Shown here piece by piece: positions 1-64,000 of a DNA stretch of 64,000 nucleotides. Within the stretch, counting starts at the first letter, position 1. Each line of letters starts with the position of its first letter. The stretch lies in assembly GCF_009914755.1 (NCBI RefSeq), contig NC_060930.1; one strand, written 5' to 3'. This stretch comes from the human T2T-CHM13v2.0 reference genome, Homo sapiens. The position numbers and the translations under genes were made by a program. A model generated the notes under the pieces. That model searched no databases. It was given only the letters and a program-made list of their open reading frames with translations, and was not told where the DNA came from.

Positions 1-305
1 CCCCTGCCTCTGCAGCTGAAGAGCCATTGAACCACAGGCTCGATGCTGGGGGAGAATGAAAGTCAGCCCCCTGCCCACAGCCTGAATGTGAGGGAGTGGC
101 ACAAACCCCAGATAGGTTAGGCCTCCGTGCTGGCTCTCAGTGGGGTACCCTGGCATTTGAGAGAGGGCGATTCTTTCTTGTGTAGCACCTCCCCACACAC
201 ACACTACTGTACAATCAGAAATATCCTCCTCTTGGGGCTGGCATGGCCCCAAGTTGAGAAGCTCTGAAAGTAATGTGAGATTCACAGCACAGTTCAATAT
301 AATGA

Positions 306-600
306 GGCTGGGAACAGTGGCTCGCGTCTGTAATCCCAGCACTTTGGGAGGCCAAGGTGGGTGGATCACCTGAGGTCAGGAGTTTGAGACCAGCCTGGCC
401 AACATGGTGAAACCCCATCTCTACTAAAAATACAAAAATTAGGGAGGCGTGGTGGTGTGCACCTGTAAGCGCAGCTACTCAGGAGGCTGAGGCAGGAGAA
501 TAGCTTGAACCTGGGGGGTGGAGGTTACAGTGAGCCAAGATCATGCTACTGCATTCCAGTCTGGGTGACAGATTCTGTCTCAAAAAAAAAAAAAAAAAAA
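306..600 (+). mobile_element. Alu (AluS-like)
   Basis: Dimeric Alu with A tail. Confidence 0.9.
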
Positions 601-1423
601 GATAACGACAGAAGAGATGTCCCAAGGCAGGATCAATGCCCTTGGGGTAAAGTCAGATGGGACCCAGGCCCTGCGCAGCAGAGCTCACAGTCTCTTGGGG
701 AGACAGATTATGTGACAGACATGAGGTTCACCCTGTGATGAGAGAGAGATAGAACGCACTAATCCTTGTAGGATGGGAAAGGCAGGCTACCTGCCCAAGG
801 TGACAGCCAACCTGTATCAGACAGCAAAGGGTAGAAGGACAGGCTGTGTGTGGGGAGAGGTCCTGTGGGGAGAGGCTACATTGGGGGTGGGCCGTAAGGG
901 TGGAATCTGAGATGGGGCTGGTGAGGGAAATGGGGAGACAGCTGTATTCAGGCTGTGAGAGGCCTTGAGTGTAAACCAAGGAATGTGGACTTTGTTGTTG
1001 GGGCCGGGGAGTCACTGGAGTTTGTTGAGCTGGGACTAGCAAGGCCATCTTGGGGGTGATGAAACCAGCCAGGCAGGCCTGGAGGGTGATGGCAGAGGAG
1101 GCTGGAAAGCCCTCTGTAAACTCAAGGGCCAGTTGGGTGTTTGCCTGGAAGCAGCAGGAAGCAGCCACTGGCGGGTGTGAGCACTGGAGAGGCAAGAACA
1201 AAGCTTGCCTGAGGAAGATTAGCTTCCCTAGGGTGGCCCAGGAGAGAGCGTTCCTTGCACAGAAACCCGAGTTTATTTTCTGCTTGTTTGTATTCCTGGA
1301 GCACGGTAAGCATTCAAAAACATTTGTTGAATGAATGAATGAATGAATGAACGAACGAACTAACAAACGAACTAACAAAGCCTTGATAGGAAGTGAGGTT
1401 GGAGGGTGACAACCTAGAGGTAA

Positions 1424-2209
<786 letters not shown>

Positions 2210-2867
2210 TGACCAGTAAGCCAGCAGTCACAGGGCTGTGATGGAGGTAGACAGGCTTAAGGGTCTGAAACCATGTTTGAGGGGCAGGCAAGGCTTCCCA
2301 GAGGAAGTGCCCTCTCAGTTCTGAGTTGAGTCTGGCACTATGAGCAGTGAAGCCAAGTGACAAGGCAGGAGAAGGGCCTCGCAGGCCACGGGCACAGTGT
2401 TTTGCACAGGCCGGGAGGGGGCGATCTGAGAACACTGAGCTGATGGCACACTGCAGCAGACAAGGCTGTGAGGTCAGCCCTGGGCCCTGCCACGGAGGGA
2501 CTTGGGGCTATACTAAGGGGCCAGGACTTGATGCTGCAGGTTTGGTGAGCCACTGAAGGCTTTTAAACAGGAGTGCAATATGATTACATTGGTACTGTTG
2601 AATGATCCTTAGGCTGCTGTGTGGAAAATGGATTGAAATGGCCTGAAATGAGATGCAAGCAGGCCACGTGGCAGGCAGTGGCAAGAGAGTGTCCCAGTGG
2701 CTTGGGCTGAGGTGGGGCTGTGGATGTGGGGCAAGGTGGATAGTGCCAAGGGTGTTGGGGATAGGTCAAGCGGGCTGTGATGGAGTGGGGGCCAGGGCGT
2801 CTCGTGTCTCGGCTGATGCCCTGAGTGGTTTTGAAGGGAATGAGAATTCAGATTTAAATACAATGAT

Positions 2868-3511
<644 letters not shown>

Positions 3512-5358
3512 TCAGGGCGGGCTTCATGGAGGAGGTGAGCTCTGAGAGCCAGGTGGATGGCCGTGGGGAGGAGTGGAGCCAAGGCGAGAGAGACTATAGT
3601 TGAGCACAGGGACAGGTGTGTTGGGTGCCCTGGGAGAGCCCAGTCTGGCTGCAATGGCAACTCCTTGTGTGGGAGGACTGAGGAACAAGGCTGGAAGGGC
3701 AGGGAGGGGCCAGATGGTGGCCAAATTGCAAAATGTCTCATGATATTTAGGTTATTCTGACAAGGACAGGGTGTCAGAATAGGCAGAGAGCCACTGGCCT
3801 GACCAGGCTTTGCTGTGTGGGACAGAGGCTGAACTCTGACCTGGGAAATGGAGGAAAACTCCAAATGGGGTCCATGAACCCACAGAGGGGCTGGGGAGAG
3901 TCATGGAGGGGATGCCGGAAGGGGCTCAGGGGCTGTGCCGCGTTCCACATAGTGGTCCCACATTGGGGGCGTACACTCTAGGTGGCTCTGGGAGGTGCCC
4001 AGGTGTTGGGCCAGGGGCCAGTTCTACCACTTGCTCAGATTGGGAGGCCTTGCCTGGGATCACATGGGTGCCCTGGGAAAAGCAGCTGTGGGCAGGAGTG
4101 TATGCAGACCCCATCCCTATCTAGAGGTCCCTTCTAGAAGAGAGGACCTCTGAGCTGTGATCCTGGGGAGTATGCATCCAGGCCTTGCCTGGACACTGGA
4201 AACTGGGGGCTCAAAAAGTGGGGCCCGTGAGTCCTCACCCAGAGAGGCCCTAGCTGGCCTGAGTTGGAGGAGCAGCCCTGGCAGACCTGGCAGTCACGTG
4301 GGCTGGCACCATTGCGTTGTAACTAGCCATTGCTCCCACCACACCCAGCACCAGGCAGCAGGAGAGGGAGCAAAATGTGTTTGGGGTCCTTGCTCCGCTC
4401 CCGTTTATTCATCCACACTCACTGAGTATTTACTGTGTGCCATGTACCACAGGCATCAGAGGTGACTTGCACAATAGGTTGTACCCGTAGGAAGTGCAGA
4501 GTCTAGGGAGGGTGACAGACAGTGTCAAGAGAGAGCCGAGAATTAAAGTCAGGAGACTGAGGTCTGGACCTGGCTCTGCCGTTCCCTTCCCAGTGACTGA
4601 GGGCCAGTCAGTGTCCCTTTCTGGGTCTCCAGGTGAGGGAGCTGAGGTTCTTCCGAGGTTCATCTCTAAAGTTTTTCTTACCTGCAGATTCCTACCTGTG
4701 TCCTGGGACTCATCCTCACTTTGGGGAATTCTGGCCAAGCGGGTGGGGAGAGAGAGATTTGGTGGGGTGGGGAAGCACAGGCCGATTCTGTAATCAGTCT
4801 CGGGCTCGGGTCCTGCTTGTGACAGGGACTGGCACTACCTATGTCAGCAAGAGATGAGTTGTGTGTGTCTTTGGGGGTGAGGTGTTTGTGGGCCTCGGGT
4901 TCCCCACAGTGTATAGAATCGAGGTTGGTTAGCACTCTGCCCCTGTGCATGTGCGTTTGTGTCAGCGGAGCTCGAGCTGTGCACTGGTGGATGGATGTGT
5001 CCACATGTATGTGCCTGCATTTGGGTGCACACATTATTGCATTTGTGTAGAATATGCAGCAGGTCTGCAAGTGTGTACAGAACCACAGATGCCTAGAATG
5101 TCAAAGCATTTCTATTGATGGTAACAATTGGAGTAATAATTCTAATAATGACAACAATAGTTAGCACTGTCCTAAGCACTTTCATGTTTACATGTATATT
5201 CTTCACAACAACACTGTGAACAGGGAATCCTGATTTTAAAAGTAAGAAAACTAAGACTCAGAGAAGCAAAGTTTTTAGCTCAGCTGGTGACCACCAGCTG
5301 GTAAGTGTTAGCAACGGGACTTGAACCCAGGCAACTCGTTCCGAGATCTGAGCTCTGA

Positions 5359-6099
<741 letters not shown>

Positions 6100-7659
6100 T
6101 AGAATCACAGTTTTTGGGACTCTCCACCCACAGGCGGAGATTATGCGGCTCAGGGCAGGCAGGAAGTCTCTGCTGAATTCCCTCTTTCCCACCACCTTTT
6201 TGGAGGCGCCCTCTCTAGACCTACCTCAATTTTCTCAGTGCCTGATGTGTGAACTTCCTCATAACACCAATCATTTAAACTATGAGCACCTACAACTCTG
6301 TCACCTGCACATGTGGGGAACCGGGAGGGAAACAGTGTGAAAGCAGGCACAATTTTAAAGTATCTATTGTTCTTTGGTGATGGTGGGTTTTTTTGTTTTT
6401 GTTTTTTTTCTTTTTTCACACCTGGCTTTCTTCTCAAGGAAATTTAAGGTGCAAATTAGGAGTTGCGGGAAAAGCTAGGGCAAGGGTGAAGCAGGCTAGC
6501 AAGTGTGTGATCTGGGGGAGGGCTGTTTGCCTGCCTTTACCGGTTGTCTCTGACCGATAGCACAGCAGGTCAGCATGCGCTGAGTACACAGACACTGCCC
6601 GGCAGCCACCAAAGCATTTCCCTGCCACGTGCTGGACAGTGTGCTAGGGGCTGGGGGACAAAGATGAATAAAGCTGCCCAGTCCTGCCCTTTTGGAGCTC
6701 AAGGTCACAAGCAGTGGGGTGGAGATGCAAAGGTCTAGAAAGATGTTAACAATCCAGGTCCATCAGGGAGATAACAGAGCACTCTTATCTGCTAGAAGCT
6801 GGGAGCTTGCAGGGGAGGGAGCTGGAGCGGTCTCACAGAGGTGATATTTCAACTGGTGTTGAAGACAAGTAGGTGGCCACAAGTGGTGCCCAATCTGAAG
6901 GGCAAGAGCCCTCTGGGATTCAATGCCATCCTATGAAAATCCTTCTGCCTGGCAGCTGAGCAAACTCTGGCTGGAATGTTAACTCAAGCCACCCACATGT
7001 GCTGTGAGAGGGGGCTTTGGGCAATGGTGGTGCCTCTGTCCCTTGGCCTCTCTGGGTGGGCCTTAGACCCCTAACCCTTGGTGCAGATGGGACTAGCTCA
7101 GAAGGATCCTAGACTTGGCCAAAAAGAAGCTGAAACGGAAAGCAAGGTGGGAGCAAAGCCAGTCCTATTAGAATGTTCTCCCTCTTCCCTACTCTGCTGG
7201 AGGCTCCATGCCAAGTCCCTTGTGCCCCCATGTGACAGCAGCAAGGGATGCTGGGGCTGAGTGTCCCAGGCCCCCTCCTTCCTGGAGGAGCTGGCCCAGG
7301 CAGTCCTTGCTGCTGCTGTAAAAGCTATTTCAACTGGCCTCTGTCTCAGGAAGAGAGAGGGTCAGGCTGGGAGAGGTCTGGTAACACCCTGGGCGCCATT
7401 TCTACCCCCACATATCTGGGACACTTCCACTTCACTCGGAGGGCATGGGGGCACAGAGCAGGATTCTTCCAGAAGGCGATGAGGCAGCAGTTCTGCCCAG
7501 CCCTGTACACAAGCTGCCTGGTGGCTCAGACTTTGAGGGGGCAGGGAAAAAGCCACTTTCAAGAAATGACTTCAGTTTGCCCCTCCTCCTACGAGTCCAT
7601 CCCTTCCCTCATTTGGAAGAGTGATTTAAAATTAGATACTAAAATAGCTCAGTGAAGAG

Positions 7660-7880
7660 CACAGCATTTACTCCATGGCGGGTGCTGTTCCAAGTACTGC
7701 ACATCTTATAACATCGAATCCTCACGACCACCCTTTGAGGTGGGCACCATTATGACCCCCATTTTACAGAGGAGGAAGCTGAGGCTCAGAGAGGTGCAGT
7801 AACTTGCTCAAGGTCACTCAGATTTTAAGTGGTGGAGTTGGGATTCAAACACGAGTAATTGGGCTCTAGAGTACCACCTT
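7660..7880 (-). mobile_element. MIR
   Basis: cccattttacagaggaggaagctgaggctcagagagg core. Confidence 0.75.
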
Positions 7881-8405
7881 ATGCCGCATGGTCACCCCGA
7901 TCCCAACACCTCCCTGTGATGGGGCGGGGGTGCCAAGGCGGAGGGTGTACAGGGAAAGTTTCTGAGCCCTAATGAGTAGCACGGAATCTAGCTGGGGAGA
8001 CATGCCACACACAGCTGTCAACACATGGCAAGGAACTCTCTCAGAGCACACAGCCACGTTCCTGAGAGAAAGGGTTCCCCAGTCCAGAACAACCCTGAGC
8101 TAGGTAGGACTAAGCCAGGAAGGCTTCTCGGAGGAGGTGAGTGACCATGGTCTCCTTGCAGAGACCATAGTGTGAGAAGTTCCAGAGAGAAGGAGGAGGG
8201 GGAAGGGCGTTGGAGGCCAGAGCCTAGATTCTGAGGCAGGACCTTGGGGCGGGTGGTTTGCACCCTCCTCCACCCTGCCTGACCCCGCCCACTTGCCCGG
8301 GACGCCGGCGCCGCAGGGGCTGTGAGCGGTGGGTGGCCCCGGAGACGGAGCTGTCGAGTCTGTGCCTGACACCTCTTTTCCCTCCACTTTCTTGGTCTCT
8401 TTCAG

Positions 8406-8714
8406 TTGGAGGAGGACAGACTCTCGGGGCACTCCCTCCCGCGGTACAGCCCCCTGCGACGACTGGCGTCCTCCGTGTTCTCCTCCTCCACGCTGGAGAC
8501 GGAGCATTACCCTCACCCCGGCGGCGGCGGCTCCTCGGGCTCCTCCGGTTCCCTCATTCAGCGCAGCCGCTCGGCTGAGAGCAGCCCTGTGCGGGCGCCC
8601 CACCGGCGCCACGCGCCCCTCGCTGCTGGCAACCACAGACTCATGCCCTCGGTGCTCCGCATCTCGCGGTCCCAGCTGCAGCAGGTGTGGGCCCGGTTCA
8701 CCCACAAGACCTAG
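8406..8714 (+). CDS. TTBK1: Candidate alternative terminal coding exon of TTBK1 (LEEDRLSGHSLPRYSP...QQVWARFTHKT*)
   Basis: A branch-like cctgac and a long polypyrimidine tract end in tttcag at 8405. Phase 0 matches the upstream exon. The 102 open codons are CpG-rich and GC3-biased and end at TAG 8712-8714. Confidence 0.75.
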   Translation: MEEDRLSGHSLPRYSPLRRLASSVFSSSTLETEHYPHPGGGGSSGSSGSLIQRSRSAESSPVRAPHRRHAPLAAGNHRLMPSVLRISRSQLQQVWARFTHKT

Positions 8715-9176
8715 GCTGGGCCCCCCCCCTCCTGGAGGGGGCAGGTGGGGGGGGGTGGGGAGCAGGCAGAGGACCATGGTTCCTTCCCAGGACGCAATAA
8801 TCACACACTCACACATCCCATCCCACCCCATCATGCAATACAGCCCCCCTAGAACGTTGGCCCAAGGTACTGTAATACTCCCACCCCAAGCAGAGTCTCC
8901 GTCCCACCTCCCCATCAGCTCCCTTTGTAGGTGCCAGCCAAATGGTGCAGGGAGGGGTGGGGCTGGTGGTACAGTTTCCAGGACAGGGCAGGGGCGCTCA
9001 GCTGGAGCCACTGATGGGTCCAGAGTCCAGTGGAAAGAGAGGTGTCAGGGAGATGAGGCCTGCAGGGCCAGAGGCACTCTGGTATGGGCTTTGTTCTGTT
9101 TAATTTGTGATCTCTTGGCATGGCTGGGTCTGATCCACCCCGAGGGGCTGGCGGGAGGCCAAGACCCTCCTTGCAT

Positions 9177-9177
<1 letters not shown>

Positions 9178-9222
<45 letters not shown>
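9178..9222. repeat. (TG)n microsatellite
   Basis: Direct reading. Confidence 0.95.
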
Positions 9223-9227
<5 letters not shown>

Positions 9228-10526
9228 GTGTATGGATGGAGGCCAGGACAGCCAGGTTTGGAATGTGGTGGGGAGTGTTTCAATGCTCAGTGATCGGGGG
9301 AGGAGCCCTGTGACCTAGCGAGACTTTCTCAGGCCATCATCATTGAGGACAGAGTTCTCTCCTCACACATCTTACCCCAGGAAGGCTCAGTCCATGGTAG
9401 GCTGCCCCTCCCCCAAGACACTTGTGCCATCACTCCCTGGTAGGATTGGGTGTCTGTCCTCGGCTCCTCAGGAACTGAGGATGGATGAGAGGGGCCTGGG
9501 ATCCACCTCCCAAGGCAGGCTGGAACTGAGCAACGAGGAGACCCAGCTTAGAAGCAGTGGCAGCTAAGGTGGTTGTTAAGGATGACGTGAGAAACCGTGT
9601 GCTTGTCAGCAAAACCAGTGTCTCAGGACAAATCCCAGGCGGGAGCAGCCCCACCTCTGCCCTTCTCAGAAGGTGACTCCTTCCTGTAGGTGCTCGGTCA
9701 GCCCCAAGGGCGGTGGTGAAGACACAGCAGAAGAGAGGCAGGTTGGATAGGGATCTGGACACTTGGGAGTGGGGAAGTGTCAGGATGCCAGCTTGCGCCT
9801 GCCTCTTCTGCCCATTTCTCAGCCCCCAACCTTCACTGCAGGGAGCCCAAGTTTCCCTTTATTCATCCTGCCCATGTCAGCCAGCACCTCTGTTCCCCTG
9901 GGGAATGCGGTAGTAGTGAAGTGGGTACTAGAAAGGGCCGTGCCTGTATGGGGAGGGGAGGAGGCCCAAAGATTTGCAAAATGTTTATTTCAGTGAGACT
10001 GTGTCTGTATGTTTGCTTGTGTGCATGCGCGTACACTTGTGCATAAGAGTGTGCTTACGAATGAGCGTTTGTGCATGTGGAAGGGCTGCCATGGATGAAT
10101 GCTCAGGCTGTGCACTGTGTAATTCCAGGAAGTGCCATTTACATAGACCTCAATGTGACTGGCACGTGCGCAAGTTGCACAGTGCTGTATGAGTGTGTGT
10201 ATGCACATGTGTGTTAGGGAGCCAGAAAGATGTCTATGCAGTCATTGGTAGTTTCCTATGTAGCTACTCTCATCCCAGCTTCACTCTTCTACCCCTCTCT
10301 CCCTGTAACCTCTGCTTGGCCCATCAATTCCCCAGATGTCTCTGGTTAGAGTAGAGGCCTCAGGGCCCTGGCCCCTGCCTGGGGGTGCCATAAGTGTGGT
10401 GGGCAGTGCCCTGGAGCCAAACTGTCCACACAGAGGGCCACCATTGTGGTATGGCTCATCCACACCATCCACATAAGCCACTCCATAGTCACACACTCCT
10501 TTCCCCAAAATCTTTCTTTGTAAGTC

Positions 10527-10529
10527 TAT

Positions 10530-10568
<39 letters not shown>

Positions 10569-10572
10569 TTTT
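10527..10572. repeat. (TTTA)n microsatellite
   Basis: Direct reading. Confidence 0.9.
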
Positions 10573-11249
10573 TGAGGATGTCTGGGCCAAGAGCACCTTC
10601 TCCATCTGGCAACAAAAGCCAGATTTGGGTTCTAATACTTGTGCCCCACCCCCACCCCCATCTCAGCTGCTCACTTTTGAATCTCCCCAAACCCAAGCCT
10701 CTGTTGCCCTCTGGGCTGTTTTGGATGGCTTTGCACCCTGCTCAGGCAGTAGGCAGGAGAGGGTCAAGGTGGACCCTTTGAGAAGGGACAGAAAACAAAA
10801 AGCACAAAGGTGAGGGGGTGAGGCTGAACAGTGGCCCCACTCCCCTCCTGCTGGCACTGCCTCCCCCAGCCACCTCCTCTTGCCCTCTTCCCATCCACCC
10901 CAGGTAGTGGCAGGAGGTGAAGTGAAGGGAACCTGCCCACCATCTGCTCCATAAGTCAGCAGCAGTGTGGGCAAGGGCCCCCCCACCCAATCTGGGGTTG
11001 GATGAAACCAAGCACTCTGTGATCCAGCATTCCCTTCTAGAGGGTTCCACTACTCAACCCTGAGCACAGCTCCATCTCAGTGACCAGAACCCTGAGGTAC
11101 TCTAAGATCCCAAAGTGCCTTGTGAAATATCGAAGATGATGGCACTGGCTTCAGCCTCATTTCAGCATTACATACATATTACTGTTTCCAACGCCTTTGG
11201 AAGTGGGAGATCCAGCATTGAGAAGGCGGCTGAGTTTTCAAACACACAC

Positions 11250-11752
11250 CCCCCACCTCAGAACTGACACCTGTGGGAGAGGGTGTGTCCTTTAAAGCAA
11301 GGCCATGGTTCAAAGCATGTTGTCCTTTAGGGGGACATCCTTTTGTATATCCTCCATGGTGGAGGGGAGAGTGTTTTGTAAGCCATAAAGCTCTGAGCTA
11401 ACAGGTGATCTTAATAATATTATCTTTTCGGGGTGGCTTTGACTCTTGGAGATTGTTAAGGTCATCTAAGCCACTTGTGTTGGATTAAGTTCACGTGAAG
11501 CTCGGCAGAGCTTCACATGGTTTGGGTCGAGTTGCTGGTCTCCGGTTCCCAGGCTAGGTGGGGATGCTGTGAGCCTGCAATATTGTCACTCTTGTTTTCT
11601 GAAGCATTTCCCAAGAGAAGGCCAGAATGTTTCAAGATTGATACCCTGCTTGGGGAAAGCGTGTAGCCTCCTCGGGGTCAGCTTTGAAAAGAGACAGCTG
11701 TCTTTGTTGTATTTTGAAAGTGGTGTTTTCGCACTTCATAGTCTCACTCTGC
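11250..11752 (+). mobile_element. Ancient mariner-type DNA transposon relic (MARNA-like)
   Basis: 3' segment cagaatgtttc...gtgtagcctcc...ctttgaa...catagtctcactc resembles the remembered MARNA end. Confidence 0.5.
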
Positions 11753-12379
11753 ATTTAGTGGTGGCTTACAATTATTTGTGATTTTATTTAATAGCCACTG
11801 GCACACAGTGCTTATTATGTGCCAGGCAGCGATCTAAGCACTTTACAAAATTAACTCATTTAAACCTCATGATAGCTTATGAGGTAGATCCCAGTATTAT
11901 CTGCATTCAACAAATTAATCAGAACATTTTATTTACCAGAACATATAAAAAACCCACCCATGCCGAATAATCTGAGGTCTTGTTTGACAGAGTTTGTGAA
12001 ACATCTTGGTCTATGTATTGGTTGATTGATTGTCCTTTGCGGTGGGCCCCCTCCTCAGTCTATAGAAAAGAGGGGAGTTGTCAGCAAGCCATATTTTCCT
12101 TCCTTTCCCATTCCCACCTTGCCATGGGGTGGCATCCAGATGGGAGTCACTCCAGAGTACTGGGGTTGGTTAAAATGGCTGGACCCTGTCTCTCCAGAGA
12201 CCTCCAACCCCTCAATCCCACATGGCCCCAAGCATCCCACAGCAGCTCTGGGGATCAGGTGGGCAGAGGAGGAGTTAGCATGAGAAAGCAGGGGCTCCAA
12301 AGCCTGACCTCAGTGGGATTGGTGAGGTCCTAGGGGTCAGGCTCACAGACGGGGAAGACACTGGCATCTGTGAACACCG

Positions 12380-12641
12380 AATGGGTGTCACCAACTCGTA
12401 CATCAACAAGATCCAAACAGTGTCAGGGAAGTGGCAGGTTCAGGGACTGTGGTAAACAGGGGAACTCCCATGCCCATACCATCCTCAGTTCAACCAATTG
12501 TTGCCACTATCTTCTAATTTTTATTTGAAATCTCCCAATTTTTAATTGTTGGCATCTAATTTTAAAAAGAAAAATCACTGTATGAACCAAACCAAAATGG
12601 TTTACAGGCAGAGGTGGCCTAAACTCATTTTGCAACCACTG
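12380..12641 (+). mobile_element. hAT MER102-like element
   Basis: gaaatctcccaatttttaattgttggcatctaattt...ttgcaaccactg. Confidence 0.55.
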
Positions 12642-13779
12642 TGAGCCTGAGGACTTCCTGCACCACCCTCTGTCCAGGGCTGCAGCACTCAAAGGCGACA
12701 GTGTTCTTGCCCAGGAACTCGAACCTGGCCAGTGGGGATGTGTGGTGTGTGCTGTGTTTATACATGTGGTGTGCATAAGTGCCTGAATGAGTGTGGGGGC
12801 CAGTGGACCTTTTTGTGGTGAGTGGGGGCCTCCTGGTGGGACTAGTATTTTCTCCATGGGAGAGGGTATGTTCTGAGGACCCTGGGTCCGTGACAAATGC
12901 GCTAGTAAATTTTCGATAACTCAATATACATCCCCCACACACTCAAGGCAGCTTGGGTCACAGCAATAACCACTGAACACTCATCCCAACCGCTAACATC
13001 CTGAACCCAACGATATCCCTTTGCATTTCCAGTTTTGGGGAAAACAGACACAGCCCTGCCTAGTGGGTGGGGGATGGTGGCACCTCTGAGCCATGCTGGT
13101 CCCAGGACACCCGGACTCGCTCTCTCTTCTGTCCTGCCTAGATCCCTTTTTCTGGGGAGGGGTGGTGCTGTCTTGCTCAGGCAGTGGTCGGGGGAGCCTT
13201 GGGCCCCTGGGTAGGCAGAAGGAGCTGTGTAAATGTATTTATATGGAGTGGGCAGTGGAGGGAACCATACTTGGGGAGGGTGTGGCTCTGACCGGGGATG
13301 GGGGCAACTCCAGCTGTGTGTGGGGAGCCTGGAAAATGCTGTATCCTCTGCTGTCCTTGGGTTGATGTGGTACTTGGGGATGGAAGTGTAGATCTCTCCG
13401 GAGGGCCTGAACCCCATCCCACCCTACCCCAAACTCCACTTAGACCTGGGACACACTCAACTCAAGGGGCAGGAACCAGCCCACCCTCCATACAGTCAGC
13501 CCCTGAAAATGTCAAGCATCCTTCTCCCTAAGGGAAGGGCTCCAGGTCTGAGGGCCACAACCCTCCCATATCCCTCTGGTTCCCCACACACCATCCAGTG
13601 GGCGTCCCAGCCCAGGAGGCCCCAAGCCTGAGTGCCCGCTTCCTCCAAATGAGGGGTGGGGAAGGGGTGGAGAGGAGGGGGAAATGGAGCCCACAGGACT
13701 CCTTCCTAGAACCTTCCTAGACTCTCCTCCGCTTGGCTCCGCCGTCAGTCCCACCACTCACCCTCCCTCCCTGCACAGG

Positions 13780-15460
13780 CTGTGGGGGTGCGGGCAGTGG
13801 GGTCCACTTGGCCACTCACTAACCGGCCCTCACGCACTCACACTCACACCCACACTCACACACTCTCCCTCCGTAGCTGCGCGCACTTCGCCCACTCTCC
13901 GGACCCTGCACTAGCGGCCCCGGCCGGGAGGGCACGAGGACTGCGCAGCCGGACCCCCGCAGGTCCCCAAGCCAGGGGTCCCGTCCATCCGCCCGCCCCC
14001 GCGGCCAGCGCCACGAATGTACGGCCCGCCCCACACAGCGCCCCGCGGCGCCCTGCACCCTCCGCCGGACTTCGGCCCCGCCGCGCTCCCGCCCCACCCC
14101 GCCGCCGAGGCTTCCCCTGGGTTCGCGTCCCCCGCCGCCCCCGTCGCCCCGCCTTCGCGCCCGTTTTCGTTTGCTTTTCCCTGCTGCTGGCTGGCGGCCT
14201 TTGGGTCCCTGGCCCCGGGGCGGGGGCGGGCTGGAGTGGGGCTCCCCTCAGTGCTGCCAGGCTGGGGTGCGGATGGGGACAGGCGGAGGCGTTCGGCTAA
14301 GCCTCCAGGCTCGGAGGGCCCTGTCGCCCCACCCCTGACTCCCGTTACCTCACCGCCCGTCGGGCTGCCCCCCACCCCGCCCCAATAATTGGCCTTGCAA
14401 TTGGATGCCAAAGAGCCCAGAGTTGAGGGGGAGCAGAGCTTTGAGCCCAGGTCTCTCAGAGCAACCCAACAGCCCCCTTTTTGCCCACGCCCCAATCCGC
14501 GTCCCCTGCCCCACCCCACCACTGAGGGCCCTGGGGGTCACCAAACATGCCCCCCCATTTCCAGCTCTTCCCACACCCCCACCCCCGAAAATAAAACTCA
14601 GGGACCAACATCTGCTTCCTTTGCACTTGCTCCGTCGACCCCGCTCCCCGCTCGGAGGGGCTTCCGTGGGGGAGGGGGCGGGGCTCCGGGCCCTCAGAGT
14701 TCTCAGTGTCGAGCGAGGAGAGGGGCTGGCCCCTGCCCCCGGAGAAGCGGGACTGGTAGGAGAGAGAAACTCAGCACCGGGGCCCAGCTGAGCCCCTTCC
14801 TGCGTAAGGAGACGCCTTCTAATTGCGGGGTGGGGGCGGAGTAGGGGAGGGATAGGAAGGGGATTAGCGAGAGGACCCTCGCGGAGGTCCTGAGTCCCAG
14901 TCGGTTTATTCCTGAGCCTTCCCCTCCCATCGTAAGTCCTTCCCTCGACCCCCCATTTTGTACTGCAATAATACTGTATTATACGCTTGCACTATTTCCC
15001 GACCCTGGCCAGCGGAAGCATGCACGAAAAACTCAAAACCACACACACGCTCACACGCACACACACGCACACGAAGATGGGACGCTTTTTTTCTTCCTCT
15101 CTCTCTCCGGGGTGCGTCCTCCTTAGTGTACATAGCGGCGTCGGGGGGTGGCCCCAGGCCCGGGTAGAAAAGCATGCACTGAGCCCCCTGCCCCTAGACT
15201 GCGAGTACTGTACAAATCCAACACTTGAAACCGACACGCACACGCGCGGCGCCGCCACGGGGGTGGGACACGGACACGCACCCACGCGCACACGGCCGCG
15301 CACGGGCGGGGAGGGGGCGCCCCGCCGTCACGCGTCGCTGTGCGAGGGATTTTGTGCCTTTTTAAGTCCCTGTATGTTAATGCAGACAATCCGGAGAGCT
15401 TGTGTACTACCAAATCCTGATTAAAGACGCCTTCCAGGAACCTGCGCCTCCGCCTGCTTT
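13780..15460. promoter_or_regulatory. Intronic CpG island within TTBK1
   Basis: Very high GC and CpG density; GC boxes; ccaat/attgg motifs near 14381-14404. Confidence 0.7.
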
Positions 15461-17199
15461 CTTTCACCCTCCCCCTTCCTTTCCCAGCTCTCAGTGTAGA
15501 CCCTGGCTCTGAGGTCGCCGGGCTGGGCAGAGGGCAGGGGTTAGTCTGTTGCTGACTCTGGGACTGAGGGGTGGGCAAGTTCTGGGTCAGTGGATGAGCT
15601 TCGTCCACACCTTAGCCAGGCAGCTGGGTGAGGAGGGCACCCCAGAGGTTTGGGCCTAGTTGGACTTGAGTCACCCTTGCCCTGCTGGCAGTCTCCTTTC
15701 ACTGAACGGGTGGGGAGGGAAGGGGTGAGTGGACTCTGGTCTCTGGGACTCAACTCCAAATTGCCAACTTCCGGGTGGGGATGGAGGGTGTGTAGAAGTA
15801 GGGGGCTGGGCCCACCAGGCCCAGTGATCAGTTCTGTATGGGATCAGGCTTTTGAGACCAAGTGTCTGGTGGGACTAGAAAGCTAGGATGCCAGAGGCCT
15901 GTGAGAGGACACTGTACTGAGGAGCCTCCCACTGGCCCTCTGCTACGATGGGCAATCTGAGAGATATGGGAGATGCAGCCCTGGCCTTGGGGGTGCCAGG
16001 GTGGGGGTGGCCCGCCAAGGAGGGACACTGGAGCATGGACTGTGAGAACCTGGGGTTGGGGGTGCAGGGATGGAACATGGGTTGAAGGAGAACTCAGTCA
16101 GTGGGAGGGGTGGGCCACTAAGAAGGAAATAATGGCAGACTTCTGAGACTGGAGAGAGAGGGGAAAGGTGAGGAGGACAATGTAAAAGAGGAAGGCCCCC
16201 CCATACCTCCACCCCATCCCCGCACACTGCCAACCAGAAAGGCAAAGGGGCAAGCTCCAGCTGCATTCCCAAAGCCCCGGGGCATTTAGAAGACGCCCCC
16301 CACAGGCTGTCAGCTCCTCGCCCTGGGGCAGGCAAGGGTGGGTTTTGGACACAGAGATGTGGGGTCAAGTGGGTGTGGTTCTGCATAGACCCAGGGTAGG
16401 TGGCCACGTTCCAGGGTCATCTTACCCCTTCCGCCACCTTCCCCTTCCCCGGCATTCCTGGGTGTGGGGTGGAGTGGAGGGAGGGCTCTTGGCTTGGCAG
16501 AGACGTTTGGAGAGTGGTGGCACAGACAGACAAATGCAGGTGAAGGGTCTGGGAGAGGCGGTGCTGAGTGCGGAGCTGACAGAGGTGATGCAGGCACATC
16601 TCATCTCCTCGCAGGTGGAGCAGGGGTGTTGGGGGTGCTTCTTCCCTAGTGGAGGAGAGGAGGTGGGAGGCATGCACGAGGCAGTTTCTGAGAGAGGAGG
16701 AGGAACTGCTGTGAGAGGCACAAGCCCCCGACCTCAGCATAGGAGGAGTGGGGAGCCAGGGCTCACCCTCCTGCTTTCATCACACATCGCCTCCCAGCCC
16801 CACATCTTGGACTTTGGGACCGTGGGCCGGGGTGCAGTGCCTGAAGTCTGGGGCTGGCTGGGGTCCAGGCAGGAGTGGCTCCATGCACCCTGTGTGGGGA
16901 TTAAGGGTGGGGCTATGTGGAGCCCCGTCTCCAGTGTCGGTGTCAGAGAAGTTTCCCCAAGGGCATGAGAGCCCAGTTTTGTTGGTGGCAATTGAAGATC
17001 AGAGTCTGGTCCATCCTCTCCCTTCACTTTTCCTCCTAACTGGAGTAAACATGGACTTGGGCTGGGCTCTTGAGCTGGTGAGGCCTAGCCCTCTAGATGA
17101 GGCACAGTGCATGGAGGGGAGGGGCTGGGGCTTTCATTCTCTCTGAGGGTATCAGTTTGATTGGCCTGTCCTCCTCCTCTCCCCACAGCCGAACCCTTA

Positions 17200-17365
17200 C
17201 CATATATGCCTTTGGCTGAACTCTGAATCACTAAGGAGCTTTAAAACAGCCAGATTTCTGGGCCTCTTCTCTGACCTACAGAATCTGGGGGTAGGATCCA
17301 GGATTGTGTATTTTTAAAAAGCAACTCTGGACAATGTTGTGCCAAGCCAGGCCTGGGAACCACAA
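17200..17365. mobile_element. MER5A-like element
   Basis: gaatcac...cagaatctgggggtaggatccaggattgtgtatttttaa...ggaaccac. Confidence 0.6.
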
Positions 17366-18530
17366 TAAGCAGATTAGAATCATAAAGGTTGCTGCCCTGA
17401 GAAGGAAGCAAGAAGGTGTGAACTTTGTCAGACAGCTAAAGAGCCAGGCACACTGACAGTGTCTGTGGATCACTGGCTGAGTGAATGAACTCAAGATCAA
17501 ATGGGCAAATGGATGAATAATTCACTGGGCATTCAGGAGAGGCAGGGAGACGGTTAGGCTACTCTCTGAGGAGGGAGGAATTTGAGCCCAGCCTCTGCCC
17601 CTCCCCAGCACAGAGCCAGATGGGGGAAGGGCAGAGGGACTTTGAAACCGAAAAGCCAGCATGCCTAGGTTGGTGTGGGGGTGGCAGTGATCCTTAGGGC
17701 AAAGTTGTCCTCACCCTGAGATTCAGGGCTCTTCCTCCCAAAAGGCAGAGGGTTCCAGGTGTCCCCATGTGGGACTGAGTGGGAGACACTGGAAAGAGTT
17801 TTGGGTCCTGGGCCACCCTGGTGGATGTGCTTCATAACCTGGACCAATGCCCAAATCCATGCCCCTCTCTGTGCCTCAGTTTCCCAGTCTGATTTTATGA
17901 CTGATCATTGATTTCCAGTTCTCATTCCTCCTCTCTCCCAGGTAATAGGAGGGGAGGGCTTGGAGGCAGGAGAAAGGGTTCCACCTACAACCATCCAATG
18001 TGAGCACTGTGTGTGTGTGTTGTGGGGGATCCCATCCTCTACATGGGGCCTTTTCAGAGAGATCCAGGGCCTGGCCAGAGAGCAAAGGAAAGGGTGTCTC
18101 TAACCAAGGTGCCAGGGATTAGAGAGGGACAATAGGTAAAGGTTCTGAGGAGAATGGGTGGCCTGGTGGAGTTAAAGGCCATCCCTACTGGGCAGGATGT
18201 GCTGGTGCCAGTTGGGTGAGTTCAGAGGTGGTTGGGAGAGAGACATGCTCAGAGCTCTCTGTCTGTCTACCTGTCCCTGACTCTCAGTGCCAGCACCCAC
18301 CCACCCCATGGTCCCCACTCATCCGGGAGCTTACAGCAGCCCCTCCACCTCTATCCAGCCATTTTCTCTAGCCATAACATTGGTGACTGGCAAAGTGTCC
18401 CAGCACAAGGCCTGGCACACAGTTGGTGCTTAGTGTTTGCTAAATGAATGAATGGATTAATAAGAACGAATATTGTGCAGAAAAAGTAAATTCTTCTGGA
18501 CACTTCCAGCCTATATGTGGAGGGGACAAA

Positions 18531-18532
18531 GT

Positions 18533-18563
<31 letters not shown>

Positions 18564-18742
18564 GTTTTTTGAGACAGTGTCGTTCTGTTGCCCAGGCTGG
18601 AGTGCAGTGGTGCGATCACAGCTCACTGCAGCCTTGATCTCCTCAGCCTCTCGAGTAGCTGGGACCACAGGCGTGCACAACCACGCCCAGCTAATTTTTG
18701 TATTTTTAGTGAAAACAGGGTTTTGCCATGTTCCCCAGGCTG
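18531..18742 (-). mobile_element. Truncated AluJ-like element with (GTT)n tail
   Basis: Alu right arm plus partial left arm; ends abruptly at the palindrome. Confidence 0.8.
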
Positions 18743-18745
18743 AGG

Positions 18746-18872
18746 GGACCCTAGCAACCCTGTTTGAGCCAGGTAGGGAGCTTTCTGAGAAAGCTTTCTA
18801 AGAAAACTTTCTAACTAAGAAAAGTTTTCTAAGAAAGTTCCCTACCTGGCCCAAACAGGGTTGCTGGGGTCC
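18746..18872. repeat. Near-perfect inverted repeat, 41-bp arms, 45-bp spacer
   Basis: Arms 18746-18786 and 18832-18872 match at 38/41 positions. Confidence 0.9.
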
Positions 18873-19642
18873 TGCTGGAATCTGAAGCTATCTTCTTGCA
18901 TCACCCCCACCAAATCCTCACTGATGGTCTGATTACAGGGAAGATCATGGCAGTTGGGAAGGGGAGCAGCCACAGCCCTGGACAGATCCTCAGCCTTGGA
19001 GGTCTCTGCCTTCCTCTCCACCAGGCTTTGTGCTATTTGCATGGAGGCTTCGGCTGGCAGAGCCCCCTCCTTTCCCCACACGCTATTCCCCATAGGTGTG
19101 GCATCCAGGCTTTTCTGGGGTTGGGGAGGGGGCCAATGACCTCCAAACCAAGGTGAGCAGAGCAGGAGGTGGGAGGTAGGGGTGGGAGAGAGCTAACATT
19201 TATTGAGCAACTGCTATATGCCTTTGCTTATATGACCTCATTTATGATCACAACCTTTGTGGAATGTGCATATCCCCACTTAGTTTCCTGATATAGAGAA
19301 AATAAGGACCATCTCTATCTTGTTCATACTTGATCCACAGATTCTTAGACTATAACATGGTGACCAGGACAAGAGACATTCAAAGACCACTTCTTGAGGG
19401 AGTAAATGAAGAAACCCTCAGGGATCTCTGTGTATCAGGAGAGGGAACCCTATAAATACACGCATGTAGGACAATAGGTGGGAGATTCTCTCACAGAAGG
19501 ATGTGGAAAACAAGTAGAAAAGGGAGAATAAGTAAATCTGCTTGGTGGGTGGACAGGAAAGTTGACAGGAAGGCTTTGTCTCCTCTTTGCTAAGACCAGG
19601 AGCTGTTTGAGCTGGTCTTGAAGGAAGGGTAGCAAGTTATCA

Positions 19643-20241
<599 letters not shown>

Positions 20242-21428
20242 TTAAGTTTCAGGAAGATCACTCAGGCAGATGTAAAAAGGATGGACGGCAGTGCAGAATG
20301 GAGAGAACAGGCCGGTGGCTGGGGAACCACCAGGAAAGGCAAGGCTGTGCTCATGGGCCTGGGGTAGCAGACACAGAGAAGTTTAAGAAGGATGCTTGGC
20401 AGGACTCCTTGGCAGCGTAGATGGGCAGGAAAGTGGGGAGGCAGGATATCCCTGGGGCTTCTGGTCTGGATGGGCTGTGTTCGGCTAGCTTAGGAAGACA
20501 GAAGCCCAGCGTGTTCGAAAATGCTAGCAAAGTGCTGGACATCGTCAGCACCGTCCCACCATGGAACAAAGCTGTGTCAGCCCTGATGCGCCCAGGGCAT
20601 TGCGGGTGCCTGGGGATGTCTGTGTATTGAACAGGGTGGAGCTAGAGTGAAGGAGACACAGCAGCCAAGGTCCTGACCAGGTGGTCAGACCTTTCTAGTC
20701 TGGAAGGAAGGAGGCTAAGGGGGACATGGCAAGAGTCTAGAAAACCAAGGACTGCTTTGTCCATCACATTGCCAAGGGCTCTGCACAAAACTTTGAAGAG
20801 GAAAATGGAATGGAGCTCAAGTATACCTGTCGAGGGCTGGACAAATTCCTGGCTGAGAGGATGGATTGGAGGTCGAGGGGCCCAGCCTGCACTTTTAAGG
20901 GTAGAGGACAGCCCCGCCTTTGCCCTTGTCCAGCACAGGATCTGGTGGCCCTGGGCAGCCAGCTCTCTGGCCACAGAGAAACTGCACACCCTGAGGTGGT
21001 ACTGAGGGCATCTAGGAGCCAGCCCGGCACAGCCCATCCAGGAAGTGGCACAGATACTTGCCGCCGTCTCTGGACCTGGCTTTCTCATCTGTAAAAGGAA
21101 GGGCTGATCTGCGTGGTGGTCGTGGTTCCTTCCAGTTTTCATTTTCTGTTATTGTTGCTGACTCGGGTGCAGGATGCACATGGCGATGAGAGGGGCTGGG
21201 GACATAGAGAGGCTGGGAGGCAGAAAGGCCACCAGGATCAGGGCCTGGGACTTCAGGGGACCTAGAGCATGGACAGTCATTCATCAGAGGTTTCCTGAGC
21301 ACTCACTAGGCGCCAGAGACCATTCTAGGCCCTGGGGACAGAGCAGTGAACAAGACAGACCCAGTGCCTGTGCTTAACTTTATGGAGCTCACACTCTGGT
21401 AGACGACCTGGGCCTGTGAGTCTCCTAG

Positions 21429-23093
<1,665 letters not shown>

Positions 23094-23682
23094 TGAGAAA
23101 CCGCTGCCAGCCCCAGGGTGGGCAGAGGGTGGCCACAGGCCTCCACCAGGAGGGGCTTCTCCAGAACCAAGGTGAGGGGCTTCTCCAGAACCAAGGTCAG
23201 GGGCTACGGAAGATCAGGAGGGACCCTCAGTGACACCTCCTGTCCAGCACCTCCCAACTGTGCTCTGCCTCACTCTCATTCGGGTTCCAGCGCTGTCACT
23301 GGGCTCAGTGAAGTGGCTTCAGTAAGCATGTGTGGAGGGGGTGCCGGAGAGGCCAGGCTTAGGAAAAGCTGATGGGGGCCAGTGGGTCCACACACAGCCT
23401 CTGGTATGCCATGGGGCATTGGAAGCCAAAGGATAAAGCCCAGTGCTTTGACTCCTTGGGAGAAAACATTATTTCATATTAATATAAACATAGGTATATT
23501 CTAGGTTAGAATGCAAAATCCATGAGAATTTTAAAGATGAAATGAGGACCCCAAAGAAAGCCAGCAGCAGGCTCTTCCAGCAGCAGCCTGGAAGCGTGTG
23601 GCCCCTCGAGGTCCTGCCCTGGAGGACAGAGAGCCAGGCCTCAGTTTACCCATCTGTGCCATGGTCTCAGTCTCAGCTCTGA

Positions 23683-24560
<878 letters not shown>

Positions 24561-27559
24561 CGCTCCATGCTCCCCCAGCAATCTCTGCCTACACCTCCTG
24601 CGGCGCCTTGCCCTCCTCCGACCCCTTTCCAGCCAAAGTCCCCCCACCCCTTCAGAGAAGCAGCCTCAAATTCCAGAAGTGGAGGCTCCAGCCTCCCCGC
24701 GAGGGTCCAGCCCCACAGTCTTCTGGGAGCCATTGTGGCCAGGGACGGCCTCTGGACTGCCAGGCTGGGTTGGGGACCCAGGGAACATCGGTCTACTCAG
24801 GTGTGAGGGGGCAGGTCTGACCTGCCCCAAAGTTGGCTCCATCCTGGACAACTCGGTGAGAGGCAGTGGGCAAGTGATCTTGGAGATGGGTGGGCAGGTG
24901 ATTCTGTGGGCAGGGGATGTGCTCCCCTGCACCTCTGGGGTGCAGAAACCTCTTGCCTCCAGATTTGGGTGGAGCCTCTGTGGGAACCATAGGAAGTGTG
25001 TGGGCTGCCTTCCTGGGCAAGTATTTCCCAGTGGGAAGTTGGAGGGGGCTTTAACAAAGTTTTACTCCCTCCCCTGTTCCCCTGATCTAGTGCTCAGGAC
25101 CCTTCACCATCAGGAATTCCTTCCTGTCATCTAACCTCAGTCCTGCCTACTGCAGTTCCAGCCAACCTGCTCTTTCCTGAGTTCAAAGCAGGTGGAGACT
25201 GGCTGGTTACCATCTTTGCACTGGCCCTTCGGAGATTCGGGGACTCAGTTCTGGTGGGGTCACCCTCCCTGTCCTCCCGCCTGTGGGAGGGAGGGAGGGC
25301 TGGCTCAGGCATCGTCTCCCGCAATGGGCAGAGAGAGCAGAGACAGGTGGACCAACAGACAGCTGGCCCCTGGAGGCAGAAAGGCCCTTCTAACTTCCAG
25401 ATTGTATGCTTGAGTGATGGGTCCCCAGCCCAAGCCCACTCTTCCCTCAGCTCACCCTTCAGCCTGTTCCTTCTTGCCCTGACCCCAGCCCGTGCAGCTG
25501 CTCTACTCCAGGAATGGATGTGGGGACTCTTCCTGGGTTCTGGCTCCTGCATAGCTCACCCCACCTCATCATGAGCCTCAACTGCCTACATCTGGGGCAA
25601 GCAGCACACCGGCTGCAGATGGGACAGCCAGCCCTGCCTATCTGGACAGGCCCCTGCAGCCTCTGTCCCCTGGCCTAGCCTCTCTGTCCTTCCCTGAGTC
25701 ACAGAGAGCAAGCCAAGACATCCAGGGAAAGAGGAAGAAAGGCCTTAGTGTGCCCCAGCAGTCTGGCTGCGTCCAGCCACCATCACCCGGAAGGATGCCC
25801 ACAAGGCAGCTGACCCTGAAAGCAGCCTCCCCCTCATGGAGAGTCAGCAGCTTGGGCAGCCACTTCCAGGCCAGGGTGGTGGCTTCTCTGCAGACCAGCT
25901 GAGGGGAGGACTCCTGGGTGGACAGCCTTTGACGTCCACCCCACGCTGATGCAGAAGCTCCCAGAACACTCAGGAAACTTCTCCGGACAGAGCCCTCCTT
26001 GTCAACTTGAGGCCCTCCCAAGGCCCTCTACTGCCCTCTGGGTCCAGCAGAGGGAGTGGAGGAAGGGCCACTGCCTCCCACCTAGAGCTTCTCCGAATGA
26101 CAATCAGCTCGTGCCAGGTGGGGACCAGGATATGACTCCTGGTGCCCAGGCCCTGGGCCTGCTCCTTGCCACCAACCGAACCGTGAATGTAGGGCCCCCA
26201 GCCTCACCTCTGCCCCAGGACCAACAACACCCTGGTTTGGAGCTGGGAGGAAGAAGGGGGCCTGAGAGAGCCCCAGGTCCATTCTACCCCCAGCTTCACT
26301 CAGCACTGGAGCTGGCAGAGACGCAAAACCCAGTCTGCCCTTGGGATTCCAAACCTCCCTAGGGCTCCCAACTGACCTCAGGCCTCTGAGTCACTGAATG
26401 TCACCAGGAGAGGTGGGGGAGGGAAAGTGGGCCAGTGGGGAGGGGGTCACCTAGGGGACTGCCTCTGTGCCTCTCCCCAGGAAGCATCCAGGGCAGAGGA
26501 AGCCACATCTCCCGGTGCCCCCAACCCCAGCTGCAGCCTCCTCCCCCTGAGCATTCATTCTCTCCACCAGGCCTCCAGGTCCTGAGCCCTTCCTCTGTAA
26601 AAGTGTCACACCACCTCCCTCAGCACTTCCCCATCACAACAACCTATGTCACTGACTCAGATGCAGGGTCTGCTCACCCCAACACATGCCTTCCCTCCCC
26701 AGCCACACCGTGCACGAAGGGGGCACAGGAGAGGAGAGGGGCTGTGCCCCAGGCTCCCCATTTCCCAGCTCCTCACAGAGGCCTGGTTTGCTCAGTCTTC
26801 TGAACTCCAGGGACCAGCCCTGGTGGGCATGGGGTGGGGAGCAGGGAGTTGCCCTTCCCCTCCCTCGGGAAGCCACCTAAGAATGTTTACATGCCAAACA
26901 GAATGTAACACCCCTCCCCAAGCCCTTCCCAGTCACTGCATGGCCTCTGCCCATCCTGCACCTGTCCACCCCACCCCAACACCCTGGAAGCCACTGTCAA
27001 TGATTAGATCGGGTCTCGGAAGGGAAGTAGCCATCACACCATTAAAAAGCCTGTGGACCTTTTTCTGTTGGCTTGGACTCTTCTTCCCTGAGGGAGGGCA
27101 GGCAAAACCCAGTTCCTGGGGCTGGGGCTGGCCAGGAGAGTGGAGCACAGGTTGGTGGGCAAGTGCAGAGGGACTGTCCTGGAGGCAGGGGAGGAAATGA
27201 AAGCTCAGGACAGACACAGGTAACTTGCTCAGGGTCACAGAGGAGGAAGGGGACTGTCCTGCTGTCCTTCTGACTGCAAATCGTACACTCTCACAGCCCT
27301 CTGGACGCTTCTCCTGAGGGCCAGAGACCCTGAGTCTGGCTTTGTGCAGACAGGCCAGGAGGAAGAGTTTTTTAAATTATTTGTACAAATTGATGGAGTA
27401 CATGAGAAATTTTGTGACATGTATATAATGTGTAGTGACCAAGCCAGGGTGTTTACAGCATCCATTACCCAAGTACAATACATTTTGGTTAAATATCGTC
27501 ACCTTACTCAGCTTTCGAACATTGAATTTATTCCTTCTATCTCACTGTATGTTTATACC

Positions 27560-27872
27560 ATTTATTTATTTTTATTTTTATTTTTTTTTTAGAGGGAGTC
27601 TCGCTCTGTTGCCCAGGCCGGGGTTCAGTGGTGTGATTTCAGCTCACTGTAACCTCCGCCTCCCAGGTTCAAGTGATTCTTGTGCTTCAGCCTCCCGAGT
27701 AGCTGGGATTACACATGTGCGCCACCATGCCCGGCTAATTTTTGTGTTTTTACTAGAGACAGGGTTTTGATATGCTGGCCAGGCTGGTCTCGAACTCCTG
27801 ACCTCATGTGATTGACCTGCCTCGACCTCCCAAAGTGTTGGGATTACAGGGGTGAGTCACTGCACCCCGCCT
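27560..27872 (-). mobile_element. Alu inserted in an old L1 3' fragment
   Basis: Alu consensus; L1-like flanks from ~27370. Confidence 0.85.
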
Positions 27873-28349
27873 GTACCCTTTAATTTGCTTCTCTTCCTCC
27901 TTCCCACTCTCGAGGAAGAATTTTCATTACCCCAAAGTTAACAGACAAAAGTGAGAGTGTCTGGAAAACCATGCAGTGTATCAGCTCACAGGCAAAGTTA
28001 TTATTATGAAAAAATCTATCAAAATCACAAATGAGCATAGCTTGTGTCCCTGCTTCTCTACTTTAGAACTGTATCCTGTGGATGTATTTGTACACTTGCA
28101 AAATTACATGTGTCCAAAATTATTCAGTGCAGTATTCTTTGTATGGCTCCAGAAAGCCTCATCTGCACTTTTGAGACCCAGAAAGTTCTGAAAACTGGGA
28201 TTTCTCGCATTAGATTGGCACACACTCACTTGTTATAAAAAAAAAACCTGACAAGACCATTTATAATCTTTATTAATTCCACTTATCATCCATATTTGCA
28301 GTGGAAACATTAACATGTTTGATGATGGGATAAGTCCCATTAGGGTATT

Positions 28350-28689
<340 letters not shown>

Positions 28690-28705
28690 TAAATTACCTT
28701 TCTGA

Positions 28706-28708
28706 ATA

Positions 28709-28742
<34 letters not shown>

Positions 28743-28874
28743 CACACACACATATATATAGTATATATATGTGTGTATATATATATACACACATATGTAT
28801 ACATATATACATATATATGTGTGTGTATATATATACACACACACACACATATATACACACACACACACATATAT
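28706..28874. repeat. Compound (TG)/(TA)/(CA) microsatellite
   Basis: Direct reading. Confidence 0.9.
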
Positions 28875-29362
28875 AGCTGACCCTTGAACAACACAGGGGT
28901 TAGGGGCACCAAACCCCTTGCTGTTGAAAATCTGCCTATAATTTTTGATTCCCCCAAGACTTCATTAATAGCCTACTGTCGACCAGAAGCCTTACCAATA
29001 ATAAACAGTCGATTAACACATATTTTATATGTTTTATATATATTATATACCGTATTCTTACAATAAGGTAAGCTACAGAAAAGAAAATGTTATTTAAAAA
29101 ACCATGAGGAAGAGAAAATATTAAGTGGAAGTGGATCATCATAAAGGTGTTCATCCTCACTGTCTTCATATTGAGAAGGCTGAGGAGGAGGAGGAAGATG
29201 AGGGGTTGGTCTTGCTGTCTCAGGGGTGGCAGAGGCGGCAGGGGTGGAGGAGATGGAGGGGGAGCAGGAGAGACAGGCACAAAACTTGTGACTTTTATTG
29301 AGAAAAATCAGTTTATGAGCAGACCAGTGCAGTTCAAACCCGTGTTGTTCAAAGGTCAACCA
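28874..29362 (-). mobile_element. Tigger2a-like (TcMar-Tigger) non-autonomous DNA transposon
   Basis: Terminal inverted repeats gctgacccttgaacaacac / gtgttgttcaaaggtcaac, flanked by TA. Confidence 0.8.
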
Positions 29363-30544
29363 TACATGTACAACCATGTATGTACTTCTGATCCCAACAG
29401 TTTGGATAAGAGACTATGGACCTATAAAAGTTCAGAAGAAATCTAAATGCCCAATTGGGGCTGCTCAGTAGAGCATGGCCCACCCATAAAATGGGGTCCC
29501 AACCATGGGGTACTGTGAGACTCTAAAATGAAGGAGGCTAGCTGAGTGCTGTGGTGTGTCTGTAGTCTAGCCACTTGGGAGGCTGAGGTAGGAGGATTGC
29601 TTAAGCCCAGGAGATTGACTCCAGCCTGGGGAACATAGTGAGACCTTTTTCTCTAAAAAAATTAATGAAGGAGTTGTCTGTTTGTATAGTATACACTTAT
29701 GGACCAGTCTCCAAGACCAAGAATAAGAAAAAGAAGCATACATATAATGTACAATTTTGTGTCTGGAAAGGCAGGTGAGATGAGTGAGAGGTGTCTGGCC
29801 GCCATGGGGCAGGAGAGCTGGGCAGAAAGGAGGCTTTGTTCTAGTGTACATACTGTAGGAGCTTGTGAATTTTGAACCCTAGGTTCACTCGGTGTAAATC
29901 TTTCACCTCGTCAATGTATAAACAACTTTGGTTCCAGGCCAGGCTCCTGGCTTTGCCTGAGATCCAAGGTAAAAAGGCCCAGGCTCGCAAAGTCCTGCTG
30001 TCCCTCCAAGAAGGCCACTCTCTGGCATTCCAGAAACATCCTGGCTCCTGGGACACTCTTTCTGTTGGCATGGATGCCAGCGTGCTCTAGGCCCTGATTC
30101 ATCAGCCTTCAGTGGAATCTCCATGTGATTTCGCTTTCCTTCTTGTTTAAACTGTCAAAAGCAGGACATACTTATGGTAAAAAGGCAAATGCTAAAGGCA
30201 TATAAAATAAAAGCCCCCTCCCTATCCATGAAGCTGACCACATAAAGGTAACTCTTACAAATGGCTTGGTGTGTACCATTTCAGACCTTCTTTTTCCTGT
30301 TTGTAATTAATAGCTCTCTCTCTGTCTATATATACATATTTATTATAAATAAAAAGGAGAGCATATTATACCTACTATTCTGAAATGTGTTTTTTTTTTT
30401 GAGACAGGGTCTCACTCTGTCACCCGGGCTGGAGTGCAGCAGCACAATCATGGCTCACTGCAGCCTCGACGCCCCTCCCCAGCCCTGGGTTCAGGTGGTC
30501 CTCCCATCATATATATGTGTATATATATATGATGTTTTGGTAAC

Positions 30545-31040
30545 TATCTTCTTTCACTTAGCGTGTTTTCAAGGTACTGCCATATTGTAGCATTTATCAG
30601 TACTTCATTCCTTTTTATTGCCAAATAATATTTTATTATATGGACACACCACATTTTGTTTATCCATTTGTCAGTTGATGGACTTTGGGTTGTTTCTGCT
30701 TTAGGTTTTGATGAGTAATGCTGCTATGAACATTTGTGTACAAGTTTTGTTTGGATGTATGCATTCACTTCTCTTGGGTATATACCTAGGAGTGGAATTG
30801 CTGCTCGATCATATGGTAATGATATGTTTAACATTTTGAATAATTACCAAACTTTTCTAAAATTGCTACATCATTTTACACTTCCACCAGCAATCATGAG
30901 AATCCTTGTGTTCTTTTTAATAGCTACATCATATTCCATGGCATGAATGTTCCATAATCTATTTAACCAGCTCCATATTGGTTTTTCATTACTCTTTCCG
31001 ACTTTTCACTATTTTCACTATTTCAAATAGTGCTAAACTT
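30545..31040 (-). mobile_element. Old L1 (L1M) 3' fragment
   Basis: gctgctatgaacatttgtgtacaagttttg...atacctaggagtggaattgctg. Confidence 0.8.
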
Positions 31041-31357
31041 GGCACTAGAACTCTTGGCTCCAACCTATCTTACTTCTTCCAGTCTAATTCTAGGAGAAAA
31101 CCCCCCCAAATAATTAAATAGATAAAAATGGTACCTTATTGTATTTTTTAATTTTCTCGATTATTGAGATTGAATGAATGAATGTCATGGGTTATTCATT
31201 CATTATTTATTTAATCCATCTTTCATTCATCCAACCCATTAATTTAACTAATTCTGCAGACTATTGCTGAGCCCAACATGTGCTAGAGGCTATGCCAGAT
31301 GTCGGGCACCGACCAGGCGCTAAGACAAAGCACAGCATGACCTGAAGGAGGTGGCTG

Positions 31358-31522
31358 GGGCTGGGTGTGATGGTATGTGCCTGCAGTCCTAGCTACTTAG
31401 GAGGCTGAGGCAGGAGGATCACCCGAGCCCAGGAGTTCGATGCTGTACTGAGCTATGATCATGCCACTGTACTCTAGCCTGGGCGACAGAGCAAGACCCT
31501 GTCTCTAAAAAAAAAAAAAAAA
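31358..31522 (+). mobile_element. Alu monomer (FRAM-like)
   Basis: Single right arm with A tail. Confidence 0.8.
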
Positions 31523-32699
31523 GTGATTGGAAATTAACTTTCATTTTATATGTGGCATGTGCCTTGATACTCAAGGCATAGGGAGGAACTCCCAGCCCAG
31601 ACTGAGAGCTTCAAGGAAAACCCCTAGAGAGAGATGTGCCTCTTGGACTGAATTTTGAAGGACAAACAGGAGCTGGCCAGATAGAGGAGAGGACATTCCC
31701 AGGGGATGGGGGAGCAGCACGGGCAAAGAGTGGGGGGCGAGACTGCATGGAGTTCAGTGTGGGGAGTCACAGGCATAAATCGTGGAGTGGAAGAGAAGAG
31801 TGAGGAGGGAGTAGGGCCAGGCTTGGAGCCAGGACAGGCTGTGCCAAGGAACAGGGCTTTAAGGCATTGCAGAGACCCTCTGCCTACCTCCTGCCCCCAG
31901 GAGCCTGAGACTTGTCAGGCACATTCACTTCCCGAGGCCCAGCTTGGCTGTCAAGGACTATCTGATGCTCTGCATGCGAGGGCCTCTCTGGTCCCTGGCA
32001 GACCTTCTCCCTGTTCCCTCACAGAAAGACATTTCTTTGTCCTGTGGTCAAAGAGAGGTGTGAGGGCAGGGGCACAGAGAAATAAATGGCTTGAGCAAGG
32101 TTGCTCTGTCAGGGGCTAGATGGGAGCCACAGACCAGGGACATTTAGATGAGCCTTTTTTTGATAGAGAGGGGCCCCTCAGAAAAGAGACAGGGGTGGGA
32201 ATGTGGAGAGTCTTGTGTCTCTAATCATCAGACGCTGGGGCCTGCTGAGATTTTCCCATGGCCTACTGATGAGTCAAGGCCAGGACAATAGATGAGGCCA
32301 ATGCAAGGCTAAAGGACTTAGAACCATCTTTCTAAGTTCTCAGGAGTTTCAGGAGCCTGCTCATTGCCTAAGGTGATGAGGTGATATGGAAGGAGAGTCT
32401 TTCTGGCCATGGGTTAGAGGTCATATGACGTAAGCCCATTTTCAGCAGCTCCAGGTGGCATCTTCTGCATTTCTCCTCACCTTTAAACCGGCAGTGGTGT
32501 AACACCATCCATTACCACTACCACCAATTTTACCACAATCCGCACCTCTGTCTTCATTATCCACCATTACTAGCTTCGTCTTCACTCAGATCACAGACAT
32601 TTTTCTCCCAAACTATCACCATCACCTCCACTAGGCTTTGAAGACATAATGATTAACAAAAGACAAGGTCCTTGCCATCAGGGAGCTTACACACTGTCA

Positions 32700-33900
32700 T
32701 CACCTCCTTCACCATCACCATCACATCAGCAACATCATCATTACCATTATCACCACCATCACCACATCACCAACATTACCACCATCACCACATCACCACC
32801 AGCATCATTACCACCATCACATCACCACCACCATCACTACCATCACATCACCACGATCATTACCAACATCACATCACCACCACCATCATTACTACCATCA
32901 CATCACCACCACCATCATTACTACCATCACATCACCACCACCATCATTACTACCATCACATCACCACATCACCACCACCATCACTACTACCATCACATCA
33001 CCACCATCATCATTATCAACATCACATCACCACCACCATCATTACTACTATCACATCACCACCACCATCATTATTACCATCACCACATCACCACCAGCAT
33101 CATTACCACCATCACCACATCACCACCACCATCATTACTACCATCACATCACCACCAGCATCATTACCACCATCACATCACCACCACCATCACTACCATC
33201 ACATTACCACCATCATTACCAACATCACCACATCACCACCACCATCATTACTACCATCACCACATCACCACCACCATCATTACTACCATCACATCACCAC
33301 CACCATTACTACCATCACATCACCACCAGCATCATTACCACCATCACATCACCACCACCATCATTACTACCATCACATCACCATCATCATTACCAACATC
33401 ACCACATCACCACCACCATCATTACTACCATCACCACATCACCACCACCATCATTACTACCATCACATCACCACCACCATCATTACCACCATCACCACAC
33501 CACTACCAGCATCATTACCACCATCACATCACCACCACCATCATTATGACCATCACATCACCACGACCATCACATCACCACCACCACCATTACCACCATC
33601 ACATCACCATCATTGCCACCATCACATCACCATCGTCAGCATCACATCACCACCAGCAACATTACCACCATCACATCACCACTACCATCATTACCATCAC
33701 ATCATCACTACCATCACCAGATCACTGTCACCATCATTACCACATCTATCACATAATCCTCATCACCACTGCTACCCTCATGACCACATCATTACTACCA
33801 GCGGCCCTAGCCCCATCCTCTCATCTCTACTCCAATCACCCCTGTCACCATCACTTCCATCACCAGGATCCCACCTCCCTTACTATTATACCATCCACCA
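32700..33900. repeat. CAC/CAT-based minisatellite, ~29-32-bp unit CACATCACCACCACCATCATTACTACCAT
   Basis: Direct reading; the + strand is almost G-free. Confidence 0.9.
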
Positions 33901-34064
33901 CCCTACTTACCACTGCAATTGATTTTGTCATTGCCACCATCAACAGTGTAGGAAATGACTACATGGGTTGCAGCAATGGTTAATGGTCACTGAAGCCCCA
34001 ATTAAGATGGGTAGGTCATCTGAGGTCACTCAGTGGGGCGGGGGCAAAAGAGTAAAAGGCCTAA

Positions 34065-34556
<492 letters not shown>

Positions 34557-34842
34557 TGAGCTCAGGTTAGAATTCCCAGGTTGGAGGGGTGGGAGGATGG
34601 TTAAAATATAATCAAAACCAGCTCTTAACTGGTGATTCAGAGTTGATCTATCCATCCTCTGGTTAGACTCAGCATTTCATACCTGCCTGTCCAGCTCCAT
34701 CATCAGCCATCATGGTCACTGTCACCATCATTCTTCAATGACATCAGAGAAGAGAGCTTCCATATGAGGTAGGGCCAGGGAATAAGATGGAGCCAGAGGT
34801 AAAATTAATGCCAAATTACTCTCTGGAGAAAGGGGCTGCAGA

Positions 34843-35157
<315 letters not shown>

Positions 35158-36873
35158 TAGATTTGAGTTTCCTAGGAGCCAATGTCAGGAGGGAGAGGTA
35201 ACCACTGCATGATTATCAGCTATTTCTGATATTAAAGCAGGAGAGAAATTCCCATTGTGAAAACTAAGGCGTCACAGCCAATGGCTGAGGTTGGCCTCGT
35301 TAGCTGTCTTCTCTGGCTGTGAAAAAACTTCAGAGTATTACCCTGTGGAGCCACTGGATGGGACATGGAGATGGGGTGACCACAAAACTTACCTCTCAGG
35401 AGCTGCAAAGTGTTATGGTATTTTATACATTTTATATTAATAATATCATTACATAGTATTAAATGAGGGAGGAACCAACAGTGTGAGGTCACACGTGAGT
35501 GAGGATGAGAAGGGTGGAGGTGTCTCCCCTTGAGCTGGTCTTCAGGGAGGTTTGGGCATCCACTTGGTGAATGAGGAGGAAGCCACATTGTCCAAGGGAC
35601 CACACTAGGGTGTGACATGCCAATGAGCTGGTGTGTGCAGAGAACTAGAGGGAAGGGAGCATGTTGGAGAGGGGTCAGGGGTGGACTGGGGGAGAGGATC
35701 TAGTCCTAGGGAAGTCATAAGGGCCAAGCTAAGGAGCTAGACTTTCCCCCTCAGGCAGTAGAAGCTGGTGAAGGGTTTTAAACAGGGATGTGACCCTCTT
35801 AGATTTGTGTTTAAATGTTCACTGTGGCCAGTGTATGGAGAATGGGTTGAAAGGGGTGAGACTGGAGACAGGGAGGGTTAGCTTATTTTAACCCTCCTGT
35901 AAGCTCCCTAAGGGTAGGGACCGTGTCTGAGGCATCTATGTACCCTCTAGAATGGCGAGGATGCACTAGAGACTCAAACATTTCTTCTTATTGTCACCCC
36001 CTGTCACTGCCACCACCATTAGCTGCCTCTTGCTTCACTCCATGGCTGTCAGCACCCCCATTAACACACGCCATGCCATCGATTTAGCTCCTTTCCCAGC
36101 GCTTTCTCAGGGATCCCAGCCTGGAGCAGACTGGGACATCACCAGCTCAGCAGCTTAGGTCAAAAGTGAGATTCCTGGTCTGGAGTCAGGGGACCTGGTC
36201 TTTTCTTCAGCTCTGCTGCTGAGTCATTGTGTGACCCCAGCAGGTCCCCTCCCTGTCTTTAGTTTTCTGACCTGTTCAAAGTAGGAGCTGGATTAAACCA
36301 GTGGGTCTGCCAGCTAAGTGTTTGGAGAATCAGATGAGAATAAACCAGACATTGCTGGTTTCTGCTGTACTTTTGCTGCAGGGACCATGATTGAGAATTG
36401 AGTGGGAGGGTCAGATTGAACATTTGAGTCTTAGGTATTGCATGTACCTTTGACAAGACCTTGGTAACTCCCCCTCCCCCATTCCCTACCCCTCCAAAAG
36501 GTAATCTTAGGCATTGCAGGTACCTTGGCAACATGTCCCCCGCCATTCCCTATCCCTCCAAAAGGTAATTTAGGAAGCTGCTGGAAATAGGGGAATGGGA
36601 CAGGCAGTTGGAACCATATGTATGGGGAGAGTCCCTGAGTGAAGTGGGAATGGGATGAGCCTGGGATCCTCAGAGACATCAAGTTGCCCGGTGTGATCAC
36701 AGGTGTGTCTTAGGCCAGGGCATCAGCTCCCAGCAGGGGAGAGGGATGCGAGGAGGCCTCATGGCTCAGCAGAAAGAAACCTGGTTAGGATCCAGCTTTC
36801 AGTCCTGAATCCTGGGCTGTCGGCCAGGCCATGGCTGTAGCTGCAAATAGGCAAGGCTGACCTAAGGTCTCAC

Positions 36874-36886
36874 AGGACAAAGGGCA
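36874..36886 (+). promoter_or_regulatory. SLC22A7: DR1 (HNF4A-type) element in the SLC22A7 promoter
   Basis: AGGACA-A-AGGGCA, 425 bp upstream of the ATG. OAT2 is known to be transactivated by HNF4A through a promoter DR1. Confidence 0.7.
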
Positions 36887-37298
36887 CCCTGGGAGAGCTG
36901 GCCCCAGGCCCCAGGGGCCTCCTCTTCTTAGGGATCCTGGGAGCTCTGCTGACCAAGGGGCTAGGGGCTCACCTCCTATGCCATCACCCAGCTACCTCAT
37001 CATGGTAGCCTTGGTCCCTGAACACTAATGGGTAAGCCCCAGAGCCACGAGCCAGTGACCTCTGAATGGATGGCTTCCCCTTCCCCCAGGCACCAGGCAA
37101 GACAGGTAGAGGTCCCTGGAGACCTGATGGCTGGGGAGGGCCCAGTCCTGGGCCAGCCCCTGAGGGCTGGATTCTGGCTGCAGGCTCTCCAGTCCATCCA
37201 CTCCCACCTCCAGAGTCCAAGGGTCTATGTGGTGGGCAGTTTGAGCTGGCTGGATACTAGAGGGAGGCTGCACCTGAAGCATTTGGTGGGTGAGCAGC

Positions 37299-37691
37299 AT
37301 GGGCTTTGAGGAGCTGCTGGAGCAGGTGGGCGGCTTTGGGCCCTTCCAACTGCGGAATGTGGCACTGCTGGCCCTGCCCCGAGTGCTGCTACCACTGCAC
37401 TTCCTCCTGCCCATCTTCCTGGCTGCCGTGCCTGCCCACCGATGTGCCCTGCCGGGTGCCCCTGCCAACTTCAGCCATCAGGATGTGTGGCTGGAGGCCC
37501 ATCTTCCCCGGGAGCCTGATGGCACGCTCAGCTCCTGCCTCCGCTTTGCCTATCCCCAGGCTCTCCCCAACACCACGTTGGGGGAAGAAAGGCAGAGCCG
37601 TGGGGAGCTGGAGGATGAACCTGCCACAGTGCCCTGCTCTCAGGGCTGGGAGTACGACCACTCAGAATTCTCCTCTACCATTGCAACTGAG
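37299..37691 (+). CDS. SLC22A7: SLC22A7 (OAT2) exon 1, [17 protein letters not shown]...STIATE
   Basis: Classic SLC22 N-terminus; GAG|gtactt donor; 393 nt. Confidence 0.97.
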
Positions 37692-38031
37692 GTACTTAAG
37701 CCCAGAAGTTGAGAGACATGTGAGAGGGATGGGCCTGCCATTGCCTTGGGTGGTTACTGTGTAGGCATTAGATGTATTACTTTACCTCTTAAAGTCTCAG
37801 TTTACCAATCTGTAGATGGGGGCTATGAATATAAGGCACTTTTAGTTCATGGCTTGTAGTAACAGGATCCTACACAAGAACTGTTATCATCATCATTAAT
37901 TGGGAGGTGATTAAGGCAGGGAAGGGCTAAAGTGGCTTCAGGGAGTTGAGACAAAGAGCTGAGAAGGCAATTTCTGCAGCAAGAGGTGGAGAAACAATAG
38001 AGGCCTTCTTTTCTCCCTTCCTCTTTTCCAG

Positions 38032-38037
38032 TCCCAG
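38032..38037 (+). CDS. SLC22A7: SLC22A7 6-nt microexon TCCCAG (Ser-Gln)
   Basis: Strong polypyrimidine tract ...ctcttttccag|TCCCAG|gtcggt; phase 0/0; explains the known 548- versus 546-aa OAT2 forms. Confidence 0.85.
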
Positions 38038-38329
38038 GTCGGTATTTACATAATCCATCTGGAGGTGGAATGTCGGTGGAGGCAGTCTCCCTGGGAGGCA
38101 GCAGGTCGAGGCCTTCCTTGGGAAGAAGCTGAGGCTGCAGGACTGGGGAGGGACAAAGTTTCCTATTCCCCAAGCTGGCGTGAATCGTTGGGAGGTTTAT
38201 TATCTGGCATGGAGGTACCAGAATGGCAGAGTTCGCCTCAGAAGGCTCCAGGGTCTGGAGAGGAGGAGCTGGTGCCTGCTGGAGAGGGGCTGATGTTCAT
38301 AGGAGGTCCCTTTCTGCCTGTCCTTGCAG

Positions 38330-38433
38330 TGGGATCTGGTGTGTGAGCAGAAAGGTCTGAACAGAGCTGCGTCCACTTTCTTCTTCGCCGGTGTGCTGGT
38401 GGGGGCTGTGGCCTTTGGATATCTGTCCGACAG
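38330..38433 (+). CDS. SLC22A7: SLC22A7 exon 2 (WDLVCEQKG...GYLSDR)
   Basis: ag/gt boundaries; 104 nt; WDLVC motif. Confidence 0.96.
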
Positions 38434-38566
38434 GTGGGGTGAGGCACTGGGCCAATAAGAAACTGGCTGGGGGAACTTTCTCCCACTAGCTGGGGTATGA
38501 GCCTAGTCTACCTATGCCTTAGAACCTCCTTCCACAGGGAACTGACCCTGCATGACCCCTTTGCAG

Positions 38567-38721
38567 GTTTGGGCGGCGGCGTCTGCTGCTGGTAGCCTAC
38601 GTGAGTACCCTGGTGCTGGGCCTGGCATCTGCAGCCTCCGTCAGCTATGTAATGTTTGCCATCACCCGCACCCTTACTGGCTCAGCCCTGGCTGGTTTTA
38701 CCATCATCGTGATGCCACTGG
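38567..38721 (+). CDS. SLC22A7: SLC22A7 exon 3 (FGRRRLLL...IVMPL)
   Basis: ag/gt boundaries; 155 nt; MFS DRFGRR motif spans the junction. Confidence 0.96.
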
Positions 38722-38837
38722 GTGAGGCAGGCAAGAAACAGGCAGGACCTAGAGGGCTGGAAGAAGGCAGTTGTCAGAGTGAGGCTGAGCCCATCTGGTC
38801 CTCACTAACCATCTTCCTGTCTCCTGTCCTGGCCCAG

Positions 38838-39006
38838 AGCTGGAGTGGCTGGATGTGGAGCACCGCACCGTGGCTGGAGTCCTGAGCAGCACCTTCTGGA
38901 CAGGGGGCGTGATGCTGCTGGCACTGGTTGGGTACCTGATACGGGACTGGCGATGGCTTCTGCTAGCTGTCACCCTGCCTTGTGCCCCAGGCATCCTCAG
39001 CCTCTG
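38838..39006 (+). CDS. SLC22A7: SLC22A7 exon 4 ([10 protein letters not shown]...ILSL)
   Basis: ag/gt boundaries; 169 nt. Confidence 0.95.
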
Positions 39007-39513
39007 GTGAGGACTGCAGGCAGCTGGGGAGCGGGAGATACAGGAAGTGAAAGATGAGATTAATCAGAGCCTGAGATTTGAGGATAGAGAGATTGAGAGA
39101 TGAAGGGAAAGAGAAACGAAGTGACCAAGAGACAGAAAGAGACACAGAGAAAAAGAGACAGAGAGACAGAGATCAACAGAAAGAAGATGGCAAGGAAAAG
39201 TGAGAAACAGAGAACAAGATACAGAGAGTCAGAGATAAAGACAGAGCCAAACATAAATTGAGGCTGGCCCCTTGGAGAGTTGGGGATAGGGGCAGGGCCA
39301 GCATGGGGGTGGGGAGCTCAGGCAGGAGAGTGGGAGGACAGGCAGGGTGGGCACTACATTGCCTCCTAAAGATGACTTGGCCTTGGATGACCCTTCTGGA
39401 TATGTCTACATGTCTGTCCCTCCTTCATCTCATTCCCTCCTGCCACCCATGGGAGAAGTGAGTGGCTGGTGCTGGGAGCTGGTCTTGAGGGTAAGGACAA
39501 TTCAGTTGAATAA

Positions 39514-39878
<365 letters not shown>

Positions 39879-40074
39879 AGAGGTGGCTTTTAAACTGGGC
39901 ATTAAAAGATGAATAAGAGCTCATCAAGTGTGGAGGGCTTGGGGAGGAGATGATGTTCCAGGCTAAGGGGACTACATGAGCAAGAGCCTGGAAGTTGAGA
40001 GCCTGTAGTATGTCCAGGAACATGTGGCTTAGGGTCATGACTTTCTGGCTGATGGACCTTCTGCCTATTCCTAG

Positions 40075-40198
40075 GTGGGTGCCTGAGTCTGCACGCTGGC
40101 TTCTGACCCAAGGCCATGTGAAAGAGGCCCACAGGTACTTGCTCCACTGTGCCAGGCTCAATGGGCGGCCAGTGTGTGAGGACAGCTTCAGCCAGGAG
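40075..40198 (+). CDS. SLC22A7: SLC22A7 exon 5 ([10 protein letters not shown]...SFSQE)
   Basis: ag/gt boundaries; 124 nt; PESARWL motif. Confidence 0.96.
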
Positions 40199-40522
40199 GT
40201 GAGGGTGAACGTGTGTGTGAGCATGCATATCTGTGTGTGGTGGGGAGTGGGCTGTGTCAAGTGCCTCCCTCCCAGAGCCCACCATATATGGCAGGAAAAG
40301 CCCCTGGGCCCCCACAGAGAGTTCCGAACTCTTTAGGATGTCCTACCTGGCTCCAGTGGGCCACATCCATCATTCGAGACAAACTCGTCTCAGCTGCCAT
40401 GAGCATCTCCATCCCCACCACTGCAGATGGGAGGAATAGAGAGGGGTGGGGGGAGAGTACTGTGTCCCATTGAGATCACATAGCCAACTCTGATGTTACA
40501 ACCTCACCTCCTTCCCTACCAG

Positions 40523-40632
40523 GCTGTGAGCAAAGTGGCCGCCGGGGAACGGGTGGTCCGAAGACCTTCATACCTAGACCTGTTCCGCACACCACGGCTC
40601 CGACACATCTCACTGTGCTGCGTGGTGGTGTG
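40523..40632 (+). CDS. SLC22A7: SLC22A7 exon 6 (AVSKVAAG...DLFRTPRLR...CVVV)
   Basis: ag/gt boundaries; 110 nt; DLFRTP motif. Confidence 0.95.
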
Positions 40633-41139
40633 GTGAGGAGGCTGGCTTGGGTCTGGCATGGGTGTGGTGGGAGGGAGGAGCAAACTCCAGGCTGGTGCTG
40701 AGTGTGAGAAGGGCTCTGAGGGACAAGTAGAGTGTCACTGTGGAGGGCAGGAGGATAAACCTCCATGGGCGATCTGCCTGGGGAAGTCAGAAAATGAAGC
40801 AGGTAGCAGAGACACATGGGTTCAAGCTCAGACTCCCACTTCCTTACTTGGAAAGGGACAGATGACTTAGCCACTCAGAGCCCCAGTGTCCCTTCTGTAA
40901 AACGGACTGTTGTCAGTTCCATGTCAGGGTTGCTGTGAAAATTAGGGTAAAGGCGCTTTGACTACTGGCGCATGCTGCACAGAGGGCATTATGGATGTCA
41001 GGGAAGGTCCTGGCGGGGGGACCGGGGGTTGCAGAGACAGAAGGAGATTGCCCTTGTAAAATGCCAAGTCTTCCTGAGAAGAGAGGCCAAAGAGGGATGG
41101 GAAGGAGGGTCCGCCAAGTGGCACTGAGACTCCTTTCAG

Positions 41140-41354
41140 GTTCGGAGTGAACTTCTCCTATTACGGCCTGAGTCTGGATGTGTCGGGGCTGGGGCTGAAC
41201 GTGTACCAGACACAGCTGTTGTTCGGGGCTGTGGAACTGCCCTCCAAGCTGCTGGTCTACTTGTCGGTGCGCTACGCAGGACGCCGCCTCACGCAAGCCG
41301 GGACACTGCTGGGCACGGCCCTGGCGTTCGGCACTAGACTGCTAGTGTCCTCCG
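41140..41354 (+). CDS. SLC22A7: SLC22A7 exon 7 ([12 protein letters not shown]...LVSS)
   Basis: ag/gt boundaries; 215 nt. Confidence 0.96.
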
Positions 41355-41594
41355 GTGAGCCCAGTCCCATAGGTTCTGCCCACCCCAGAAGCCGGGCCAG
41401 GAACCCTGCCCACTCCCCGGAGACCCCACCTCCTGGCCAAGAACCCACTCCTCCCCCAGATCCCTGCTCTTACCCAGTGAGCTCAGACTCTCCACCACTT
41501 AAGTTTGGCCCACTCTGGAGACTCCGCGCCCTATCCAGAACACCCCTGGCTCTCCTCCAAGGCCCTCTCACTACCTGAACCCGCTTCCCTCCAG

Positions 41595-41703
41595 ATATGA
41601 AGTCCTGGAGCACTGTCCTGGCAGTGATGGGGAAAGCTTTTTCTGAAGCTGCCTTCACCACTGCCTACCTGTTCACTTCAGAGTTGTACCCTACGGTGCT
41701 CAG
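41595..41703 (+). CDS. SLC22A7: SLC22A7 exon 8 (MKSWST...SELYPTVL)
   Basis: ag/gt boundaries; 109 nt; ELYPTVLR motif. Confidence 0.96.
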
Positions 41704-42118
41704 GTGAGGAAGCCTGCAACTGATCTGGGGGTATGGGGCTTGTTAGTCACGTGTCTTAACCAACACTTCTACATACACGCACCACAACCTGGTCTCTCAC
41801 TCATTTTTTTTTTAATTTTAATTTTTGGTAGAGACGGGGTCTTGCTATATTACCCAGACTGGTCTCAAACTCCTGGTCTCAAGCGATCCTCCCGCCTCAG
41901 CCTCCAAAAGTGCTCGTATTACAGGCACTATTACAGGCATGAGCCACCGCACCCAGCCTCTCACTCGTTCTCCACACTACACCCAGAATACAGAGCTAAT
42001 CAGGGCCCTCTGTGTTTGCCCTAGTCTTGGAGAAGGCAGAGCATCTTATCTTCTGTACTATGTGACCCTGAGCCACGTCAGACATCCTCTCTGGGCCTCC
42101 TTAAGAAAACAACCCCAA

Positions 42119-42491
<373 letters not shown>

Positions 42492-42977
42492 TCACCCCTG
42501 GAAGGCAGAGATGCCCTTGAGGACTGTCCCAAGAGCAACCCCTTGAAAGGCCCGGGGTTGGGGGGGTCTTTCAGCTAGCTACTGAGAGGTGGGAAGAGGA
42601 AAATTCTAGGCATCTGGTCATGTTTAGAAAGAGGTTTGCCTCCTCGAACAACATGGCAGGGCCTGTACAAACTACTGACCTTCTTCCTTCCACATCACCC
42701 TTTCCTTATCTCCCAGTCTGGTGACTTGTCTTCTCTTTTAGTGATACCTAATTGGTACTCTGTCAGAATGGGGGCCCTGTCCTCTGGTGGGTGCTGGCTT
42801 GAGGTCTCCTGGCCTGAAGGTGGGTGGGAAGACCAACTGAAAGAAGTCCTAGTTTTCTTAGCTATATGGGGAGAAGGGAGTATCAGGGCCTGCCAGCCCT
42901 GGAGGGAAGCCCTGTGGGGCATGACTCCAGGTAGGTGTGAACACCATCTGCCTCCCTCATCCTCTTTCTCTGAACAG

Positions 42978-43184
42978 ACAGACAGGGATGGGGCTGACTG
43001 CACTGGTGGGCCGGCTGGGGGGCTCTTTGGCCCCACTGGCGGCCTTGCTGGATGGAGTGTGGCTGTCACTGCCCAAGCTTACTTATGGGGGGATCGCCCT
43101 GCTGGCTGCCGGCACCGCCCTCCTGCTGCCAGAGACGAGGCAGGCACAGCTGCCAGAGACCATCCAGGACGTGGAGAGAAAGAG
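42978..43184 (+). CDS. SLC22A7: SLC22A7 exon 9 (QTGMGLTA...LLPET...VERK)
   Basis: ag/gt boundaries; 207 nt; LLPET motif. Confidence 0.96.
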
Positions 43185-43610
43185 GTGTGTGCACAGGACT
43201 GTGTCTGTGTACGTGTGATAACATGCATATGGATGCAGGTGCTCAGATACCTGACACCTTAGGATTCAGACAGGAAACTATATCTGCACATGTGTACTTG
43301 GTGCATGTATGTGTGCGTGCACAGGTGAGTGTTTCAGGGTGCATGATTGGGGGCATGTAAACTGCAAGCATAAATGTGTACATGAGTGTATGAACACAAA
43401 TACATAAGGTTGTTCAGGAAGATGTGTATGTGTGCACACTCAAGTATGCCTACACATCAGGGGTGTGTACAAGCATGTGTGTGAGTCACTTGTACAGGCG
43501 TTTGTATACCAGGAACTGGGGTGAGCCCTGGGACAGCCCTGATGGGGCAGGCTGGGGTGGTAGGCTCGGGGATTAAACCCCACCATTGCTCACAACTCCT
43601 TCCTCCCTAG

Positions 43611-43665
43611 TGCCCCAACCAGTCTTCAGGAGGAAGAGATGCCCATGAAGCAGGTCCAGAACTAA
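43611..43665 (+). CDS. SLC22A7: SLC22A7 exon 10 (APTSLQEEEMPMKQVQN*)
   Basis: ccctag acceptor; TAA at 43663-43665. The ten exons total 1641 nt = 546 aa plus stop. Confidence 0.95.
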
Positions 43666-43901
43666 GTGGGAGTGGAGGCAGGCCCTCCACAGAAGCTCTG
43701 CAGCAGGGGCTGGGAGAGCAGAAGGGCAGGCCCTGCAACTCAGGCTGGGAGTATCGAACCCTCTGCCTAGGGCCGGAGTTGCTGCCAGTACCCGCTCCCT
43801 CTGCTCATCCATCCTTGATTATTTGGCTTCTAGGAACAGTTGACTTCCCAGAATGCAGTGGGCTGCTGGGCACCCCTCTCACGGTTGGGGAGGATTCTGT
43901 A

Positions 43902-43907
43902 AATAAA
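43902..43907 (+). terminator. SLC22A7: Proximal poly(A) signal candidate, SLC22A7
   Basis: AATAAA. Confidence 0.55.
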
Positions 43908-44424
43908 GGTGCCCCTTGGGTTGGGGCAGTGGTGACGAGCTGTGGGAAGAGCCCTGGATAGGAAGCCACTGAGTCTGCCCTGGGCTCTGATAAAACCTTC
44001 ACCATTAACTTGCTGTGTGACCTTGGGCATGTGGCTTTCCCTCTCTGGGCCTCAGTCTGTTCATCTCCCAAATGGATAATGAAGCCTCTTGGGAGGCCCT
44101 ACCATAGGATCTGTTGCCATGCTCAAATGAGTTACTGAATAAGGTGCTTCTGCTTCTTCTAGAGATGGTGCTAAAGAAAGGACTAGCATATGAGACTTCT
44201 GGTACCAATGGGGCTGGTGGGCATGCTGTCCACTGTGTGGTGCTAGGACTGCCAATGCCAGGCCCAAGGGACAAAAAGAACAGAGCTTTTTGTTCTCATG
44301 GCTGGCCCTGCTACCTCCGAGGCACCCTGCAGGGCAATGCATGTCATCCCAACCCCCACACTCCCCATCCTCCAACCCACTGGTCTCATGCCCAAAGAAG
44401 AGTTGAAGGCATGGGAGCCAACAT

Positions 44425-44430
44425 TTTATT
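44425..44430 (-). terminator. CRIP3: CRIP3 poly(A) signal
   Basis: tttatt on + is AATAAA on -, ~325 nt past the CRIP3 stop. Confidence 0.75.
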
Positions 44431-44455
44431 GAAGAAGCCACAGAGGCTGAAATTC

Positions 44456-44461
44456 AATAAA
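44456..44461 (+). terminator. SLC22A7: Distal poly(A) signal, SLC22A7
   Basis: AATAAA. Confidence 0.65.
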
Positions 44462-44753
44462 CACAAGTTTTATGAGTACCTTGAAGCTCCAGAATGTGCT
44501 GGGGAAAGGGGTTGTGATGGCCAGGAGGAGGATACCCTTCAAAACGGGCTGTTCCCTAACCAGATAGAAATGGGAAAGGGAAAAAATTGGCAGAGAAAGT
44601 CTAGACTCTCTGGCCTACCATGGAGCCTAGGCCCAGGCCCCCAAGATCCCACCTTCCCCAACCCCCATGGGACTGGAGATTTTTGTAGCTTCCATTGGAC
44701 CATGAGGGGCATGATGGGAGGCCTGAGTTAGGGTGACCTTTTTTGTGAGCGTC

Positions 44754-44815
44754 TCATTTGAATTTTATCTTCACTGGGTCATAGATGTAGCAGCCCACAT
44801 CGCCAGTGTTCACAC
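44754..44815 (-). CDS. CRIP3: CRIP3 exon 8 (GVNTGDVGCYIYDPVKIKFK*)
   Basis: 62 nt; the eight exons total 615 nt = 204 aa plus stop. Confidence 0.93.
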
Positions 44816-45006
44816 CTGAGAGAGAGAGCCCTATCACCAAAGGCCCTGGGTCTGTGGTGCAGGGTTCAGGCCTAGAGGGAACTTGGTGGGGGGGCCAGGG
44901 TATGCTTAACCACAGGGGAAGTTGTCCACACATACCCACAGACCATGTACATGCCATACTTCAGGCATGTACATGCCATCCCAGTGTCTGGGATGGGGCT
45001 GCCCAC

Positions 45007-45064
45007 CTTTGGGGCCAAACAGGTAGCCGTAGCAGGGGACGTGGCAGTAGGGGACTCCATCATG
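45007..45064 (-). CDS. CRIP3: CRIP3 exon 7 (HDGVPYCHVPCYGYLFGPK)
   Basis: 58 nt; ag/gt boundaries. Confidence 0.95.
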
Positions 45065-45158
45065 CTGAGACACAGAGAGAAAGAGAGCTGTCTCAGCCTG
45101 GTTCTCTTCCCATCTCCAGCCTCCTCCCAACATAACCACTCATTCCTGCCCTGCTCAC

Positions 45159-45253
45159 CTCAGCATGACTCCCAGCAGTCAGGGTCTTGTGGCAACGCTG
45201 GCACCTCAGACACGGTCGGTGCCAATTTCTGCCTAATGACATCACCTTCTCAG
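45159..45253 (-). CDS. CRIP3: CRIP3 exon 6 (AEKVMSLGRNWHRPCLRCQRC...SHAE)
   Basis: 95 nt; LIM2. Confidence 0.95.
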
Positions 45254-45385
45254 CTGGTGGTGGAAAGAAGTGGTAATGCTTCCATTCTAGGGGTAGAGTA
45301 GGGAGACCTACCTGCCTTGGATCACCTCCCTCCCCCTTGCTGCCCACCCTGTATCCCCCTCCCCAAGTTTTCCACTGTTACTTAC

Positions 45386-45457
45386 CAAAATAGACGGGCT
45401 CCCCACAGCCAGGGCACAGCGAGGTCTCCCCAGTGAATGTCTTCATATGGGGAGGGC
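45386..45457 (-). CDS. CRIP3: CRIP3 exon 5 (SPPHMKTFTGETSLCPGCGEPVYF)
   Basis: 72 nt; ag/gt boundaries. Confidence 0.93.
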
Positions 45458-45971
45458 CTTTAAAGGGGAAGAGGCCCTGGCTATGTCTGAGGTGGAGATG
45501 CCCACCAGCACCTGCCTGCATATGGTGCTGTCCTCTTTCAAAAGCCATGCTCATTCCAGAGTGCCCCACCCAGGCGCCCAAGAGTCTGCCTTCTACAGGC
45601 CCAGAGCTGAGCCCCCTCTGACTCCACCTCCTGCCCCATCCCTATGTGTATTAGGGACTATCTGCTTCCTTCTCCTGCTTCCTTTTCATCCTCCCAGGGG
45701 CTCACGTACCCACCATCCCAACCCTGTTAGCAACTCAATCCTCAGGAAACTTGAGCTGATATAGGAGCTGGCCACAGCACGGGTGTCAGGTGTTGGGGAG
45801 CACAGTGTCATTGCCTACTTCAGGGAATGGAGGGAAAGAACAGGGACCAGAGGAGAAAAGTTGAAGAATATGAGAGGCTGGCCTTATCCCAATGACTCCT
45901 CTCCTTTAGATCATTCCTTCCATGGCCCTGGCCTGGGACAGACCTAAGTTCCTGGCCAGCTTTGCCTCTGA

Positions 45972-46338
<367 letters not shown>

Positions 46339-46550
46339 CAATTTACCTCTTAACTCAGCAGCTCACATGAGGGAATAGAAAGAAAGAAAGAAAAAAAAAG
46401 CGGGGAGTAGATAGAGAAGACTTTGCCAAGAATGAAGTTGTGAGAATGTGAAGCAGAGGGCTGGATAGGAGACTGCCACCTGGCCCAACCTCCGCTCCAG
46501 CTTGGGGAAGGGTCGGGAGGAGGACTGGGAGGAGCTGAGCCCAGCCTTAC

Positions 46551-46682
46551 TTTTCTTGCCTTGGGGGAGGCCAGTCCTTGGCCTGGGAGGGCTGAAGCTG
46601 CTGGGGCTGAGAGGAGTGGTGCAGCCAGGGCTGGGAGTGGGGGGATTGTACAAGTAGGAGCCTACACCACCAATGTTCACCC
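46551..46682 (-). CDS. CRIP3: CRIP3 exon 4 (GVNIGGVGSYLY...PQGKK)
   Basis: 132 nt; ag/gt boundaries. Confidence 0.93.
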
Positions 46683-46777
46683 CTGAAGAGAGAATAGGGG
46701 AGGTCAGGCTTGAGCCCCCAGCTCCCAGCCACAAGGAGGGTTCTGCTGACCCATGGCCCCTTAAGGCTGGTACTTAC

Positions 46778-46835
46778 CCCTGGGTCCAAAGAGAGCCCCA
46801 TAGCATGGCTTGTGGCAGTATGGCCTCCCATTGTG
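46778..46835 (-). CDS. CRIP3: CRIP3 exon 3 (HNGRPYCHKPCYGALFGPR)
   Basis: 58 nt; ag/gt boundaries. Confidence 0.95.
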
Positions 46836-47253
46836 CTGGGCACAAGCAGAGGGAAGTGGGTTACTCAAGGCCAGCGGGAGCCATGCCCCACAGGCCTTCA
46901 CCCCAGACAGGCTGCCAGGTGTGTCTGTCCACTGGCTGAGTCTGGTGGGCCTGGGAGGGGTGGGGGATGGGCTGGCATGCCAGCATTTCCACTGTGGTCA
47001 AGGGAGGAAGAGCAAGAGCAGCTCAGAAGGTGACGCTGCTTCCCACTCACCCTGATCCCCAAAACCATGGGATCCACAGTCACGACCCAGGTTCCCAAAT
47101 TCCTGGCTGGTGTGGGGTCCACCAGGTGGGCGGCCTTGGGGTTGGCTACTGAGGTTCCCTTTGGCAGGCCTCCAGTGCTGAAGTTGGGGGCTGGTGCCTG
47201 GGGGGTGGGAGGCAGTGATGTAAACAGGGCAGTGCTCCCTGGCCAGGTCTTAC

Positions 47254-47348
47254 CTCTGCATGCCCGCCAGGGGACAGGATGCTGTGGCAGCGCTCACATT
47301 TCAGGCAGAAGCGGTGCCAGTTCTTGCCCAGGGAGCTCACCTTCTCAG
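47254..47348 (-). CDS. CRIP3: CRIP3 exon 2 ([21 protein letters not shown]...GHAE)
   Basis: 95 nt; ag/gt boundaries; LIM1. Confidence 0.95.
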
Positions 47349-47539
47349 CTGTGGAGGACAAAGTGGAACCGAGCTGCGAGGAGCCTGTCCAAGCATAGGG
47401 CCCCTCCTTTCCCTCTTCGGCCCTCTAGGGAATTAGGTTGGCCTGCCCTGCTTCCTGGAGATGAGTGTCTCCAGGAGGCCAGCTCCATCCCGCTCCGGTT
47501 TCACACTCCCCACAGAGCTCTCAGAGGAAGGGAGAAGAC

Positions 47540-47880
47540 CCGAGTGGGAGCGGGTGGTGCGGAGACTACCAGCCGCTGCAGGTGAAAAGGATGTCTGGGA
47601 CTACACTGTGGCTAGCCCTCCGCGTCCTCAGGGAATCCAGCGGCTCCCATTCGCCCCATCTTCTCCCCCTCCGCAGCCCGGGCCTCACCGAAGAAAACAG
47701 GTTGCTGGCAACGCGGACAGGTCCAGCTCATAGCTCCGCTCCAGGCAGCGCACGCGGCACACAGTAGGTACGCCGCTGCGGCTCAGTTCCGCCCCCTCCG
47801 CAGGCTCCACCCACGGCTCAGCTTTGAGCCTCCCTGGGCGGAATCCGCGGTTCCTCGGCGCTCATTGGTTATCAGAAATT
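47540..47880 (-). promoter_or_regulatory. CRIP3: CRIP3 CpG-rich promoter with GC boxes and CCAAT box (47864-47868)
   Basis: ccgccc/gggcgg motifs and attgg just upstream of exon 1. Confidence 0.7.
47689..47731 (-). CDS. CRIP3: CRIP3 exon 1 (MSWTCPRCQQPVFF)
   Basis: ATG at 47731-47729; G|gtgag donor; LIM CxxC start. Confidence 0.95.
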
Positions 47881-48480
47881 TAGAACCACTCCACTTGGGA
47901 GACAAAGGGCTATTTCGCTGTTACTTCAAAGAGCATTAAAGCCTCGGTCAGACCCACGGGGAGGAGAGAGGATCTTGAAGCCGTGGACTCCAGACTAGGA
48001 AGGCACATGTGTAACGAAGACACCTGGACAGGGAGCTCTACTAGTTTCTGGAGCGGTAAGGACAGGAAAAATGTCCACAGTGCAGACATCATTAAAACAC
48101 TACTCTCTCCAAAGCGAGGGAGTAGGCATTCTTTGAAATGCAAAATTCCACCTTGGCAGTATAGCAAGTGGTTGAAAGCAACAAAATCTGGAGCCCGTCT
48201 CTGGTACCCTACTCTTTGACTTCAGGCAAATTACTGAACCTCCCTCTCTGCCTCCATTTTCTCATCTGTGCAATGAGTATGATAACAGTCTCTGCCTCAT
48301 AGGATTGTTATGAGAGTTAAATAGGTTAATACATGTAGAGTGCCCAAACAGCGCCTGGCATGTAAACGCTGTAACAGCTATAGCTATCACTATGATGGAT
48401 CCCTTAATGAACTCAAGACTCGGTTTGGAAGCCTCAGAACATGGTCTGTATACAATCGTTTACTCCTAAAGCTGTAGGGT

Positions 48481-49140
48481 GGCTGGACACAGTGGCTGAC
48501 ACCTGTAATCCCAGCACTTTGGGAGGCCAAGGTGGGCGGATCGCCTGAGGTCAGGAGTCCAAGACCAGCCTGGCCATCGAGGCGAAACTGCGTCTCTACT
48601 AAAAATACAAAAATTAGCTGGGCGTGGTGGCGCATGCCTGTAATCTCAGCTACTCGGGAGGCTGAGGCAGGAGAATCGCATGAACCGGGAGGTGTGGAGG
48701 TTGCAGTGAGCCGAGATCGCACCACTGTACTCCAGCCTGGGGGACAAGAGCGAGACTCCATCTCAAAATAAATAAATAAATAAAAATGAAAACCAACTAC
48801 ACATTTCTAATCTGGTTTGCTTTAAAATTTTTAAATATTTGTGTTTTTAATGAATGTATTTATTTGAGGCAGGGTCTCTGTTGCCCAGGCTGGAATGTAG
48901 TGGTGCATCGTAGCTCACTGCAGTCTCCACCTGCCCGGCTCAAGCGATCCTCTCACTTTAGCCTCTGGAGTAGCTGGGACTACAGACACATGCCACCACA
49001 CCTGGCTAATTTTTGTATTTTTTGTAGAGATGGGGTTTTGCCATGTTGCCCAGGCTGGTCTCGAATTTCTGGGCTCAAGCGATCCACCTGCCTGGGCCTC
49101 CCTAAGTGCTGGGATTACAGGTATATGCCCCCATGCCCAG
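48481..49140. mobile_element. Two Alus tail-to-tail (+ 48481-48785; - ~48860-49140)
   Basis: Alu consensus. Confidence 0.85.
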
Positions 49141-49161
49141 ATAAATATTTGTTAAAAGTAG

Positions 49162-49353
<192 letters not shown>

Positions 49354-49365
49354 GTAGTTCAATAG

Positions 49366-50330
49366 TGCTTCAAAGGATATTTCAAGAAATTTAAATCCAG
49401 AGAATGGAAGAAATATTTGCAAATCTGATAAGGATCTAGTAACCAGATTATATAAATAACTTATAATGCAATAACAAAAAGACAACCCAATTAAAAGTGA
49501 GCAAAGTATTTGAATAGATGTTTTTCTAGAGATACACAAATGGCCAATAAGCACATGAAGAGATGCTGAATATCAATAGTCATTAGGGAAATGCAAATTA
49601 GGACCACAATGAGATACCATTTTATACTGACTAGGATGGTTATAATTAAAGAGACAAATATTGGCAAGAATGTGGCAAAATTGGATCCCTCATACATTGT
49701 TGGTGGCAACATAAAATGGTGTGGCCACATTGGACAACAGTCTGGCAGTTCCTCAAAAAGTTAAACATAGAGTTACCATATGACTCAGCAATTCCACTTC
49801 CAGGTTTATACCCAGGTATATAAGAGAAATGAAAACATATGTCTATACAAAAACTTGTACATGAATGTTCATAGCAGGACTATTTACAATAGTCAAAAGG
49901 TAGAAACAGCCCAAAAGTTCATTAACTGATAATGGATAAACAATATGTAGTATATCTGTATGATAGAATATTGCTCAACTGTAAAAAAGAATGTAATACT
50001 GATGCATGTTACAACACAGGTAAACCATAAAAACATTAAGTAAGAAAAGCAAGACACAAGAGGCCACATATCATATGAATCAATTCATATGAAATATTTA
50101 GAATAGGTAAATCCACAGAGACAGACAGTAGATTAGTGGTTGGCCAGTCAAGGAGATGGAATTGGAAATGTCCACTAATGGGTTCGAAGCTTCTCTATGG
50201 GAAGATAAAAATGTTCTGGAATTAGATAGCAGTAATGTTTGTACAACCTTGGAAATATACTAAAAAGCATGAACTGTAGACTTTAAAAAGGCGAATTTTA
50301 TGGTATATGCGTAATGTCTTAACAACAACA
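49366..50330 (+). mobile_element. Old L1 (L1MB/MC-like) ORF2 end and 3' UTR
   Basis: aaatggccaataagcacatgaagagatgct...gagttaccatatgactcagcaattccac. Confidence 0.85.
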
Positions 50331-50374
50331 ACAACAACAACAATAGAACCTGAAGAAAACTAAAGAAAAAAGGC

Positions 50375-50648
50375 GGCCAGAAGTGGTGGCTCACGCCTGG
50401 TCCCAGCACTTTGGGAAGCTGAGGCAGGTGGACCACTTGAGCCTAGGAGTTAGAGACCAGCCTGGGCAACATGGCGAACCTCATCTCTACAAAAAATCAG
50501 CTGGGCTTGGTGGCATGTGCCTGCGAGGCTGAGGTGAGAGAATCACCTGAGCCCGGGAAGTTGAGGCTGTAGTGAGCTGAGATCACGCCACTGCACTCCA
50601 GCCTGGGCAACAGAGTGAGACTGTCTCAAAAAAAAAAAAAAAAAAAAG
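50375..50648 (+). mobile_element. AluJ-like element
   Basis: Alu consensus. Confidence 0.85.
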
Positions 50649-51161
50649 GCAGGGGGACTGGGGGGAAAGGTAGCCAATGAAGAGCTGGAGGGAAGAGCTG
50701 ATAAACTTGTGCCAGTGTCCCAGCAGAGGAGACAATAATCAATCCCTCTATGAAGGATGGAAGTGAAACCGAGTTTTCTTGAGTAAGTTCCTTTGTTACA
50801 TCAAATCCGTTGAGGAAGGGCTTGCACCAAATTCATCAATGGACTGCAGTGCCGTGCTCTGCTAGGTGAAAGGCGCACTGTCTTAAGTGTCTCCTCTTGG
50901 GACATCAGTTCCTTCATCTGGGTAATGGGGTAGGGACTGGGGTCTATGAACTTCCACTGGATATTCCTGTTCCTGAATTGTCTCCATCAATCCTTTTTAC
51001 TTATAACACTTGTTTTATCATTCTTAAGTTCTAAGGGTAGAAGCCTTCCACACTGTAATTTTTCTACACTTTCTCATTATTTGTTTCTTGTTTCAGGGAA
51101 TATTTCAAGATGCTTAGTTTTATAACTGTTTCTTGAAAGGCTTCTTCTTTAACAAATTTGA

Positions 51162-52160
<999 letters not shown>

Positions 52161-53687
52161 CATTAGTTTCTTCTTGGAGGAAGAAGCTACAGGTTTACTG
52201 ACTTTTGCTCCCTATGGCTCTCAGAGAGAAGTACCCACTTCAGGAGGTTGGGAGGACTGCATTGGTATGTTTATTCTTAGATATGCTGCCTCCTCAAGGA
52301 AGGCTAATTTCATCTTCCCAGGTTCTCAGAACTTCCAGGACACATCAAATAATCCTTTTCCAAGGTTCTCTAGCACTTTCTGTCTTGGATTACCTTGTGT
52401 GCTTGCCTCATCTGCCTGGGCAGGTCATCTTTACCCCAGCATCTAGCACAGGGCCCAACACAAAGGAACAAACCTTGCGGTGTGAGTCCCATGTTGCTTT
52501 CACATAGCTTGCAATCAGTCAGTGGCGCAAATGCTTTACTGCTCCCCACATCTTGTAGGGCCTTTATTGTATGGCCTAATCTCACAATATGCTTCGGCTC
52601 TTCTATTTCAGTGCTTAGGAAAGACTAGTTGAGGCTCCACCCTTCCAAACACTTGCACTATGCATTTGCAGGTACAGCAAATTACAGTTTCCATTATTGA
52701 CTCGAACAGAAGCTATGTAAAGAATAACTGGGAAAACACATTTCTTGTAGGAATGCATTTGAGTTACTGACAGTGGATGTTTTGAAGAACAGTTGGTGTG
52801 ACTAAAGTCTCTAAAATGATATTTTAATAAATACTACAGATGGGTAAGTCCACCTCAAAGAAGGTATTACTCAATTGTTAAGGTGCAGTTTGTGTCATCT
52901 CCCATTAGAGGCAGGCCTCTTTCTCACAAAGACCACTGTTCCCTTAGTGCCCGCCCTGCCTTTTTCCTGCACAGACCTCTCTGTTACAGTATCTGTAACA
53001 TTGTATGACACTTGTTTACTTGTTTGACTTTGACAGAACTGATGGAGAATTATCTGTGTATCTTTAACAGTGAGTGCAGTATAGGTAATCAGTAAATGAT
53101 AGCTATTATTATTAAACTCTCCCACTAACTTTACTTCATGTTTTTAAGCTCTATTATTAGGTACATAAATGTTTCAGGATTGTGTTTGCTCGAGGAATTA
53201 ACCGTTTGATTAGTGTTGTTAGAAAAGCTGAAGAAACAAGCTTTTCCATTCTAGGTGAGTAAGTGGTCCCGTAGAGATAGTGACTTCTAGTCCCTGGAGG
53301 GCTGTCACATGGAAAAGGCATTAGGGGTACTACCAAGACCCCTGGAGAGAGAACACAGGGAAGCAGATTTGGATTAGGTCCCCTCCAAAACCCTTTTAAT
53401 AGAGCCCCAATATAGAGTGGCTGCTTCAGACAGTGGTGAGCTTCCTGTTTCTGGACACAATACTGGACAATAAACCAACTGATCCTCAGTGTTGCAGAAG
53501 GTATCCAAATATCATATGCAGATAGAACTTTAAAGCCTCTTCATGATTTAACAATTATGATTCTGTGATTCCTTTCCCAAAAAGGAGCTTGAAACTTGTG
53601 TTAGAAAGAGGGCATTACTAGAGCTGATGAAGGGTAGAAATGTTACATTCCCAATTGTATAAAAAAGAAAGTGGCTTGGTAAGGTTA

Positions 53688-56247
<2,560 letters not shown>

Positions 56248-58110
56248 ATGCCTGTGACTTTTAAGGCATTACCCAGAACTTTGTTCTTAGATAACTCTTT
56301 TGAAAGGGAAATCACTCAGTTCTGGTAAGTTAATGAAAAATCAGTCTTATTTCTTTATAGTTGTGTTTCTTAATCCTTACTACCCATAAACCTTTTGCTT
56401 TCTCATTGCATCTTCTGCATGTCTGCTCCAACTACAAAGCTTTACTTTCTGTAGTTTATATTACTTTTTAAAAAGGGAAACACACACAAAACAAAAAAAG
56501 ACTGAATTTGCTTTCTTAAAACATACTAATCACCCCACCCACAGAGAACTGCTGCTGTATAGTTATAAACATCATTTATGGCTCTAGCAAGAGTCTGTTT
56601 AATTTTTTTCCCCCTCATTTTCCAGCATCATCTTGCCATTACATGAACCTGTTGAGAGTACTCTGTATAAAGCTAATAGTGGTTAGCTGCTTAGGGATAT
56701 TGAGTAGGCTACATTTTGTGATTCAGTGGCATCAACTAGACTAATTCAGAATCAAGACTGCAGGAAAGGACACCCTAAACCTTTGCCATGAGTGCCTTCA
56801 ACCTATGTTTGCGAAGAAATCAATAACATCTTTAAACGATGGTTTTTCATGCAAAGATGGATTTGGCTTTTCAAGTATTCACTTAGAAATGTGTATTTCA
56901 TCTGAAAATATATAAAAATAACTACCTACAAATAATTTGCAGCATGAAAAATGTATCCATATGCTGGAAACTGAGGAGGAATAGAAAGAAGTGAAACTTG
57001 GTAGTCAGCTTGCTTATAAATCTGATAGATGGTGGCAATGCTCCGTGGAGTTGGCGTAAAGTCCTAGTAACTTCCTCATCTTCATGCTAAGGTCTGGAGG
57101 GTAATTTTTAAATAATATACAAAAATAGTCCTTACAGGTCATGAGACTATGTTAATGCTATGTTAATGAGGCTAAAACAGTTTAATCTTGTGATTCATAC
57201 AAATGCAAATGCTTACCTTTCCATAGAGGAGTCTTTCATTTCCTCTATGAAGCTCAAGGTCACAGAATCAGGAGTCAAATTCCACCCTCTTCCCAAATCC
57301 AAAATGATTGGGCTTTTCCTCTTCTTCTCCTGGGCTTTTGGAACAGGCAGAGCTATAAAGCGCTTATTTGTAATTTCTACCCTCCTATTACCAAAAAAGA
57401 AGGCAGCATCTTAGTGGAGACAAGAAACTGAACACTGATCTTTTGATAAAAGCCATAAAGAGAAAGTCTACAAAGAAGGCACTGAACCTTTGTAGCTTTA
57501 TATTTTTATTTTCTACTTTGAAGCATTTCCTTTGAAGAACCTCATCTCTCCCTATTCCATGTTAATTCAAATTTGTCTATGTGGTTTAATAAGGCAGACC
57601 CTGCCTTCTTATGATGAGCTTGTAACCTGGACCTGGTCCGAGTACTTCACCCATCTGACCATAGTAATTGTTCAGGTATAGAAATGTGGCTCAAATCAGA
57701 CTAATCATCATCCTCCCTAAGACTGGTATTATAAGAAAGGATATACTCTCAATTTCTAGATAGAAGCCTATAAGGACCAGACAGCTTGAAACTGAAGGGG
57801 GTATCTTGCCTCTGAGTAGAGAGACTTCTGAAAATAAGGCCAAGCAGAGCAGAAGGACTGGGGAAGAGAGAATCCAGATGACATCTCTGACCTTCTGGAT
57901 GTGGCTCTCAGTTTCCTGGTTACCAACCCATAAGTCACCACTCCGATCGTCTTTCTTAAGTTTATTTGCATTAGGTTTCTTTTTTTCTTCTTCTTAACCA
58001 CTAGACAATATAGAAAGTATTAGGTTTCTGACACAACCCCAAGGGTCCTAATTAACAAAACACGTATCTTTATACAATATAAATGTTTCTTGCACATAAG
58101 AATATATTGA

Positions 58111-58722
<612 letters not shown>

Positions 58723-58924
58723 TTATATCATCTTGTGTAAAGTTATGATATTGTAGGTAGTTTTACATACGTATTTGCTTAATGCATGATTTAAAAGATA
58801 ACATGGTGGGAAAAAAAAGGGCTGGAAAATAAAGGCTGGAAAAAAATGTACTGGAAAATTGAGGAAAAAGCAAGTTCAATTATGAACATAATTATGAACA
58901 AGTTCAATTATGAACTAGTTCATA

Positions 58925-59249
58925 ATTATGTTAAAACTTAATCCCCAATGCAATAATATTTAGAGATAGGGCCTTTAGGAGGTGGTTAGACTATGAGGGC
59001 AGAGGCCTCATGAATGTGATTAGTGCCTTTATAAAAGAGGCCAGGGAACCTGTTTGCCCTTTCTGCCATGCGAGGTTACTGTGAAAAGACTTTCATCTAT
59101 GAGGAAGAAGGTTCTCACCAGACACCAAATCTGTAAGCACCTTGATCTTGGACTTCCCAGCCTTTGGAACTGTGAGCAGTAAATTTCTGTTGTTTTTAAA
59201 TTACCCAATCTAAGCTATTTTGTCAGAGTAAGCTGAATGGATTAAAACA
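58925..59249 (+). mobile_element. MaLR solo LTR (MST/MLT1-like)
   Basis: aatccccaatgc...gccctttctgccatg...caccttgatcttggacttcccagcct...gaatggattaaaaca. Confidence 0.8.

Positions 59250-64000
<4,751 letters not shown>

What the first reader, a model, noticed from the sequence alone, without database searches (positions are those of the whole stretch)
8290..8714. In-frame alternative last exon of TTBK1 that replaces the poly-Glu/SxIP tail
Seen: a strong acceptor at 8405, phase 0 matching the exon ending at 2119, and 102 CpG-rich codons inside a 19-kb intron. The peptide is Ser/Arg-rich (RSRSAESSP) and ends in a likely amphipathic helix (SRSQLQQVWARF). Established: the canonical TTBK tail uses SxIP motifs to bind EB proteins at microtubule plus ends. 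Inference: a ~764-aa isoform (assuming the remembered 1321-aa reference) keeps the kinase but loses both SxIP motifs and the poly-Glu tract, acting as a localisation switch for a tau/TDP-43 kinase. It may already exist as a predicted model but is not the isoform usually studied.
Basis: partly seen in the sequence, partly recalled or inferred. Interest (0 to 1): 0.7.

Follow-up and report, generated by a model that had tools for sequence, protein, structure and literature searches.

The report
Known, deeply conserved short-tail TTBK1 isoform exon
This is a real and already catalogued alternative end of the brain kinase gene TTBK1, conserved from sharks to humans, that gives a shorter kinase lacking the parts that hold the usual form at growing microtubule ends, and its role has not been studied.

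Summary
An AG acceptor at 8404-8405 opens an exon at 8406. The exon is in phase with the exon ending at 2119 and reads 102 codons to TAG at 8712-8714. It is not new. The databases hold a human 764-aa TTBK1 protein, a human cDNA-derived 287-aa protein carrying the 2119/8406 junction, and a RefSeq predicted isoform X5; all end in this peptide. The hub table lists exon 8406-15440. The peptide is conserved across jawed vertebrates: 81% identity in Xenopus and about 70% in sharks. It is better conserved than the canonical C-terminal exons. It has no counterpart elsewhere in the human genome, TTBK2 included. The 764-aa form has 0 SxIP motifs; both SRIP motifs and the 39-residue acidic tract lie in exon 21507-23092. 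I add one point: the exon is composite. An internal donor at 8684|8685 makes it an in-frame 93-codon cassette in rat, bat, bird and lizard models. The "localisation switch" follows logically but is untested. I found no paper on this isoform.

The parts
1558..2119 (+). Upstream constitutive TTBK1 coding exon. It ends on a codon boundary (phase 0) with donor CAG|GTAAGG at 2119|2120.
   Evidence: 1559-2119 translates without a stop and ends ...PTGPQRQ; donor sequence. Hub annotation gives the exon bounds.
8366..8405 (+). 3' splice site region: CTGAC branch-point-like site (8366-8370), pyrimidine tract, and AG at 8404-8405.
   Evidence: 85% pyrimidines in the 20 nt scored. It is the only one of 1636 intronic AGs that combines such a tract with at least 102 open codons.
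8406..8714 (+). Coding part of the alternative exon: 102 codons plus TAG (8712-8714). It forms the C-terminal tail of the 764-aa isoform (residues 663-764).
   Evidence: 100% identical to the C-termini of human P0006, P0008 and P0009. Conserved to Xenopus (81%), coelacanth (77%), sharks (about 70%) and teleosts (45-65%).
8454..8516 (+). Invariant block 1, tail residues 17-37 (LRRLASSVFSSSTLETEHYPH). It contains a hydrophobic-x-R-x-x-S site (L17, R19, S22).
   Evidence: invariant columns L17 R18 R19 L20 S22 F25 S26 S27 S28 T29 L30 E31 T32 E33 Y35 P36 H37 in 11 sequences. R681, L682, S684, F687, S689, E693, E695 and P698 invariant in 48 full-length orthologues; motif scan.
8556..8588 (+). Invariant block 2, tail residues 51-61 (IQRSRSAESSP). 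It contains a second hydrophobic-x-R-x-x-S site (I51, R53, S56) and an R-x-x-x-S-x-P pattern (R55-P61).
   Evidence: Q714 R715 S716 R717 S718 A719 E720 S721 S722 P723 invariant in 48 orthologues; motif scan.
8667..8705 (+). Predicted C-terminal alpha-helix, tail residues 88-100 (RSQLQQVWARFTH).
   Evidence: helix 88-100, block pLDDT 75-84, in a tail that otherwise scores 46-58; helix 750-762 is the highest-confidence stretch of an otherwise poor full-length model; the hydrophobic positions are kept in teleosts (QIQQMLAKLMNKT).
8682..8690 (+). Internal 5' splice site CAG|GTGTGG (exon/intron boundary 8684|8685). Its use makes 8406-8684 an in-frame 93-codon cassette joined to 21507.
   Evidence: it is one of four phase-0 GTs in the coding part and the only one preceded by CAG; rat P0020 reads ...[22 protein letters not shown], which is the start of the human exon at 21507; the same junction occurs in P0021, P0022 and P0032-P0035.
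8685..8711 (+). Nine codons (VWARFTHKT) translated only when the internal donor is not used. They mark the terminal (short-isoform) reading.
   Evidence: 9/9 identical in wombat, cobra and Xenopus, 6/9 in a shark-like protein; conservative replacements in teleosts, with the stop at the same place give or take 1-4 codons.
8715..15440 (+). Long 3' UTR of the terminal-exon form, with ATTAAA at 15420-15425, 20 nt before the annotated end.
   Evidence: The hub annotation lists exon 8406-15440; the only canonical hexamers in 8715-15600 are AATAAA at 14590 and ATTAAA at 15420.
21507..23092 (+). Canonical next exon, skipped in the short isoform. It holds the 39-residue acidic tract (21717-21833) and both SRIP motifs (22680-22691, 22980-22991).
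   Evidence: The residue arithmetic 662+528+1+130 = 1321 matches the reference length.

Best explanation
Window 8406-8714 is the coding part of a genuine, already annotated composite alternative exon of TTBK1 that is under purifying selection.

Shown: the donor at 2119|2120 can splice to the acceptor at 8405|8406 instead of to 21506|21507. If the transcript is then cleaved and polyadenylated (annotated end 15440, ATTAAA at 15420), the mRNA encodes a 764-aa protein. This protein has the kinase domain, the conserved middle region and a 102-residue tail. The tail is mostly disordered and Ser/Arg-rich, with two invariant blocks and a C-terminal helix. The protein lacks the acidic tract, both SRIP motifs and the segment that resembles TTBK2.

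Shown in other species' models, inferred for human: if the internal donor at 8684|8685 is used instead, the first 93 codons become an in-frame cassette within the long protein.

Inferred: without SxIP motifs the short form cannot be recruited by EB proteins to growing microtubule ends. It is therefore a differently localised, and probably differently regulated, pool of the same kinase.

Inferred with low confidence: the two invariant hydrophobic-x-R-x-x-S sites (S22 and S56 of the tail, residues 684 and 718 of the isoform) are phospho-regulated docking sites for a basophilic kinase, possibly followed by 14-3-3 binding. The terminal helix would be a partner-binding element.
For: - Sequence: acceptor, phase, 102 codons and stop. 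Only 1 of 1636 intronic AGs has both the tract and the open frame. CpG observed/expected falls from 0.81 in the coding part to 0.13 just after the stop.
- Records: 114 proteins at E<=0.01 among 1606 candidates; every one that carries a name is called TTBK1, tau-tubulin kinase or an unnamed kinase. They include human P0008 (764 aa), P0006 (cDNA FLJ22032, 287 aa) and P0009 (RefSeq X5, 851 aa).
- Class counts: by my blastp classification of all 114, 81 end with this tail, 24 continue beyond it and 9 are partial or unclear.
- Conservation, human against Xenopus: tail 81%, against 74% for the preceding exon and 77% for the middle region. Human against zebra finch: tail 75%, against 59% and 46% for the two canonical C-terminal exons. 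Human against Salvelinus: 59% against 39% and 26%.
- The nine codons after the internal donor, and the stop position, are conserved at protein level.
- An exhaustive phmmer scan of 1.84 billion representatives gave only 15 hits at E<=0.001. Five of them (P0031, P0041, P0053, P0055, P0083) are among the hits; that library carries no names.
- SxIP count: 0 in P0008 and 2 in exon 21507-23092.
- Literature passages: both TTBKs carry two SxIP motifs in the C-terminal tail, and full-length TTBK1 co-localises with EB1 (PMC4834103).
- Helix prediction.
Against: - No read-level expression data could be consulted, so the abundance of the isoform in human brain is unknown. The only human transcript evidence seen is indirect: protein records derived from a cDNA and from annotation pipelines.
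- Most orthologous proteins are automatic gene models, so the 81/24/9 split reflects annotation practice as well as biology.
- The localisation consequence was not tested.
- The phospho-docking idea rests on motif definitions recalled from memory.
- The hydrophobic moment of the terminal helix is moderate (0.52-0.58). The peptide's maximum, 0.80, lies elsewhere and is reached by 186 of 2000 shuffles.
- The full-length AlphaFold2 model was poor (mean pLDDT 38.4).
- Human RefSeq, as given in the hub table, lists no 8406-8684 cassette, so cassette use in human is unproven.
Confidence: 0.85

Rival explanations
1. The exon's selected role is as an in-frame 93-codon cassette in the long, SxIP-containing protein. 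On this view the terminal, read-through form (764 aa) is a by-product of incomplete splicing or premature polyadenylation, with little function of its own.
For: Models in rat (P0020, 1400 aa), two bats (P0021, P0022), three birds (P0032-P0034) and Anolis (P0035) continue directly from ...SQLQQ into the homologue of the exon at 21507. The human donor CAG|GTGTGG at 8684|8685 is intact and in phase 0. Both invariant blocks lie inside the cassette part.
Against: The nine codons after the donor are 9/9 identical from human to Xenopus and change conservatively in teleosts. The stop position is kept. Teleost proteins read QQM at the site where tetrapods have the donor, so there is no GT there, yet they still end with the tail. 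81 of 114 hits end with the tail. All three human records seen are terminal, and the hub table lists only 8406-15440 for human.
Confidence: 0.12
2. The open frame is a chance product of a GC- and CpG-rich regulatory element within the intron, such as an intragenic CpG island or enhancer. On this view the annotated models are artefacts.
For: Several other frames on both strands are also open across the region, for example 314 aa on the minus strand and 330 aa in another plus frame. G+C is 0.70 and CpG observed/expected is 0.81.
Against: Protein-level conservation of 81% to frog and about 70% to sharks, with length differences that keep the frame and a conserved stop. CpG observed/expected drops from 0.81 to 0.13 at the stop codon. 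A human cDNA-derived protein carries the junction. The other open frames match no Pfam family (0 families for each of 3 frames).
Confidence: 0.02

Closest known systems
Annotated human TTBK1 short-isoform records: P0008 (UniRef A0A994J709, 764 aa), P0009 (RefSeq 'isoform X5', 851 aa) and P0006 (cDNA FLJ22032 / Q9H6N8, 287 aa). Names are as printed.
   Same: They are the same thing. All three end in the identical 102-residue peptide encoded by 8406-8711 and carry the PQRQ|LEEDR junction.
   Different: Nothing differs at this exon. P0009 has an extra 87-residue insertion upstream, encoded outside the window. P0006 is an N-terminally partial reading that starts at the Met in exon 1558-2119.
Canonical TTBK1 (NM_032538.3, 1321 aa)
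   Same: Identical through residue 662: kinase domain, middle region and exon 1558-2119.
   Different: The canonical form skips 8406 and continues with exons 21507-23092 and 23787 onwards. These carry the 39-residue acidic tract, two SRIP motifs and the segment 1053-1117 that resembles TTBK2 (PMC4407412 passage). The short form replaces 659 residues with 102.
TTBK2, the paralogue, and its SCA11 truncations
   Same: TTBK2 has a homologous kinase domain and two SxIP motifs in its C-terminal tail (PMC4834103 passage). According to a passage of PMC4009424, disease truncations at about residue 450 remove the tail, reduce kinase activity and shift localisation. This is a precedent that tail loss re-localises a TTBK.
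   Different: No counterpart of the 102-residue tail was found anywhere else in the human genome. Searches with the human peptide and with a divergent fish peptide hit only this locus (E 7e-60 and 1.5e-20); the next-best hits had E>=0.36 and none lay on contig 15. The TTBK1 short form is a natural, conserved isoform with its own conserved tail, not a truncation.
Composite terminal exons and intronic polyadenylation isoforms in general (a class recalled from general knowledge)
   Same: An internal exon whose 5' splice site competes with a downstream poly(A) site, giving either a cassette or a terminal exon that ends in a few extra codons and a stop.
   Different: Here both readings are in frame and both are conserved. 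The poly(A) site lies 6.7 kb beyond the donor.

Membership tests
Alternative or composite terminal exon of a protein-coding gene | A 3' splice site in phase with the upstream exon | tested here: met
   AG at 8404-8405 after an 85% pyrimidine tract. The upstream exon ends in phase 0.
Alternative or composite terminal exon of a protein-coding gene | Its own in-frame stop codon and a downstream poly(A) signal | tested here: met
   TAG at 8712-8714. ATTAAA at 15420, 20 nt before the annotated exon end 15440 (hub table). Actual cleavage-site use could not be examined.
Alternative or composite terminal exon of a protein-coding gene | Transcript evidence for the junction | tested here: met
   The human cDNA-derived protein P0006 (FLJ22032) reads across PQRQ|LEEDR. 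This evidence is indirect, since the cDNA itself was not seen. Read counts are not testable with these tools.
Alternative or composite terminal exon of a protein-coding gene | An internal 5' splice site that allows cassette use (the 'composite' property) | tested here: inconclusive
   CAG|GTGTGG at 8684|8685 is in phase 0. The equivalent junction is used in 7 orthologue models, P0020-22 and P0032-35. No human cassette record was seen.
Protein-coding sequence under purifying selection (TTBK1 orthologue group) | Amino-acid conservation across distant species, with frame-preserving length changes and a conserved stop | tested here: met
   Identity of 81% in Xenopus, 77% in coelacanth, 68-74% in sharks and 45-65% in teleosts. 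This exceeds that of neighbouring non-catalytic exons. Codon-level dN/dS was not testable because no orthologous DNA was available.
SxIP-type microtubule plus-end tracking protein (EB-binding) | At least one [ST]x[IL]P motif in a basic, Ser-rich disordered region | tested here: not met
   There are 0 matches in the 764-aa isoform P0008 and 0 in the tail. There are 2 (both SRIP) in exon 21507-23092. The short isoform therefore fails the defining sequence feature that the long isoform meets. EB binding itself is not testable here.
Protein kinase (CK1 group, TTBK) | A complete kinase domain retained in the short isoform | tested here: met
   Pfam Pkinase at residues 35-272 of P0008, E 6e-33, 114.8 bits against a cut-off of 31.7.
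Known protein domain family for the 102-residue tail | A match to a curated family above its cut-off | tested here: not met
   The only Pfam match is FANCA_interact at 17.5 bits, below its cut-off of 27, E 0.0063. I treat it as compositional.

The most novel reading that the evidence does not exclude
The short form would be an anciently fixed, perhaps principal, functional form of TTBK1 rather than a minor variant. Its tail is the best conserved non-catalytic segment of the protein, is specific to TTBK1 and has no TTBK2 counterpart. It would act as a phospho-regulated docking module: two invariant hydrophobic-x-R-x-x-S sites 34 residues apart, suited to a bidentate 14-3-3-type reader, plus a terminal helix. 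This would send the kinase to a compartment other than microtubule plus ends. Together with the annotated transcription start at 15559, only 119 nt past the short form's poly(A) end, the human locus would then be effectively bipartite. It would produce a kinase-with-short-tail product and a kinase-less product carrying the acidic tract and SxIP motifs. The choice between them might be influenced by the two sense-strand (GT)23-24 arrays that flank the exon; as RNA these are (UG)n, the motif recalled as bound by TDP-43, which is itself a TTBK1 substrate.
Probability: 0.12. Interest if true: 0.65.

Novelty: already known. Interest (0 to 1): 0.3.

Why it matters
TTBK1 is a drug target for tauopathies and TDP-43 disease. 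Almost all of the work I saw treats it as a single 1321-aa protein. The review passages I read name only that form and a 621-aa isoform 2 (PMC4009424; PMC9582958; PMC7138307).

A conserved isoform that keeps the kinase but drops the EB-binding motifs has three practical consequences. C-terminal antibodies, C-terminal peptides in targeted proteomics and 3'-UTR probes would all miss part of the kinase pool. Total 'TTBK1 level' measurements in disease could be confounded by isoform shifts. The sub-cellular site of tau and TDP-43 phosphorylation could depend on the isoform.

The exon itself is not a discovery, because it is already annotated. What this work adds is the degree of conservation, its specificity to TTBK1 and its composite nature.

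Tried and rejected
- **Paralogue search.** Whole-genome six-frame searches with the human tail and with a divergent fish tail, P0123, found only the locus itself. A profile search of the same genome was not accepted by the tool.
- **Domain families.** No Pfam family reached its cut-off for the tail or for three other open frames on either strand.
- **Full-length structure.** The AlphaFold2 model built with 48 orthologues failed overall: mean pLDDT 38.4, with even the kinase domain poor. I use only its local helix call, which the tail-only model confirms.
- **Complex prediction.** Kinase domain 20-320 against tail 663-764, testing the idea that the tail acts in cis on the kinase. The verdict was 'no answer' with score 0.00. 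It is neither evidence for nor against binding.
- **Amphipathicity.** The hydrophobic-moment test does not single out the terminal helix.
- **Literature on the isoform.** None of these searches found a paper describing the 764-aa isoform or this exon:
  - 'TTBK1'+'isoform'+'alternative splicing': 80 papers, 20 listed.
  - 'TTBK1'+'short isoform': 4 papers.
  - FLJ22032 / KIAA1855 / Q5TCY1: 10 papers, 9 listed, none containing FLJ22032.
  - 'TTBK1'+'polyadenylation': 36 papers, 15 listed.
  - Six phrases such as 'TTBK1 transcript' and 'TTBK1 isoform': 3 papers.
  - Five peptide strings from the tail: 0 papers.
  - 'TTBK1'+'cryptic exon': 29 papers, 12 listed.

  For these searches I read only the listings and the passages cited. 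Supplements, where proteomic or splicing tables would sit, were not searched.

Full report
**1. What is in the sequence**

Positions 8366-8405 read CTGAC, then a pyrimidine-rich run, then TTTCAG. The exon that starts at 8406 translates to 102 residues and a TAG at 8712-8714. It begins LEEDRLSGHSLPRYSPLRRLASSVFSSSTLETEHYPHP..., continues through ...IQRSRSAESSPVR... and ends ...SRSQLQQVWARFTHKT.

The upstream exon 1558-2119 is open in the frame that ends exactly at 2119. The junction is therefore phase 0 and reads PQRQ|LEEDR. The donor at 2119|2120 is CAG|GTAAGG.

The coding stretch has G+C 0.70 and CpG observed/expected 0.81. The 300 nt after the stop have 0.13, and the flanking intron has 0.18-0.23.

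I tested the intron's 1636 AG dinucleotides in 2150-21480. Fifteen have at least 85% pyrimidines in the 20 nt upstream. Eighty-two are followed by at least 102 open codons. Only the one at 8406 has both. The region is GC-rich and other frames on both strands are also open, so the open frame alone is weak evidence.

**2. It is a known, transcribed, annotated exon**

I searched for proteins longer than the peptide among 5.8 billion sequences. This gave 114 proteins at E<=0.01 among 1606 candidates. Three of them are human:
- P0008, 764 aa (name in the output: UniRef A0A994J709).
- P0006, 287 aa ('cDNA: FLJ22032 fis, clone HEP08743', Q9H6N8).
- P0009, 851 aa ('tau-tubulin kinase 1 isoform X5').

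Their sequences all read ...PQRQLEEDRLSG... and end ...VWARFTHKT. The hub annotation also lists an exon 8406-15440 among the other transcripts. ATTAAA lies at 15420, 20 nt before that end, and it is one of only two canonical hexamers in 8715-15600.

**3. Conservation**

Identity of the 102 residues to orthologues:

| Group | Identity |
|---|---|
| Placental mammals | 95-100% |
| Wombat | 94% |
| Birds, snakes, lizards, a frog | 81-84% |
| Xenopus tropicalis | 81% |
| Coelacanth | 77% |
| Three sharks | 69-73% |
| Teleosts | 45-65% |

An exhaustive phmmer pass over 1.84 billion representative proteins found only 15 hits at E<=0.001. Five of them (P0031, P0041, P0053, P0055, P0083) are among the hits. 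That library carries no names.

In global pairwise alignments the tail is as well or better conserved than the other non-catalytic parts:
- Human against Xenopus: tail 81%, preceding exon 74%, middle region 77%.
- Human against zebra finch: tail 75%, the two canonical C-terminal exons 59% and 46%.
- Human against Anolis: 78%, against 56% and 50%.
- Human against Salvelinus: 59%, against 39% and 26%.

Two blocks are invariant or nearly so. They are LRRLASxVFSSSTLETExYPH (tail residues 17-37) and IQRSRSAESSP (residues 51-61). No Pfam family covers the tail.

No second copy exists in the human genome. The human tail and a divergent fish tail each hit only this locus (E 7e-60 and 1.5e-20). All other hits had E>=0.36 and none lay on contig 15, where, from recall, TTBK2 lies. 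The search scores only the best candidates, so a very weak TTBK2 relic cannot be excluded.

**4. The exon is composite**

I classified all 114 hits by where the match ends. Eighty-one end with the tail, 24 continue beyond it, and 9 are partial or unclear. Some of the 24 are evident mis-models.

Seven models continue directly from ...SRSQLQQ into the homologue of the human exon at 21507: rat P0020, bats P0021 and P0022, birds P0032-P0034 and Anolis P0035. In rat the junction reads [19 protein letters not shown], and the human exon at 21507 starts [15 protein letters not shown]. In human DNA this boundary is CAG|GTGTGG at 8684|8685. It is in phase 0 and is the only phase-0 GT in the coding part that is preceded by CAG. 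So 8406-8684 can be an in-frame 93-codon cassette. No human cassette record was seen.

The nine codons that are read only when the donor is ignored are 9/9 identical in wombat, cobra and Xenopus, and 6/9 in a shark-like protein. In teleosts they change conservatively to MLAKLMNKT, with the stop kept within 1-4 codons. This points to selection on the terminal protein form, not only on a splice site.

**5. What the short protein has and lacks**

It keeps the kinase domain (Pfam Pkinase, residues 35-272, E 6e-33).

It has no [ST]x[IL]P motif. Exon 21507-23092 has two, both SRIP, at canonical residues 1054 and 1154. [quoted passage not shown]

The first SRIP falls in the segment 1053-1117 that a passage of PMC4407412 gives as the only non-catalytic similarity to TTBK2. 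Passages of PMC4834103 state that both TTBKs have two SxIP motifs in the C-terminal tail and that full-length TTBK1 co-localises with EB1. Loss of EB-dependent plus-end tracking in the short form is therefore a sound inference, but it remains untested.

**6. The tail itself**

AlphaFold2 on the tail with 11 sequences gives a mostly low-confidence chain (block pLDDT 46-58) with a helix at residues 88-100 (pLDDT 75-84). The full-length model was poor (mean pLDDT 38.4), but its best stretch is the same helix, at 750-762.

The hydrophobic moment of that helix is moderate (0.52-0.58, similar in frog, shark and fish) and not exceptional.

Both invariant blocks contain a hydrophobic-x-R-x-x-S pattern (L17/R19/S22 and I51/R53/S56). 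The second block also fits R-x-x-x-S-x-P. Reading these as sites for basophilic kinases or as 14-3-3 sites rests on recalled consensus motifs and is a hypothesis only.

**7. Literature**

Seven searches found no paper on this isoform. The TTBK review PMC4009424 mentions only the 1321-aa form and a 621-aa isoform 2, in the passages I read. Supplements were not searched.

**8. Verdict**

The feature is already annotated, so it is not novel as an object.
- Conservation across jawed vertebrates, exceeding that of the canonical tail.
- Specificity to TTBK1.
- The composite (terminal or cassette) nature of the exon.
- A formal check that the short form has no SxIP motif.

The function of the tail and the isoform's abundance remain open.

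Noticed in passing
window 5768-5815 and 9178-9223 (+): Two perfect (GT)24 and (GT)23 arrays on the sense strand flank the alternative exon, 2.6 kb before its acceptor and 464 nt after its stop. As RNA they are (UG)n, which I recall as the preferred TDP-43 binding motif, and TTBK1 phosphorylates TDP-43. GT microsatellites are common, so this may be coincidence.
   Followed up: partly
window 15000-16614 (+): The other-transcript exons 15559-16584 and 15559-16614 have no AG before 15559, so they are first exons. They start only 119 nt after the short form's annotated poly(A) end at 15440. CpG observed/expected is 0.8-1.25 in 15000-15399. In-frame ATGs lie before both donors and read into 21507 in phase 0. 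A kinase-less protein carrying only the acidic and SxIP tail is therefore conceivable.
   Followed up: partly
window 1733-1774 (+), residues 534-547 of the 764-aa isoform: The block [24 protein letters not shown] in the constitutive exon is invariant in 48 vertebrate orthologues. An acidic run followed by W-x-x-I resembles an LC3-interacting (LIR) motif, by a definition I recall. It is present in both isoforms.
   Followed up: no
window 8100-9044 (-): A 314-aa stop-to-stop open frame lies antisense to the exon. It matches no Pfam family. I take it to be a by-product of the high G+C content and of the constraint on the sense frame.
   Followed up: partly
protein P0009 (human RefSeq isoform X5), residues about 417-503: This predicted human isoform carries an 87-residue insertion (VTAARAKGVGG...SPLLQ) that is absent from the 764-aa form. 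It looks like a retained intron or an extra exon upstream of the window.
   Followed up: no
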